Positions 1 through 64,000 of a stretch of DNA of 64,000 nucleotides are shown here, in pieces. The position numbers and the translations under genes are program-made. Under the pieces are notes generated by a model that was not told the DNA's origin, did no database searches, and saw nothing but the letters and a program-made list of their open reading frames with translations. The stretch lies in the NCBI GenBank assembly GCA_965248925.1, contig CBDFLE010000006.1, positions 2,752,001 to 2,816,000 on the forward strand, given 5' to 3'. Source of the DNA: Candidatus Multivoradales bacterium (GTDB taxonomy: Bacteria > Acidobacteriota > Thermoanaerobaculia > Multivoradales > J023). How positions within the stretch are numbered: position 1 is the first letter of the stretch; each line of letters starts with the position of its first letter.

Positions 1-1839
1 CCGCGAGACATAGTTGCCCGACCGCGCTATCCAGCTGCCCGGAAGCCGCTTTTCGAGCTGGTTGCCGGTCCCGGCGCGGCACCCTTCACGCCGCGGTGGA
101 GTGGCGATGGTCAGTCGTTGATCTACGTTCGCTACGAGCCCGACGGTCGGGGTGTGCTGCACCCGGATCTCTACCGTTGGACCCAGGCCACCGGCCAGGT
201 CGAGCGGCTTACCCATGCCGCGGATTTGCGCGACCCGGACCCGGCCGCGAAAGGCGATTGGGCGGTGGCGGTGCGGCGGCGCCACGGCAAATCGCAATTG
301 GTGCGCGTCGATCTCGGCAGTGGTGGGATCGAGGCGCTCTTTGCCGCCACCGCGGCCGAGGTTCATGACCATCCGCGGCTCGATCCGCAGGGTCGGCGGT
401 TGGCCTATGTCCGCCATCGTCAGGGGGCGTGGCAGCTGGTCGTTCGCGATGTTTCGAGCGGCTCCGAGCAAGTGCTGCCGACCCCGCGGCGCGCCACGGT
501 CGCCTATCCCGCCTGGTCGGCCGATGGCCACCAGTTATGGGCCTCGATCGGCGAGGGCGGATTCATCTCTATCCGCGCCTATGACCTCAGTTCTGGCCAG
601 CTGCCTGTAGCGGCCGAAGTGGTGGTGCGTGGTCAGGGGGCTGCTTTGTCGCCGGCCCCCGCCGCCGATGGCCGGCATCTTTTCTATCTCGACCTCCAAC
701 CCCAGGGTCTCGATCTGCGCCGGCTGGCCCTTGATCCGGACCGTCCACGGCTGGCCGAGCAGCTTGAATTGCCGTCGCAGCAGCTGACGCCAGCAGTTCG
801 TTCGCTGCCGCGCCGCACCCCTCCTCCTCTGCGACCCATGGAAATCGCCGCCGATCGACCCTATGGCGTGGGCCGGCTGGAGCTGTTGCCTCTGCTCGGC
901 GGTCGAGTCACTGCCAGCGACAGCGCCTGGGAGGGAGGTTTACGCTTGGGTGATGTAGTAGGTCGCCTCGATCTGTTGTTCATGGGTGCGGTCTCTGATT
1001 CGGCGCCAGCGGGCGGCGCGTTGATGGGTGCGTGGCGAGGCTGGCCGGCGGAGGCGGGCTGGCATCTATTCGCTCTAAGCCAGCGACCTGGCGCCCAAGC
1101 CGACCGCGTTGCCGGGCGCTTGGACTTCGACCAACAAGGCATAGAAATCAACCTGGCTCGGCAGTGGCGGCAGGGAGCGGCGACGACGGGTATGCAGCTG
1201 TTCGCCCATGTCGGGCGGGTCGAGCCAGGCGGAGGAGATGCGCTGTCGCGGCAGGCTTTGGGATTGCGGCTTACTCGGCGGGCTCAATATGGCAAAGGCA
1301 GCTGGCGCTGGCATGAGTCGGTCGACCTAGGGCTGTGGCAAGGGCGCACGGCGGGCGACAGCTGGCGGCGTTGGGATCTGGCGATCGAGGGCGGTATCAA
1401 GAGAGGCCGCAGCGGGCTAGGTCTGACGCTCGGTTGGCGGCGTGGGGTGATCGCAGACGCGCGTTTCGACTTCGATCGCTTCCAACTCGGTAGCCTGGCC
1501 AGCACTCTCCTACCGGCCCTGGGCGCAGCCACTCTGATCGAGCAGCCGGCGTTGCCAGTGGCGAGCTTATTGGGTGATCAGCACCAATCTCAGCGGTTGT
1601 CGATCAGCCTTGGCCAGTGGCCGGTAGATCTTTTTTGGCAGCGCCATCGTCTATCGCCGAGATCGGGATCGCGAGGAACTTGGCTTGCGCTCTGGGGGGC
1701 CGAGATGCGTTGGCGCAGTCGGCCTCGGCCGCTGCTCCGCTTGCCGGCGGTAGAGCTGTGGATGGGGGTGGCCGAAGTGCTCGACGAACCTTTCGTTGGC
1801 AGGGTGGAGGGCTGGCTGGGTTTCGGTTGGCGACCTTGA
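1..1839 (+). CDS. 5'-partial TolB/PD40-type beta-propeller protein with a C-terminal outer-membrane-like beta-strand region
   Basis: Frame is open from base 1. PD40-like repeats (PRWSGDGQSLIY, PRLDPQGRRLAY, PAWSADGHQLW, PAPAADGRHLFY). C-terminus has alternating hydrophobic strands ending GWLGFGWRP. Confidence 0.6.
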   Translation, partial: PRDIVARPRYPAARKPLFELVAGPGAAPFTPRWSGDGQSLIYVRYEPDGRGVLHPDLYRWTQATGQVERLTHAADLRDPDPAAKGDWAVAVRRRHGKSQLVRVDLGSGGIEALFAATAAEVHDHPRLDPQGRRLAYVRHRQGAWQLVVRDVSSGSEQVLPTPRRATVAYPAWSADGHQLWASIGEGGFISIRAYDLSSGQLPVAAEVVVRGQGAALSPAPAADGRHLFYLDLQPQGLDLRRLALDPDRPRLAEQLELPSQQLTPAVRSLPRRTPPPLRPMEIAADRPYGVGRLELLPLLGGRVTASDSAWEGGLRLGDVVGRLDLLFMGAVSDSAPAGGALMGAWRGWPAEAGWHLFALSQRPGAQADRVAGRLDFDQQGIEINLARQWRQGAATTGMQLFAHVGRVEPGGGDALSRQALGLRLTRRAQYGKGSWRWHESVDLGLWQGRTAGDSWRRWDLAIEGGIKRGRSGLGLTLGWRRGVIADARFDFDRFQLGSLASTLLPALGAATLIEQPALPVASLLGDQHQSQRLSISLGQWPVDLFWQRHRLSPRSGSRGTWLALWGAEMRWRSRPRPLLRLPAVELWMGVAEVLDEPFVGRVEGWLGFGWRP

Positions 1840-1863
1840 ATGACTTGCTGTCGAGTAAACCGT

Positions 1864-3471
<1,608 letters not shown>

Positions 3472-3620
3472 GGCATGACCTCAAAGAAACAGGGTGTCTT
3501 CGAAGGGGAATTGCAGTTCGGGCCGGCTAGTCTAGCACCAGAACGAGAGTGCTAGCCAGGCTCTAAGGAGGCTCTAGAATGTGGTCTGAGAAGAGGTAGA
3601 AAACGGCTTACTAGCCGGGC

Positions 3621-4634
3621 TTAGAGTGACCGCTCGCGGCTCGCCAAGAGTTCGAGGGTTCGGCAGACGACGGCGTGTAGCGGCGTGCAGTCGGCGCGGC
3701 CCTGACCGGCGATGTCGTAGGCGGTGCCGTGGTCGACCGAGGTGCGCAGATAGGGCAGGCCGAGGGTCAGATTGGTGGTGCTGCCGAAGGCGCAGGTCTT
3801 GACCGCGATCAGGCCCTGATCGTGGTAGAGGGCCAGTACCCAGTCGAACTCGCCGCGCCGCGCGCGAGCGAACAGCGAATCGGCGCTGGCCGGTCCGTGC
3901 ACGTCGATCCCATCCTGCCGGGCGGCGGCGACCGCCGGTATGATCTCAGCCTGTTCCTCGCCCCCCATCAGACCTCCCTCGCTGGCGTGAGGATTGAGTC
4001 CGGCAACCGCGATCTTGCCAGAGGTGTGGCGGGCCAGGCAGCGCAGCGCCTGCAGCACAGCGCGGTGGTTGATCTGGCGGATTGCCTGCAGCAGTGAAAC
4101 GTGAGTCGACAGCAACGCCACCCGCAGATCAGGGGCCAAGAAGCTCATCAGGTAATCGCGGCCATAGGTTTCGAGGCCAGCGCCAGCGGCCAGGTAGTCG
4201 GTGTGGCCGCGAAAGGTCGGGTCGACATGCTCGGCGATGGTTGCTTTGTTGAGCGGCGCGGTAACCAGGGCTTGGCAACAGCCGTCGCGGGTTAGCTCGA
4301 CGCCAGCGTCGAGTGCCGCCAAGGCGCCGCGAGCATCGGCCGCGGTGGGTTGCCCGGGGATCACGGTGCGGGGTTCGGCAACCGGATCGAGCACTGCAAA
4401 CCGGCGACTGTGAGGTTCGAGACCGCTGATCGCCGATCGATCAATAAAGTGCAAGAGGTCCCAAGGCGCCCGCGGCAAGCTCGGCCGCAGAGCATCGAGA
4501 GCCGCCCGTTCGGCGATCAGCAATGGCCGGTAGCCCTTCTCTGCTGAGCCATTGGCGAGCGACCGGAGCAGGATTTCCGGGCCAATCCCAGCCGGATCGC
4601 CCTGGGTGAAGGCAAGGATGGGCAAGCTGGACAT
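3621..4634 (-). CDS. pdxA: 4-hydroxythreonine-4-phosphate dehydrogenase PdxA family
   Basis: GDPAGIGPE, GHT, GLNPHA, YHDQGLI, RTSVDHGTAYDIAG motifs. Confidence 0.93.
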   Translation of the reverse strand: MSSLPILAFTQGDPAGIGPEILLRSLANGSAEKGYRPLLIAERAALDALRPSLPRAPWDLLHFIDRSAISGLEPHSRRFAVLDPVAEPRTVIPGQPTAADARGALAALDAGVELTRDGCCQALVTAPLNKATIAEHVDPTFRGHTDYLAAGAGLETYGRDYLMSFLAPDLRVALLSTHVSLLQAIRQINHRAVLQALRCLARHTSGKIAVAGLNPHASEGGLMGGEEQAEIIPAVAAARQDGIDVHGPASADSLFARARRGEFDWVLALYHDQGLIAVKTCAFGSTTNLTLGLPYLRTSVDHGTAYDIAGQGRADCTPLHAVVCRTLELLASRERSL

Positions 4635-4656
4635 GGTTTATGAGGAGACTCGGTGC

Positions 4657-5007
4657 TCAGGATGCCGTCTTGCTCGACCCGCGCGCCTCCGCTGCTGCCC
4701 GTTCGCGTTTGCGGAACCGCTTGAGTTCCTCTTCCTTGAACATGTAGCGGATATTGTGCTTGAGCAGCATCAAGTTGGGTCCTTTGGGGCGATTAAGCTT
4801 GAGGGCACCTTTGTCGTACCACTCGATCCAGCCGCGCAGCTCCTCGTCGTTGTTGAGCACGATCACCATCGGCGTTTTGGCGGCCATCTGCTTGAGGTAG
4901 TAGAATTCCTCGGCGCTGGTTTGCTCGGGTGGGGTCTGCTTGCGGCGGACGCCGCGGCTGGCTCCCTTGGTCTCCACGTCTGGGCGGATCAGCTTTCGGT
5001 TGCTCAT
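4657..5007 (-). CDS. hfq: Divergent Hfq-like (Sm-fold) RNA chaperone
   Basis: Sm1/Sm2 pattern: TPMVIVLNNDEELRGWIEWYD...NLMLLKHNIRYM (compare Hfq VxVYLxNGxxLxGxIxxFD...YKHAIS); basic N- and C-terminal tails. Confidence 0.7.
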   Translation of the reverse strand: MSNRKLIRPDVETKGASRGVRRKQTPPEQTSAEEFYYLKQMAAKTPMVIVLNNDEELRGWIEWYDKGALKLNRPKGPNLMLLKHNIRYMFKEEELKRFRKRERAAAEARGSSKTAS

Positions 5008-5729
5008 CGTTGTTCACCCATGGCCCGGCGGCTAGGTTTTCGTTGATACTGGTCGTTTTCGTAGGCCAAACAGCAGAGCAAGCGCCCGCATTGACCTGAG
5101 ATCTTCGATGGATTGAGACTCAGATTCTGCCGCTTGGCCATCTGAATAGAGATCGGGCGGAAGTCATCGAGCCAGGTCGAGCAGCAGAGAGTTCGGCCGC
5201 AGATGCCGATGCCGCCCAGCAGTCTGGCTTCATCGCGAGCGCCAACCTGCACCATCTTGACTCGGGTCGAGAAACGCTGGGAAAGATCGCGCACCAGCTG
5301 GCGGAAATCCACCCTGCCGTTGGCGGTGAAGTAGAAGGTCGCGTTCTTACCACCGAAGGAGAAATCCACCCTCGACACCTTCATCTCCAGCTTGAGACTC
5401 TTGGCGCGCTCGCGGCAAAACCGCTTGGCGTTCCATTCATTGAGACGTTGCCGTTCGAAGGTGGCGCGATCGGCCTGACTGGCGAGGCGCAAGATTCGCT
5501 TGGCGCTTGATTTCTGGCAGGGTTTGAACACCGGCATCGGTGATTGCTCGACCTTGCCATAGGCGGGACCTTGTTCGGACTCCACCAAAACACTCTGTCC
5601 CTTGGCGTAGATCGCCCGCCCGGTTCGGCACAGAGTGAGATTGGTCTCGGCGCCAAAGCGAACGCCTACGAAGGTGTCTTCGACCGCCGTCGACTGGCCC
5701 TTGAAGCTACAACCGCCGCAGCCGCCCAT
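5004..5729 (-). CDS. ricT: PSP1-domain protein, RicT/YaaT family
   Basis: FYFTANGRVDFRQLVRDL, QVGARDEA, GICGRTLCC, KISGQCGRLLCCLAYE motifs. Confidence 0.92.
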   Translation of the reverse strand: MGGCGGCSFKGQSTAVEDTFVGVRFGAETNLTLCRTGRAIYAKGQSVLVESEQGPAYGKVEQSPMPVFKPCQKSSAKRILRLASQADRATFERQRLNEWNAKRFCRERAKSLKLEMKVSRVDFSFGGKNATFYFTANGRVDFRQLVRDLSQRFSTRVKMVQVGARDEARLLGGIGICGRTLCCSTWLDDFRPISIQMAKRQNLSLNPSKISGQCGRLLCCLAYENDQYQRKPSRRAMGEQR

Positions 5730-5851
5730 ACCTCAGCTCGCCTCCTCTCTGTCCTTCAGTGCGGTGCACGAAGGCAGTTCACACAGGGTCAGATATCAAA
5801 CCCACCGACCCGCAGCGATCTTGCTGCCGAACACTCGGGTCTCTAACTTGC

Positions 5852-7138
5852 TCAGGCGTTGGCGCTGAGCATTTTCAGCACTCGACGACCGATGTCCTGG
5901 CGCAGCATCTTACTCGGCCAGCGCACTTCGTGCGCCGCGGTGTAGGCCCGACGTAGCGCATCTCGAAGATTTGAACCGGTCGAACAAACGTTCAGCACGC
6001 GGCCGCCTTGGGTTACCAGGACACCCTCTTTGGCGGTGGTGCCGGCGTGAAACACCTCTACGCCAGGGAGAGCCGTCGCCGCGGTCAAGCCGGTGATCGG
6101 TTCGCCCTTGACCGGCCTGCCGGGATAGCCCTGGCTAGCCAGAACGACGCAGGCGGCTGCTTCTTTGCGGAAATGTAGCCGCGAGGTGTCGAATTTCCCA
6201 GCCGCGGTTTGCACCAGCACTGGCAACAAGTCGCTATCGAGTCGCATCAGCAGGGGCTGAGCTTCTGGATCGCCCAGGCGAACATTGAACTCCAGCACCG
6301 ATGGGCCGTCGTCGGTCAGCATCAAACCGGCGTAGAGAAAACCGGCAAAGGGGCGGTTCTCATCTGCCATGCCAGAGACCACTGGGCGCATCACTTGGTC
6401 GAGAATCTCGCTCGCGGCCTCGTGGCCGAGCACCCCGGCCGGGCTGTGGGCGCCCATGCCGCCGGTGTTGGCACCCTCATCGCCATCGCCGACCCGCTTG
6501 TAGTCCTTACTCGTTGCCAGTGGCAGTACCCGCTCACCGTCACAGATGGCAATGAAGGAAAGTTCCTCACCAGGCAGAAAACGTTCCACCACCAGCCGGT
6601 TGCCGGCGGCGCCAAAACGGCGGTCGTCGAAAAAAGTGGTCAGGCACTGCTCTAGCTCTTGCTTGTTTTTGGGGATCAGCACCCCTTTGCCGCCTGCCAG
6701 TCCATCGGCCTTTAGCACCACCGGAAAGCCCAGTTCGAGGGCCGCCCGGCGGGTGCTGTCGGCGTCGTGGGTGATGGCGAAATCCGCGGTCGGGATGCCG
6801 TGCCGGCGCATGAACTCTTTGGCGAAGACCTTGCTGCCCTCAAGTTCGGCGGCCGACTTGCGCGGTCCGAAAATCGCCAGGCCGCGACTGTTGAATTCAT
6901 CGACAATGCCGAAGATCAGAGGCAGCTCCGGCCCCACCACGGTCAGGTCGATATTCATATCGCGGGCAAAATCGGCCAGCTGGTGGATTTCGTCACTGGC
7001 AATGGGCACGATATCGGCAACCTGGGCGATGCCTGGATTGCCAGGAGCACAGTAAAGCTCTTCGAGCAGGGGGCTCTGGCGCAGCTTCCAGCACAGAGCG
7101 TGCTCCCTGCCTCCCGATCCGATGATCAAAACCTTCAT
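5852..7138 (-). CDS. purD: Phosphoribosylamine--glycine ligase
   Basis: MKVLIIGSGGREHAL, KADGLAGGKGV, NTGGMGA, EFNVRLGDPE, GGRVL. Confidence 0.97.
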   Translation of the reverse strand: MKVLIIGSGGREHALCWKLRQSPLLEELYCAPGNPGIAQVADIVPIASDEIHQLADFARDMNIDLTVVGPELPLIFGIVDEFNSRGLAIFGPRKSAAELEGSKVFAKEFMRRHGIPTADFAITHDADSTRRAALELGFPVVLKADGLAGGKGVLIPKNKQELEQCLTTFFDDRRFGAAGNRLVVERFLPGEELSFIAICDGERVLPLATSKDYKRVGDGDEGANTGGMGAHSPAGVLGHEAASEILDQVMRPVVSGMADENRPFAGFLYAGLMLTDDGPSVLEFNVRLGDPEAQPLLMRLDSDLLPVLVQTAAGKFDTSRLHFRKEAAACVVLASQGYPGRPVKGEPITGLTAATALPGVEVFHAGTTAKEGVLVTQGGRVLNVCSTGSNLRDALRRAYTAAHEVRWPSKMLRQDIGRRVLKMLSANA

Positions 7139-7323
7139 GGTGATTCCTCTCGTCTGGCCCTCAAGACTATTTGCCTTGGCAGTAGCGAATCGCCTGCCGC
7201 TAGTCTGGACCGGTGACCGGCGCAGCTTCGATGAGCCGAGAGGCCAGAGCAGAGTGCAGAAAATAGCGGCGGGCGCCGCCAGGATTCTATCTGAATTCCT
7301 GACCCGGCTAAGATACGACCCTT

Positions 7324-8400
7324 ATGAGCGAAGAAAACATCCCTCAGAGCCCCGTTGCCTCTGTGTTGTCACCGATTGCTTGGCAGGCTGGCCGGCTGAA
7401 GCTCTTGGAACAGACCCTGCTACCCCGCGAGGAGCTGTGGATCGACTGCCCTGAGCCCGAAGACGTGGCCGCGGCGATTCGCCGGTTGGCGGTGCGCGGT
7501 GCGCCGGCGATCGGTGTAGCAGCCGCCTACGGCCTGGCGATCGGACTCGACAAGGTTGCCACCGAGGCCGAGTTGCAGCCCCGTTTCGACGCCGTCTACG
7601 ACCTGCTGCTGAGCACCCGGCCGACAGCGGTCAATCTGCGTTGGGCGCTTGAGCGTGGTCGCCAGGTGTTCGCTGCTCATCGGTCGGCGGGGATCGAGGC
7701 CACCCGCCGGGGGCTGGTCGATTGGGCGCAGGAGGTCCATCGCGGCGATATCGAGACCTGCCAAAGGATCGGCGAGAACGGGGTCAGCCGGTTCAAGCCT
7801 GGCGACCGAGTTCTGACCCACTGCAACGCCGGTTCCCTGGCCACCGGTGGCTACGGCACGGCGGTGGGGGTGATCACCTCCTGCTGGCGCGCCGGCCGAC
7901 TGGCCAAAGTGTGGGTCGACGAAACCCGGCCCCTATTGCAGGGTGCCCGGCTGACCGCCTGGGAACTCGACAAATTGGCGATTCCCTACCATCTGGTGAC
8001 CGACAACAGCGTCGGCGCCTTGATGACCCGTGGCGAAGTCGATCGGGTGGTGGTCGGCAGCGACCGTATCGCCGCCAACGGCGACGTTGCCAACAAGATC
8101 GGTACCTACGTGGTGGCGGTGCTGGCGGCACGGCACGGAGTGCCTTTCTACGTCGCCGCGCCGCTATCGACCATCGACCAGCGCACCCCCACCGGCAGCG
8201 AAATCCCGATCGAGATCCGCGCCGAAGAAGAAGTCACCGACGTCTTCGGCACCCGCATCGCCCCGCCGGGTTCCCGGGCCGTCAACTACGCCTTTGATGT
8301 CACCCCCAACGACCTCGTCGCCGGCATCATCACCGAGGTTGGGGTCTTAGAAGCGCCCTATACGGAGAGCATCGCGCGGGCTTTTGCTGAAACAAGCTGA
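7324..8400 (+). CDS. mtnA: S-methyl-5-thioribose-1-phosphate isomerase
   Basis: VRGAPAIG, RPTAVNL, LTHCNAGSLAT, ETRPLLQGARLTAWEL, NGDVANKIGTY. Confidence 0.96.
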   Translation: MSEENIPQSPVASVLSPIAWQAGRLKLLEQTLLPREELWIDCPEPEDVAAAIRRLAVRGAPAIGVAAAYGLAIGLDKVATEAELQPRFDAVYDLLLSTRPTAVNLRWALERGRQVFAAHRSAGIEATRRGLVDWAQEVHRGDIETCQRIGENGVSRFKPGDRVLTHCNAGSLATGGYGTAVGVITSCWRAGRLAKVWVDETRPLLQGARLTAWELDKLAIPYHLVTDNSVGALMTRGEVDRVVVGSDRIAANGDVANKIGTYVVAVLAARHGVPFYVAAPLSTIDQRTPTGSEIPIEIRAEEEVTDVFGTRIAPPGSRAVNYAFDVTPNDLVAGIITEVGVLEAPYTESIARAFAETS

Positions 8401-8548
8401 GGCGGATGGCTCAGCAGAGCACGGCGTTAACGAAGTTGCCTTGAGCGGTCTGTCCTTCGGCGCAATCTTTCCGGTCGGATGCAAAAGAGGTCTCTTTAGT
8501 TGGCTCTTGTTTGAGAGTCACTTGGAAGTTGGAAGCTACCCATCCCAG

Positions 8549-9724
8549 TCACTCCGAGTCCTGGTCTCCTGGTCTGATGATCTCGGGTACAGCTGAAGGT
8601 TCGCTGGCCAGGGTGTCGAAATCAGCCTTGGCGAATCTGAACGTCGGGCTGGTGCCGGCGTAGCCGCGCAGCCAGACGAATCGCTGGGTGGTGGCGATTT
8701 GAGTCAAAGTCACGGGCTTTGCCCCCTTGGGCAATCGCAGCTCCAGTCGCCGGGATTCACCGGTCGAAGGATCGAGCAGATCAACCGCGGGCCATTCGGC
8801 CAGCGCCGCGGCATCGATCAGGATCAGCAATCGCTCTCCGGAGTCGTCCCAGGTGATGTCGCGGATCACCGGGGTGTAGCGAGCCGTCAGGCGCTTCCCT
8901 TTGGCCCTCGGCCCCGCCTGCGGCGGCCGCGAGGCATCCGCACCGAAATCTTGCTGGGCTGCGGCCATTGCATCATCTTCTTCCGGGGTGGCCTCGATGT
9001 GCTCTTGCTCTTTGAAGGCCAGCGCCGGGTCGTTGAAGATCGTCTGTGTTTCGAGGTCTCGGTCTAGTTGATAGATCCTGTAGCTCGCCAGCTCTGCGGC
9101 GTAAAGGTGCTGCCCACTCCAGGCAAGTCTCAGTGTCTGGCCGACGGCGGCACTGCCGCTGAGCAGCGGATCCTCTACGATCAGGCCTTTCTCGCTGACT
9201 TCGAGATTGCGATCGAGCACGATTACCCGAGGGATCTCCTCGCCAAATTGCCGCCGGCCGATGAAGGCGCCCGGCTTAGCCGGATGCGGCAGGTTGGTCA
9301 GTGACACAACCCACTCGCGGGTGGAGATCTGAGCGATATCCCCAGGCTGGAAGATCTCCACCTGGCCCTTGGAGACGCCCTTGTCAGTGTAGAGAAAAAC
9401 CCCTTTGTGGCCAGAGAAAGAAAGAGTGCCCCCGCTAGCATCCAACCGGCTAAATCGCGGCACCGGCCGTACCTGGGCCGATAGCTTTTTCGCCTTGCCC
9501 CAGGTGCTACCGCTTTCCAAGTAACGGCGGACTTCCAGGGATGAGGCGTCGAAGAGAATCATTTCTTGGCCCGATGCGGTCATCAGCAGGTCGTCGGAAG
9601 AACTGAGCTCGCCCAAGTCTCGCGGCGCGGCTTCCAGCGTCAAAGCCTCGCCGAAAACGGGTACTCCCACCAGATATAGGAGGCAAGGCAAGCTGAATCG
9701 AAGTAAGCAAAGAAGTGTTCTCAT
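8549..9724 (-). CDS. Secreted protein, probable 6-bladed beta-propeller
   Basis: Signal-peptide-like N-terminus from ATG 9724 (MRTLLCLLRFSLPCLLYLVGVPVFG). Blade-like motifs: LRLAWSGQHLYAAELASYRIYQLDRD, IRDITWDDSGERLLILID, AVDLLDPSTGE. Confidence 0.6.
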   Translation of the reverse strand: MRTLLCLLRFSLPCLLYLVGVPVFGEALTLEAAPRDLGELSSSDDLLMTASGQEMILFDASSLEVRRYLESGSTWGKAKKLSAQVRPVPRFSRLDASGGTLSFSGHKGVFLYTDKGVSKGQVEIFQPGDIAQISTREWVVSLTNLPHPAKPGAFIGRRQFGEEIPRVIVLDRNLEVSEKGLIVEDPLLSGSAAVGQTLRLAWSGQHLYAAELASYRIYQLDRDLETQTIFNDPALAFKEQEHIEATPEEDDAMAAAQQDFGADASRPPQAGPRAKGKRLTARYTPVIRDITWDDSGERLLILIDAAALAEWPAVDLLDPSTGESRRLELRLPKGAKPVTLTQIATTQRFVWLRGYAGTSPTFRFAKADFDTLASEPSAVPEIIRPGDQDSE

Positions 9725-9824
9725 GGCGCCCAGGTGGCTTTCAGCAGCCGGCGTAGTCTGGAATATAACCAAAATCTAGAATCTCGTGATTCTCGTCGTG
9801 GAGCACACAAATCAGGCCACCATC

Positions 9825-9938
9825 CTAGCAATTGCAAAAATCATGCACCGCAGCAACTGGCTGGGCGATCGCCAGAGTGGCAACGAAGATGGCGGCTAGA
9901 GCATGTAGAAAGCGTTTTCTCAACATTTTCTGGTCCAC
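9825..9938 (-). CDS. Small secreted Cys-containing peptide, not in the ORF track (37 aa to TAG; frame continues 27 more codons to TGA at 9741-9743)
   Basis: AAGGAG RBS at 9947-9952, GTG at 9938. Translation MDQKMLRKRFLHALAAIFVATLAIAQPVAA-VHDFCNC*DGGLICVLHDENHEILDFGYIPDYAGC*. Classical Sec signal (basic N-terminus, hydrophobic core, VAA cleavage site). Fills the gap between two co-oriented genes. Confidence 0.7.
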   Translation of the reverse strand: MDQKMLRKRFLHALAAIFVATLAIAQPVAAVHDFCNC

Positions 9939-9989
9939 TTTAGTTTCTCCTTGGGTATATAAGCAGTTAGGCGTCGACAATAATCAGAT

Positions 9990-10400
9990 TCAACGACTGG
10001 CGGGTTCAACCACTAAGGTTGGAGGATCACCTTTGACACGCCACTTGCAGTGGGCTGCACTGCAAATAGTGTCGAGAGCTTCGGCAACGGACGTTCGACC
10101 CGTCTCGCCTTTGAAGCTACCAGTAACCGCTGGGTCGACTTCGAGCCGGTCGCCAAAGAAGCCGGTGGCGATGAACCACAGCAGCCAGCGGATGTCATCA
10201 TTGCGGGAACCGAGTTCCACCACTCCAGACAGAGGGTCGCTGGCAGAGTGGTCAGTGGCGGGAGGGCTGGTGTAGCCGAGAGCCGGTTGCTCGGCGGCGG
10301 TCCTGCAACCTGTGGTGACGGCCAAGAAGGCCACGCCAACAAGAAGGGCAAGCAGCGAAAGCCGAAGTAGCTCTTGAAACAAATCAGAGAAGTGAAGCAA
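9990..10400 (-). CDS. Lipoprotein with a stand-alone STN/secretin-N0-like domain
   Basis: AGGAGG RBS before TTG, lipobox TTGC, STN-like pattern DIRWLL...LEVDPAVTGSF...SVAEALDTICSAAHCKWRVKG..LVVEP. Confidence 0.6.
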   Translation of the reverse strand: MLHFSDLFQELLRLSLLALLVGVAFLAVTTGCRTAAEQPALGYTSPPATDHSASDPLSGVVELGSRNDDIRWLLWFIATGFFGDRLEVDPAVTGSFKGETGRTSVAEALDTICSAAHCKWRVKGDPPTLVVEPASR

Positions 10401-10436
10401 CGCAAGACCTCCTGAAATAAATAGCTAGACAGCTTA

Positions 10437-10465
10437 GACGTAACACGGGATATTTTCCCTGTCAA
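10437..10465 (-). promoter_or_regulatory. Candidate sigma70 promoter for the leftward lipoprotein-peptide-propeller operon
   Basis: Minus strand TTGACA-N17-TACGTC with TG at the extended -10 position; the -10 match is imperfect. Confidence 0.4.
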
Positions 10466-10659
10466 GAGATTTAGGTTAATCGGCCAGCGCCAAGCTTACG
10501 CCGAGAGGGGCGCCAGGCAAGTAGTCCGAGGTTGTGGAGCCGGAACTGTGGCTACTGCCTTTGCTTGCGTCCGACCGGCTCGTCGATGCCGTAGCTGGGC
10601 ACTGTGGCCGGGACCTCGGCCAGCTTTTGCAATGCGCCAACAGAGCGCCAACCGTCGTA

Positions 10660-10716
10660 TTGCACATCCGAAATGTCAATCGACCCGTCCAAATGAACAC
10701 GCAGGCTGCACATCCG
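10660..10716 (+). promoter_or_regulatory. Two copies of TGCACATCCG (10661-10670, 10707-10716), candidate operator
   Basis: Exact 10-mer direct repeat in the divergent intergenic region; a third copy is at 12739-12748. Confidence 0.45.
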
Positions 10717-10844
10717 CGCGAAGCGGCAAAATCGCCGACCGATGCAACCGAGGGGGACGCCGCAAGTCCAGAAAGGAAGACCAGATCTTCTGTTAGAGTG
10801 TGCCACCAGTAGGGAACGCTATAGGAACTCCGGGGAGGATCACC

Positions 10845-12551
10845 ATGAAGCTCGACCAGCACCACGCCAAACTCGCGGCCGCCGCGGAAGAGAGCTTGCA
10901 GAAGATCCGCGAGGACCAGAAGAAGCTCAACAGCAGGCTCAGGCCGTTACTAGAGTATCTGGAAGAACACCTCTTCCTGCCTGGCCTGGGGGTCGACCAG
11001 CTGCGGCTGAAGTGCGGCATCAAGAGTCGCTCGGTGGGCGCTGAGTTTAGCCATGCGCTGGGGGTACCGCTGAAGACCTACATGGAAGACCGCCGGCTGG
11101 AGACTGCGGTTGAGCTACTGCGCCACAAAGATCTGCGGATCAGAGAAATCAGCGAGCTGATGGGCTGTTATTCGAACGTTTCGGTCTTCAGCCGCGCCTT
11201 CACGCGCTGGAGCAATCTGCATGCGAATACTCTGCGCCAACAGCTACAAGCCAAGTCGCCACTGCCCAGCGTGCCGACCAGCGAGATGCTGACCCGAGGT
11301 TTTTGGTACCCGGCGATGCTGGGCAAATTGGATGCGGAGCAAGAATATCGATTCTGCCGCCATGTCCAGGCGCTCTACCCCAAGAGCCTCAGCCTCGCCA
11401 CCGCGGAGTCGAGTGACGACTCCGCGCCGCGCCCGGAGCGAGTTGACGGGCGCCTGCTCGAGCGCTGTAGGGGCGAAGAGATCTGGCAAGAGATCGCCGA
11501 TCAACCGCTTCAGCAGCAGCGCCAGCGGGTGCTGGGGGTGGAATTCCGTAGCACCGAATTTTTCGACCTCCTGCTGCGCAAGAGCCGCGAGGAAGGCCGC
11601 AAAGACCGCCAACGAGGGGTCGATATCGCTCTCTTGGCCCTCGACACCATCGACGCCAGTTCTGACTTGTTGACCGAGGACCCCGCGGAGCTGCATGCCA
11701 GGGGCTGGGCCTGGGTCGGCAACGCTCGCCGTCTGGCGCTCGATTTACCCGGCGCCGAACAGGCTTTCAACCGGGCAGAAATAGACCTGGCGTCGCGACT
11801 TGGGGGCCGAGCGCTCTTTGCCAAGGCCGAGATCTGGCTCTGCCGGGCCGGTCTCCGCCTCGATCAGCGGCGTTTCGATGAGGCGCTCGAACTGGCCAAT
11901 CTTGCAGTACCGATTCTTGACAAATCAGATGATCAACACCGGCTTGTCGAAGCGAGAGTCTTCCGGGCTCGAATTCGCTGCTATAGCGGTGATTTCGCAG
12001 TAGTTGAAGAAATCGAAGAGCTTCTCTGCCGATTGGCGAATAAGCCGCAAAGGTGGCTCGAGTTTTCCGCGCTTACAGTCCTGGCTTGTGCCCAGGCCCT
12101 GAGTGACCAGCATCAGCTGGCTCACTCCACCGTGGGCCGGGCCAAGAAGGTTGCTAGTGGTCTCTCTAACTTGTCCGCGTTCTCCTTACTGGACTGGATA
12201 GAAGGCCTGATGGCCAGTGCCAAGGAACCGTTGGCCAAGGCTGAGGCCCTTCTGCTCTCGGCCAGAGCAGGATTTCACCGGTCTGACGAAGTCTGGTTTG
12301 GAGTTGGCGTTACACTCGATCTGGCTATCCTCTACGCCAGGCAGGGGCGAAACGCAGAGGTTCTCGGCCTGACCGCCAAAGTTTTTCCGGTTCTCAGAGC
12401 ATTTGGATTCGACCACAAGATCTCCGTAGCCGTCTCTTTATTGGAGAAGGAGATCACCCTGAACCAACCAGCGCTCGAAAGCCTGTTGCAGATCAGGGCG
12501 GTCATTGAGGCAGTTCTCAAGCTACCGCCACTACAGATCGCGGACATCTAG
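10845..12551 (+). CDS. AraC-family HTH regulator fused to a TPR-like helical-repeat domain
   Basis: GGAGG RBS, ATG 10845. AraC signature YMEDRRLETAVELLRHKDLRIREISELMGCYSNVSVFSRAFTRW. C-terminal helical repeats (ARGWAWVGNARRLALDLPGAEQAFNRAE; LRLDQRRFDEALELA; LAILYARQGRNAEV). Confidence 0.85.
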   Translation: MKLDQHHAKLAAAAEESLQKIREDQKKLNSRLRPLLEYLEEHLFLPGLGVDQLRLKCGIKSRSVGAEFSHALGVPLKTYMEDRRLETAVELLRHKDLRIREISELMGCYSNVSVFSRAFTRWSNLHANTLRQQLQAKSPLPSVPTSEMLTRGFWYPAMLGKLDAEQEYRFCRHVQALYPKSLSLATAESSDDSAPRPERVDGRLLERCRGEEIWQEIADQPLQQQRQRVLGVEFRSTEFFDLLLRKSREEGRKDRQRGVDIALLALDTIDASSDLLTEDPAELHARGWAWVGNARRLALDLPGAEQAFNRAEIDLASRLGGRALFAKAEIWLCRAGLRLDQRRFDEALELANLAVPILDKSDDQHRLVEARVFRARIRCYSGDFAVVEEIEELLCRLANKPQRWLEFSALTVLACAQALSDQHQLAHSTVGRAKKVASGLSNLSAFSLLDWIEGLMASAKEPLAKAEALLLSARAGFHRSDEVWFGVGVTLDLAILYARQGRNAEVLGLTAKVFPVLRAFGFDHKISVAVSLLEKEITLNQPALESLLQIRAVIEAVLKLPPLQIADI

Positions 12552-12737
12552 GGCGGCCCTCTCCGAAATCACCCGAGAGGATCAGCGATAGGTAACCAGC
12601 CTGTCGGTGCTGGGTTTCTTACACCCTTCAAAGTCGAATTTCCCATAGCCAACTCCTTCTTCCGGTCGGCGCAAGCCGGCTCGGCATGATCCGGCTGCCC
12701 TCTTGGAGGTGGTGAACCCTAGCGAGAATCCAGCCTC

Positions 12738-12750
12738 TTGCACATCCGAA
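12738..12750 (+). promoter_or_regulatory. TTGCACATCCGAA box identical to 10660-10672
   Basis: Exact 13-bp match, upstream of the PCD-like genes. Confidence 0.45.
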
Positions 12751-12868
12751 GTGCTAACTGACCCTGCCGATAGCACACGAAAAAAGTCAATAGCTGAGTT
12801 CTGGAACTGGTGGGACCCGGGGGACGGGCGAAGCCGGCGAGCATCTTGCTCGCGCGGCGTTTCTGACT

Positions 12869-13195
12869 TTGGCTGCACCGCAACAGAAAATCTCTACAGC
12901 AAGAACGACCGCCACCTCAGCCGGTCACCCTGTGGAGATCAGCGTGCAAGACCCCGAGCTCAACACCACCCCCCAGCCACCGCCCGGCTGGCGCTACTCG
13001 TCTAATGGCCGGGCGACTCTCGACAAGCACTACGCCTTCGCCCACTGGCGTGAGGCGCTGATCTTTGTCGAGTTGGTGCTCTACCTCGGCGAGCTGGCCG
13101 GCTTGCAGCCGGGGATCGTGATCTGCGGCTCGCGGGTGGCGATCAAGCTTGGGGCTGATGAAGTTCAGTTCGCTCGCCTTCTCGACGCGCCTTGA
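12869..13195 (+). CDS. Pterin-4a-carbinolamine dehydratase (PCD/DCoH)-fold-like protein without catalytic histidines (start may be GTG 12944)
   Basis: PPGW...LDKHYAFAHWREALIFVELVLYLGELAGLQPGIVICGSRVAIKL...FARLLD follows the PCD pattern, but HHP reads LQP and there is no TH motif. Confidence 0.55.
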   Translation: MAAPQQKISTARTTATSAGHPVEISVQDPELNTTPQPPPGWRYSSNGRATLDKHYAFAHWREALIFVELVLYLGELAGLQPGIVICGSRVAIKLGADEVQFARLLDAP

Positions 13196-13241
13196 ATGGG
13201 TGGGCACCAGACTTTGTGGGTGGGTGCCCGCGTCCCTCCCC

Positions 13242-13283
13242 CCTCCGGGCCGGAGATTGCTGTCGCTGGTCCGGAGGCTTTTT
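13242..13283 (+). terminator. Intrinsic terminator between the two PCD-like genes
   Basis: Stem CCTCCGGGCCGG / CTGGTCCGGAGG (2 G-U pairs) followed by CTTTTT. Confidence 0.65.
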
Positions 13284-13312
13284 CTACCTCTCACCTCAAA
13301 GGCGGGAACACA

Positions 13313-13621
13313 GTGAAACCAGAACGCATTCAACTCGGCCTCAAGAGCCTCGTCCACTGGCGCCAGTCTGCCGCGACGGAGCAGGCCATCGTCCGTCATT
13401 ACCGCTTTGTCGACTCGGCCGCGACCGTCCGCTTCCTGCGCGAAAGCCTGGAGCTGGCGGAGCACCAGCAGCTGCCGATCGAGCTGCACCTGAAGAACGA
13501 CGCGCTGAGTGCGCGGCTGCCCGGCGATTCAGCCTCTGAGCTGACTGAAAGGCACTTTTCTTTGGCCAGAGCGATCGAGAGCAAAGCCCTCGGCGTCACC
13601 TTGGTGATCCGCGGTGAGTAG
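13313..13621 (+). CDS. Second PCD/DCoH-fold-like protein without catalytic histidines
   Basis: GTG 13313. LVHW...AIVRHYRFVDSAATVRFLRESLELAEHQQLPIELHL...LTERHFSLARAIES follows the PCD layout; no HHP or TH. Confidence 0.55.
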   Translation: MKPERIQLGLKSLVHWRQSAATEQAIVRHYRFVDSAATVRFLRESLELAEHQQLPIELHLKNDALSARLPGDSASELTERHFSLARAIESKALGVTLVIRGE

Positions 13622-14009
13622 CCAGCGGCAGAACGGCCGCTCGCCCGACAGCCTGCCGATAGGCGATCAAGAGCTAAGACGGCTGGTGCATCACTGCACC
13701 GACCGGCTCGTCGACGTTGAGGAGCGTTTGAACGATCCCCGCTTGCACCGGCTCACCGGTGCCAACATCAGCGGATCAATCCGCGCAGTGGACCTGGCGG
13801 CGATCCTGCTGAATGGCCTCTACAAACTCCACATCAAGCCGGTGGCAGCCTTGCTGCAAATGATCGACCTGGCAGTGGATCCCGACAGCGAGGGTTGCGA
13901 GCCAGCCAAAGAGATGCTGCGCGACTGCCTCTTGCGCCCGCTGCCAGCGGCGGCAGCGGAGGCAGCGGGGCTGGGGAAGCTCGGCGGCAACCGGGAAGAA
14001 GACCCATGA
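13614..14009 (+). CDS. Hypothetical helical protein
   Basis: 131-aa ORF overlapping the upstream stop, part of a coupled gene string. Confidence 0.55.
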   Translation: MSSQRQNGRSPDSLPIGDQELRRLVHHCTDRLVDVEERLNDPRLHRLTGANISGSIRAVDLAAILLNGLYKLHIKPVAALLQMIDLAVDPDSEGCEPAKEMLRDCLLRPLPAAAAEAAGLGKLGGNREEDP

Positions 14010-14092
14010 CCGCCGGTGCCTGCGACCCAGCCGCCGACGCGCTCGCCGACCATCCTGGCGGGTGGGTACCAAATAGCGAGGACATGCTGTGA
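14006..14092 (+). CDS. 28-aa bridging mini-ORF (MTAGACDPAADALADHPGGWVPNSEDML)
   Basis: ATGA overlap with the upstream stop and GTGA overlap with the downstream start. Confidence 0.35.
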   Translation: MTAGACDPAADALADHPGGWVPNSEDML

Positions 14093-14781
14093 GTGACCCG
14101 CAAGACACCAGTTTCTACTTGATCAAGTTCATGGAAGAGGTCACGGAGAACTTCGAGACGGACGAGTTCGAGAGCTACCCCCAAGAGATCCAGAACAGCC
14201 TGCGGGCTCTGCATCACGGCGTGCTCTCGAAGATGTACCAGGCCAAGGTGCAGGATGCTGAGCTGAGCAGTTTCATCGAGCCTTTTCTGGCGGCGATCGA
14301 GGCCGCGACCAAGAGCCTCGCCGGACCACAGGATCGTACTAACGAGGCCGCCACTTACGAGCCAGCAAAGCCATTCGACGCCCACCCGCTGAAGCTCACC
14401 ATGCCTGATGGCACCCTAGAAGGTGAGGTCTTCTGCCTCTACCTCAACCATCCCTTCCGAGAATCTTGTTTGTCCGAACTCTCACCCGCCCGCTCTGAGC
14501 TGGTGCGCCGCTTCGGCATCCTGATGTACACCGCGCTGGGTGCGCCGGCAATCTCCGGGCACGACCGAGAATGGGAGGTCCGCGGTGGACTGCTCGACAT
14601 CGAGCGCGCATTGCGGGCGTTCGATATGTACTCGGACTATGGCCAGACACCGCTGAGCGGACCACTCAAGGGCTGGTGTAATCGCCTGCAGGTGATTGCC
14701 ACCGAAATGCGCGAGGCTTTCGGCCGGCTGCCCGGCGAGCTGCCGGGCTCGGCTGTTGCCACGGAGAAGGATGATGCATGA
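14089..14781 (+). CDS. Hypothetical acidic helical protein
   Basis: 230-aa ORF with GAGG upstream and protein-like composition; no recognisable motif. Confidence 0.65.
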   Translation: MSDPQDTSFYLIKFMEEVTENFETDEFESYPQEIQNSLRALHHGVLSKMYQAKVQDAELSSFIEPFLAAIEAATKSLAGPQDRTNEAATYEPAKPFDAHPLKLTMPDGTLEGEVFCLYLNHPFRESCLSELSPARSELVRRFGILMYTALGAPAISGHDREWEVRGGLLDIERALRAFDMYSDYGQTPLSGPLKGWCNRLQVIATEMREAFGRLPGELPGSAVATEKDDA

Positions 14782-14992
14782 GAACCCAGAGACCGCTTCG
14801 ACTTCGCCCATGGATGCCGAAGAATTGTCGGTGCCCGAGATCGAACCCCGCGGCGGCTCGCCGCCCGCCCTGCTGGAGCCGTGAGATGGGTGCCAGGCGA
14901 ATAGTCCGAGGGGCTCCCGTGTCGACGCCAAGCCGGCGCCGCGCTCGGCAGATGGGGTCTACGTGGTGGGGGCAAGGCGAAGAGACAGTCTT

Positions 14993-15348
14993 TGGTGGAG
15001 GCGGTGGGAGTCGAACCCACGTCCGAGAAACTCAATCCGGAGGCTTCTACGTGTGTGTCCTCCACATTCTTTTCTCGTCATCGCGCTTAGGTGGGAGGCA
15101 GCCGTCGCGAAGACCAGCCCTGCTAATTGCCCAATCTCGTCGCAGGGCGCTCCGAGATCTTTGGATCCACTACATGTTGCGCTTCCGAAAAACGCCGTGA
15201 ATCAAGGCCTCTATCGGAAACGTCACGGCTTAAGCCGCGAGGGCCATCGGCATGTTGTCGTTGGCAGTTCTAAAAGTTCCAGATAACGGCTGGATGCCGA
15301 CACGCAACCTCGGGACTGCTTGCTCCTCGTCGAAACCGGTGCGCCCCC
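14993..15348 (-). ncRNA. ssrA: tmRNA (transfer-messenger RNA)
   Basis: 5' GGGGGCG...GGTTTCGAC; 3' GTGGGTTCGACTCCCACCGCCTCCACCA. Acceptor stem has the G3-U alanine determinant; 356 nt; internal tag ORF. Confidence 0.97.
15230..15265 (-). other. tmRNA proteolysis tag reading frame, (A)ANDNMPMALAA
   Basis: GCC AAC GAC AAC ATG CCG ATG GCC CTC GCG GCT TAA; typical ANDN...ALAA tag. Confidence 0.9.
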
Positions 15349-15382
15349 AAAGACTGTCTTCAAAGAACCAAGGCGGTCACTC

Positions 15383-15391
15383 ACTATAACA
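15383..15391 (-). promoter_or_regulatory. Extended -10 promoter of ssrA
   Basis: Minus strand TGtTATAGT about 35 nt upstream of the mature 5' end. Confidence 0.6.
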
Positions 15392-15406
15392 GAATCTGGG
15401 GGCTGA

Positions 15407-15877
15407 CTATTCCCCATCGAGACTGGCGAAGAATTCCTCGGGGCCACTGTTACCTAAGCGCGAAACGACCACGAACCAGGCCGCGATGGCGACCACGATG
15501 CCCATTGGCAGCAGCGGTCGCAGGGCGGGCACCAATGGGCTGAAGACCACGCTCAAGGCGCCCAAGGCAGCAAAGATGAGGAACAAGAAAGCCATGCGGT
15601 TGACCCGCAGCTCGCTATTCTCGATGGTCAGCACCAGCCGCGAGCCGCCGTTGTGGGGTTGCACTTCTAGCGGCCCAGCAACCCAGCCGCGGCGCAGACC
15701 GGCTCTGGCCGGTAGACCCAGGCGGCCTGCCAACTCGCCTCCTGGCTGCCACAGGCCGCCCCAGGCTTCGGCGGCGACCGCCACTCGCCGTAGGGTTTCG
15801 GCGGGCGTCAGGCTGAACTCGGCGACGTGCTGTTCTTGGGGGCTCTCTACCGCTGAGCTGTTCTCTAAGGTGCTCAA
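15407..15877 (-). CDS. Hypothetical membrane protein (2 C-terminal TM helices)
   Basis: GGAGG RBS and TTG 15877 overlapping the dusB stop (TTGA); two hydrophobic segments. Confidence 0.7.
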   Translation of the reverse strand: MSTLENSSAVESPQEQHVAEFSLTPAETLRRVAVAAEAWGGLWQPGGELAGRLGLPARAGLRRGWVAGPLEVQPHNGGSRLVLTIENSELRVNRMAFLFLIFAALGALSVVFSPLVPALRPLLPMGIVVAIAAWFVVVSRLGNSGPEEFFASLDGE

Positions 15878-16857
15878 GCTGCCTCCTCGAGTTCGATCTC
15901 GGCCAGAAAGTTTTCGACCGCATTGAACAGGCTCGCCGCGTCGGGTTGTGGAAAAATCTGCCGCCGCAAAGCCAGGCCACGCGGCAGGCCGCGGCTGTAC
16001 CAGCCGGTGAAGGTGCGCAGTTTGTGCAGCGCGGTAGTAGGGTCTTCGCGCTCGATCACGGCGCGGAAATGACCGAGGATCAACCGCCGTCGGTCGGCCA
16101 AGGTCGGTCCCGCCAGAGGATCGTTGGCCAGCAGCGCGGTGATCTGGCGGAAGATCCACGGGTTGCAAATCGCCCCGCGGCCCACCATCACGCCGTCGCA
16201 GCCGGTCTGGCGCAGCATCCGCACCGCGTCTTCAGGCTCGGTGATATCTCCATTGCCGATCACCGGGATCGACAGGGTCTCTTTGAGTTCGGCGATCTCG
16301 CGCCATTCGGCTGCACCGCGGAAGCCTTGGCGAGCAGTACGGGCGTGCAGGGTGACGGCGTCGGCCCCCTCAGCCTCACAGATCCGGCCGAGTTCCAGAT
16401 AGTTGCGGCGGCGGTCGTCAACGCCGAGGCGGAATTTCACCGTCAGCGGCACACTCACCGCGCGGCGAACTGCGCCCACTATGCGCCGGGCGAGGTCGAG
16501 ATCGCCCATCAGTGCCGCGCCGGAGCAGCCCTTGAGGATCTTGTTCGCCGGACAGCCCATGTTGATGTCGCAAATGTCAGGACCGAGCTGTTCGACACGG
16601 CGGGCAGCTTCAGCCATGGTGTCGACATCCGAGCCATAGATCTGAATTGCCAACGGCCGCTCCTCAGCGACAAAGTGCAGCAGCTTCCCCACTCTCTTGA
16701 GGCCAGCGACCAGCTCTTTCGACGAGATGAACTCCATCGACAGCAGACCCACCCCGCCGATCCGCCGCACGATGAGACGGAAATCACGGTCGGTGACGCC
16801 GGCCATCGGAGCCAGCACCAGCGGCGGGTCGATGGAGATGGAACCAAGCTTGAACAT
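15874..16857 (-). CDS. dusB: tRNA-dihydrouridine synthase DusB family
   Basis: LAPMAGVTD, DINMGCP, GAALM, PLTVKFRLG, LHART, PVIGNGDI, DGVMVGRG motifs. Confidence 0.93.
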   Translation of the reverse strand: MFKLGSISIDPPLVLAPMAGVTDRDFRLIVRRIGGVGLLSMEFISSKELVAGLKRVGKLLHFVAEERPLAIQIYGSDVDTMAEAARRVEQLGPDICDINMGCPANKILKGCSGAALMGDLDLARRIVGAVRRAVSVPLTVKFRLGVDDRRRNYLELGRICEAEGADAVTLHARTARQGFRGAAEWREIAELKETLSIPVIGNGDITEPEDAVRMLRQTGCDGVMVGRGAICNPWIFRQITALLANDPLAGPTLADRRRLILGHFRAVIEREDPTTALHKLRTFTGWYSRGLPRGLALRRQIFPQPDAASLFNAVENFLAEIELEEAA

Positions 16858-16862
16858 GGCTA

Positions 16863-18200
16863 GATTCTAACCGAGAGAGGTTGTGCTAACGGGTGCTGGC
16901 AAGAACAGCCGAAGATCTAAGCCTTGAGGCGAAAAGTCACCCGGACGAACTTGCCGCCAGTGTCTTGCAATAGCTCCGCATCTGTTCCGTTGAACTCCCT
17001 CATCGCTCGCCGCATCACTGGCCAGCCTCGACCTCTCTGCTCCATGGCTCCCATAACCAGCATGAAATTGGCCATCAGCTCATTGCGGGATCGCGGATGG
17101 CCACCGGAGCGAACACTCTCGACGGTGAGGTGATTGGGCAGCGTTCCCGGACTGGTGATGTCGATGCGATCTGAGAACACTTCGAGCAGAACTTTCGAGC
17201 CGGTGATCGCATAGTCACGATGGACCACGGCGTTGACCAACGCCTCACGCAGCGCTTTCTCCGGCACTAGAGGAATGTCCTGGCGAAGAAGGCCCTTGTA
17301 GGATTCGGTTCGCCCGAGGCTTCGAACCCACCCAATGGCGCGTTGGGCCTGTTCGTCCAAACGCCCCTTGGCATCTCCGACGAGGATGACATCCGAGGCG
17401 CGATCAGATCCGCTATAGGCCGCGCAGCCAATCCAAGAACTCGCCGTTTGCGAGTAGCGCTGGGGCTCTTTGCCAAATGCAATTATGCCGTAGAGGGTGG
17501 CATGAAGTGTTCCGTCGACTTCTGCCAAAACACCTCGGTTCCGCAGGTCATCTTCTGTGGTGGGCTGAGGCTCTTCTTCGGTCTCGAGGCCCAAGGCGAG
17601 CAGGTAACTGCGAAAGGCGGCATGATCGACATCAGCGGTACCGGCCGCTTGAAGCGTGCGTTCTTCAGTCAAGATGTAGCCGAATGCATTGTAGAGTTCT
17701 TGCAGCTCCATGGGTGAAGGCTCTACGCTGCTGCGTTCCCGTCGAACCCAGACCCGCCCCCCGTAACGCAACGGCTCGAACCCCCGCTGACGGGAGACCT
17801 CGATCCAGTGGATGGCTCTGCCGAGATCGCTATGGTGTCCGGTTCGAGCTGACACTGGAGCGCTACAGCCCGATTGCAGGAAGTTGGTAAGGCGCTCCTG
17901 CACGGTTTCGGGATCCTCTCTCACACCGACGATGGCCGCCGAATCGTCGATGCCCAGAATGACGACTCCACCGCTGCTATTTGCAAAGGCGCAGATAGAC
18001 TTGCCGGCAGCCTTGAAGTCGCCGAGTCCACGCTTGAACTCGGTTTCGTAGCTCTCTCCAGATTCGATTCGTTGAAGGACATCAAGCCACTTCATGGAAT
18101 GCCTCAAAATCAGCCGATCGGCTTGCGCCAGGGGTCGCTTCTGGTCGCCGGGGCAATAAAACTACGGTCAAGACTCAACACTTGTCGGATTCTAACCGAG
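16863..18200. mobile_element. Single-gene islet flanked by the 13-bp direct repeat GATTCTAACCGAG
   Basis: Exact copies at 16863-16875 and 18188-18200 enclose one accessory gene. Confidence 0.6.
16917..18095 (-). CDS. Schlafen/AlbA_2 domain protein with a RecG-C/HATPase_c_4-like C-terminal domain
   Basis: GESYETEFKR, ICAFANSSGGVVILGIDD (AlbA_2); ALREALVNAVVHRDY, VFSDRIDITSPG, SRNELMA, MEQRGRGW (HATPase_c_4). ATG 18095 with GAGG upstream. Confidence 0.88.
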   Translation of the reverse strand: MKWLDVLQRIESGESYETEFKRGLGDFKAAGKSICAFANSSGGVVILGIDDSAAIVGVREDPETVQERLTNFLQSGCSAPVSARTGHHSDLGRAIHWIEVSRQRGFEPLRYGGRVWVRRERSSVEPSPMELQELYNAFGYILTEERTLQAAGTADVDHAAFRSYLLALGLETEEEPQPTTEDDLRNRGVLAEVDGTLHATLYGIIAFGKEPQRYSQTASSWIGCAAYSGSDRASDVILVGDAKGRLDEQAQRAIGWVRSLGRTESYKGLLRQDIPLVPEKALREALVNAVVHRDYAITGSKVLLEVFSDRIDITSPGTLPNHLTVESVRSGGHPRSRNELMANFMLVMGAMEQRGRGWPVMRRAMREFNGTDAELLQDTGGKFVRVTFRLKA

Positions 18201-18243
18201 GTGGCTCGCATCGGTTGGATTCGACCGATAAGATCCGCCTCCT

Positions 18244-18963
18244 ATGGCCTGGTACAAAGAGTGGTTCGGACAGGAATACCTCGAACTCTACGCCCATCGC
18301 AATGCAGCCGAGGCGACTCGGCACTTGGATTTTGTTGGCCGCGTGCTGGGTGACAGCTGCTCAGGACGGGTGCTGGATCTGGCTTGTGGGGCCGGTCGAC
18401 ACACAGCTGAGCTACGCCAGCGTGGCTACCAGACCTTCGGCATCGATCTGTCGCTGACCCTGCTGGCCCACCCGCCGCGGGTGCCGAGTTCGGCGGCCGA
18501 TATGCGCGCCCTGCCGTTTGCCGATGGAGCTTTTCAGTGGGTGCTCAACTTCTTTACCTCGTTTGGCTATTTCGAGCGCGAGCGGCAGAACTTCCAGGTG
18601 TTGGAGGAGATCGTCCGGGTGCTCGAACCCAAGGGTCGCTTCATGATCGACTTTCTCAATCGTGAGCGGGTGTTGGCGCAGCTGAAGGAGCGCGATAGCC
18701 AGCAGGAAGGCGAGCGCCAGATAGAGATCGAGCGCTGGTATGACGCGGCGACCCGGCGCATTAACAAGCGCATCCGTATCGAGCAACCTGGGCGGGCGCC
18801 GCAGAGCTTCCTCGAAAGTGTCCGTGCCTACACCGAGCAGGAGGTCACGATCGGCTTGCGTTGGGCAGGTCTCGAGGTCGATGCCCTCTACGGTAATTTC
18901 GATGGGGGTCCTTTCCACCATGACAGCGAACGACTCATCATCGTCGGCCATCGCGCCCATTGA
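18244..18963 (+). CDS. Class I SAM-dependent methyltransferase, candidate bacillithiol N-methyltransferase (NmbA-like)
   Basis: VLDLACGAGRH, DMRALPF, NFFTSFGYF motifs; N-terminal WYKEWF..EYLELYAHR; directly upstream of bshC. Confidence 0.85.
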   Translation: MAWYKEWFGQEYLELYAHRNAAEATRHLDFVGRVLGDSCSGRVLDLACGAGRHTAELRQRGYQTFGIDLSLTLLAHPPRVPSSAADMRALPFADGAFQWVLNFFTSFGYFERERQNFQVLEEIVRVLEPKGRFMIDFLNRERVLAQLKERDSQQEGERQIEIERWYDAATRRINKRIRIEQPGRAPQSFLESVRAYTEQEVTIGLRWAGLEVDALYGNFDGGPFHHDSERLIIVGHRAH

Positions 18964-20557
18964 CCGCCTCGACATGGTCGCGGCGGGTTGGCTACCGCCC
19001 TTGCCGACGGCTTTTCTCAGCGGTCGTGATCGCGACTTGCTAGCGCCGCTCACCTTCCTAGCACCTGGTGAGCTGCCGGCCGGTATCGGGCCAGCGGTGG
19101 AGCGCGCTGCCTTGGCCGAGGGTTTGGCGCTCGCCAATACGGGCTATGGCCATCCGCGAGCCGAGCAGCTGGCGGCCAAACTGGCCGATCCCGCCACGCG
19201 GGTGGTGGTCACCGGTCAGCAGCCGGGCCTGTTCTGCGGGCCGCTGCTGACCCTCACCAAAATGGCCGCCGCGGCGCGCTGGGCCGAAGCCATCGAAGCA
19301 GCCGGCCAGCCGGCGGTGGCGGTTTTTTGGGTGGCCACCGAAGATCACGATTGGGCCGAGGTGGCCCAAGTTGGGATGCTGGCCGGCGGCGAGATCACCC
19401 ACTTACAGCTGGGCGAAGACTTATCGCCGCTCGTGCCCGTGGGGGCGCGCGTTCTGGGGCAAGGTCTGGAGCAGGTTTACGCCAGCTTGGCGGCGGTTCA
19501 GCCGGGCGAGCGCGGTCAGCGTTGGCATCGGGACCTCGCTCGCTGGTACTCGCCCGAGGCGCTGGTTGGCGAGGCATTCCATCGCCTGGCGGTGCATCTG
19601 CTGGGCGAGCACACGCCGCTGTTGCTCGATTCGATGTTGCCAGCGGTCAAGCAGGCGCAGCGGCTTTGGTTGCGTCGGTTGGTGGAAGAACGCCAGGGGG
19701 TCGACGCGGCTTTGGCGGCTGCCGACCGTCGGGTCGAGGAACGTGGCTATGGGTTGCAGGTGCGGCCGCAGCGAGGGCTCAGCCCCCTGTTTTTGCTGCA
19801 CCAGCAGCAACGGCGGCGTATTGAATGGCGAGGTGACGACCGCTTTGGTTTGCGCGGCTTGGCGGACTTCGAGCAGCCGGTGGCGAGCCTGCTCGAGACG
19901 ATTGCCGAGAATCCAGTGGCGGTGAGTCCTGGGGTGCTGGCTCGGCCGGCGATCCAAGACGCCATTCTCGGCACCACGCTGCAAGTGATGGGGCCGGCCG
20001 AGATGTCCTACATGACGCAGGTGGCCGGGATCTATCGCCATCTGGGCCTCGAGGCGCCGCATACTACTTTGCGGCCTCAGGCCATGTTGCTCGAACCGCG
20101 ACCAGCGGCCCAGTTGCAGGAGCTCGGGATCGAGCTGCCACGGCTCTTGACCACGCCGCTCGACCGCTTGCTCAGCGACAGCCTCGGTGGCGATCTGGTC
20201 GGGCCGGCGCGGCAAGTCGTTGATCAAACCCTGGAGCAGCTGCGCCAGCCAGCTTTGGATCTCGATCCGGGGCTCGAACGACCGTGGCGCAAGACCCGCG
20301 ATCAGATCGGTCGCGCGCTAGATCAGCTGGCATCACGGGTAGCGGCAGCCAACGCCCGTCGCCATCAAGTGCAACACCAGCGTCTGGAGCGCATCTTGGC
20401 CGCCGTGATGCCCGGCGGTAAACCGCAGGAGAGGGTGTTATCCATCGCCCATTTCGGTGGTCGCTACGGTCGCGATTTTGCCACCGAGCTGTACCGGCAA
20501 ATCGGCCTTGACCCCAGGGTTCTGTACCCCGTGCTACTGGGTCAGAAGGAGGGTTGA
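18920..20557 (+). CDS. bshC: Bacillithiol biosynthesis cysteine-adding enzyme BshC (start 18920 or 18974)
   Basis: VVTGQQPGLFCGPL, VFWVATEDHDWAEV, SPGVLARP..QD, GPAEMSY, PQERVL motifs. Confidence 0.92.
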   Translation: MTANDSSSSAIAPIDRLDMVAAGWLPPLPTAFLSGRDRDLLAPLTFLAPGELPAGIGPAVERAALAEGLALANTGYGHPRAEQLAAKLADPATRVVVTGQQPGLFCGPLLTLTKMAAAARWAEAIEAAGQPAVAVFWVATEDHDWAEVAQVGMLAGGEITHLQLGEDLSPLVPVGARVLGQGLEQVYASLAAVQPGERGQRWHRDLARWYSPEALVGEAFHRLAVHLLGEHTPLLLDSMLPAVKQAQRLWLRRLVEERQGVDAALAAADRRVEERGYGLQVRPQRGLSPLFLLHQQQRRRIEWRGDDRFGLRGLADFEQPVASLLETIAENPVAVSPGVLARPAIQDAILGTTLQVMGPAEMSYMTQVAGIYRHLGLEAPHTTLRPQAMLLEPRPAAQLQELGIELPRLLTTPLDRLLSDSLGGDLVGPARQVVDQTLEQLRQPALDLDPGLERPWRKTRDQIGRALDQLASRVAAANARRHQVQHQRLERILAAVMPGGKPQERVLSIAHFGGRYGRDFATELYRQIGLDPRVLYPVLLGQKEG

Positions 20558-21276
20558 TGACGGTCGACGTACTCGCTATCGGCGCCCATCCCGACGATGT
20601 CGAGTTGGGCTGTGGTGGCACCGTGGCGCAGCTGGTGGCGGCGGGACGAAGGGTGGCGATCCTGCACCTGACCCGGGGCGAGTTGGGAACCCGCGGCACG
20701 ACTGAAGAACGCTGCCGCGAGGCTGAAGCAGCGGCAGAGATTCTCGGCGTCGCTGAGTTGGGGTGGCTGAACTGTGGTGATGGATGCCTGCGCCACGGGG
20801 TGGACGAGGAAGATGCCCTGATTGCTGAGCTTCGCCGGTGGCGCCCCGAACTGGTGCTGGGACCGAGTCCAGCGGATCGCCATCCGGACCACGGTCGGGC
20901 TCACCTTTTGGTTGCGGACGCCTGTTTCTACGCTGGCTTGCGGCGGCGAGGAACGGGCAAGGCTCACCGGCCAGCGGCGCTGTTTTCCTATATGCAGCAC
21001 GATCCCTTTGCGCCTGACTTCATTGTCGACGTCAGCCGCGGTTGGTCGCGCAAGCTAGCCGCCCTGGCGGCCTATAGCAGTCAGTTGCACCAGCCTGGCG
21101 AGGCCCGCGACGAGCCAATGACCAAGGTGGCTAGCCCAGAATACTCGGCGGCGGTCGAGGGTCGAGCGCGGCACTTCGGTCAGCTGATCGGGGCCGAGTT
21201 TGGCGAGCCTTTTAGCAGCAGCCTACCGTTGGCGGTGGCCGACCCCCTGTCCCTGCTACCCGGCGGGCTGCGCTGA
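20554..21276 (+). CDS. bshB1: N-acetylglucosaminyl-malate deacetylase BshB1 (PIG-L family)
   Basis: AHPDDVELGCGG, LTRGELGTRG, DRHPDH, AYSSQ motifs; coupled to bshC. Confidence 0.9.
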   Translation: MMTVDVLAIGAHPDDVELGCGGTVAQLVAAGRRVAILHLTRGELGTRGTTEERCREAEAAAEILGVAELGWLNCGDGCLRHGVDEEDALIAELRRWRPELVLGPSPADRHPDHGRAHLLVADACFYAGLRRRGTGKAHRPAALFSYMQHDPFAPDFIVDVSRGWSRKLAALAAYSSQLHQPGEARDEPMTKVASPEYSAAVEGRARHFGQLIGAEFGEPFSSSLPLAVADPLSLLPGGLR

Positions 21277-21418
21277 TTCGACTCGCGGGGTAGATGCGGA
21301 CACATCGTCTGGGTGGATGGTCTAGTCAAAGCTGCGCCATCGGGTAGACTGTGGGTGCTTTTCTACTCTCATTTTTTAAAGATACGATCGGGGAATTCGC
21401 CGACACGGAGAGACGCGC

Positions 21419-21856
21419 ATGAGTGACGAACAGATTCCGCCCCCAGCCCCTAGCGATCCACCCGCGGCCGCGCCCCCGCCGCCACCGGCGGATCCGCCGC
21501 CGGAACCGCCAGCTGGCGCCAGCGGTGACAATGCCGCGGAAAATCCCAATCGCACGGTCTACCTGTGGTTGTCCTATGCCTGGATCTTGGCCCTCTTTCC
21601 CTTCTTGCTGGAGAAGGATGATGCAGAGGTCAAATGGCACGCCAAACACGGCTTGGTACTCACCGGTGCCGAGCTCTTGCTGCAAGTCGCCATGGGCATC
21701 GTTGGCTCAATCGGCCCCTTGGGGTGCTTGGGGTGTTCCGTTGGGTTAGTGATTTGGCTGGCCTTCCTGGTGTTCCGCATCATGGCCGCGGTCAAAGCCA
21801 CCCAGGGTGGACGGATGACCATTCCGGGGCTGAGCGACTTGGCTGACAAGTTCTGA
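21419..21856 (+). CDS. DUF4870-like membrane protein with a Pro-rich N-terminus
   Basis: LSY..ILAL.P.LLEKDDAEVKWHAKHGL..., three TM segments, KA.QG....IP ending. Confidence 0.7.
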   Translation: MSDEQIPPPAPSDPPAAAPPPPPADPPPEPPAGASGDNAAENPNRTVYLWLSYAWILALFPFLLEKDDAEVKWHAKHGLVLTGAELLLQVAMGIVGSIGPLGCLGCSVGLVIWLAFLVFRIMAAVKATQGGRMTIPGLSDLADKF

Positions 21857-21926
21857 GCCTGACGGCTGAATAGGACGGCAAAGTAGACCGCCGAAGTGCC
21901 GTCAGAGCGAGTCGTCTGAGCAAGCC

Positions 21927-22271
21927 ATGACCGCGAAAATGCAAGAGTCCGAGCAAGCCGCTCGGACTCCTCTGTGGCGGCGGCGATGGGGGTGGGCGTT
22001 CTGCGGGTTTTTTCTGCTGCTGGCCTTCGATCTCTGTCGGCCGGCGCAGCGTCAGTTGACTACCCGCGCCGTGCTGGCTAGCGTGGACTTCTACCAGGCC
22101 CACATCTCACGCCATCTCGGAGATAGCAAATGTCGCTTCGCTCCCACTTGCAGCGTCTATGTCGAAATCTCGATTCGCCAGCATGGGCTGATCAAGGGGG
22201 GGTTGCGTGGTGCCGGCCGGTTGTTGCGCTGCGGCCCGTGGACGAAACGCGGTACTCGCGACGACCCGTGA
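21927..22271 (+). CDS. yidD: Membrane protein insertion efficiency factor YidD-like
   Basis: FYQAHIS, CRFAPTCSVY, HGLIKG, RLLRCGPW..G..DP. Confidence 0.85.
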   Translation: MTAKMQESEQAARTPLWRRRWGWAFCGFFLLLAFDLCRPAQRQLTTRAVLASVDFYQAHISRHLGDSKCRFAPTCSVYVEISIRQHGLIKGGLRGAGRLLRCGPWTKRGTRDDP

Positions 22272-22278
22272 GCTGCTG

Positions 22279-22947
22279 ATGGCCCGGACGATCGATATCG
22301 CCAGTTGGAAGCGGCGCCAGCATTTCGAGTTCTTTCGCCACTACGAACAGCCCTTCTGGAACCTCTGCGCCGAGGTCGATGTCAGTCGCCTGCTGCGCCT
22401 GTGCCGCCAGCCTCAGGGACCGTCCTACTTCCTGGCTTCCTTCTACATGTCGCTCCTGGCGGCCAACGAAACCGAAGAGTTGCGCTATCGGCTGCGCGGC
22501 GTGGGCGACCAGGTGATCGAGCATCAGATCATCCATGGCGGCTCGACGATGCTGCTGCCCAATGAGACCTTCGCCTTCACCTATTTCGACTACTACCCCC
22601 AATACGCTCAATTCGCGGCGGCAGCAGAAGGCGAGATCGAACGGGTGAAGAGTGGTTCTTGGGATCTAGAACCCCGCGATGGCGACGACGACTTGATCCA
22701 CTACACCGTCCTACCCTGGGTGTCGTTGACCAGTTTCAGCCACGCCCGCCGACGTGATCCGGCGGATTCGGTGCCCAAAATGGTCTTTGGCCGCTATCGT
22801 CGGTCGGCGGACGGTCGCTACCTCATGCCGGTGTCGATCGAAATTCACCATGCCTTGGTGGACGGGCTGCATGTCGGTCGCTTTTTCGAACGTTTTCAGG
22901 CCCATCTCGACGATCTGCGGGCGGTGAGCGAAGCGCTCATTGTCTGA
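22279..22947 (+). CDS. CatA-like chloramphenicol O-acetyltransferase family protein
   Basis: IDIASWKRRQHFEFF, LPWVSLTSFSH, PKMVFGRY, MPVSIEIHHALVDGLHV (catalytic HHxxxDG). Confidence 0.88.
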   Translation: MARTIDIASWKRRQHFEFFRHYEQPFWNLCAEVDVSRLLRLCRQPQGPSYFLASFYMSLLAANETEELRYRLRGVGDQVIEHQIIHGGSTMLLPNETFAFTYFDYYPQYAQFAAAAEGEIERVKSGSWDLEPRDGDDDLIHYTVLPWVSLTSFSHARRRDPADSVPKMVFGRYRRSADGRYLMPVSIEIHHALVDGLHVGRFFERFQAHLDDLRAVSEALIV

Positions 22948-23320
22948 AGCTGCGTTTTTCTTGAGCCACTTTCCTCCTTTTCTTCGCGTGTAGCTCGAAT
23001 CCACCCGCCACCGCCGCCGAATGTCGCGCAGCAGGGCGGCCGCTGGAGTAGCTCACGGTTTGTCGAAGGAGGAAGAGTTCATGTTTTCCAAGGAAGAACT
23101 CGGTTTTCACCATCGATCCTCGGACCAGATGCCGAGGCTGAGAGTCTTGCTCGCCCTACTGCACCGCCGACAGATTGATCTTGCCCAATCTGGGCAACCC
23201 CAGAACCTCGCCGGTGGGCACCGGCGCGCTCAAGTTCCAGTTTGGCGCCTTGGTGTACTTCTCCCCCGGCTTGATTGTGAGCAAACTCGGCGGCCTCTCT
23301 GACCGCGAGCCTTGCCATAA

Positions 23321-23350
23321 CTAGCCCACCATGCAAGGGGGGTGGGCTAG
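23321..23350. terminator. 10-bp inverted-repeat hairpin
   Basis: CTAGCCCACC-N10-GGTGGGCTAG overlapping the stop of the 23347-23862 gene; no clear U-tract. Confidence 0.4.
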
Positions 23351-23862
23351 ATCTTTGCTTGCAGTAGGCTTGCGAGTGCCGTAGTGCCTGCCGCGAGCTC
23401 GGCGCTACGGTCAGGAACGTGTTGCAAGGCGTCCTCGACTGCGGCTTCCAAGTTCTCGGTCGGGAACGGGTTGCGATAGGCTTTGGCCTTCTCCAGGGCC
23501 TGCCGGGTAGAAGTCGGCAGGTCGGCGAAGTCTCGCTGTTGCCAGATCGAGATCACCCCACTGTCTAGCGAGCCTTCGAGCATGGCGACCGCCACCTCGG
23601 GGCGCTCGATACGCAGCAGACTTAGCAGCTCGACTCCACGGCCAATAGCCCCCGCCACCTCGAATTCCAACATCTCGCTGGAATCTAGAACATCTAGATC
23701 GCCGAGGATCCCCTGTTGGCCCTCAGCATCCAGCCCGCGGAAGGGGTGCTGCTGAGCGGAGAAGAAGCCGAGGGAAAGGCCCACCAAGAGGCCCACTGCC
23801 AGAGCGAGCAGGACCCGTACTAAGACGGATGTCTTACCATCTACAGGGTTTCTTGTCTTCAT
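23347..23862 (-). CDS. Hypothetical membrane-anchored helical protein
   Basis: AAGGAGG RBS; N-terminal TM/signal segment VLVRVLLALAVGLLVGLSLGFF. Confidence 0.7.
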   Translation of the reverse strand: MKTRNPVDGKTSVLVRVLLALAVGLLVGLSLGFFSAQQHPFRGLDAEGQQGILGDLDVLDSSEMLEFEVAGAIGRGVELLSLLRIERPEVAVAMLEGSLDSGVISIWQQRDFADLPTSTRQALEKAKAYRNPFPTENLEAAVEDALQHVPDRSAELAAGTTALASLLQAKI

Positions 23863-24293
23863 CGGAGATCCTCCTTAAGAGCTTTTCATAGGACCCTCTG
23901 CAACCAGGAGTCGCCAACCTTCATATCAGGTCCTCTGGCGGTTCCAAATGGCGACGCACATCTGCTGCGTGAGTTGGGCGACGGATTCGCTCTACCGGAC
24001 GGACCCCGATGAAAGGACGCCAGGTTGGCTTGCTCCGCGCCGCGTGAACACAGATACGTAGTTGGTCCGGAGATATTCGGCGGGCTGTAAAACCTCAATG
24101 CCTCAATGCAGACCCACACTACTGCGTGTCAGCCTTGCTTGACCTCGGCCTGCGCCGAGTAGGGTCGAAGGCTTTGGACAGCGCCAAGCAACCATCCTGC
24201 AGACAGGAAGTCCTGCCAGAACCTTCCGACAGTCCTCGGCTCAGGGCCAATCTGGCCTGACACGTTGCTGAGAGTGCTTTCTGGGATGTCAGT

Positions 24294-25526
24294 TTATTGT
24301 TGGCCCGAATTCCGCCGCGCTAGCAAAGCATAGACCGCCGCGGTGACCACCAGGGTCGGCAGGGTGGCGCCAAAGGACCAGGCCAGGTGGCCGAGTAGCT
24401 GATAGATCAAGACCCCGGCCAACCAGGCGATCCACGCCGCGGCGCGCCATTGCGGTACGCGGGTTGGATCGTCGATTTTTGGCGCGGTCCAGAAGAAGTG
24501 CACCAGGGCGATGGCGACGATTGGCAACAAGGTAGTGCCGATCCAGCCCATGAAACCAGCATAGCGGTCGAGGATTTGCGGCGACAACAAGCCGAAGGTG
24601 GTGCCGATCGCCCCCACCATCAAGACGGTCGAGCGACCCGGCGCCGCTGGCCACAGGTTCTTGATCGCCAACGAAGATAAATAGAGATTGACGAAGTTGG
24701 TGGTCACGGTCGACAGGGCCATTAGCACCAGTGCGGCCAGGGGTAGGCCGGCGGCGAGCACCATGTCGGTGGGATCGCCGCCGCCACCAAGTTGGCCAGC
24801 GCCAGCTCCGAGCACCATCAACCAAGAGCTGGTCAAGGCCAGACCGAAAAAGGCGGCGCGCGAGGCGGCGCCCTCGCGGCGCTGGAACCGAGTGTAGTCG
24901 GCGAACATCAGGCACCAGCTCACCTGGTAGCCAATCACCAGGTCGAGGCCGCCGAGCAGGGGCGAGTCGCCGCTTGCGGGGCGGCCGAGGGCCTCGCGGC
25001 CAGCGCCGCCGAAGAGGGCCCAGGTCAGCATTACTCCCACCAGCAGCAGCAGCGGCACCGCCACCCGGTCGAAGAGGGCCATGGCTCTGGGGCCGATCAT
25101 CGCCACCAGCACCGCCAAGCCGCCGACGGCCAGATTCCAGGGCCATTCCGGGCCGCCGGTGAGTCGGGCCATGGCGCGGCCGGCGATGACGTTGTTGAGC
25201 GCGATCCAAGCGAAGTTGGTGAGGATCAACAAGCAGGAGATCAGCGCTGCCCCGCGCTGGCCGAAGGGGTGGCGCAAGAGCACCATCGAGGGCAGTCCGT
25301 AGCGCGGCCCAAGGCGTGCCAGGACGGCGATCAGGGCGGTTCCCAAGGCGCCACCGCAGACGATCAAGACCACCGCTTGGGCGAATGAGAAGCTCGGCGC
25401 CAGGGCGCCACCGGTGACCAAGGTGGTGGTAACGATGTTGGCGCCGGCAAAAAGCAGCAGCACGTCGAGGGTCGAAGCGGTGCGGCGGGCAGCGGGCACC
25501 GGCCGTAAGTCGAGACCAGAGTCCAT
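24294..25526 (-). CDS. NCS1-family (cytosine permease / CytX-like) nucleobase or vitamin-precursor transporter
   Basis: About 12 TM segments; FAGANI, GPRYGLPSMVLLRHPFGQRG, FADYTRF, TTNFVNLY motifs. Confidence 0.85.
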   Translation of the reverse strand: MDSGLDLRPVPAARRTASTLDVLLLFAGANIVTTTLVTGGALAPSFSFAQAVVLIVCGGALGTALIAVLARLGPRYGLPSMVLLRHPFGQRGAALISCLLILTNFAWIALNNVIAGRAMARLTGGPEWPWNLAVGGLAVLVAMIGPRAMALFDRVAVPLLLLVGVMLTWALFGGAGREALGRPASGDSPLLGGLDLVIGYQVSWCLMFADYTRFQRREGAASRAAFFGLALTSSWLMVLGAGAGQLGGGGDPTDMVLAAGLPLAALVLMALSTVTTNFVNLYLSSLAIKNLWPAAPGRSTVLMVGAIGTTFGLLSPQILDRYAGFMGWIGTTLLPIVAIALVHFFWTAPKIDDPTRVPQWRAAAWIAWLAGVLIYQLLGHLAWSFGATLPTLVVTAAVYALLARRNSGQQ

Positions 25527-25608
25527 CTGCCTATCCTGAAATCTGGGTTGGTTCGCCGAGGGTTTTCATGCGACGATCCTACCTGCCGCTGCCGCCGCCA
25601 GGCAGCTG

Positions 25609-25971
25609 ATGAACACCATGCCTAAAGATTCCCAGATTCTCAGCGAAATCCGCCGGCTGCACGAAGGTGGCGGCCTACGCCTGACCTGGCAGGACGGCCA
25701 TACGATGGACTTCGAGTCGGGCTATCTGCGCGGCTTTTGTCCTTGTGCCGGTTGTCAGGGGCACTCGCGCGAGGCGATCGAGTACCAGGCGCCGTCGGGG
25801 GCGGTGACGGTGGAGTCGATCGAGCCGATAGGTCACTATGCGGTGTCGTTCACCTTTTCCGACGGCCACGGCACCGGGATCTACCGCTTCGACTTTCTCC
25901 GCGCCATCTGCCCGTGCTCGGCCTGTGTCAGTGCTCGCGGCGGTCTGCACTTGGCGGTGTCGACGGGTTGA
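25609..25971 (+). CDS. DUF971 / gamma-butyrobetaine hydroxylase-like N-terminal domain protein
   Basis: LTWQDGH, YLRGFCPCAGCQGH, IEPIGHYAVSFTFSDGHGTGIYRFDFLR. Confidence 0.88.
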   Translation: MNTMPKDSQILSEIRRLHEGGGLRLTWQDGHTMDFESGYLRGFCPCAGCQGHSREAIEYQAPSGAVTVESIEPIGHYAVSFTFSDGHGTGIYRFDFLRAICPCSACVSARGGLHLAVSTG

Positions 25972-25996
25972 GGCGGCCTGCTAAGATCTGGCGTTC

Positions 25997-27571
25997 ATGT
26001 CGAATGCATCTAGCTCCGAGGCTCGCGGTGCGAAAACGCCGCGAACCCTGCGTAAAGTTCTGATTGCCAACCGCGGCGAGATTGCCGTCAGGGTACTGCG
26101 CGCGCTGCGCGAGCAGGGGATTCGCGGTGCGGTGATCTACTCTGATGCCGACCGCACCGGGCTGCCGCTGCTGCTCGCCGACGAGGCCTACCGGATCGGC
26201 CCGGCGCCGTCCAACGAAAGCTATCTGCGAGCCGCGGCGATTGTCGACTTGGCGGTCGAGATCGGCGCCGACGCTATCCACCCCGGCTACGGCTTCTTGT
26301 CTGAGAACGCCGACTTTGCCGAACTCTGCGCCGAACGCGGGGTGATCTTCATCGGACCCTCCCCCCACGCCATCCGAGTGATGGGGTCAAAAATTGCCAG
26401 CCGGCGGCGGATGATCGAAGCCGGAGTGCCGGTGGTGCCGGGCGGTAAGGACCCACTGGATAGCCTGGAGGAAGCAGAAGTCGCCGCCGCCGAGATCGGC
26501 TACCCGGTGATGCTCAAGGCTTCCGCCGGCGGTGGCGGCAAGGGCATGCGGCGGGTGATGGAAGCCGGCGAATTGGCCTCGGCCTACCGCGCGGCGCGCT
26601 CTGAAGCGATGGCCTCGTTCGGTGACGACCAGGTGTTTGCTGAGAAGTACATCGTCGAACCGCGGCATATCGAGATCCAGGTGCTTGGCGATAGCCATGG
26701 CAGAGTGGTTTCGCTGGGCGAGCGCGAATGCTCGCTGCAACGCCGCCACCAGAAAGTGATCGAGGAGGCGCCGTCGCCGGTGGTTGATCGTCAGCTGCGC
26801 CAGCGCTTGGGCGAGGCCGCGGTACTCGCCGCCCAAGCAGTGGGCTACACCAACGCCGGCACGGTGGAGTTCTTGCTTGCCCAGGATGGCGAGTTTTACT
26901 TCTTGGAGATGAACACCCGCTTGCAAGTCGAGCATCCGGTGACCGAAGAGGTGACAGGTATCGACTTGGTGCGGGCGCAGCTCGCCATCGCCCGTGGCGA
27001 GGCCCTGGGCGCGGAGTACGACGATCTGGAACCCCGTGGCCACTCGATCGAGGTGCGGCTCTATGCCGAGGATCCGCAACGCGGTTTCGCACCTTCACCG
27101 GGCCGCATCGAGCTGCTGCGCTTGCCAGAGGGTCCCGGAGTGCGTAACGACTGCGGGGTCTACGAGGGCTCCGAGATCTCGATCTACTACGATCCGATGA
27201 TCGGCAAGCTGATCGTTTGGGGCGCCGATCGCGCGCAGGCTATCGCGCGGCTCGAACGGGCTCTCTCGGAGCTGCGAATCGAGGGTATCCGCACCACCCG
27301 CTCGCTCTTTCTCGAAATCCTCGCCGACCAGGACTTCCGCGCTGGTCGGCTCGATATCGCGCTGCTCGACCGCAAGATTGAAGAGGGTGTTTGGGCATCC
27401 TCGCTGCCAGACGAAGGTAGCGAGCGCGACCTGCCGATCGTCGCCGCGGCAATCGCCCATTTCGAACGCCAACAAACCGTCACTTCGCAGCCCCCGTCGA
27501 GCACTGGCCGCCGTCCCGGTTGGCGTGGCGCGGCGCGGCGGGAGGCACTCCGGAGGCCGATATGGAGCTGA
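25997..27571 (+). CDS. accC: Biotin carboxylase subunit of an acyl-CoA carboxylase
   Basis: KVLIANRGEIAVR, HPGYGFLSEN, GGGGKGMR, RECSLQRRHQK, FLEMNTRLQVEHPVTE. Confidence 0.93.
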   Translation: MSNASSSEARGAKTPRTLRKVLIANRGEIAVRVLRALREQGIRGAVIYSDADRTGLPLLLADEAYRIGPAPSNESYLRAAAIVDLAVEIGADAIHPGYGFLSENADFAELCAERGVIFIGPSPHAIRVMGSKIASRRRMIEAGVPVVPGGKDPLDSLEEAEVAAAEIGYPVMLKASAGGGGKGMRRVMEAGELASAYRAARSEAMASFGDDQVFAEKYIVEPRHIEIQVLGDSHGRVVSLGERECSLQRRHQKVIEEAPSPVVDRQLRQRLGEAAVLAAQAVGYTNAGTVEFLLAQDGEFYFLEMNTRLQVEHPVTEEVTGIDLVRAQLAIARGEALGAEYDDLEPRGHSIEVRLYAEDPQRGFAPSPGRIELLRLPEGPGVRNDCGVYEGSEISIYYDPMIGKLIVWGADRAQAIARLERALSELRIEGIRTTRSLFLEILADQDFRAGRLDIALLDRKIEEGVWASSLPDEGSERDLPIVAAAIAHFERQQTVTSQPPSSTGRRPGWRGAARREALRRPIWS

Positions 27572-28065
27572 TCGCTCGCCACGGTTCTCGCCAAGAGCAG
27601 GTGCGGATCGAGCGCACCGCCGCCGGCTATCGAGTCGAAGTCGGCGATCAGGTCTACGACCTCGATGCCACCATCGCTCGCGGTGAGTTGCGCAGTCTGC
27701 TCCACCAGGGCCAGCACTACGAGGTCGCGGTCCATGCCACCGGCGCCGGCAAGTACTGGGTTTCGAACCACGGTGCCGGCAGCCAGGTAGAGCTGATGGA
27801 CCCCCTCACCCATCTCGCCCTTGCTAGCTCCGCGGCGGCCGGCGGCGGCGGCGGCCAAGTGGTCGAAGCCTACATGCCGGGCCGGGTGGTCAAAGTACTG
27901 GTCGAGGAAGGTCAAGAAGTCCAAGCCGGCGAGGGCTTGGTGGTGCTTGAGGCGATGAAGATGGAAAACGAGATCCAAGCCGAAAGCGCCGGCAAGGTCA
28001 CCAAGATATTGGTGGCGGAAGGCCAAACCGTCGAAGGCGGAGATCCGATGATCGAGCTAGCGTAG
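27562..28065 (+). CDS. Biotin carboxyl carrier (biotin/lipoyl attachment) protein
   Basis: MPGRVV, LEAMKMENEI biotinylation motif; GGAGG RBS before ATG 27562. Confidence 0.9.
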   Translation: MELIARHGSRQEQVRIERTAAGYRVEVGDQVYDLDATIARGELRSLLHQGQHYEVAVHATGAGKYWVSNHGAGSQVELMDPLTHLALASSAAAGGGGGQVVEAYMPGRVVKVLVEEGQEVQAGEGLVVLEAMKMENEIQAESAGKVTKILVAEGQTVEGGDPMIELA

Positions 28066-28073
28066 TCGAGGCA

Positions 28074-28862
28074 CTAGCTCACTGCCCACGGCAGGAGGCC
28101 CCAGGGCCAGCGCTCGACCTGCTCCCCCACCCACGCCGCGATCTGCTCGTCGAGCTGCTTCGCCGAACTCGCCTCTTTGACTTCGATACGGTAGCTCGCC
28201 GGGCTCAGGCGAAGGGCCTGAATAGCCCGCAGCGGGGCCTCGGCAGTAGCCGCTAGCAGCACGAGTTCTTCACCGAGCGACGAGCCGCCATCGGCATTCG
28301 CTGTGGCCTCGACCAGCCAGGCGATGTCGTTGCCTCGGGCTAATTGGTAGTTGGCCTCGCGCAGCAGTTGGCGGGAGACTACCGGGCCACAGAGGAGTAA
28401 CCCGCCGCGGTACAGCATCAGGGCGCGGCAGGCCATACCCCAACCGGCCAAGCGGGGCACGGCAACGACCGTTCCTGGACCGCCATCGCCAGCGGCCGAG
28501 GGTAGCTTCTCCCAATCCGCTAGCTGCCACTTGCGGCACAGCGCGATGGGCGAGACTCGCCCAGCCACCCAAGCCTCGGCGTCGGCGATCGAGTGCGCGC
28601 GGTAGCTGCGACAGGCTAAATGGCGAGCGCCGTCGGTGGGACCACTCTCCGGCCCCCCAGCCATGAAGCCAGCGCTGCGGGCGATCGCGGTATCGAGAAT
28701 CTTGTCGGGCATGAAGCTCGCCCGCAGGGCGCCGAGGTGCCCGGCCAGCCTCGGTGGCAAGGTGTCGAGCAGGCGCCGCCAGACACCGCTGAAGCCCAGC
28801 GCCTGGCGCAGCACGGCCTCGCTCTCAGGGGGCCAAGGGGAGGACTGAGTCTGAGGATTCAA
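28074..28862 (-). CDS. Degenerate LpxL/HtrB-family acyltransferase-like protein
   Basis: TTG 28862 overlapping the lpxK stop. GTVVAVPRLAGWGM, LARGNDIAWLVE, AATAEAPL...YRIEV, VERWPWGLLPW echo LpxL blocks, but the catalytic His and acid are absent. Confidence 0.5.
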   Translation of the reverse strand: MNPQTQSSPWPPESEAVLRQALGFSGVWRRLLDTLPPRLAGHLGALRASFMPDKILDTAIARSAGFMAGGPESGPTDGARHLACRSYRAHSIADAEAWVAGRVSPIALCRKWQLADWEKLPSAAGDGGPGTVVAVPRLAGWGMACRALMLYRGGLLLCGPVVSRQLLREANYQLARGNDIAWLVEATANADGGSSLGEELVLLAATAEAPLRAIQALRLSPASYRIEVKEASSAKQLDEQIAAWVGEQVERWPWGLLPWAVS

Positions 28863-29914
28863 CTTGGGTCTCCGAGGCGGGCCTCGATGGCCGCCAAACG
28901 CTGGTCGAGCCAGTCGAAGAAGGCGCTCTCGGGCTCGGCCACGAGCGCCAACTCGGCGACCGGCAGGTCGAGCTTGCCGGCCAGCTTGACGCGGTCTTTG
29001 CTGGTTAGCACGACAACCTTGGCACCGCATTGACGGAAGGTTTGGCGGATCTTTTCTCGGCTGGCCGACGGATAGGGATGGTGATCCGGAAAGCGGAGTG
29101 TTCCGGCCAGGGTGAATCCGGCGCTGAGCAGTGCTTTCTCGAAGCTCTGTGGGCGGGAGATACCACAGACCGCGAGCACCTTCTCCCCCAGGGGTAGGAC
29201 GCTACCGTCGAGATAGGTCGCTGGCCCGACCACCGTGCGGCTGGCGAATCCAAGTCCGCTGAAGCCATGGGGGCGGAGCGCTGCCGCCAACCGGTCGCCA
29301 TCGCTCGCATTCTTGCTGTCGGTGAGCAACACGGCGGCAGCGTGCCGACTGCTGGCCAGCGGCTCGCGCAGCCGACCCGTCGGCGGCAAGCGGCCTCCAG
29401 CGAAGGGGTCGGCGGCGGGGAATACCAGCAGATCCAGATCGCGGGCCAGCCGTAGGTGGGAGAAACCGTCGTCGAGCAAGAACACATCGGGCGGTGGTTC
29501 AAGCAACTCTAGCGCCGCCCGACCGGCGACCCAACGTTGCGGGTGAACCACCACCGCCACTCCGGGCAATTGGCTGGCCAACAAAACCGGCTCGTCGCCA
29601 GCGGTGGTGGCTTCGAGTAGCGATCCCTGGCCACGGCTGACCAGCCGCACCCCGCCGCCGCGGCTGCGATAACCCCGCGAAAGCACCGCCACCCGCCGCC
29701 CCGAATCGCGTAGGTGGGCGGCCACCGCGGCGGTAAGCGGTGTCTTGCCCCCGCCACCCCAACACAAGTTGCCGATCGACAAGGTTGGCCGTGGCAGCTG
29801 CTCGGCTCGGCTCGTCCAATAGTGCCGGCGCCAGCGGTGGCCGGCAGCATAGAAGAGCTGCCAGGGGGAGCGGGGCACGATAGGCGCCACCAGCGGGTTT
29901 GGCTCGGCCGTCAT
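28859..29914 (-). CDS. lpxK: Tetraacyldisaccharide 4'-kinase
   Basis: SIGNL..GGGGKTP, VLSRGY, GDEP, LLDDGFSH, LP.GRLREP, FPDHHPY, TSKDRVKL. Confidence 0.93.
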   Translation of the reverse strand: MTAEPNPLVAPIVPRSPWQLFYAAGHRWRRHYWTSRAEQLPRPTLSIGNLCWGGGGKTPLTAAVAAHLRDSGRRVAVLSRGYRSRGGGVRLVSRGQGSLLEATTAGDEPVLLASQLPGVAVVVHPQRWVAGRAALELLEPPPDVFLLDDGFSHLRLARDLDLLVFPAADPFAGGRLPPTGRLREPLASSRHAAAVLLTDSKNASDGDRLAAALRPHGFSGLGFASRTVVGPATYLDGSVLPLGEKVLAVCGISRPQSFEKALLSAGFTLAGTLRFPDHHPYPSASREKIRQTFRQCGAKVVVLTSKDRVKLAGKLDLPVAELALVAEPESAFFDWLDQRLAAIEARLGDPS

Positions 29915-31209
29915 CGGCGCTCCAGGCGGCTTACTGTGGCGAGCAGTGGAGCGATGGCTTGCAGACTGCTCTGCAAGGCGCCCCGGTTGGCTGCGATCAG
30001 CGCCGCCGCCCGCTGACCGACTTCGGCGGCACTGGCGGGATCAGCGAGCCACTCGGTCCAGGTGGCGGCGAGGGAATCGACGTCGGAGGCTCGCCGCCAA
30101 GCTCCTGCTCGGTCGTAGAGCTCGGCGATCTGGCGAAAATTGAACATCGATGACCCAACCACTGTCGGCACCGCGAACCGAGCTGCTTCGAGCGGGTTGT
30201 GGCCGCCGGTCGGCACCAACGTACCGCCGATAAAGCAGGCTGTGGCCAGCCGGTAGAGCGCGGCGAGCTCGCCCAGGCTGTCGAGCACCAAGACATCCAC
30301 CGTGCCGCTGACCGCTGGTGCCTCGAAATCGATCTCGCTACGCCGCTGGCAAGTCAGGCCGCGCTCCTCGACCCAGCGCACCGCCGAGTCCCAGCGTTCG
30401 GGATGGCGAGGCACCAGGATCAGCAACGCCTTCGAACCGCCGCCGAGGCCGGCAAAGGCGTCGAGTACCAAGGCATCTTCGCCCTGCATGGTGGAGCCGG
30501 CGAGCAAAATGGGTCGGCCGTCGGCAAGTTGCTGGACGGCGCCTTCCAAGGCCGGCAGAGGTGCTGGCATCTCGGTCTCGAACTTTAGATTGCCGCAAAC
30601 CGCCAAGCGCTCCGTGGCGACTCCCAACTCCGCCAACCGCTGGCGATCTTCATCGGTTTGCAAGGCGAACTGGCCGACACCGTCGAAGAACAGCCCGAGC
30701 AGCCAGCGCACCCGCCGCAGGCGACCGAAGCTGCGCAGCGAGACCCGGCCATTGACCACCGCCACCGCCAGACCGCGCTGCCTGGCGTGGTGCAGCACCA
30801 GAGGCCAGTAGTCGCCCTCGATCAAGAGCAGGGCGGCGGGCTCGAAGTGGCGGTAGAAACGGCCGACGGCGAAACCGAGATCAAACGGCAGATAGGTCAC
30901 CACGGCGCGGCCGGCAAAGGGCGAACGCGGGCCAAAGGCGGCCCGGGCACGTTCCTGGCCGGTCGGGGTGACGGTGGTGATCAACAATGGCAGATCGTCC
31001 GGCAAGGCTCTCGCCAAGGTGGCGGCGACCCCTACCTCGCCTACCGAGACGGCGTGGATCCACAGCGCGCCGCGGGCCCCCGCCGGTGGCTGTCGTCGGC
31101 CCAGCCGGCCGGCCAAGGTTGCCAGGTAGTGGCCGCTGCGCCGCAGGAGCAGAAACGGGGCCGCTAACAACAAGCCGCCAGCCATCGCCAGCTGGTAGAG
31201 AATCCACAT
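29911..31209 (-). CDS. waaA: 3-deoxy-D-manno-octulosonic acid transferase
   Basis: WIHAVSVGE, TVTPTG, YLPFD, GNLKFE, VPRHPER, DSLGELAALY, GGHNPLEAA. Confidence 0.95.
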   Translation of the reverse strand: MWILYQLAMAGGLLLAAPFLLLRRSGHYLATLAGRLGRRQPPAGARGALWIHAVSVGEVGVAATLARALPDDLPLLITTVTPTGQERARAAFGPRSPFAGRAVVTYLPFDLGFAVGRFYRHFEPAALLLIEGDYWPLVLHHARQRGLAVAVVNGRVSLRSFGRLRRVRWLLGLFFDGVGQFALQTDEDRQRLAELGVATERLAVCGNLKFETEMPAPLPALEGAVQQLADGRPILLAGSTMQGEDALVLDAFAGLGGGSKALLILVPRHPERWDSAVRWVEERGLTCQRRSEIDFEAPAVSGTVDVLVLDSLGELAALYRLATACFIGGTLVPTGGHNPLEAARFAVPTVVGSSMFNFRQIAELYDRAGAWRRASDVDSLAATWTEWLADPASAAEVGQRAAALIAANRGALQSSLQAIAPLLATVSRLERR

Positions 31210-31468
31210 TGGGTGAGGAGTATAATCGGAGGTCAGGCTGGTCGGTGGGAGGCCGAAAGACCCCGCCGCTACGAGCCAGAGAAGCCTTGGACACTCTGCC
31301 CGAATACGCCGTATATATCAGGTGAAGAGGGGACGGCGCGACCCCTGAGCGGTGAAGAGCACTGCGATCCGTGACCCGGAGGCGCCGAAGCCGGTGAATG
31401 AAGACGATACATCAGCTGACCAGCAAACCGGCGAGCCACCGCCACCGAGAGCGGAATCGGGAGCAGAA

Positions 31469-32146
31469 ATGTCCACTCAACCTCAACTAGCCAACGACAG
31501 CGGCCCGCGCCTGGCCTACTCCGCTGCTCAGCTCAGCGCCGATCTGCACCAGGCCACGGACCGGGAGTTGCTCGCCGCGCTGCGTCTGGACGATGAAGCA
31601 GCGCTCGACGAGATCATCCATCGCAAGACCCGGCCGCTGCTGCAAATGGTCTACCGCATGGTCGGCGATCGCGAGGAAGCCCGCGACATCGTCCAGGTGA
31701 CCCTTTTTCGGGTGTGGGAGAACCGCACCAAATTCGATCAGCGTTGGAGTCCCAACACCTGGATCTACCGCATTGCCTCCAACCTGGCGATCGATCACAT
31801 CCGTTCACGGCGCAGTCGCGAGCGTTCGGCCGAGCCTGTGCGGTTGCACCTAACTGGCATCGCGCAATCTTCTTTTCGGCACGAGAAGGCCCGCCTCGAC
31901 GAGCGCGAGGTGTTGGACATCTTTCACCAGCTTGCGGCTGGCTTGACCGCTAAGCAGCGCCTGGTTTTCTTGTTGCGTGAGGTCGAGCAAATGACCTCGA
32001 AAGAGGTCGCGGAAATCGCTGGCTGCCGCGAATCAACGGTTCGTAACCACCTGTTTAATGCGCGCAAGTATCTGCGCGCGAAGGTGCTCGAGCGCTATCC
32101 CGAGTATGCTCGTGCTTACACCACGGACGCGGAGGAAGGTGTATGA
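31469..32146 (+). CDS. ECF-family RNA polymerase sigma factor (alternative start GTG 31352)
   Basis: Region 2 DREEARDIVQVTLFRVW...TWIYRIASNLAIDHIR; region 4 LTAKQRLVFLLREVEQMTSKEVAEI...TVRNHLFNARK. Confidence 0.92.
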   Translation: MSTQPQLANDSGPRLAYSAAQLSADLHQATDRELLAALRLDDEAALDEIIHRKTRPLLQMVYRMVGDREEARDIVQVTLFRVWENRTKFDQRWSPNTWIYRIASNLAIDHIRSRRSRERSAEPVRLHLTGIAQSSFRHEKARLDEREVLDIFHQLAAGLTAKQRLVFLLREVEQMTSKEVAEIAGCRESTVRNHLFNARKYLRAKVLERYPEYARAYTTDAEEGV

Positions 32147-32589
32147 GCGAACGCCAACACCCCACAGATCGAGATCCGGCATTGGCGATATTTCATGCTT
32201 TGCCCGCGCTTGAGGTCTCTCTTGATGAGATCGAGGCGATGAAGGGCGCGGTCGCCTCCATGCGGCGGGCCGAGAGGCATACCGCGCCGCTTGTTCAGCG
32301 CCGCAGATTGGGTTGGGGTCGGGCGGCGGCGATCGCGGCAGTGCTGCTCACCGCGGTCTTGCTCCGTGGTGCCGCGCCTCCGGTAGCCGGCCTCGATGCC
32401 GGCTTGGGACCGGCGGCGGCGATTTTGATCGTCCAGCCGCGAGTCGACCAGGCCACGGCGCAGCTGGCGGATTACGCGAGCTATGTCACCCAGCTGCCGC
32501 TGATCGATGGCCTCGAAGAGCCGCTGCTGCAATTTCACGACGAGGGCCTGTCGTTGGTCTTTATCGCTAGTGAGCATCTCGATGTCTGA
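32143..32589 (+). CDS. Single-TM protein, candidate anti-sigma factor
   Basis: ATGA-coupled to the ECF sigma; one TM (WGRAAAIAAVLLTAVLL) between short cytoplasmic and periplasmic parts. Confidence 0.55.
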   Translation: MSERQHPTDRDPALAIFHALPALEVSLDEIEAMKGAVASMRRAERHTAPLVQRRRLGWGRAAAIAAVLLTAVLLRGAAPPVAGLDAGLGPAAAILIVQPRVDQATAQLADYASYVTQLPLIDGLEEPLLQFHDEGLSLVFIASEHLDV

Positions 32590-33439
32590 GTCTTCAATGC
32601 ACAGCTCAGTGCAGAAAGATTCAGTGCAGAAAGCTGCTGTTTGGCGTCGGTCAGGTGTCGGTTTCGGAATGCTAGTGCTCACCCTGGTCGTGGCCGCCGT
32701 GCCGCTGGTGGGTCAAGGTTCCGAGGTGCCCAGTGGGCACGTCGTGACTGGCACCCCGACCGGCCACACCGGACCCGCCACTAGTGTTTACGCCCACACC
32801 TTTCGCCACCAACAGGCCAGCGATGCAATCGCTTTGGTGCGCTTGGTGCTATCGCCCACTGGTTCGGTCGAGCTGCAACCGGCGGGCAATTCACTGGTGG
32901 TGCGCGATCGGGTGGCGCGGATCGCCCATATTCAACGGCTGCTCGGCCAGTTCGATCATCCCCTCCAAGATCTGCGTTTCGAGATCAACGTCTTGCGTGC
33001 CGGCGGCTCCTCGGCGAGTCCCGTAGGAGCTGGCGGCAGCGGCAAGAACACCTTGCCAGCCGATCTGGTGGCACGTTTGAAAGACCTGCTGCGCTATGAG
33101 TCTTACGAGTTGCTGGCTCGTACCGAGCTGTCTTTGAAAGAAGGCGAGGCCGTGACTTATGCGCTGGGCGACCGCTACAGCGTTAGCTTCCGTCCGGGCA
33201 CTATTCTGGCCGACCGCCGGATGCGATTGCAGGATTTCGAGATCTTGCAGCGCTCGCCGGAGAGTGCCAACAAGAGTCGCCGCTTGGAGCCGCACCGGCT
33301 GGTGCAAACCCACCTAAACCTGTGGATGGATCAGGTCTTCGTGCTCGCTGTCGCCCAGAAGGATGGCGGCGCGAACGACGGAGTGCTGATGGTCGCCATC
33401 ACTTGCCGCCGCGAGGAGCCCAGCGCGAGAGAGCGGTAA
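32582..33439 (+). CDS. Secreted protein with a NolW/secretin-N-like domain
   Basis: Signal segment, then HTFRHQQASDAIALVRLVLSPTGSVELQPAGNSLVVRD...IQRLLGQFDHP (NolW-like repeat). Confidence 0.65.
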   Translation: MSESSMHSSVQKDSVQKAAVWRRSGVGFGMLVLTLVVAAVPLVGQGSEVPSGHVVTGTPTGHTGPATSVYAHTFRHQQASDAIALVRLVLSPTGSVELQPAGNSLVVRDRVARIAHIQRLLGQFDHPLQDLRFEINVLRAGGSSASPVGAGGSGKNTLPADLVARLKDLLRYESYELLARTELSLKEGEAVTYALGDRYSVSFRPGTILADRRMRLQDFEILQRSPESANKSRRLEPHRLVQTHLNLWMDQVFVLAVAQKDGGANDGVLMVAITCRREEPSARER

Positions 33440-33505
33440 GCCGGGCGGCGTACTCGCCGCCTACCCCGAATCCTGGATCCGACCGCGACTCTTCCGATTC
33501 CCGTC

Positions 33506-34720
33506 ATGCAGTACGTTTGCCGGCTAGGCACCCCCGACGGCCGAGTGCTGACCCAGATCGAAAAGGGCAGCGATGAAGACTCCCTGCGCCGCAGTCTCGA
33601 GCGCCAGGGGTTTCATATTTTTGAACTTCGCCAGCGGGGCCTGAAGATCAGCTTGCCTTTCTTCGGCAAGGGCCGCCGCAAGAAGCTCAAGATTCAGGAG
33701 TTCCTGCTCTTCAACACGGAGCTTGCCGCTCTGCTGCGGGCTGGTTTGCCTCTGTTGCAGGCCCTGGAGTTGATGCTCGAGAGCATGGAGAATGAGGACT
33801 TCAAGAGCGTTCTCAGCGAAATCTACGAGAACGTCAAGTCGGGGGCCGAGTTATCTGATGCCTTCGGTGAGCATGGAGACATGTTTCCCTCGCTCTATGC
33901 GCCGACCTTGAAGGCCGGTGAGCGATCGGGTGAACTCGAGCAGGTGGTGCGGCGCTTTGTTCGCTACCTGCGGCTTGTGCTCGATGCGCGCAAACGGGTG
34001 GTGTCGGCCTTGGTCTACCCGCTAGTGCTGATCGGCTTGTCGATCGCCATGCTGGTGCTCATGGCGATCTTCGTGGTGCCCAACTTCTCCCGCTTCTACG
34101 CCGATCTGGGCGCCGAGCTGCCGACTATCACCAAGGTCACTCTGGGCATCTCGTTCTTCATCCGCGACTACTTCTTTTTCCTGGCAGGGGGGCTGTTCCT
34201 GGCCTCTTGGGCTTTCCGGCGGTGGCGAGCGACACCGAGTGGGCTCTTGGTGGTCGACCGCTGGCGGCTGCGGCTACCGATTCTGGGCACCATCTTTCAT
34301 TACTTCTCGTTGGCTGAGTTCTGCCGCTCACTGGCCACCCTGCTGACCGGTGGCATTCCGCTGGTCTCAGCGATGGAGACCGCGGTGAGTTCGGTGTCGA
34401 ATGCCTATATCAGCGCTCAGCTGGGGCCGCCGATCGACGAAGTTCGCGAAGGTCAGGCATTTCATGAGACTCTGCGCCGCACCGAAGAGTTTCCCAACCT
34501 GGCGATCGACATGATCAAGGTGGGCGAAGCGACCGGTGCGCTCGACGACATGCTGACCGCCGTAGCCGACTACTTCGATGAGCAGGTCGAAGTGCGGATG
34601 CAACGCCTGCTGTCGCTGGTCGAGCCTTTCATGCTGATTGTCATGGGCTGCATCATCGCGGTGCTGCTGATCTCTATCTACCTGCCGATGTTCAGCGCTC
34701 TCAGTTCGGTCGGAGGTTGA
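33506..34720 (+). CDS. pilC: Type II secretion/type IV pilus platform protein (GspF/PilC family)
   Basis: LAALLRAGLPLLQAL, AGERSGELEQV, SALVYP, MIKVGEATGALDDML, LVEP motifs. Confidence 0.9.
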   Translation: MQYVCRLGTPDGRVLTQIEKGSDEDSLRRSLERQGFHIFELRQRGLKISLPFFGKGRRKKLKIQEFLLFNTELAALLRAGLPLLQALELMLESMENEDFKSVLSEIYENVKSGAELSDAFGEHGDMFPSLYAPTLKAGERSGELEQVVRRFVRYLRLVLDARKRVVSALVYPLVLIGLSIAMLVLMAIFVVPNFSRFYADLGAELPTITKVTLGISFFIRDYFFFLAGGLFLASWAFRRWRATPSGLLVVDRWRLRLPILGTIFHYFSLAEFCRSLATLLTGGIPLVSAMETAVSSVSNAYISAQLGPPIDEVREGQAFHETLRRTEEFPNLAIDMIKVGEATGALDDMLTAVADYFDEQVEVRMQRLLSLVEPFMLIVMGCIIAVLLISIYLPMFSALSSVGG

Positions 34721-34860
34721 CGGCGAAGGGGCGGAGTGCAAATGACCGAAGGGTAGACCAGTTTTCTCTGGGCGACAGGACTCTAGGCAAAGGCGGGCAG
34801 GGCCTAGACGGACGCTGGCCCACAGCCGTTTGAAGAAGCAAGGACCGAAGGACCGAGGCT

Positions 34861-36510
34861 ATGGAAACCGACATCGACACATTGCAAACCGAGCTTGCCG
34901 AGCCCGGCGGAGATTACGCCGCCGCGGTCGCCAAAGCCGAGGTGGAAGAGCAAGCTGCTCGGCAGATGGCGGCCGACTACGGGCTCGAATTTGTCGATAT
35001 GCGCAATTTCCGGATCCAGAACGACCTGTTTCGCCGGATTCCGTTCGAGCACATGTTGAAGTACTCGTTCATCCCCGAACGCCAAGTCGACGGTCGCTTG
35101 GTGGTGGTGATGGCCGATCCTACCGATGTGCGCAAGGTCGACCAGCTGGAGCTGTTGCTCGGCTTGCCGGTAGAGCCGCGGGTGGGAGCGCTGTCGGCGA
35201 TCGAAGACATTCTGCAAAAGTCCGATAGCACCCAGCGATTGGTCGAGGAGGCCACCGCCGGGCTGGTCATGGTCAAGGGCGATGGCGACGACGAGGATAT
35301 GTCCCTCGAGTCTCTGACCCAGGACGATTCGAGTCCGATCATCAAGCTCATCGACTCGACCCTGTACAACGCCATTCAGCGCCGCGCCAGCGATATTCAC
35401 GTCGAGACCGGCGAGAACGAAGTCAACATCAAGTACCGCATCGATGGCGCCCTCTACCGGGCGATGGACACCATCGACAAGAGTCATCACCAGACCATCA
35501 TCAGCCGTATCAAGGTGATGTCGGAACTCGACATCGCCGAAAAGCGCATCCCGCAGGATGGCCGCTTCAAGCTCCGCCTGCGCGGTCGCACGATCGATTT
35601 TCGCGTCTCCATTCTGCCGACGGTGCACGGTGAGGATTGCGTTATTCGTATCCTCGACAAGGAGTCAATGAACAAGGAGTTCAAGAGCCTTCGGCTCGAT
35701 ATCTTGGGCTTCGACACCGGCACCATGGCGAAGATGCGCAAGTTCATCCGCGAGCCCTATGGCATGGTTCTGGTCACCGGGCCCACCGGTTCGGGAAAGA
35801 CCACGACCTTGTATGCCTGCTTGTCGGAGATCCAGTCGCCCGAGGACAAGATCATCACCATCGAAGACCCGGTCGAGTACCAGCTCGCCGGGATCTCGCA
35901 GATTCCAGTGAACGAAAAGAAGGGCCTGACTTTCGCCCGCGGCCTGCGTTCGGTCTTGCGCCACGACCCGGACAAGATCATGGTGGGCGAGATTCGCGAC
36001 GAGGAGACTGCCCAGATCGCCATCCAGTCGGCGCTCACCGGCCACTTGGTGTTCACTACCGTGCATGCCAACAACGTGGTCGATGTGCTGGGTCGCTTCC
36101 TCAACATGAAGGTCGACCTGTACAATTTTGTCTCGGCGCTGAATTGCGTCCTGGCGCAGCGCTTGGTACGCCGGATCTGCGATCATTGCAAGCAGCCGGT
36201 GAAAGTGTCCGAAGAATTGCTGGTCGACAGCGCCTTGAACCCCGACATCTATCGTGAGGTGACCTTCTATGAGGGGGCGGGCTGCATCGAATGCAATGGC
36301 ACCGGCTACATGGGCCGCCTGGCGGTCTCAGAGTTGTTGGATTTGTCTGATCATATCCGCGAGCTGATCTTGTCGCGGCGGCCGGCGTCGGAAATCCGTC
36401 GAGTGGCTAAAGAAGAAGGAATGAGCTTCCTGCGCGAATCGGCGCTAGAGAAGGTCTTTCAGGGAGTGACGACGCTTCGTGAAGTCAATAAGGTTACCTT
36501 CGTGGACTGA
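34861..36510 (+). CDS. pilB: GspE/PilB-family assembly ATPase
   Basis: ASDIHVE, LDIAEKRIPQDG, Walker A GPTGSGKTTT, TIEDPVEY, LRHDPDKIMVGEIRD, CxxC...CxxC. Confidence 0.93.
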   Translation: METDIDTLQTELAEPGGDYAAAVAKAEVEEQAARQMAADYGLEFVDMRNFRIQNDLFRRIPFEHMLKYSFIPERQVDGRLVVVMADPTDVRKVDQLELLLGLPVEPRVGALSAIEDILQKSDSTQRLVEEATAGLVMVKGDGDDEDMSLESLTQDDSSPIIKLIDSTLYNAIQRRASDIHVETGENEVNIKYRIDGALYRAMDTIDKSHHQTIISRIKVMSELDIAEKRIPQDGRFKLRLRGRTIDFRVSILPTVHGEDCVIRILDKESMNKEFKSLRLDILGFDTGTMAKMRKFIREPYGMVLVTGPTGSGKTTTLYACLSEIQSPEDKIITIEDPVEYQLAGISQIPVNEKKGLTFARGLRSVLRHDPDKIMVGEIRDEETAQIAIQSALTGHLVFTTVHANNVVDVLGRFLNMKVDLYNFVSALNCVLAQRLVRRICDHCKQPVKVSEELLVDSALNPDIYREVTFYEGAGCIECNGTGYMGRLAVSELLDLSDHIRELILSRRPASEIRRVAKEEGMSFLRESALEKVFQGVTTLREVNKVTFVD

Positions 36511-37462
36511 GCGTTTGCTGGGCTCGGCGTCGGTGGCAGCACCCCCCGATGTCTTCGCGCTCGATGGGCGCGAGTTGCGCCATGCCCGCCTCGACCAGGG
36601 TCCGCAGGGTTACGTTTTCGAAGGTTACCGCTGGCAGGAGCTGCCGGCGGAGACCTTTCAAGATGGCGCTCTGGGCGGCACGTTGCGTTCCCCGGGGGAC
36701 TTCCAGGCCCAACTCGGCGAGTTCATCGGCCGTTCCCGCGAGCCGATCAAGCAAGCCTCGTTGGTGCTGCCTGATGAATGGCTGCGGCTGACTTTTGCCG
36801 AAATCACCGAGCTGCCACGCAAGGTAGATGAGGTCGAAGACGTGCTGCGGTGGAAGCTTAGACGTTTGGTGCCGTTCAATGTCGACGATCTGCGAGTCTC
36901 GGCGACGGAGGTTTCTCCGGTGCCGGGCCAGGATGAGCCGCGGCGCTTGATGCTGGGCATTGGTTTAGAGAATCAGCTGGCCCAAATCGAGGCCAGCTTC
37001 GCCGCCGCCGGGGTGCAGATCGGCACCATCACCAACACCACTCTGGCCTTGCTGTCGAGCCTCGAAGAAGCGGTCGAGCGAGACGATTTAGCGGCCTTGG
37101 TCAGCACTGATGGTGAGACCTACACCTTGACCTACTTCCACGCTGGCGAGCCCTTGATTTACCGCTTCAAGGCTTTCACCATGGCGATGTCGGCCGAGGC
37201 CCGCGAGCATTCGGTATCCCGTGATTTGCGGTTGACCGGCAGCTTCATGCGCGAGCATTTCTCCGAGCTATCGTTGCGGCGGGTCTTCCTGGCGGCGTCG
37301 ACCGAGGTAGAAGACGATTGGGGACGGTTGATCCAAGCAGAATTGGCAATGCCAGCTGAACCGCTGAACCTCGACCACTTCCCTATGGTGGGTGCCCAGG
37401 TGGATGCTTCTTGGTTGGAAACCGCGCCTCTGCTCGGCGCCGCGCGGTTGGAGGTCGCCTGA
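36479..37462 (+). CDS. PilM/GspL-like actin-fold assembly protein
   Basis: Follows the ATPase; ASLVLPDEWLR..F, VLRWKLRRLVPF, FAAAGVQ.G pattern. Confidence 0.65.
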   Translation: MKSIRLPSWTERLLGSASVAAPPDVFALDGRELRHARLDQGPQGYVFEGYRWQELPAETFQDGALGGTLRSPGDFQAQLGEFIGRSREPIKQASLVLPDEWLRLTFAEITELPRKVDEVEDVLRWKLRRLVPFNVDDLRVSATEVSPVPGQDEPRRLMLGIGLENQLAQIEASFAAAGVQIGTITNTTLALLSSLEEAVERDDLAALVSTDGETYTLTYFHAGEPLIYRFKAFTMAMSAEAREHSVSRDLRLTGSFMREHFSELSLRRVFLAASTEVEDDWGRLIQAELAMPAEPLNLDHFPMVGAQVDASWLETAPLLGAARLEVA

Positions 37463-37463
37463 G

Positions 37464-38786
37464 TTGAAGTTCGTCAATCTGGCACAGCGTCCGTTTCTCA
37501 ACACCCGACCCCTGGCGCGCGTGGTGATGCTGCTGTGGCTGCTGGGGGCCTTGCTGCTGGCCTACAACCTGTGGCTCTTCTGGGGTCATTTGGCGGGCTC
37601 CTCAACCGCTGGCACCAGGCTGGCGGATATCGGTGCCGAGCTGGATCGCGTCGACTCGCAGTACGAAGAACTTGAGAACCAAAGCCAGGCCTTGCAGCTC
37701 CGCAGCCAGAATAGTCAAGTAGCCTTTCTCAATCAGCTGATCGCCATGCGCACTTTTCCTTGGAGCCAGCTGTTCGAGGACCTCGAAGAAGTGCTGCCAC
37801 TCGACGTGCGGCTGATCAATGTCCAACCGGATGTGCAGCGTTCGGAGGATTTGGGTCGTTTGCTCAGCGGCACGGCGTCGCGTCGTCGTAGTTCTCGTCA
37901 GACGAGTGGTCGGCGGCGCCGAGTCGAGATTACCGACGGCGCCTCCTATGGCACCGTCCGGTTGCAAATCCAGGGCGAGGCTAAGTCCGAAGAGGCGATG
38001 CTCGATTTCTGGCAGGGTCTTTTCGACAGCCCCTTGTTTTCAGCTCCAGAGCCCACCCGCGACGGCGTCCAACGGGACAATGTTCTGATCTTCACCATGG
38101 CGGTCAACTATCTCACCGAGGAGCCTCAGTCGCCGCCAAGCGGGGCCCCGGATGCGGTCGCCCAGCAGCTAGGGGTGGCAGATGAAGCCGTCGCTGGCGA
38201 GGCGATGAAGGATGCGGAGCGGGTAGCGTCACGGACCCCAGCCGGAGCCCCGGATGCGCCCGCTGAGATGGTGCCGGTGGAGGTTTCAGCGGGGGTCGTC
38301 GTCACCTCCCAATCTGCTCCCGGCACGGCCGAGTCAACCCCCTCGCCTTCAGTTGGGGCGGAAGACGACGCGATGAAGAGATTCAAGGAGCGGATTGCCG
38401 GCGCAAGTCGGGCCGAGCGGTCACCGTCCCCTGGTCCTTCAACCGGTCGCCAGGCGATTCGTCAGCGAGCGAGCACCACTCCTGAGCGAGCGCCGGCGGC
38501 CTCCACCGGTTCGCCGCGGAGCCAGCCAGCCGTCACCCTGCCAGGTGTGCTGAGCGTTCGACCCGGAGTAGTAGGCCAGCCCGTGGCGCCAACTTCGACG
38601 CCAGGTACGGCCGCCGGCACGACGCCCGAGAAACCAGCAACCCAGGCACTACCGCCCACTACCCCAGGCACGCCGCCGTCAGCACCCAGCATCGAGCCCT
38701 TGCAGGCGCCAGCCTCGGCCGCGCCGCGGCTCGGCGGCTTGCTCAGGCAGCCGGCAGCAGTGGTTGCTCAGGAGCGTTCCTCGTGA
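37464..38786 (+). CDS. PilN-like protein with a long Pro/Ala/Ser/Thr-rich C-terminal extension
   Basis: VNLAQRPF, one TM, coiled coil, WSQLFEDLEEVLPLDVRL, IQGEAKS..AM; TTG 37464 with GGAGG. Confidence 0.75.
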   Translation: MKFVNLAQRPFLNTRPLARVVMLLWLLGALLLAYNLWLFWGHLAGSSTAGTRLADIGAELDRVDSQYEELENQSQALQLRSQNSQVAFLNQLIAMRTFPWSQLFEDLEEVLPLDVRLINVQPDVQRSEDLGRLLSGTASRRRSSRQTSGRRRRVEITDGASYGTVRLQIQGEAKSEEAMLDFWQGLFDSPLFSAPEPTRDGVQRDNVLIFTMAVNYLTEEPQSPPSGAPDAVAQQLGVADEAVAGEAMKDAERVASRTPAGAPDAPAEMVPVEVSAGVVVTSQSAPGTAESTPSPSVGAEDDAMKRFKERIAGASRAERSPSPGPSTGRQAIRQRASTTPERAPAASTGSPRSQPAVTLPGVLSVRPGVVGQPVAPTSTPGTAAGTTPEKPATQALPPTTPGTPPSAPSIEPLQAPASAAPRLGGLLRQPAAVVAQERSS

Positions 38787-39385
38787 TCAGTCGTTGGGCA
38801 GTCTGGCAGCGCTATCGTTGGCAGTGGATCGCACCGGCTGTCTTTGTCGTGCTCAATTTGTTGGTCTACGGTTTCTATCGAGCGCGCTACGCCGGCACTG
38901 TCGACAACTTGGAGGGTCGCTATCAAGCGGCCGAGAAAGAGCTTGGGCTACTACGCCAGGAAACGGAAGATTTGCAGGCTTTCCTGACCGAGGTCGAGCG
39001 TACTCGCGGCGGCCTGCGCGAGCTCTACGAACAGCGGTTCGCTACTGAGGAGGAACGCTACACGGAGGTCAATCGCGAGATTCGCGAGCTCGCTCGCCGA
39101 GCGGGCTTGGCGCCGCAGGTCTTCAGCCACCTCAAGACTCCGCTGGGCAAGACCCGTCTGGTGCAGTTGACGCTCAGTTTCAATATTGAAGCTACCTACG
39201 ATCAGCTGCGCACCTTCATCAACTTGCTCGAGCTTTCCGACCACTTCTTGACCCTGGAGTCGGTGTCGATGAACGGTGGCAAAGAAGACCCGCGCAACCC
39301 ACGGCTCGGAGTGCGTCTTGCGGTGTCGACTATTTTCAATGGTCCGAGAGAAGAGGCAAGGCCCTCTCGAGGTGCCTCGCCATGA
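38783..39385 (+). CDS. PilO/GspM-like protein
   Basis: N-terminal TM, coiled coil, ELARRAGL, ATYDQLRTFINLLELSDHFLTLESV. Confidence 0.75.
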   Translation: MISRWAVWQRYRWQWIAPAVFVVLNLLVYGFYRARYAGTVDNLEGRYQAAEKELGLLRQETEDLQAFLTEVERTRGGLRELYEQRFATEEERYTEVNREIRELARRAGLAPQVFSHLKTPLGKTRLVQLTLSFNIEATYDQLRTFINLLELSDHFLTLESVSMNGGKEDPRNPRLGVRLAVSTIFNGPREEARPSRGASP

Positions 39386-39927
39386 GCCCGGACAAGAGAC
39401 AGCGAGTCTTGCTAGGGGTGCTGGCTCTGCTGGTGCCGCTTGTGCTGTGGCAGTATTTTGTTCCCTTGCTCGGAGGAATGACCCGAGCGGGCGCGGCGGT
39501 TCAGGACCGGGTCGGTCGGGTGCGTGGTGATGCCGGTCCTCAGCAAGTGGTGCGGTTGCACGAACTCCAGCCCGAGGTCAGCAGTTACACCCCTGGGCGC
39601 AACTTGTTTCGTTTCGGCGAGCGTCCTAAACCAGCCCCGCCGCCGGTGGCCCCGCCGCCGGTGATTCGCCGGCCGCCGCCGCCCACCGCACCACCGCCGC
39701 CCACCGGACCGCAGTTGCCGCAGGTCACGGTCTCCCTCATCGGTACTTTTGGTCCCAATCGCCTTCCGATCGCGGTTTTTCGCAACGGTGAAGAGTTGGT
39801 CAATGCCATCTTGGGAGACAAGGTTTCCCCAGGTTTCGCGGTCGCGCGCATCGGTCTTGAGTCGGTAGATCTTTCCTATGTCGATTTTCCCGATCAGCAG
39901 GCCGTCAGGCTGGAGATCGAGCCGTGA
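39382..39927 (+). CDS. PilP/GspC-like protein
   Basis: TM, GRNLFRF motif, Pro-rich linker, SLIGTFG...IAVF...GDKV...F.V.RI. Confidence 0.65.
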   Translation: MSPDKRQRVLLGVLALLVPLVLWQYFVPLLGGMTRAGAAVQDRVGRVRGDAGPQQVVRLHELQPEVSSYTPGRNLFRFGERPKPAPPPVAPPPVIRRPPPPTAPPPPTGPQLPQVTVSLIGTFGPNRLPIAVFRNGEELVNAILGDKVSPGFAVARIGLESVDLSYVDFPDQQAVRLEIEP

Positions 39928-40071
39928 ACAGACGGCGGTGGATCAACGCAAGGAGCGGGTGGCCCGTAAGCGATGTTGCAGGCGGCTATCGTGTCAATGG
40001 ACTTGGCCTAGAGATTCGGTTTTTTGATTGCCAGAGCCAGCGGTGAGAACCCACGGCAGGAGAACGAGAAC

Positions 40072-41967
40072 ATGCGGAAGATCCTAACAGCGGCGATGAT
40101 TCTGATCCTCGCCGCTACATTGCTCTCGGGGTGCTCGGGCTATCGCCTGTTCCGCCAGGCACAGGAGGCGGAGGAGTCCCAGGATTGGGATCGGGCGGTG
40201 CTCCACTACCTCGAGGCGGTCGAAGTCTATCCGCAGAATATCTCCTACCGTGCGTCGCTGATGCGGGCCAAGATTCAAGCTGCTCAAGAGCATTTCAGCC
40301 AGGGCCGCCGTTACCACAAGGCAGGCGTACTAGAGCGTGCTCTGTTGGAGTTTCGCCAGGCTGTAGAACTCGATCCGACCAACCAATACGCGGAGTCGGA
40401 ACTGGTTAAGGTGATGCAGGAAATCCGCGCCCGCGATCAGCAGACCGAGCCGCCATTGTCGATCGAGGAGATGAAGGCCAGGGCGCGGGCCCGTAACTTG
40501 CCGCCGGTGCTCAATCCGCGTTCTGTAGAGCCGATCGACTTACGCTTTCCGGAACCGACCTCGGTGTCTGACATCTACCGCGTGCTGGGCGAGGCTTTCG
40601 GTATCAACATCTTGTTCGATCCCAAGCTGCGCGACCAGGAAATCCCGATCGTGCTCAAGGATGTCGTTGCCCAGGATGCGCTGGAGATCCTGATGCGCAC
40701 CGTCGGCCATTTCTACAAGGTGCTCGACGAGCATTCGATCATCATTGCTGACGACACGCCGCAGAACCGGCGCAACTACGAAGATCAGGTGATCCAGACC
40801 TTCTTCCTCTCCAATGCCGAAGTCAAGGATGTGCTGACCATGGTGCGCAGCCTGATCGGTGCCAAGCATGTTGCTGCCAATGAGCAGCTCAACGCCATCG
40901 TCATGCGCGACACTGCCGACACGGTCAAAGTGGCCGAGCAGATCATCCTCACCAACGACAAGGCCAAGGCCGAGGTAGTGATCGATATCGAGCTGCTGCA
41001 AATCAATTCCAACAAGTTGCGGGAGTTGGGTTTTGCTCTGTCGACTTCGCAGATCTCATCGAGTCTCGATCTCGGTGGCGAAGATGTGCCGCTGCGGCTT
41101 TCAGATGTCGAATTCTTGAACGCCAACAACTGGGTGTTGTCCATACCCAGCTTCATCTACAACTTCGTCAAGACCACCGGTGATGCGCAGCTGCTGGCCC
41201 AGCCAAAGCTGCGGATCAGTGAGGGTGAGAAGGGTTCCTTGGTGATCGGCGACCGGGTGCCGATCCCCACCACTACCTTCAACACCTCCAACACCGCCGG
41301 CACCAACATCGTGCCGATCACCTCCTTTCAGTACCAGGAGGTGGGTATCAAGATCGATATCGAGCCACGGGTGCATCACAACGACGAGATCAGCCTGAAG
41401 CTGAGCATCGAGGTGTCTAATATTTCTGGCCAGGTGGAAGGGTCTGGCGGCCAGAATCAGCCGATCATCGGCACCCGTACCATCGAGTCGGCGATTCGCT
41501 TGCGCGATGGCGAGACCAACTTTCTCGCCGGCTTGATCCGTACCGATGAGATCCAGAACGAGAGCAGCGTCCCCGGCCTCGGCGATCTGCCGATCATCGG
41601 TCGCCTGTTCCGCAACAACCGCACCGACCGCCAACGCACCGACATCGTGCTGACTCTGACCCCGCACATCGTTCGCCGTGCGGATATCACCGAGCGCGAT
41701 CTGCAGCCGATCTGGGTCGGCACCGAGGCCAACATCACCTTCCGCGGCAATTCGACGCGGGTGGAGTCCAACGTCCAGGGTCCCTTCGATGGCGATAGCG
41801 ATGCCCGCAGCCGGGTGCAGGAGCGCTTGCGCCAGCGTCTACGGTCGCTGCCGCGAGGTTTGCAAGACAGTGGTCAAGAGGGCGGCGAGCCGGGCCAGGA
41901 AGATCCTGAGCAGCCGGGGATAGAACTTGCCCCGAGCGGCTTCAACAAACCGGAAGGCGAGCGGTGA
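40072..41967 (+). CDS. Secretin (GspD/PilQ family), lipoprotein with N-terminal TPR repeats
   Basis: Lipobox LLSGC, TPR (ALLEFRQAVELDPTN), N-domains, secretin core LLAQPKL, YQEVGIKIDIEP, VPGLGDLPIIGRLF, LTLTPHIV. Confidence 0.92.
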   Translation: MRKILTAAMILILAATLLSGCSGYRLFRQAQEAEESQDWDRAVLHYLEAVEVYPQNISYRASLMRAKIQAAQEHFSQGRRYHKAGVLERALLEFRQAVELDPTNQYAESELVKVMQEIRARDQQTEPPLSIEEMKARARARNLPPVLNPRSVEPIDLRFPEPTSVSDIYRVLGEAFGINILFDPKLRDQEIPIVLKDVVAQDALEILMRTVGHFYKVLDEHSIIIADDTPQNRRNYEDQVIQTFFLSNAEVKDVLTMVRSLIGAKHVAANEQLNAIVMRDTADTVKVAEQIILTNDKAKAEVVIDIELLQINSNKLRELGFALSTSQISSSLDLGGEDVPLRLSDVEFLNANNWVLSIPSFIYNFVKTTGDAQLLAQPKLRISEGEKGSLVIGDRVPIPTTTFNTSNTAGTNIVPITSFQYQEVGIKIDIEPRVHHNDEISLKLSIEVSNISGQVEGSGGQNQPIIGTRTIESAIRLRDGETNFLAGLIRTDEIQNESSVPGLGDLPIIGRLFRNNRTDRQRTDIVLTLTPHIVRRADITERDLQPIWVGTEANITFRGNSTRVESNVQGPFDGDSDARSRVQERLRQRLRSLPRGLQDSGQEGGEPGQEDPEQPGIELAPSGFNKPEGER

Positions 41968-42452
41968 AACGTTGGTTCGAGCGCCGCCGCCGGCTGCCCG
42001 GAGGCGCGGGCTACAGCTTTGTCGAGCTGCTGGTAGTGTGCGTGGTGCTAGTCATTCTGGCCGGGGTCAGCTTTCCGCTGGCGCGGCACTCGTTGCGCAG
42101 TGTCAAGGAACGTGAGCTGCGTGCCGCTCTGCGTCAGGTGCGCAACGCGATCGACGACTACAAACGCTTCAGCGATGCTGGCCTGCTGCCGGTCGAGTTC
42201 GGCACCGAGGGCTATCCCACCGATTTTGAAGTGCTGGTCGAGGGAGTCGAGTTGGTCGGTGACGCCTCGGGCAAGAAACACCGTTTCCTGCGCCGTATCC
42301 CGATCGATCCGATGACCGGCAAGGACGAATGGGGCAGACGCTGTTTCGGGGATGATTGGGATGCGGAGAGCTGGTGTGGTGACAACCTATTCGACATCTA
42401 TTCCGAGAGCAGCAGCACTGGGCTGAACGAGATCCCCTACTTTGAATGGTGA
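41964..42452 (+). CDS. Type II secretion pseudopilin-like protein
   Basis: Prepilin site G|YSFVELLVV; KERELRAALRQVRNAIDDYK; FLRRIPIDPMTG. Confidence 0.85.
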   Translation: MKRWFERRRRLPGGAGYSFVELLVVCVVLVILAGVSFPLARHSLRSVKERELRAALRQVRNAIDDYKRFSDAGLLPVEFGTEGYPTDFEVLVEGVELVGDASGKKHRFLRRIPIDPMTGKDEWGRRCFGDDWDAESWCGDNLFDIYSESSSTGLNEIPYFEW

Positions 42453-42529
42453 AATTGGACGGCCAGGCTGAACCGGACGTAAAAGAACTTAGAGGCCGAC
42501 GTGTTCGATAAATCAAGCTGAGAGCTACC

Positions 42530-42979
42530 ATGAGCCAGTCACCGAACCCAATGCCGCGTCGCCAAGGCGGCTTTACCCTTCTCGAATTGATCGTCGTCGT
42601 GGCGATGATCGGCATCCTTGCCTCCATGGCGCTGCCGGCGCTGATCAACATGCCGCTGCGCGCCAAAGAGGCAGTGCTGAAGAACAACCTGCGCACCTTG
42701 CGTGAGGTGATCGATCAGCACTACGGCGACAAGGGGATCTACCCGCCGAGCCTGGAAGCGTTGGTCGACGAAGGCTATCTGCGCTCCGTGCCGATCGACC
42801 CGATGATTGGTCTGCCCGAGTGGGAGCTGGTGTTCGACGAAGGCGGTGACGACATCGAAGATATCGATTGGCTCGATCTCGACGATGGCGAGGGCTCGGG
42901 ACCTGGCATTATCGATATCCACTCGACCTTCGACGGCAGAGAAAGTCTGCTTGACGGCACTCCCTACGCCGAATGGTGA
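42530..42979 (+). CDS. GspG-like pseudopilin
   Basis: G|FTLLELIVVVAMIGILA; YPPSLEALVDEGYLRSVPIDP. Confidence 0.88.
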   Translation: MSQSPNPMPRRQGGFTLLELIVVVAMIGILASMALPALINMPLRAKEAVLKNNLRTLREVIDQHYGDKGIYPPSLEALVDEGYLRSVPIDPMIGLPEWELVFDEGGDDIEDIDWLDLDDGEGSGPGIIDIHSTFDGRESLLDGTPYAEW

Positions 42980-43764
42980 AGCGAGAAGGCGAGCACGCCT
43001 ACAATTTGGTCGTTCTGGTGATGGCGATCACCGTCATGAACATCATGATTGCCATGGCATTGCCAGCCACTAGCCAGCAGTTACGCCGCGACAAAGAGGA
43101 AGAGCTGATCTTCCGCGGTTTGCAATACGCCGAGGCGCTGCGTCGCTTTCAGCTCGACAACCAACGCCAGCCGGTGCGCTTTGACGAGTTGATGGAAGAT
43201 TTTGGTAAGCCGCGAGCGATTCGTCGGCTGTGGCCCAATCCGATGACCGAAGACGGTTCTTGGGCATTGCTGTTGGTGGCCGGCCAAGGACCCCCGGGTC
43301 AGGATCTTGTTAACCCCGCTGCAGACGAGCGAGACAGCCACTCCGCAGACGGCGTTCCGACGGTGCCGATTGGCGAAGTGCCAAAGCGGGGAGAAGAGGA
43401 GTTTGGGGGCTTCGGCAAGAACGATGCACTGAGCGTCCTGGGCCCGATCCGCGGCGTCTACAGTCTCGAAGGTGGCGAGTCGGTGAAGTCGTTTTTTGGC
43501 AGTTTCGAGATTTCCGAATGGCAGTTCACCGCCGACTTGGTGGCGCCGCAGGCTGGTGGTGCAGGGGGTTCAGGCGGGGGCCAACAACAAGTCGCCGCCC
43601 AGCAAGCGGGGGGGCAACGCCCTCCCATCGGTAGAATGATCGGTCGGCCTTTCCCGATCACGCCGCCAGGCGGCGGCTTGCCCGGCGCTCCGGGCCTCCA
43701 GCCTCCTGGTCCGCTCGGTGGGGGGCCCAAACCGCCCCTGGGCGGCAAGACTCAGGAAGAATAG
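42973..43764 (+). CDS. Atypical minor pseudopilin-like protein with a Gly/Pro-rich tail
   Basis: A|YNLVVLVMAITVM hydrophobic N-terminus; RRDKEEELIFRGLQYAEA; IRRLWPNPMT. Confidence 0.7.
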   Translation: MVKREGEHAYNLVVLVMAITVMNIMIAMALPATSQQLRRDKEEELIFRGLQYAEALRRFQLDNQRQPVRFDELMEDFGKPRAIRRLWPNPMTEDGSWALLLVAGQGPPGQDLVNPAADERDSHSADGVPTVPIGEVPKRGEEEFGGFGKNDALSVLGPIRGVYSLEGGESVKSFFGSFEISEWQFTADLVAPQAGGAGGSGGGQQQVAAQQAGGQRPPIGRMIGRPFPITPPGGGLPGAPGLQPPGPLGGGPKPPLGGKTQEE

Positions 43765-43770
43765 GCGGCG

Positions 43771-44208
43771 ATGAAAGTCCGCCTGCGCCGTTTGGCGACC
43801 GATTTGCCTCTGCCCGGCCGAGCTTCCGCCGGCAGTGCCGGGTTCGATCTGCGAGCCGCGGTCGATGCACCGCTCACCCTCAGCCCTGGTCAGCGTGCCC
43901 TGGTACCCACCGGTTTGGCTATTGAGTTACCCTTGGGCTGGGAAGGCCAGCTACGGCCGCGCAGCGGCCTGGCTTTGCGCCACGGTGTGACTTTGCTCAA
44001 TTCTCCAGGTACCATCGACAGTGACTATCGAGGCGAGATTGGGGTGATTTTGATCCATCACGGCAGCGAGCCGTTCATCGTCGAGCGCGGTGAGCGCATT
44101 GCCCAGCTGGTACTGGCGCCGGTTGCGGAAGCGGCCTGGGAAGAGGTCTCGGAGTTGTCTGTCAGCGAGCGCGGCAGCGGCGGCTTCGGTTCTAGCGGTC
44201 GCCACTAG
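43771..44208 (+). CDS. dut: dUTP diphosphatase
   Basis: [39 protein letters not shown]. Confidence 0.97.
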
Positions 44209-44229
44209 CGGCGCGCCAGAGAGCGTTTG

Positions 44230-45711
44230 ATGGATCCTCGACTTCTCCATTCTCAACCCGTCCGCTCTCACCGTCTGGCCATGCTGTGCCTGGCGGTGGC
44301 TTTGCAGAGCTTCGCTGCGCTCTCCGCTGCGGAAGATGCCGCAACGGAAGATGCCGCTACGCTAGCCGCCCGCGCCCAGGCGGTGCTGGCAGCGGGCCAT
44401 GCCGAAGAGGCTAGCGAACTCTTTGCTCGGCTGACTCAGCTTAACCCCTTGGCGGAGGACGCCTGGCTCGGTTTGGCGCAGACCTATGAGCGCCGCGGGC
44501 AGCCGCTCGCCGCGCTCGAACCCGCCCGGCGAGCGGTAACACTGGCGCCGACCAGTGCTGCGGCGCGGTTGACAGTGGGCCGCCTGCTCGCCCGCCTGGG
44601 TTCGGTGGAGCAGGCGCAGGCCGCCTTTGCCGCTGCTCGCCAGCTCGATCCGCTGCTTGAGCCCGCCTATCTCTTGCCTGCTTTGCTGCACCGCGACGCG
44701 GGCCGCACGGCAGCCGCTGTCAAGTTACTCGAGGAGGCCAGCGCCGCGGGCGCGGCGGGTGCCGATGTCCACGAACAGTTGGCTCTGCTGCTGCTGACTT
44801 CAGGCAAGGCCGAACGGGCCGCCGCTGTTGCCCAGCCGGTCCTCGCCGAGCATCCCACCCACGCCGGATTGCAGCGGGCTCTGGGCATGGCCTTGGCTGC
44901 TCTACCGGATGGCGCCGAGCGAGCCGTCGTGGCCTTGCAGCAAGCCTTGAAACTTGGCGTCGAGACCCCCGGCCAAATCTACTTGGTTCTTGGCCAGCTG
45001 CAGCTCGACACCAACCAGGCCGCCGCAGCAGTGGTTCAGCTGCGGCTGGCAACTGACTACTTGCCCGAGCTGCCGGAAGCGCACTACCGCCTGGCGTTGG
45101 CTTTGCGGGCCACTGGTCAGACCGCGGCGGCGGCGGTGGCCTTGCAGCGCTTCCAACAGCTCAGCCGTCAGCTCGAAGATGTTGAGCGCACAGCTAAAGA
45201 GCTGGGCACCGCGTTCAACGAAGCCCAGACACTGGCCGTCCAAAACCAACTTGCAGCAGCCCTGGAGCGGACCGAGGCGATCCTGACTGAGCGGCCCGAT
45301 CATCCGCAGACCTTGGCCTTACGCGGCAAGGTGCTGTTCTCGATGGGTCGGATCGAGCCGGCCCTGGCCAGCCTGCACCGCGCCCGCCAGCTCGATCCCG
45401 GAAAAGTCGAGTACCACTATCTTGAAGGGCTCGTATTGCAGCGCACCGGCCAGCCCGTCGCGGCCGTCGAGGCCTTGACCCGCGCGGTGGCCCTGCGGCC
45501 GGATCTGGGTGAAGCCCACGCGCTGTTGGGCCTGGCCCACTCCAAGCTTGCCCGAGCAGCGCCAGCGGTTCGCCACTTTGCTCTGGCTCTCGAACTCGGG
45601 GCCGAAGGCGCCGAGCTGCGCATGGCCTATGCCTATGCCCTCGAGAGTCTGGGTCGCCAGGCCGAGAGCGAAATCCAATTCGCCGCCTACCGACGGTTGC
45701 GCAAGCCGTGA
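44230..45711 (+). CDS. Secreted tetratricopeptide-repeat protein
   Basis: Signal-like segment followed by many TPR units (AWLGLAQTY, AHYRLALAL, AHALLGLAH). Confidence 0.85.
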   Translation: MDPRLLHSQPVRSHRLAMLCLAVALQSFAALSAAEDAATEDAATLAARAQAVLAAGHAEEASELFARLTQLNPLAEDAWLGLAQTYERRGQPLAALEPARRAVTLAPTSAAARLTVGRLLARLGSVEQAQAAFAAARQLDPLLEPAYLLPALLHRDAGRTAAAVKLLEEASAAGAAGADVHEQLALLLLTSGKAERAAAVAQPVLAEHPTHAGLQRALGMALAALPDGAERAVVALQQALKLGVETPGQIYLVLGQLQLDTNQAAAAVVQLRLATDYLPELPEAHYRLALALRATGQTAAAAVALQRFQQLSRQLEDVERTAKELGTAFNEAQTLAVQNQLAAALERTEAILTERPDHPQTLALRGKVLFSMGRIEPALASLHRARQLDPGKVEYHYLEGLVLQRTGQPVAAVEALTRAVALRPDLGEAHALLGLAHSKLARAAPAVRHFALALELGAEGAELRMAYAYALESLGRQAESEIQFAAYRRLRKP

Positions 45712-47375
45712 TCAGGCTCGGCTGTGCCTTGCTGGTTGTTGTTGCCACCACTCTGCCGGCGCTGTCGCAGGCTGCGGTGCCACGTTTTGTCGAACGTTCG
45801 GCAAGGCTAGGGGTCGATTTTGTCCATCGGCACTTCGGTCGGGGCGAGAAATACATGCCCGAGAACATGGGCTCTGGCGTAGCGATTCTCGATGTTGACG
45901 GCGATGGTCGGCTGGACCTCTATTTCGTCCAGGGAGCCCCCTTGGGACCCGGCGCCAAGCCAGACCCGACGGCTACCAATCGCCTCTATCGGCAGCGTGC
46001 CAACGGCACCTTCGAAGATGTCAGCCTCCCTTCGGGGGCCGCCGATCCGGGCTACGGCATGGGAGTGGCCTATGCCGACTACGACGGCGATGGTGACTTC
46101 GACCTCTTCATCACCAACTTTGGCGCCAACGCGCTCTACCGTAATCGTGGTGACGGCACCTTCGATAGCGTCACCGCGGCGGCCGGTATTGGTGCCGCAG
46201 CGTGGTCCACCGGCGCCGGCTTCTTCGATGCTGATGGTGATGGCGACCTCGACCTCTACGTGTCGAACTACGTCGACTTTGCTTTTGCTCGGCACAAGTG
46301 GTGCGGCAACGCCGAGAAGCGCTTGCGCTCCTACTGCCACCCAGACCTCTACGACGGCCTAGCCGACCTGCTCTACCGCAACAACGGCGATGGTAGCTTC
46401 ACCGATATCAGCCAGCAGGCCGGTCTGTTGCGCTCGGTGCGCGATGCCAAGGGTTTGGGCCTGGCCTTTGGTGATTTCGATGGTGATGGCCGGCAGGATG
46501 TTTTCGTCGCCAACGATTCGGCGATGAACCACCTCTATCTCAGCGGCAGTGATGGCCGATTCGGCGAACAGGCACTGCTCGCCGGGGTGGGATTCAATGC
46601 CGCCGGTGGTGCCGAGGCCGGCATGGGGGTAGCGCTAGGCGACTTCGATGGTGACGGCCGCGTCGACCTCTTCCTCACTCATCTCGACCAGGAGACCAAC
46701 ACCCTGTACCGCAACCAGGGCGGCGGCAACTTCATCGACACCACTCGCCGCGCTGGATTGGCGAGCGCCAGCTTGCCGTGGGTGGGTTTTGGAGCAGTGC
46801 CGTTCGACTTCGACAACGACGGCGATCTCGACCTCTTCGTCGCCAACGGCCACATCCTCGACAACGTCGAATTGTTCGACCCCACCAGCAGCTGGCGCCA
46901 GCCGGCGCAGCTGTTCGAGAACCAGGGAGACGGCAGTTTCGTCGAGATCTCAACCGCTCTTGGCCTGAGCGAGCCCTGGGTCGGCCGTGGAGCCGCCGCC
47001 GCCGATCTCGACCGTGATGGCGATCTCGACCTGGTCGTCTCCCAGAACAACGGCCCGGCTCGGGTGCTGATCAACCAAGGCACGGTAGGCGGCTACCTCG
47101 CCGTCGAGCTAAGCGGCACGAATCGCAACCTGCATGCATTGGGCGCTCGGCTCGAACTGAGAGTTGGCGAACGTCGTTTGACTCGCTGGATCAAGAGTTC
47201 TGGCAGCTATCTCTCCCAGAGCCCTCCGATCGCCTGGTTCGGGCTTGGCGAAGCCAAGCTGACCGATGAGCTGCGGGTAACCTGGTTGACCGGCAAGACA
47301 AGGCGGTACCTTGGCCTGGGTGTTGGTCATCGCATCTTGAGGTTGCAGGACGGCTTGCCGGTGGCCAAGCCCTAG
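45708..47375 (+). CDS. CRTAC1-family protein (FG-GAP repeats plus ASPIC/UnbV domain)
   Basis: Repeated DxDGDGxxDL motifs, NxLYRNxGDGTF, C-terminal SGSYLSQS...FGLG. Confidence 0.9.
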   Translation: MIRLGCALLVVVATTLPALSQAAVPRFVERSARLGVDFVHRHFGRGEKYMPENMGSGVAILDVDGDGRLDLYFVQGAPLGPGAKPDPTATNRLYRQRANGTFEDVSLPSGAADPGYGMGVAYADYDGDGDFDLFITNFGANALYRNRGDGTFDSVTAAAGIGAAAWSTGAGFFDADGDGDLDLYVSNYVDFAFARHKWCGNAEKRLRSYCHPDLYDGLADLLYRNNGDGSFTDISQQAGLLRSVRDAKGLGLAFGDFDGDGRQDVFVANDSAMNHLYLSGSDGRFGEQALLAGVGFNAAGGAEAGMGVALGDFDGDGRVDLFLTHLDQETNTLYRNQGGGNFIDTTRRAGLASASLPWVGFGAVPFDFDNDGDLDLFVANGHILDNVELFDPTSSWRQPAQLFENQGDGSFVEISTALGLSEPWVGRGAAAADLDRDGDLDLVVSQNNGPARVLINQGTVGGYLAVELSGTNRNLHALGARLELRVGERRLTRWIKSSGSYLSQSPPIAWFGLGEAKLTDELRVTWLTGKTRRYLGLGVGHRILRLQDGLPVAKP

Positions 47376-47381
47376 CCCACG

Positions 47382-47410
47382 AAAAAGGGCCTCCCGCGGT
47401 GGGAGACCCT
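47382..47410 (-). terminator. Intrinsic terminator of the TonB-dependent receptor gene
   Basis: Minus strand AGGGTCTCCC-accgc-GGGAGGCCCT followed by a T run; two further small hairpins lie between it and the stop. Confidence 0.7.
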
Positions 47411-47454
47411 GATCGTCCAGAGAGAGCCCGGTGGGCTCCCCGCAGGCGAGGGGA

Positions 47455-50343
47455 TCAGTTGAAGCTGATCCGAGCGCCGATCTGGAAGGTCCGCGGGGTG
47501 GTCACCAAGGTGCCAGCAATACCGAACTCGCCCTGGTTCGGGTCACGCTGATCGAAGCCGGTCACCGCGAAGCTGTTCTCGTCGAGGAGGTTGAATGCCT
47601 CGCCGAAGAGATCGATCTTCCAGGTACCGAGGTTGATGAACTTCGACACCCGCAAGTCGATGCGGTTGATCGACTCGTTGCGGAACGAGTTGCGCTCCAC
47701 CACCTGGCCGTTGATCACCGCGCGGACGTCGGGGCAGTTGAAGCCCAAGCGGCCGAAACCGCAGTAGGCAAAATCCACCGAGTCGTCGACCGCGGTGTAG
47801 GGACGGCCGGAGCGGTACTCGAAGATGCCGCTGATCCGGATATCCCACGGCAGCAGATACAGACCGCTCAACACGAAGCGGTTCTCGACGTCGCGATCCG
47901 ACAGACCGTAGTCGTAGTTGAGGTCGGCCGGGTTGCTGATGTCGATGCCGGTGGCGCTGCGCTCGTTGTCGTCGTTGCTCTCGTCCTTCGACCAAGTGTA
48001 GTGAGCCTGCATCTGGTACTTGTCCGAGAAACGCTTGTTGACCTTGAAGGTCACCGCTTTGTACTCCGACTCACTGATCGACTGGCGGGTGAAGATCTCA
48101 TTGAAGTCCGAGTTCGGGCGCGTTGAGGAGTAGACCGGACGGCCGAACTCATCGAGACGATCCAGGGTGCGGTTGAGTTCGACATTCGAACCCAACATGT
48201 CGCCCTCGGCGTAGACGACGTCAACACCAGCAGTCCAGTTGCCACCCAAGTTACGCTCGTAGCCGAGATTAAGCCGGGTGGTCTCCGAGTCTTCATAGCT
48301 CGGATCGACATAGGCAGGCGAGTTGGGCGCGTCGAGCGGTGGGTTCTGATTGTCGATCGAGGTGCCCAGGGGCACGAAGCCGATATCGCCAGGCTGCACG
48401 TTGACCCGGCCGAAATTCGGGAACAGGCCGTTCTGCTGGATCTGGCTGGCGAAAAGCAGCGACGGGGTGCGACCGTAGAACAGGCCGGCACCACCGCGCA
48501 ACACACCGTTCTCACCCAAAGTGTAGGCAAAGCCTAGACGCGGGGCGAAGTTGTTGGTGTCGTCCGGGATATCGCGACCTTCGGGGAACAGGTGCTCTAG
48601 GTTGTCAGGGTTGTAGGTCGCGCCGTAGCGGAAGCCGAAGTTGACCGACAAGCGGGCGTTGGGCTTGTAGCTGTCCTGGGCGTAGATGCCGAGTAGCGAC
48701 TGGGTCTCGTCGTAGTTCGGGTTGGTGATGTTGCCGAAGTAGATCCGCACGTTCGAGGCTTCGTTGTTCATGAAGTCTTCGAGAGAGCGGAAATCGTAGC
48801 GGCCATCGGCGCTGCCCTTGAAGAGCTGCGACAGATTATCTTCCTGGTAGTCGACACCGAATTTCAGGTCGTGGTTGCCGAACAAATAGGAGAAGTTGTC
48901 CTGCACCTGCAGCTTCTCCTCCTCGACAAAGATCGGCAGGAAGTCGAATTTGCCGACGCTATCGCGCGAGCCGAAGCGGAAGCGGATCTGTGCCTCTATC
49001 GGCTCTCCTACCCGCAGTGACAGGCGGTCGAGATTGTCCTCTGCCAGCTGAATGCGGAACTCGTTGACCGAACTCTGGCCGACTAGCGAAACTACCGCAG
49101 CGACCAGCGAGGTGGTGTCTTCGGTCTTGTTCGACTCCTCGTCGCGGAAGGTGCTGAGGCGTTCGTAGTCGGTGAGGTTGATCCGTGCCGACAGGGCGTG
49201 GCGGTCGTTGATCTGATGATCGATCTTGGCGAACAAGATCTGGTTATCGACCTCGCGATTAAAGATGCCTTCGGCGGTGCCATCGGCGTTGCGGGTGTAG
49301 CCCTCCACCAGCTGGTCGAAACCGCGCGCGATCAGCGCATCATAGACCCCGGCGGTGCGCAGGCTGCGGGTGATCGGCTCATCACGGTTGGTCTGGTCGT
49401 AGGAGAAGAAGAAGTGGGTCTTGTCCTTGGAGATCGGGCCACCGATCGATAGACCATAGTTGAGCTTCTCGAATTGGGAGACCTCGCGGTCGCCGCCGTT
49501 GCCACGCGATTCGTCGAGGGGGGTGGCCGGAATGTCGTCGGCCATGCTGTCGTCTTGGAAGAAGAAGAAGCCGGTGCCCTTCAACTTGTTGGTACCCGAC
49601 TTGGTGATCACGTTGACGAAGCCGCCACCGTTGGCGCCGTACTCGGGAGCGAAGCTGCTGGTAACTACCTGGAACTCCTTGACCGAGTCCTGGGCGATGA
49701 CCAAACCGTCGTTCTCGGTCGCCTCGCCGCCACGGCCGTAGCCGAAGAAGGCGCTCTTGGCCGAGGTGCCGTCGATGTTTAGGCCGGTGTAGATACCGCG
49801 CTGGCCGCTCATGGTGATGAAACCACGATCGGTGTCGGCCTGTACGGTCGGCGTGAGTAGAGCGAAATCGGTGAAGTCGCGGCCGATGATCGGCAACGCC
49901 TCGATCTCTTCTTCGCTGACGTAAGAGGCGGTGCTTGACCGGCTGGTCTCGAGCAGCGGCGCTTCGGAGGTGACGGTAATGACCTCGGTCACCTCGGCGA
50001 CACCGAGTTCCAAGTTGAGGCTGATGGTCTGACCCACCTGCAATCGCACACTTTCTTGGCGCACGGATTGGAAGCCGTCGAGCGAAGCGGTGACGTCATA
50101 GCGGCCACTGGCCATTGACGGTGCGCTGAAAAAGCCAGCGCTGTTGGTCTGAGCCGTTCGCACGGCTCCGGTCTCGGTGTTTTTGGCCGAGACGCTGACG
50201 CCGGGTAGGGGGGCGCCAGAAGAATCGAGGACATAGCCCTGGATCGAACCTAGGGTCTGTCCGGTTGCATTGGACGCACAAAGCAAGAGCAGGGCAGCTG
50301 TGAAGCCGAGCCAGCGGAACCTGCACCGCGAAACAGAGAGCAT
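47455..50343 (-). CDS. TonB-dependent outer-membrane receptor, Oar-type, with an N-terminal carboxypeptidase-regulatory-like domain
   Basis: GGAGG RBS, signal peptide, GSIQGYVLDSSGAPLPGVSV, DSVKEFQV....FAPEYG..GG..NVITKSGTN, NNFAPRLGFAY, C-terminal PRTFQIGARISFN. Confidence 0.93.
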   Translation of the reverse strand: MLSVSRCRFRWLGFTAALLLLCASNATGQTLGSIQGYVLDSSGAPLPGVSVSAKNTETGAVRTAQTNSAGFFSAPSMASGRYDVTASLDGFQSVRQESVRLQVGQTISLNLELGVAEVTEVITVTSEAPLLETSRSSTASYVSEEEIEALPIIGRDFTDFALLTPTVQADTDRGFITMSGQRGIYTGLNIDGTSAKSAFFGYGRGGEATENDGLVIAQDSVKEFQVVTSSFAPEYGANGGGFVNVITKSGTNKLKGTGFFFFQDDSMADDIPATPLDESRGNGGDREVSQFEKLNYGLSIGGPISKDKTHFFFSYDQTNRDEPITRSLRTAGVYDALIARGFDQLVEGYTRNADGTAEGIFNREVDNQILFAKIDHQINDRHALSARINLTDYERLSTFRDEESNKTEDTTSLVAAVVSLVGQSSVNEFRIQLAEDNLDRLSLRVGEPIEAQIRFRFGSRDSVGKFDFLPIFVEEEKLQVQDNFSYLFGNHDLKFGVDYQEDNLSQLFKGSADGRYDFRSLEDFMNNEASNVRIYFGNITNPNYDETQSLLGIYAQDSYKPNARLSVNFGFRYGATYNPDNLEHLFPEGRDIPDDTNNFAPRLGFAYTLGENGVLRGGAGLFYGRTPSLLFASQIQQNGLFPNFGRVNVQPGDIGFVPLGTSIDNQNPPLDAPNSPAYVDPSYEDSETTRLNLGYERNLGGNWTAGVDVVYAEGDMLGSNVELNRTLDRLDEFGRPVYSSTRPNSDFNEIFTRQSISESEYKAVTFKVNKRFSDKYQMQAHYTWSKDESNDDNERSATGIDISNPADLNYDYGLSDRDVENRFVLSGLYLLPWDIRISGIFEYRSGRPYTAVDDSVDFAYCGFGRLGFNCPDVRAVINGQVVERNSFRNESINRIDLRVSKFINLGTWKIDLFGEAFNLLDENSFAVTGFDQRDPNQGEFGIAGTLVTTPRTFQIGARISFN

Positions 50344-50611
50344 GCCGTAACCTCCGTGTTCCTTCCCGAAGCCTGCTTCGGGCTCGGCCACCGCGGCCGA
50401 ATTCAGTTGATCTCTTCGTCTTAGGGACGGCTAGATCGTAGCAGGCGGAAGGGTTTCTTTGAATCCTCTAGGGACAGTTTGACCCCTACAGGTAGCAGTC
50501 TTTTTACAGTAGTTGCACAAGGTTTTGTGCAACTACCCTCTCCTCAGACTATTTGCTGTTGAGTCGAGGCAGAGTTTACGACAGTCGGGGTGGGAGCGGG
50601 TTAGGGAATTG

Positions 50612-50830
50612 TCAGGGACTCTTAGACGGCGGTTTGCCGGCGATCGCCAAGAACAGCTCTTCGACAATCCCTTTGAGTTCCAGAGTGTAGTTAGCCAGAT
50701 CCTTCACTTTGCCGTCGACTTGGTCCAGGTTTGTGCCGCGCATGGAGCTTTGGGGCCGGATCTTGTGGCGCAGACGCTCGTCGAGCAGGTCGAGGCGTTG
50801 GTAGGCGTCTTTGAAGCGCTGCGGGTCCAT
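50612..50830 (-). CDS. Small hypothetical coiled-coil protein (72 aa)
   Basis: AGGAG RBS, ATG 50830, MDPQRFKDAYQRLDLLDERL...; amphipathic helices. Confidence 0.7.
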   Translation of the reverse strand: MDPQRFKDAYQRLDLLDERLRHKIRPQSSMRGTNLDQVDGKVKDLANYTLELKGIVEELFLAIAGKPPSKSP

Positions 50831-50930
50831 TCTCAGCTCTCCTGGTGGCAAAACGCCAGAGTGGCGCCGGCCTGGTCGTTGGGGCTTGGGGAGTTTGGTC
50901 TTCGGCGGGCCGTAGTCCGGTTCTCGCTCT

Positions 50931-51518
50931 TCAATTAGTGCTGGACTCGCCGTAGTTCGGCGTCCAACTCGGCAGTTGGGCAGGGTCGATCCCCACCGAG
51001 CCCAAGGCTGTTGCCCAGATATTTTCCGCATCTTTGTCGAATACCAGCTCGACGTCGAGCGGCGCGGTCAGCCAGTCGTTACGCATCATCTCGTCTTGCA
51101 GTTGGCCCGCTCCCCACTGGGCGAAGCCGAGCAACAGGCGGAAAGACGCCGGCGGCTGCCGGGCCAATACCTCGAGATCGCCAATGTGCTGAGTGAAGCT
51201 CACCCCTGGGCAGATCTCGCGCGGCTCGTGCTCGCCCACCGGCGGCTGTGCATCGGTGGGGTAGATCACCGTACCGAGCTGCTGTTGCACCGGCCCGCCG
51301 AGATGGGCGGTGGCGACTTGATCGCCGGCCCAAGGAATCTCCAATCCTTCGAGGATTTCGGCGACTTTCATGCCGGTGGGTCGGTTGACGACAAACCCCA
51401 AACTACCGTCTTGCTGATGGTGGACTAGAAGCACGACGCTTTGGTGGAAAAACGGATCGAGCACCTGTGGCATGGCCAGTAGAAAGACTGGTGGGTTGAG
51501 TTCCAGGGTGTCGGACAT
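50931..51518 (-). CDS. YqgE/AlgH family protein
   Basis: FLLAMPQVLDPFFHQSVV, GFVVNRP, GGPV, GFAQWGAGQLQDE...WL. Confidence 0.92.
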   Translation of the reverse strand: MSDTLELNPPVFLLAMPQVLDPFFHQSVVLLVHHQQDGSLGFVVNRPTGMKVAEILEGLEIPWAGDQVATAHLGGPVQQQLGTVIYPTDAQPPVGEHEPREICPGVSFTQHIGDLEVLARQPPASFRLLLGFAQWGAGQLQDEMMRNDWLTAPLDVELVFDKDAENIWATALGSVGIDPAQLPSWTPNYGESSTN

Positions 51519-51736
51519 GGCCCTATTCTATGTCAGGAGTCGTCTTGGGCGGAGGTTGGACGGCCACTTCTTCCATCCCTTCATCGACGGGTAGGCTAGG
51601 CAGGGCTCGGCTCACAGGGTCTGTTAGAATCCAGCCTCTTGGTTGCATTTCGGCCTGTTGAGCTTGCATTTTCCGGGCACAGCCTTAGTCAACACATCCC
51701 TTAATGAACATAGCCTGGAACGAACCCAGCCCTTAG

Positions 51737-54433
51737 ATGGACACCTCTAATATGAAGAATAGCTTCAACGCCCAGCGTACACTTCGAGTCGGCGACCGCG
51801 AGCTGCAAATCGCCAGTCTCGAAGCCCTCGACCAGCAAGGCTGGAATCCTAGCCGCCTACCCTTCGCCACCCGCATTCTGCTCGAAAATCTGCTGCGTCG
51901 CGAGGACGGCAAGGTGGTGCCGGCGGCGGATGTCGAAGCGGTGGCCAAGTGGGATCCGCAAGCCGAGCCGGCGACCGAGATCGCTTTCATGCCGGCCCGC
52001 GTCTTGCTACAAGATTTCACCGGTGTGCCGGCGATCGTCGATTTGGCGGCAATGCGCGACGCCATGTTGCGAATGGGGGGCGATCCGGAGCTGATCAACC
52101 CGCTGCAAGCGGTCGAGTTGGTGATCGACCACTCGGTGCAGGTCGACGAATACGGCAAGGCGGCGGCCCTGTTGATCAACGCTGAGCGTGAGTTCGAGCG
52201 CAATCGCGAGCGTTACGGTTTCCTGCGCTGGGGGCAGAGCGCGCTGCGCAACTTCCGCGTCGTACCGCCGGCCACCGGCATCGTCCACCAGGTCAATCTG
52301 GAATACCTGGCACGGGGGGTCATGGTCGGCGAGGGCGAGGCGCCTTTTGCCTACCCCGACACTCTGGTTGGCACCGACAGCCACACGACGATGATCAATG
52401 GCCTGGGCGTGCTCGGCTGGGGAGTGGGCGGTATCGAAGCCGAGGCGGCGATGCTCGGCCAGCCGATCTCGATGCTGATTCCCCAGGTGGTGGGTTTCCG
52501 CTTCACCGGCGAGCTGCCCGAGGGAGCCACCGCTACGGACCTGGTGCTACGGGTCACCGAGTTGTTGCGGGCTCATGGCGTGGTGGGCAAGTTCGTCGAG
52601 TTCTTCGGCCCTGGGCTGACCTCCTTGCGTCTCGCTGATCGAGCGACGATCGCCAACATGGCGCCGGAGTATGGAGCTACTTGCGGCATCTTCCCGATCG
52701 ACGCGGTGAGCCTTGGCTACTTGCGCTTCACCGGCCGCTCGGCCGAGCAGTTGGCGCTGGTCGAGGCCTACATGAAGGAGCAGGGCCTGTTCCACACCGC
52801 CGACAGCCCGGAAGCCGAGTACAGCGACACCCTGGGGCTTGACCTCGGCGATGTCGAGCCCAGCCTGGCGGGACCCAAGCGGCCGCAGGACCGGATCAAC
52901 CTGCGCCAGATGCACACTGCGTTTGGAGAGCAGCTGCCGGCGTTGCTGCCGGCGGGCTCCGCGGCCAGCAGCGCGGTCCAGACTTCCTTTGGGGGCAGCG
53001 ATTTCGATCTGCGCCATGGTTCGGTGGTGATTGCCGCCATTACCAGCTGCACCAACACCTCCAATCCATCGGTCATGGTGGCCGCCGGCTTACTGGCCAA
53101 GAAAGCGGTCGAGTTTGGCCTTGAGTCCAAGCCGTGGGTCAAGACCAGTTTGGCACCGGGTTCCAAGGTGGTCACCAGTTACCTTGACCGGGCTGGCCTG
53201 ACTCCCTATCTGGAAGCGCTCAAATTCCACACCGTCGGCTATGGCTGCACCACTTGTATCGGCAATTCCGGGCCGCTGCCAGAGCCGATTCGAGAGGCTA
53301 TCCATGCGGGCGATCTGGTGGCTTGCTCAGTGTTGTCGGGCAACCGCAACTTCGAAGGGCGAATCGGCCCTGACATTCGTGCCAACTACCTTGCCTCGCC
53401 GCCGCTGGTGGTGGCCTATGCCTTGGCTGGACGGATGGACATCGACGTCTACAACGAACCCCTCGGTACCAGCAAAGACGGCCAAGAGGTGTTTTTGAAG
53501 GACCTCTGGCCGAGTCAGCAGGAGATCGAAGACACCGTCCGAGTGGCTCTCGAGCCAGAGATGTTCGAGCGTGAATACGCCGACGTCTATGCCGGTGACG
53601 AGCAGTGGCGCAGCATGCCGACGCCGGAAGGCGCGACCTTCGACTGGCAAGCAGATTCGACCTACATTCGCCTGGTGCCGTTCTTCGATGGCATGTCGGA
53701 GCAGGCCGAGCCGCCTGCGGACATCAAGGGTGCCCGCGTGCTGGCGCTGTTGGGTGACTCGGTCACCACCGACCACATCTCGCCGGCGGGCGCCATCCAG
53801 CGCGATAGCCCGGCCGGCAAGTACCTCACCGAGCATGGCGTCGCGGTGCGGGATTTCAATTCCTACGGCTCGCGGCGGGGCAATCACGAGGTGATGATGC
53901 GTGGCACCTTTGCCAATGTGCGGCTGCGCAACAAGCTGGTGCAGATCGAGGGGGGTCACACCTTGCATATGCCGTCCGGCGAAGCGATGACCATCTACGA
54001 CGCCGCCATGCGCTATCGCCAAGAGGGAGTGCCGTTGGTGATCCTTACCGGCAAGGAATACGGCACCGGCTCGTCCCGCGACTGGGCGGCCAAGGGCCCC
54101 CTCTTGCAGGGAGTGCGGGCGGTGATCGCGCAGAGTTACGAGCGTATTCATCGCTCCAATCTGATCGGCATGGGCATTCTGCCCCTCGAGTTCTTGGCCG
54201 GTGAGTCGGCCGCTAGCCTGGGATTCGATGGCCACGAGACTTACGACGTCGAGGGGCTCGCTGAGCTGGTCGGTGAGGAATTTCAAGCAGCCCGACAACT
54301 CACCGTCGTCGCCCACTCCGCGGCCGGCGGCAACCGCTCCTTCCAAGCCGTGGTGCGTCTCGATACGCCCCAAGAGGCGGCTTACTTCCACCACGGCGGC
54401 ATCTTGCAGTACGTCCTCAGACAGCTGCTCTAA
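51737..54433 (+). CDS. acnA: Aconitate hydratase A
   Basis: [68 protein letters not shown]. Confidence 0.98.
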
Positions 54434-54473
54434 CAGCCCGCGATCACCGCGGGTCGACCGGATGATTTCGCTG

Positions 54474-54610
54474 AAAAAAACCCCGTACCAGGGGAAGATT
54501 CCGGGTACGGGGTGGAGGAGTGGAAACTGAAGGAGAAGGTTGGCGGCGAAGCCGCACGGTGCGCAACCCGCCAGCAGGCACCCTGCGGCCTCGCCGACCT
54601 TCCTCTTTAA
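54474..54610 (-). ncRNA. Candidate small RNA (5' end uncertain, up to about 54656)
   Basis: Orphan minus-strand terminator (ACCCCGTACC/GGTACGGGGT plus T run) between two plus-strand genes, preceded by a C/U-rich linker and a long GC hairpin. Confidence 0.55.
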
Positions 54611-54761
54611 GTAACGCATGGCCTGTAAAATTGGATTTCTCCACTGAAAACCCGCAGGCGAAAAGAGTCCTTTCTTGGCTCTTTTTGTCAAATTTCAGCT
54701 GAAGCCTCGGTCTCGACGGTAACGTTGGACCCGCGCCGAAGCAATCGGTCTACCGCCTGCC

Positions 54762-55529
54762 ATGAGCCAAGATCCACTGACCCGTTTCGTCTTTCTGCTG
54801 CAGGGCCTGCCACCCGAACTGCTGTGGTTGGCGATGCTCCTCGTCTGCTTTTCCTCGCTGCTGGTGCTGCACCGGTTGTTCGGCGAAGCTGGGCTCTATG
54901 CCTATGGGGTGGTGGCTATTTTGGGGGCCAATATTCAGGTCTTGAAAGCGGTGCAGTTCTCGGTCTACTCAAAGCCGGTGGCGCTGGGCACGGTGATCTT
55001 CGCCTCGTCGTATTTGGCGACCGATATTCTTTCCGAATGCTATGGCGCGGCGCGGGCGCGCCTCGGTGTGCTGCTGGGCCTGGTCTGCTACTTGGTGTTC
55101 ACCATGATCATGATCGTCACCATGGGTTTCGCCCCGCTGACCGCCGAGCAGGCGGGCCAGGAGATGGCCTGGGCGGTGGCCAACAACCAGCACATCATGG
55201 CGATTTTTATGCACTCTCCGGCCCTGTTCATTGCCGGTATGGCAGCCTACTTGATTAGCCAGCTGCACGATGTCTGGCTTTTCGATCGCTTGAGAGCGGT
55301 GTGCGGCGGGCGTCATCTGTGGTTGCGAAACTCGCTGTCGACCGCGGTTTCCGCCTTCATCGACAACTTTGTTTTTTCAATGTTGGCCTGGATCGTTCTG
55401 GCCCCCGAGCCGTTGTCGTTCGATACCGTCTTCTGGGTCTATGTGGTCGGCACCTACTGGCTACGCCTGGCGATTGCGGTGCTCGACACGCCGTTTATGT
55501 ACCTAGCCCGACGCTGGAGCCCGAAGTGA
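54762..55529 (+). CDS. yhhQ: Queuosine precursor transporter (YhhQ/COG1738, Vut_1)
   Basis: ANIQVLK, YLATDILSECYG, AYLISQLHDVWLF, LWLRNSLST.VS.FIDN.VF. Confidence 0.9.
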   Translation: MSQDPLTRFVFLLQGLPPELLWLAMLLVCFSSLLVLHRLFGEAGLYAYGVVAILGANIQVLKAVQFSVYSKPVALGTVIFASSYLATDILSECYGAARARLGVLLGLVCYLVFTMIMIVTMGFAPLTAEQAGQEMAWAVANNQHIMAIFMHSPALFIAGMAAYLISQLHDVWLFDRLRAVCGGRHLWLRNSLSTAVSAFIDNFVFSMLAWIVLAPEPLSFDTVFWVYVVGTYWLRLAIAVLDTPFMYLARRWSPK

Positions 55530-56701
55530 AGTATCCCGGGTTTGATTTCGAGGTAGTGGCCGAGCAAGAAGGCCACCAGGCTCGATTGGGCAAGCTCACC
55601 ACTCCCCATGGGGTGGTGCAAACGCCGGCCTTCGTCTTTTGCGCCACCAAGGGCACGATCAAGGTCGCCAGCCCGCAAGACATGGTGGCGGCGGGCGCCC
55701 AAATCATCCTTGCCAACACCTACCACATGATGTTGCGCCCTGGCGGTGAGCTGGTTGAAGAACTCGGTGGCCTGCATTCCTTTACCGGATGGTCGGGGCC
55801 GATGCTCACCGACAGCGGTGGCTTTCAGGTGTTCAGTCTCGGTCATGGCTCGGTAGCCGACGAGATCAAGGGCGCCAAGTTCTCCCGCCAGCGGACGCTG
55901 CTCAAGATCACTGAAAAAGGAGCTGCCTTTCGCTCCTACATCGATGGTTCACGCCAGTTGGTGACCCCCGAGAGGTCGATTCGCGAGCAGCGGCGGCTCG
56001 GCGCCGACATAGTTCTGGCCTTCGACGAATGCACCCCATTTCACGCCGACCGGACCTACACCCGAAGGTCGATGGAGATGACTCACCGGTGGGCGGATCG
56101 CAGTCTGCAGGAATTCGAACGCCATCACGACGGCAAGCAGGCTCTCTACGGCATTTTGCAGGGTGGAGTATGGAGGGATCTGCGTCTCGCCGCGGCGGAG
56201 TTCATCAGTTCGCGGCCGTTTTTTGGCCATGCCATTGGCGGCTCCCTGGGGGGCACCAAACAACAGATGTACGACGTTGTCGAGCATGCCCTAGTCGGTT
56301 TGCGTCGGGACAAGCCGGTACACCTGCTCGGTATTGGCGGGGTCGAGGACATCTGGGAGGGGGTTAGCCGCGGGGTCGACACTTTCGACTGCGTCTCGCC
56401 GACCCGCATTGCCCGCCACGGTTGGGTGCTGACCCGCGAAGAGCCGAAATGGCGGATGAACTTGCGCAATGCCCGCTTTCGCCGCGACCCCCGCCCCTTG
56501 CGCGAAGACTGTGACTGCCCCACTTGCCAGCGCTACTCCCGAGCCTTCATCCACTACTTGTTCAAAGCTGGCGAGGTGCAAGCCATGCACCACGTTACGG
56601 TCTGCAACGTGCGTTTCATGGTCCGTCTGATGCAGGAGATCCGCGATGCCCTGGCTGCCGGTCGCTTCGAGCAAGTACGCCGGGAGTGGCTGGGGCGGTA
56701 G
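55526..56701 (+). CDS. tgt: tRNA-guanine(34) transglycosylase
   Basis: ARLGKLTTPHG.VQTP.F, ILANTYH, TDSGGFQVFSL, GILQGG, HLLGIG, GVDTFDCVSPTR, CxCxxC; GTG 55526 coupled to yhhQ. Confidence 0.96.
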   Translation: MKYPGFDFEVVAEQEGHQARLGKLTTPHGVVQTPAFVFCATKGTIKVASPQDMVAAGAQIILANTYHMMLRPGGELVEELGGLHSFTGWSGPMLTDSGGFQVFSLGHGSVADEIKGAKFSRQRTLLKITEKGAAFRSYIDGSRQLVTPERSIREQRRLGADIVLAFDECTPFHADRTYTRRSMEMTHRWADRSLQEFERHHDGKQALYGILQGGVWRDLRLAAAEFISSRPFFGHAIGGSLGGTKQQMYDVVEHALVGLRRDKPVHLLGIGGVEDIWEGVSRGVDTFDCVSPTRIARHGWVLTREEPKWRMNLRNARFRRDPRPLREDCDCPTCQRYSRAFIHYLFKAGEVQAMHHVTVCNVRFMVRLMQEIRDALAAGRFEQVRREWLGR

Positions 56702-56744
56702 TCAACCCACCGGGTCGGCAAAGCGCGATCTGCCACCGTGAGGA

Positions 56745-57731
56745 GTGAGAGTAGTGTCGACGATGACTGGCCCCCTGACTCTCAGCGACCAGGTCCGCCG
56801 AGATTGTCGCCGGGTGGCCGAGCGGGCGCGCTGGGTGCGGGTCGATCGCCAGCGGATCGCCAGCTACTCAGCGGCGCTGGATCCCCAGCAGCTGCGGCTA
56901 CCGACCCTTGATCGGCAGTGTCACTATCTTGGGCAGGGTGAGGCGACCGTGGCCTTCATGCTGACCTTGGAGGCAGTGAATTTCGGCTCCGCCAACCTCT
57001 CCTGCTTGCGTCAAGACGAGCAGCGATCCGGTTACTTTACGGTTGCAGGCGCCTTGACCCGCTATTTCCAACGCCACGGGCCGATCGCGGCACAGCAGCT
57101 GGCGCGCCTCGGGCTCAATGACTGCGCCAAGATTTTCGATCAGGAAGACCATCCGCCTGCCACCCCGCTACTGCACCGCTTCGCCGTCGCCCTGAAGGGA
57201 TTTGGAGAGCACTTGCTAACCCACTTCGACGGAGACTTCAGCCGGCTACTCGCCGCTGCCGAGGGGTCCGCCCAGTGTTTGGCGGCGCTGCTGGCTGAGG
57301 TCGAGAGTTTCCGTGATCAGGCGGTCTACGCTGGCCAAACGGTGCGCATCTACAAGCGGGCGCAACTCACCGCGGCAGACCTGTCATTGGCCTTTAGCGG
57401 TCGTGGGCCAGGCGAATTGGCCGGGCTCGATCAATTGACTCTCTTTGCTGACGACTTGGTGCCCCATGTGCTGCGCAGCGACGGCATCTTGCGTTACGAC
57501 CCGGTGTTGGCGGGCCGCATCGACAGGGGTGAACTGCTGCCCGCCGGCTCGGCGGAAGAAGTCGAGATCCGTGCCTGCGCGGTGCAAGCCGCGGAGTTGA
57601 TCACCGCCCAGCTGCGGGCCTGCGGGCTGCGGGCCTGCGCCATGCAGGTGGACTACTGCTTGTGGAATCGAGGTCTCGGAGCGGCCTACCGGCGGCGGCC
57701 TCGGCATCGCACGGTGACCGACTTCTACTGA
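56745..57731 (+). CDS. Queuosine salvage protein / queuosine 5'-phosphate N-glycosylase (Qng1, DUF2419)
   Basis: LEAVNFGS, SFRD, YKRAQL, LTLFADDLVPHVL..GILRY, EEVEIRA, VDYCLW, HRTVTDFY motifs; adjacent to tgt. Confidence 0.88.
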   Translation: MRVVSTMTGPLTLSDQVRRDCRRVAERARWVRVDRQRIASYSAALDPQQLRLPTLDRQCHYLGQGEATVAFMLTLEAVNFGSANLSCLRQDEQRSGYFTVAGALTRYFQRHGPIAAQQLARLGLNDCAKIFDQEDHPPATPLLHRFAVALKGFGEHLLTHFDGDFSRLLAAAEGSAQCLAALLAEVESFRDQAVYAGQTVRIYKRAQLTAADLSLAFSGRGPGELAGLDQLTLFADDLVPHVLRSDGILRYDPVLAGRIDRGELLPAGSAEEVEIRACAVQAAELITAQLRACGLRACAMQVDYCLWNRGLGAAYRRRPRHRTVTDFY

Positions 57732-57782
57732 GTTAGCGAGTGTGGTGGGCGAGCTTTGGAGGGCAGAGAATACCGCTGCGGT

Positions 57783-60086
57783 TCAAAGCAGCCGCCGAAT
57801 GTTGACGAGTTCTTGGGCGGCTGCACCGCGGAGTTGTTCAGGCATCGGTTGATCTTGCAGCAGGCCGAGGGCTTCATGCGGGAAGCCGTATTGGCGCAGC
57901 ACTTGGGCGGCGTAGAGGCGGATGTCGGGGCGTTGCGGAGCTGCCTGGTGCCAACGGCGGAATAAGTCTGGGATCCAGCGATCAGCTAGTACCGGTTCGA
58001 CCGCGCCACGGCGACTGACGGTTTCCAGGTAAAGCCGACCGCCGTCTTCGAGTCGGCCCGCCGCGCCGAGGGCGGCCGCTAGGTAGATCTTGGCCCGGCG
58101 CACCTTTGGCAGGCGTCGGGTGACAAAACGCAGGGCGGCGACGGCTTCGCTGGCGCGATTGTTCTCGAGCATTGCCAGGCCGAGCAGATATTGCCCATCG
58201 ACAACACTCCAATAGCGCTGCAACTCAGTCGCGTACCGCCCTTCGCCCAGAGCGATGAGCTCGGCCAGCAGGAAGGACTCTCCCGGATTCTCTTCCAGGC
58301 TATGTCGCAAGATGCCGAGAGCACCCTGGAGATCACCATTTTGCAGGCTGGCTCGGGCCAGGTAGAGACCGGTGGTGGACGATTGGTGACCACGTCTGTA
58401 AACCGCTCGGGTGGGGCTAGACGCCGCCGTCAGTAGATCCCATGCCAGAGCTGGCTGTGCGGTTCGCAGGGCCAAGACGGCTTGATCGAAACGTAGCGAT
58501 AGGCTCTGTTCGGGACATTCGCTGAGCCAGGTCAGCACCTTTTGGTCGATGCTGGCCTCTTCTTGCAGCAAGAATGCCGGTCGCATGCGTTCATGGTGCC
58601 AGGGTGCCCTGGCCAGGGCTTCGATAGCGAGTTCTCCATGCTGCGACACAGGTGCCGTGGTGTTCAATTCGCCGAGTTGTCGCAACAGTTCCGTCGCGCG
58701 CGCGATCCCCCGCTCCTGGTAAAGCACATCGCGGATCAGCGGACTGGGTAGTGACAATGCCGCTACTGCCGCCGCGATTCCCAAGCCAACAGCCAGCGCC
58801 TGGCGCCGTCGGGCGGCTGCCAACCAAGAGATCGCTGGCGCCGCCAGCACCGTTGCCACGGCCAAGAGTGGCAACCGCTGGCGGGCGGAGACATAGAACA
58901 CCACCATCACCGCGAGTTGCACCATCGCCACCCCCAGCAGTGGCCACCAATGCCGCCAGCGCCGTCGTGACACCACCACCCCCAGGATTGCCAAGGACAC
59001 GAAGAGCGGAAAAGGAATGGCGGGCGTGTGTATCGCCAGGTCCATTCGCCAGGCGGTCGGCAGGTCGTGAAAACGAAAACTGTGCAGCGCCAGCCAGAGC
59101 TTGTGGGACCATAGCCCCAAAGCGTGTCCAGGTTGGTCGAGTAAGAAACGTCGCGCCAACTGGGACCAATAGGCATTGACCTGACGCACCGAAAGCTGTT
59201 GGTTGGTGCTGACTCTGGCAAAGTCGCGGTAGAGCTGGTGCGGCGCATCGGGTTGCTCGCGGCTAGAGTCGAGTGCCGCCGACACCAACGGTGGATAGAC
59301 CGCGCTGGTGCCCCGCGACAGTGGGTTGTTACCTTCGAAGAACACCGTTCCGGGGTTCATCACCGGGGTACGAAAGTCACCCACCAAATAGGCGCTGCGC
59401 GCCGCCATCAGCCCGATGCCGAGGAGTATCGGCAGCAGGAACAGAAGTGGCGGGCGTAGCCGTCTTCGGTCCAGTCCCAGCTGGCCTTGTCCGAGAGGGC
59501 GCCGTCCGAGCCAGAGAAACAACAGGGTGAGGACGAACACTGGCAGCAAGGTGGGGCGGTTGGCCAGGCTGAGAGCAGCCAATACTCCAGCGCCCAGTGC
59601 TGGCCAGCTGGCGGCATGGTCGCGAGCGAGCTCCAGCGCTACCAGAAAGCCCAGTAGCAGAGCCAGTTGGCAGATTTCCGGCTCCAGGACCCGAGCGTAG
59701 ATCACCAGGTGGCGATCGATCGCAAAGAGGCCCACCAGGAGGGCGGCCACCCGGTGGCTAGCGTGGCGTCGAATCAGCCAATAGAGCGCTCCACATACCA
59801 GCGCCACCAGCAGGATCTGCAGACCTTCGATCACGGTGCTGGCGGCGCTGCCAAACCACGAGTTGGCCAGCCGGTGCAAGGACAGGTAGAGAGGGCTGAA
59901 GTCCAATAGCCTTTCGGCGCTTAGCTGACCCGCCCGCCAAAACTCCGCGGCGGCGGGGTATTTGCCAAACTTGAGCACCGGGATCCACCAGGCCAAGGAG
60001 GCATGTAAGAGCAAGGCTGCCAAGGTGGCGAGCAAAGGCCCGGGCAGGGCCCGCGGCTCTTGGGTTAGCGTCGGGCTGGAGTTCAT
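57783..60086 (-). CDS. ArnT/GT39-like (GT-C) membrane glycosyltransferase with a C-terminal TPR-like domain
   Basis: Multi-TM, SPLY, VLEPE, LANRP, NPGTVFFEGNNP, FYVSARQRLP; ATG 60086 coupled to the upstream stop. Confidence 0.75.
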   Translation of the reverse strand: MNSSPTLTQEPRALPGPLLATLAALLLHASLAWWIPVLKFGKYPAAAEFWRAGQLSAERLLDFSPLYLSLHRLANSWFGSAASTVIEGLQILLVALVCGALYWLIRRHASHRVAALLVGLFAIDRHLVIYARVLEPEICQLALLLGFLVALELARDHAASWPALGAGVLAALSLANRPTLLPVFVLTLLFLWLGRRPLGQGQLGLDRRRLRPPLLFLLPILLGIGLMAARSAYLVGDFRTPVMNPGTVFFEGNNPLSRGTSAVYPPLVSAALDSSREQPDAPHQLYRDFARVSTNQQLSVRQVNAYWSQLARRFLLDQPGHALGLWSHKLWLALHSFRFHDLPTAWRMDLAIHTPAIPFPLFVSLAILGVVVSRRRWRHWWPLLGVAMVQLAVMVVFYVSARQRLPLLAVATVLAAPAISWLAAARRRQALAVGLGIAAAVAALSLPSPLIRDVLYQERGIARATELLRQLGELNTTAPVSQHGELAIEALARAPWHHERMRPAFLLQEEASIDQKVLTWLSECPEQSLSLRFDQAVLALRTAQPALAWDLLTAASSPTRAVYRRGHQSSTTGLYLARASLQNGDLQGALGILRHSLEENPGESFLLAELIALGEGRYATELQRYWSVVDGQYLLGLAMLENNRASEAVAALRFVTRRLPKVRRAKIYLAAALGAAGRLEDGGRLYLETVSRRGAVEPVLADRWIPDLFRRWHQAAPQRPDIRLYAAQVLRQYGFPHEALGLLQDQPMPEQLRGAAAQELVNIRRLL

Positions 60087-62413
60087 GGGGTAGCAGTCTT
60101 GCCCCGGGGGCGGCCTGACTCCAACAAGAGCAGCCCGAGCAAGGCCGCGACCGCGGCCGCGACCGACAGCCGCAAAGACTGGTCTGCAACCCACAGCCGT
60201 ATCTGATGCTCTCCGGCGGGTACCTTGACCGCCATGCGGTGGATGTCGGCGACTTCGATCTGGGCTGGCCGGCCGTCGATGGTGGCCCGCCAGATCGGTA
60301 GATAAGTCTTTTGTACGACCAAGGTGCCGCCCTGCTCAGAGCGCACCGTGGCCCGCAGGTGCTGGACCTCGTTTTCGCTCACCTGCACCGCCAACGCGGC
60401 GGGGTCGCCCGCAGGCTCTCCCGGAGCGCCGGGAAGTACCACCGCTAGCCGTGGGTCGAAGGCGGGATTGGCCAGTCGAGTCAGGGCCGCGGTCATGTCC
60501 GGTGCGGAGTGCACCTGGCCGACGAAACGAATGGGCGGAACCGCGTTGGGCAGTCGATAGACTCGAACCGTGTGGTCCACCTCTCGTTGCTCGGCCACCA
60601 ACTCGACGCGCTGCAAGGCGCGCGGGTCGAGCTGTCGGTCGAGGATCAGGGTGTTGACCCCGGAGGCCTCCAGAACCCGCACCCTGGCGTCGTCGTCGAG
60701 GCGTTTCATGGCTTGGACCAAGGCCACGGTGAAAAACGAATCGAGGCCCTCTGGAGAGTGGTTAAACTCGTAGCGTAGCCCCCAGCGGGTGCCGGAGAAG
60801 GGATATAGCTCGGCGAAATAGCGGCGCTCCAACCACAGTCCACGCAGATCTGGGAACAACTCGCGGACCGCGCCGCGGCGCGGCCCGAACAGGCTGCTGG
60901 TGCCGCCATGGACTATCTGATCGCTGGCCGAAACGTGTTCGAGCAGAGCCGGTTGTTCAGCATATGGAAAGGCGCTATCCTCTTCGTAGAGCGGCTTCAA
61001 CAGATAAATCTGAGAGCCGACGTGAAGCGCCAACAAGAGGGCCCCCATCAAGCGCCGCCCGCGGTGTTCTAGGGTCAATACGGCAGCCCCTAGAGCGAGA
61101 ATTCCCAGGCTCGCCAGGCACAGCCAAGTCCAGCGCTGAATCTCCTCTGAAAGCATCACTCGCAGCAGGTCCGGAGCCACCCTTTGCAGCGCTGAAGTGA
61201 GCCGCCCTGTGCCCAGGACCAGCACCGCCAAGCCGGCCACAAAGGGCAGCGCCAGCAGAGCCAACAAGCGCTGCAAGCTCTGTCCACCGGTCCTCAACAA
61301 GCGCTCAAAACCGACTCCCGCCAACAACGCCGTGCCCACCGCCACCAATAACCAGAATTTCACCGGGTAGCGCAGCAGCGAGGTACCAGGAAGTCCGTAG
61401 AGCCAGCGCACCAGCGGATTCCAGGCACCGAGCGCCAGCAGCAGGCCGCCGAGGGCCACTAGCCAAGCCCAAAACTGCTCGCTGCGTCGGGGTCGACCCG
61501 AATACAGCAGCAGGCCGAGCGCCAGCAAACCGGGATAGAGGGAGAAAAATAGAGGCGCATTGCCGCCATTGAGGCCCTGTCCCCAAAACCCCAGATTAGG
61601 TTCGCCGAAGACCATCGGCAGCAACAGCTCCAATGAGCTGCGGGGGTCCCAGCTCTGAGCCAGAGCAGCATTGATGGTGTAGCGCCAATAACCGCGGAAC
61701 GAAAGCTCCAAGATGCTCCAGGTAGCAACGATCTGCGGTGCTGCGATCAAGGTGCCAAGGGCAAAAGCGACCGGTAGCCGCCACCATTTAAGCGGTGGCC
61801 GACGGAAGCGCACGATGGCGGCGGTCAAGGCCAGACCGAAGGCCATCAAGGCCAGGAACGGGTCGCCGCCGAGCACCAGTAGCGTCCACAAGCCGCCACT
61901 GATCAGCCAGCGCCGGGGCTTGCCTCTCCATGCCTCCATGACCGCGGCGCTCAATGCCGGAGCCAAGGTGGTGCCGACCATCAAATTGTACAAGTTGAGC
62001 TGCGACAAGTAGTGGCCGCTGGTGGCGTAGATCGCCCCTGCTGCCCAGGCCGCTGGCCGGCTCAGCCCCCAAGCCCGACCAAACCAATAGAAGGCCAGCG
62101 GCGCCAGCAGCCAATGCAGCCAGAAATGGGCGTTGAGGGTCCACAGCGGTGATGCCACCCGCAGCAATAAGCTGGTGGGATAGAGCGGAGCGCCGTTCAG
62201 GTTGCCCAGCAATGGCTGGCCGCCGGCGCGAAACGGATCCACCTGCGCCAGCTCGCCCCGACCCATCATCTCTGCCTGGGCACACTTCAGCGGATAGTGA
62301 GAATGTAGAACGTCTCTTTGGTAGAGCGTGCCGACGCCGAGCACCAATGGCAACACCGCCGCGCCGATCAGCAGCAGGGTCGGGGTGACGTAGAAGAGGC
62401 CAAAACGCTTCAT
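60083..62413 (-). CDS. YfhO-family (GT-C) membrane protein
   Basis: DPFRAGGQPLLGN...PLYP, multi-TM, LRYPVKF, C-terminal GTLVV...YLPIWRATIDG....I......MAV.VPAGEH.I. Confidence 0.8.
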   Translation of the reverse strand: MKRFGLFYVTPTLLLIGAAVLPLVLGVGTLYQRDVLHSHYPLKCAQAEMMGRGELAQVDPFRAGGQPLLGNLNGAPLYPTSLLLRVASPLWTLNAHFWLHWLLAPLAFYWFGRAWGLSRPAAWAAGAIYATSGHYLSQLNLYNLMVGTTLAPALSAAVMEAWRGKPRRWLISGGLWTLLVLGGDPFLALMAFGLALTAAIVRFRRPPLKWWRLPVAFALGTLIAAPQIVATWSILELSFRGYWRYTINAALAQSWDPRSSLELLLPMVFGEPNLGFWGQGLNGGNAPLFFSLYPGLLALGLLLYSGRPRRSEQFWAWLVALGGLLLALGAWNPLVRWLYGLPGTSLLRYPVKFWLLVAVGTALLAGVGFERLLRTGGQSLQRLLALLALPFVAGLAVLVLGTGRLTSALQRVAPDLLRVMLSEEIQRWTWLCLASLGILALGAAVLTLEHRGRRLMGALLLALHVGSQIYLLKPLYEEDSAFPYAEQPALLEHVSASDQIVHGGTSSLFGPRRGAVRELFPDLRGLWLERRYFAELYPFSGTRWGLRYEFNHSPEGLDSFFTVALVQAMKRLDDDARVRVLEASGVNTLILDRQLDPRALQRVELVAEQREVDHTVRVYRLPNAVPPIRFVGQVHSAPDMTAALTRLANPAFDPRLAVVLPGAPGEPAGDPAALAVQVSENEVQHLRATVRSEQGGTLVVQKTYLPIWRATIDGRPAQIEVADIHRMAVKVPAGEHQIRLWVADQSLRLSVAAAVAALLGLLLLESGRPRGKTATP

Positions 62414-62517
62414 CGATGGCGGGATCAGGCCAGACCAGCGGACGTCAGGTCCGGATCGGCTGAAAAACCTTAGCACTGTCAGCACGGGCAGCGGAGGAGA
62501 ACCCTATAATAGCCGGC

Positions 62518-63390
62518 ATGTCGATGGCTTTGCTGCGTGCAATACGGCCCATTCAGTGGGTCAAGAACGGGTTTGTGCTGGCGCCTGTGGTCTTTGCCCA
62601 CCAGCTGGACGAGCCCGAGGTCTTAGGGCGCGCCGCGCTCGCTTTTGCGGCCTTCTGTGCCGCCGCCAGTGCTGTATACCTGTTCAACGATCTTCGCGAT
62701 CGTGAGGACGACCGCCGGCATCCGCTGAAGCGCAGCCGGCCGATTGCCCGTGGCGACCTCGGAGTTCCGCTGGCGTGGGTCGCGGCGGTTTTGCTCGCCG
62801 GCGCGGCTCTGGCAGCTTCGGTTCCTTTGGGACGGGGCTTCGGCGGCTTGCTGGCTCTCTACCTGGGCATCAATCTGCTCTACAGCAGCTGGTTGAAACG
62901 TCTGGTGATCATCGACGTAATGCTGGTCGCGGTGGGTTACGTCATCCGCGTGGAAGCCGGTGCCGCGGCGGTGGGGGTGGCGTTATCCAGCTGGTTGTTG
63001 CTTTGCACCATCTTCTTGGCCCTCTTTCTGATTTTCTCCAAGCGTCGCCACGAACTCCTGCTGTTGGCTGAAGAGGCCGGCGATCACCGGGCGGTTCTCG
63101 ATCATTACAGCCCGACCTTTCTCGACCAGATGATCAACGTGGTGACCGCTTCGACGGTGGTTTCCTATGCCCTCTACGTCGTCGATCCGGAGACCATCTC
63201 CCGCTTCGGCTCCGAGCGATTGGTCTACACCGTGCCGCTGGTCCTGTACGGCATCTTCCGCTACCTCTACTTGGTGTATCAGCGGCCGCGGCGGCGTAAT
63301 CCGACCGAGGCCGTGTTGAAAGACCTGCCGTCGGTTATCAATGTCTTGGTCTGGGGATTGGCAGTGCTGTGGATCGTCTACGGCGGCTAG
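62518..63390 (+). CDS. UbiA-family decaprenyl-phosphate phosphoribosyltransferase-like protein
   Basis: RP.QWVKN..V.AP..F, YLFNDLRDREDDRRHPLKRSRPIARG, YSSWLK...IIDV, KRRHEL, YGIFRY. Confidence 0.88.
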   Translation: MSMALLRAIRPIQWVKNGFVLAPVVFAHQLDEPEVLGRAALAFAAFCAAASAVYLFNDLRDREDDRRHPLKRSRPIARGDLGVPLAWVAAVLLAGAALAASVPLGRGFGGLLALYLGINLLYSSWLKRLVIIDVMLVAVGYVIRVEAGAAAVGVALSSWLLLCTIFLALFLIFSKRRHELLLLAEEAGDHRAVLDHYSPTFLDQMINVVTASTVVSYALYVVDPETISRFGSERLVYTVPLVLYGIFRYLYLVYQRPRRRNPTEAVLKDLPSVINVLVWGLAVLWIVYGG

Positions 63391-63402
63391 CCGAGGGCGT
63401 AG

Positions 63403-63756
63403 ATGACGGCAGCCGAAGCACAGCAACGCATCTTGGCCTGCTTCAAGCAGGAAATACGCCAGCGTCGGGGTCGGATCGGTGAACTCGAAGATCGTCTGGG
63501 GCGTTACCGGGGTTATCTCGCCAAAGTTTGCTCGGGGCGGTATCCAATATCCCTCGGCCAGCTGCTCGAAACCCTCGAGCTGATGGAAGTAGATCCGGCC
63601 GACTTCTTTGGCCGAGCACTCGATCTGGTGATCGATGTAGGCCAACTGTTGCGCGAGGTGGCAGGCGATAGCCAGGGCGATCCGGAGCTGGACGAGATTC
63701 TGCGCGCCAGCGACCAGCTTGATCAACAACGGCAGGCGTCATTGGATAACGACTGA
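63403..63756 (+). CDS. XRE/Cro-like helix-turn-helix protein
   Basis: IGELEDRLGRYRGYLAKVCSGRYPISLGQLLETLELMEVDPADFF resembles an XRE HTH plus the following helix. Confidence 0.6.
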   Translation: MTAAEAQQRILACFKQEIRQRRGRIGELEDRLGRYRGYLAKVCSGRYPISLGQLLETLELMEVDPADFFGRALDLVIDVGQLLREVAGDSQGDPELDEILRASDQLDQQRQASLDND

Positions 63757-63765
63757 AGGGGCCCC

Positions 63766-64000
63766 TCAGATTGGCGGCCGATAGCGATAGATGCTCATCA
63801 CGGGTGCCCCTTCGAGTCGCCAGACAACCTCTGGTTGCAGTCGTGCTTTGCAGTCGCGGACCAGCGCGTTCTCCCAATCGAGGCGCTCGACGAACATTAC
63901 ATACAAAGGCCGCAGGCGAGCAGCCTCCAGGGTCTTGGCCAGTCGGTCGGCTGCGATACGCGGTGAGAACGGGGTGGTGATCGGCAGCAAGAACAGGTCC
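63766..64000 (-). CDS. C-terminal fragment of a gene running off the window end
   Basis: Frame is open to the window edge and ends ...GAPVMSIYRYRPPI; product unknown. Confidence 0.5.
   Translation of the reverse strand, partial: DLFLLPITTPFSPRIAADRLAKTLEAARLRPLYVMFVERLDWENALVRDCKARLQPEVVWRLEGAPVMSIYRYRPPI

Follow-up and report, generated by a model that had tools for sequence, protein, structure and literature searches.

The window and its small gene

The sequence analysed here, which we call the window, is a stretch of 64,000 nucleotides from a contig of a Candidatus Multivoradales bacterium. Its minus strand carries a small frame, interrupted by an in-frame TAG codon, that lies between two intact genes; we refer to the three together as a cassette. 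The features of the locus are the following, in order of position.

8549..9724, minus strand: exported 391-aa six-bladed NHL-like beta-propeller, intact (predicted model and fold match)
9741..9743, minus strand: ancestral stop TGA of the small gene, 16 nt ahead of the next gene (read directly)
9744..9824, minus strand: 27 codons, open and homologous, covering strands 2 and 3, Ile43-Cys44 and the C-terminal Cys65 (post-TAG profile match)
9825..9827, minus strand: in-frame TAG at a conserved Trp codon that is TGG in homologues (codon-by-codon comparison)
9828..9848, minus strand: first seven mature codons, VHDFCNC, including Cys35 and Cys37 (pre-TAG profile match)
9849..9938, minus strand: GTG start and 30-codon Sec-type signal peptide ending in ...PVAA (alignable with those of 25 relatives)
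9947..9950, minus strand: Shine-Dalgarno-like GGAG, with 8 nt between it and the GTG (read directly)
9990..10400, minus strand: lipoprotein-like protein of 136 aa, intact, with a conserved ...D..IC....C.W domain at its C-terminus (lipobox by eye)
10800..12551, plus strand: divergent AraC-type HTH regulator with a TPR-like part (HTH_18, E 8.9e-10); its link to the cassette is positional and uncertain

The start codon itself occupies 9938-9936, and homologues carry GGAG, GGAGG or GGGAG at the place equivalent to the Shine-Dalgarno sequence. The signal peptide has the expected layout of a basic start and a hydrophobic core, with a cleavage site whose position is predicted from the alignment. If the TAG were read through, the mature part would comprise 35 residues with four cysteines, as a first-pass annotation of this DNA had proposed; every feature and coordinate which that annotation gave, from the ribosome-binding site, the GTG, the 30-aa signal and the VHDFCNC stretch to the TAG, the TGA and the 16-nt gap to the next gene, proved correct, and the next gene begins with the ATG at 9724. 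With a TTG start, the truncated frame can also be read as a 51-aa ORF at window positions 9825-9980 on the minus strand.

No terminator-like site was found between the three genes of the window cassette, and for this reason the small gene is almost certainly co-transcribed with the propeller. The spacing is typical: in nine loci inspected by eye the small ORF stops 11-18 nt before the propeller ATG. A search of window positions 9500-10900 against Rfam gave no matches.

The mini-protein family and the neighbouring propeller

Judged from its sequence, the small frame is a true gene of an unannotated family, far beyond what chance would produce. We scanned the 8-Mb genome, divided into 199,020 stop-to-stop segments with a minimum length of 20 aa, with a family profile that was built from 16 intact relatives and excluded the window copy. 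The matches ranked as follows.

Paralogue L006: E 6.1e-28
Paralogue L005: E 1.4e-24
Window segment after the TAG: E 2.6e-7
Window segment before the TAG: E 1.5e-4
Next match, noise: E 0.39

The two halves of the window frame are adjacent and in the same frame, and each is recognised separately. Because both match a profile that contains nothing from the window, and do so right after the two paralogues, the frame is to be regarded as a genuine gene rather than a chance ORF, which bears out the micropeptide gene postulated by the first-pass annotation.

Pattern and profile searches extended the family beyond this genome. In a first set of 41 genomes, a small ORF with a signal peptide lies upstream of each propeller homologue, and the motif C-N-C-W-[DE]-G-x-x-I-C followed by a terminal Cys is present in the mature part at four of the five other loci. 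At the DNA level, the window genome has three copies of the pattern CNC-W/stop-[DE]-G-xx-IC, two with TGG and one, in the window, with TAG. The same pattern gave three matches in 185,579 species genomes (two real ones, in Acidobacteriota MAGs, and one by chance) and five in a metagenome collection (two real, three by chance). The chance matches L012, L013, L014 and L017 were rejected as having neither a signal peptide nor an open frame around the motif; L013, the sole pattern match besides the window to carry a TAG, is among them. When 1.84 billion representative proteins were searched exhaustively with a profile, 12 matches had E <= 0.001, and nine of these are family proteins of 56-66 aa. 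A word-index protein search retrieved five family proteins, and the word index is thus incomplete for this family. The intact 62-aa L005 paralogue is absent from the word-index matches, and the window copy from the results of both protein-collection searches. The second of these searches, in which the window frame was entered with its TAG read as X, gave no candidate at all and also missed the known relative P0013, which shares several 5-residue words with that query. Part of the mini-protein family thus seems to escape gene callers, although these blanks are weak evidence.

We found no Pfam or NCBIfam model for the mini-protein and no solved relative by sequence, nothing relevant to it among the matches listed by full-text literature searches, and no lead in a protein atlas comparison (top score 0.77). 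PADLOC, whose library covers phage defence only, gave no matches for six cassette-type proteins including the propeller. The mini-protein family and its cassette are undescribed and belong to no named family.

Conservation within the family was assessed in an alignment of 26 sequences (A8), that is, the window copy and 25 other members, all of which align over the N-terminal Sec-type signal region. Cys37 is the only invariant residue (25/25), followed by Cys65 at or next to the C-terminus (24/25); the codons of both are present in the window frame, that of Cys65 after the TAG. Cys35 and Cys44 are each found in 18 of the 25 members, and the more distant members have two cysteines only. Since the 18 sequences are the same ones for both residues, this co-occurrence suggests disulfides Cys35-Cys44 and Cys37-Cys65, and members of the family would be held by one or two such bonds. 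A model of the mature L006 peptide (pLDDT 93.8) has strands at residues 3-9, 12-18 and 24-30, with the position of the window TAG at the end of strand 1. An intact product would thus, after removal of the signal, be a mini-protein of about 35 residues folded as a three-stranded antiparallel sheet with two disulfides. A fold search with the peptide model returned no match at E <= 0.001, only generic three-stranded sheets within larger proteins, and a profile-profile comparison of the peptide with a propeller blade gave a probability of 0.4%.

The gene that follows was called a propeller in the first-pass annotation, and its predicted model is indeed a six-bladed NHL-like fold (pLDDT 79.8, pTM 0.80), with a disordered insert at residues 256-280. 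In fold comparisons the model comes closest to the NHL domain of Brat (Z 22.8, rmsd 3.1, 254 of the 279 residues of 1q7f_A; TM 0.52/0.70 by Foldseek), and the model also superposes on TRIM2 (Z 22.0), peptidylglycine amidating lyase (21.9) and the sensor domain of PknD (18.5), with rmsd values of 3.1-3.5 over 240-262 residues for the listed propellers. By sequence, the window propeller has no Pfam or NCBIfam match, five of its homologues match no Pfam family, and the best solved chain is at E 0.34. Its relatives include P0007 (86% identity); in the first set of 41 genomes, the same contig encodes two paralogues, and three further genomes have homologues.

Of 300 genomes from one Acidobacteriota order, 16 contain matches to a propeller profile. 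The 19 strong propeller places (E <= 1.4e-78) differ in what lies directly upstream.

Intact family ORF: 13 places
Nonsense copy: 1 (the window)
Remnants: 2 (L040, frameshifted and with the signal part lost; L041, last ~46 nt only)
Possible remnant at a contig end: 1 (L026)
None, with a ribosomal-protein-like ORF in its place: 1 (L034)
Upstream DNA too short to assess: 1 (L042)

The pair is also present in both metagenome loci, and a propeller lies downstream of the small ORF in all eight of the loci compared for this arrangement. The first-pass annotation had named the absence of homologous small ORFs before related propellers as the observation that would speak against its gene; these counts show them to be a regular companion. 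Among eight weaker propeller places, the four that were inspected had no family member. A small ORF of another kind, Cys-rich and beginning like a signal peptide, is found at G495:C4 (L037:2578-2835, minus strand); it ends 175 nt ahead of a distant homologue of the propeller (E 1.4e-36), and the mini-protein profile does not match it.

The third member of the cassette, the lipoprotein-like gene, immediately precedes the small gene in the window and in L018, L019, L020/L011 and L015. L021 and L022 lack it at this position, and L016, which has little upstream DNA, gave no match. The lipoprotein-like protein matches no Pfam family; an STN-like identity for its C-terminal domain was considered and rejected, as no member of alignment A9 matched even at E 10. 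The mini-protein would most likely be a binding partner of the propeller, either within the envelope or extracellularly, and the three cassette proteins would act together in the envelope.

The window genome holds three such cassettes, two of them intact paralogues on the same contig, and their surroundings differ. Both intact paralogues are set among genes of mobile elements: transposases (IS66, ISL3 and others) and integrase-core genes lie upstream of the cassette at L018 (G000:C6:1356000-1372000), and the one at L019 (G000:C6:2293000-2309000) is flanked by a Mu-type transposase, a fragment of a type IV coupling protein and a MobC-like gene; that of the window sits between housekeeping genes (mtnA-like, purD) and the regulator. 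After the L018 cassette comes a hybrid sensor of 1416 aa (L018:9572-13819, plus strand), whose domains are Reg_prop/Y_Y_Y, HisKA, HATPase, receiver and AraC HTH. An AraC-type output is common to this neighbour and to the window regulator, which may hint at shared regulation.

The amber codon and its explanations

What the TAG replaces is clear from the relatives. The codons around it read TGC AAT TGC TAG GAT GGT in the window and TGC AAY TGY TGG GAN GGN in homologues, with TGG at the TAG position in all four homologues compared at the codon level and in the other real pattern matches. In the 25 other members of the alignment, the column holds Trp in 15, Tyr in four, Ile in two, and Phe, Leu, Val and Asp in one each. 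The first-pass annotation had suggested looking for a sense codon in orthologues, and it is found throughout: the uninterrupted frame is a feature of the family that the window copy lacks, with its TAG at 9827-9825 and no stop in any of the 25 relatives. Trp is also retained in both paralogues and in P0013, the nearest relative (62-63% identity; the remaining members are at most 40% identical). Since the homologues have TGG and P0013 has Trp, the window codon is best read as derived, by a G-to-A transition in a Trp codon. Identity to P0013 amounts to 21 of 27 residues after the TAG, as against 19 of 37 before it, and Ile43, Cys44 and Cys65 are all retained. A tail without visible decay implies that the mutation is recent relative to the split from the P0013 lineage.

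We therefore think it likely, and hold with some confidence, that the window copy is a recent nonsense allele, or young pseudogene, of an exported mini-protein, while two paralogous cassettes at other places of the genome are intact. The amber codon would then probably be an ordinary nonsense mutation of recent date, one of the options listed in the first-pass annotation and the one that the Trp codon kept in P0013 and in both paralogues favours. A single G-to-A change would have turned TGG into TAG, so that translation would end after strand 1 and the exported product would be VHDFCNC, without strands 2 and 3 and without both disulfide partners. The remainder of the frame would not yet have had time to decay, and the two paralogous cassettes on the same contig could supply the function. 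The early stop may, more speculatively, also lower translation of the propeller; this is conceivable given that the small ORF usually runs almost up to the propeller ATG, which here lacks a clear ribosome-binding site.

The competing explanations differ in whether the base is real and in what the ribosome makes of it. A sequencing or consensus error, with the organism truly having TGG and an intact gene, would fit a one-base difference within a G run (TGGG vs TAGG) and a frame that is otherwise fully conserved. Against it, Logan contigs from four runs show no differences from the window over positions 9500-10300 at a word depth of 14-27, although the four runs come from one sample of one study, which is possibly the assembly's own source. 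Each run was assembled separately by another pipeline, and the identity of the four contigs disfavours a slip in assembly or polishing. The comparison was made with assembled contigs, which hide minor alleles, and given that they represent one sample, a minor TGG allele or a platform-specific error at the TAG may be conceived of. We accordingly regard the error raised in the first-pass annotation as quite improbable. Leaky termination, in which partial readthrough of the TAG would give a low level of the full-length mini-protein beside the 7-residue stub, draws on the same conserved continuation, which is open to the ancestral stop with all conserved positions kept; indeed, the 27 intact codons after the TAG fit continued translation and a very recent mutation equally well. 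What weighs against leakiness is found elsewhere in the genome and the family. None of the 48 tRNAs detected by aragorn in this 96.9% complete genome has the anticodon CUA, and the best PylS match scored 25.3 bits against a cut-off of 178.15 (one of 14 control genomes in that search was above the cut-off). TAG is an ordinary stop here: it ends 806 of the 2633 open frames of at least 400 codons (31%), and within the family it closes L006, the paralogous peptide gene, and six members that are more distant. The column is free of stops in the other members. The RNA after the TAG folds no better than shuffled sequences (z 0.09), and basal near-cognate readthrough would rarely restore a conserved hydrophobic residue. 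Leaky termination is thus unlikely in our estimate, and the stop readthrough that the first-pass annotation had entertained finds, as a programmed event, no support in the same observations. Nothing speaks in favour of recoding, though basal leakiness may occur.

The third rival holds that VHDFCNC, a 7-residue CxC peptide, is a new secreted signal. The signal peptide and the ribosome-binding site are intact, and the stub is for that reason probably made and exported. Truncation is seen in none of the 25 relatives, the stub corresponds to only strand 1 of a three-stranded fold and lacks the partner of the one invariant Cys, and there is no sign of selection for the stop. Any functional truncation would have to be very recent, because the codons it set free still agree with P0013 at 21 of 27 positions. 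The pheromone-sized peptide of the first-pass annotation thus finds little to stand on, and we consider a functional truncation very improbable.

A tRNA-Sec with anticodon UCA is encoded at G000:C6:1930728-1930827. UGA recoding thus exists in this organism, with no UAG counterpart found among the 48 tRNAs. Compared with known amber recoding by pyrrolysine or suppressor tRNAs, the window likewise has an in-frame TAG followed by an open and conserved continuation; it differs in that its genome has neither a tRNA-CUA nor PylS, uses TAG as an ordinary stop and has no structure downstream of it.

Known systems, apparent loss of the peptide gene and significance

The propeller superposes on six-bladed NHL-type structures such as Brat, TRIM2, TRIM71, PknD and the amidating lyase. 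It differs from them in being exported, in lacking a sequence match to Pfam or NCBIfam propeller families and in its insert at residues 256-280; to our knowledge, none of the listed NHL-type structures is encoded with a mini-protein partner. Two other kinds of gene pair invite comparison. Periplasmic amine dehydrogenases combine a propeller subunit with a small Cys/Trp-rich subunit (MauB/MauA; beta/gamma of quinohemoprotein amine dehydrogenase), and small subunits of the MauA or QhpC type have an invariant cofactor Trp and nearby maturation genes (a MauG-like haem protein or the radical-SAM QhpD). The cassette resembles them in pairing the gene of an exported propeller (about 350-390 aa) with that of a small, Cys-rich product in which a conserved Trp stands beside a Cys. 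In contrast to the cofactor residue, the Trp column of the family varies (Trp in 15 of 25 members; Tyr, Ile, Phe, Leu, Val or Asp in the other ten), and the small partner has only about 35 residues and a plain Sec signal. Pfam domains in 90 ORFs around six cassettes included no radical-SAM, haem or MauG-like genes, and amine dehydrogenases were not among the best 50 rows of either propeller fold search. On account of the variable Trp and of the lack of maturation genes around the six cassettes, we rejected the mini-protein as an amine-dehydrogenase small subunit.

Sec-dependent small disulfide bacteriocins (e.g., of the enterocin P type), which have a neighbouring immunity gene, offer the other parallel. 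They share with the cassette a Sec signal fused to a small Cys peptide, a small envelope protein beside it, neighbourhoods of mobile elements, and loss of the peptide gene while neighbours persist. They differ in that we found no similarity in sequence or fold and that the constant partner here, a propeller of 390 aa, belongs to no known type of immunity protein; we know of no killing activity for the cassette. The resemblance to amine-dehydrogenase pairs and to Sec-dependent bacteriocins is only formal.

The loss pattern itself deserves attention. In L040 (G667:C266) and L041 (G591:C354), the peptide gene of a second cassette is a remnant beside propeller frames that are open (443 and 401 aa, respectively); both genomes are fragmented MAGs, and the frameshift in L040 may have arisen in assembly. 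Together with the nonsense copy of the window, these remnants suggest that the peptide gene was lost repeatedly while the propeller was kept. It is conceivable, if rather doubtful, that the mini-protein is a secreted ligand of which the propeller is the receptor or binding partner, and that the two make up a new envelope module of one Acidobacteriota order, which multiplies on mobile elements and in which losses of the peptide leave 'solo' receptors. If this were true, such solo receptors would answer peptides from other cassettes or from neighbouring cells, like orphan quorum-sensing receptors. A toxin-immunity relationship is an alternative for the same loss pattern.

The amber codon with which this analysis began calls for no new biology, and its value lies in the family that it has brought to light: a conserved exported mini-protein of about 35 residues, fixed before an equally unannotated six-bladed propeller. 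The cassette offers a concrete and testable pair for the study of small secreted proteins, few of which have been characterised in this phylum, and the way in which the peptide gene has apparently been lost several times next to a retained propeller hints at how such pairs evolve.
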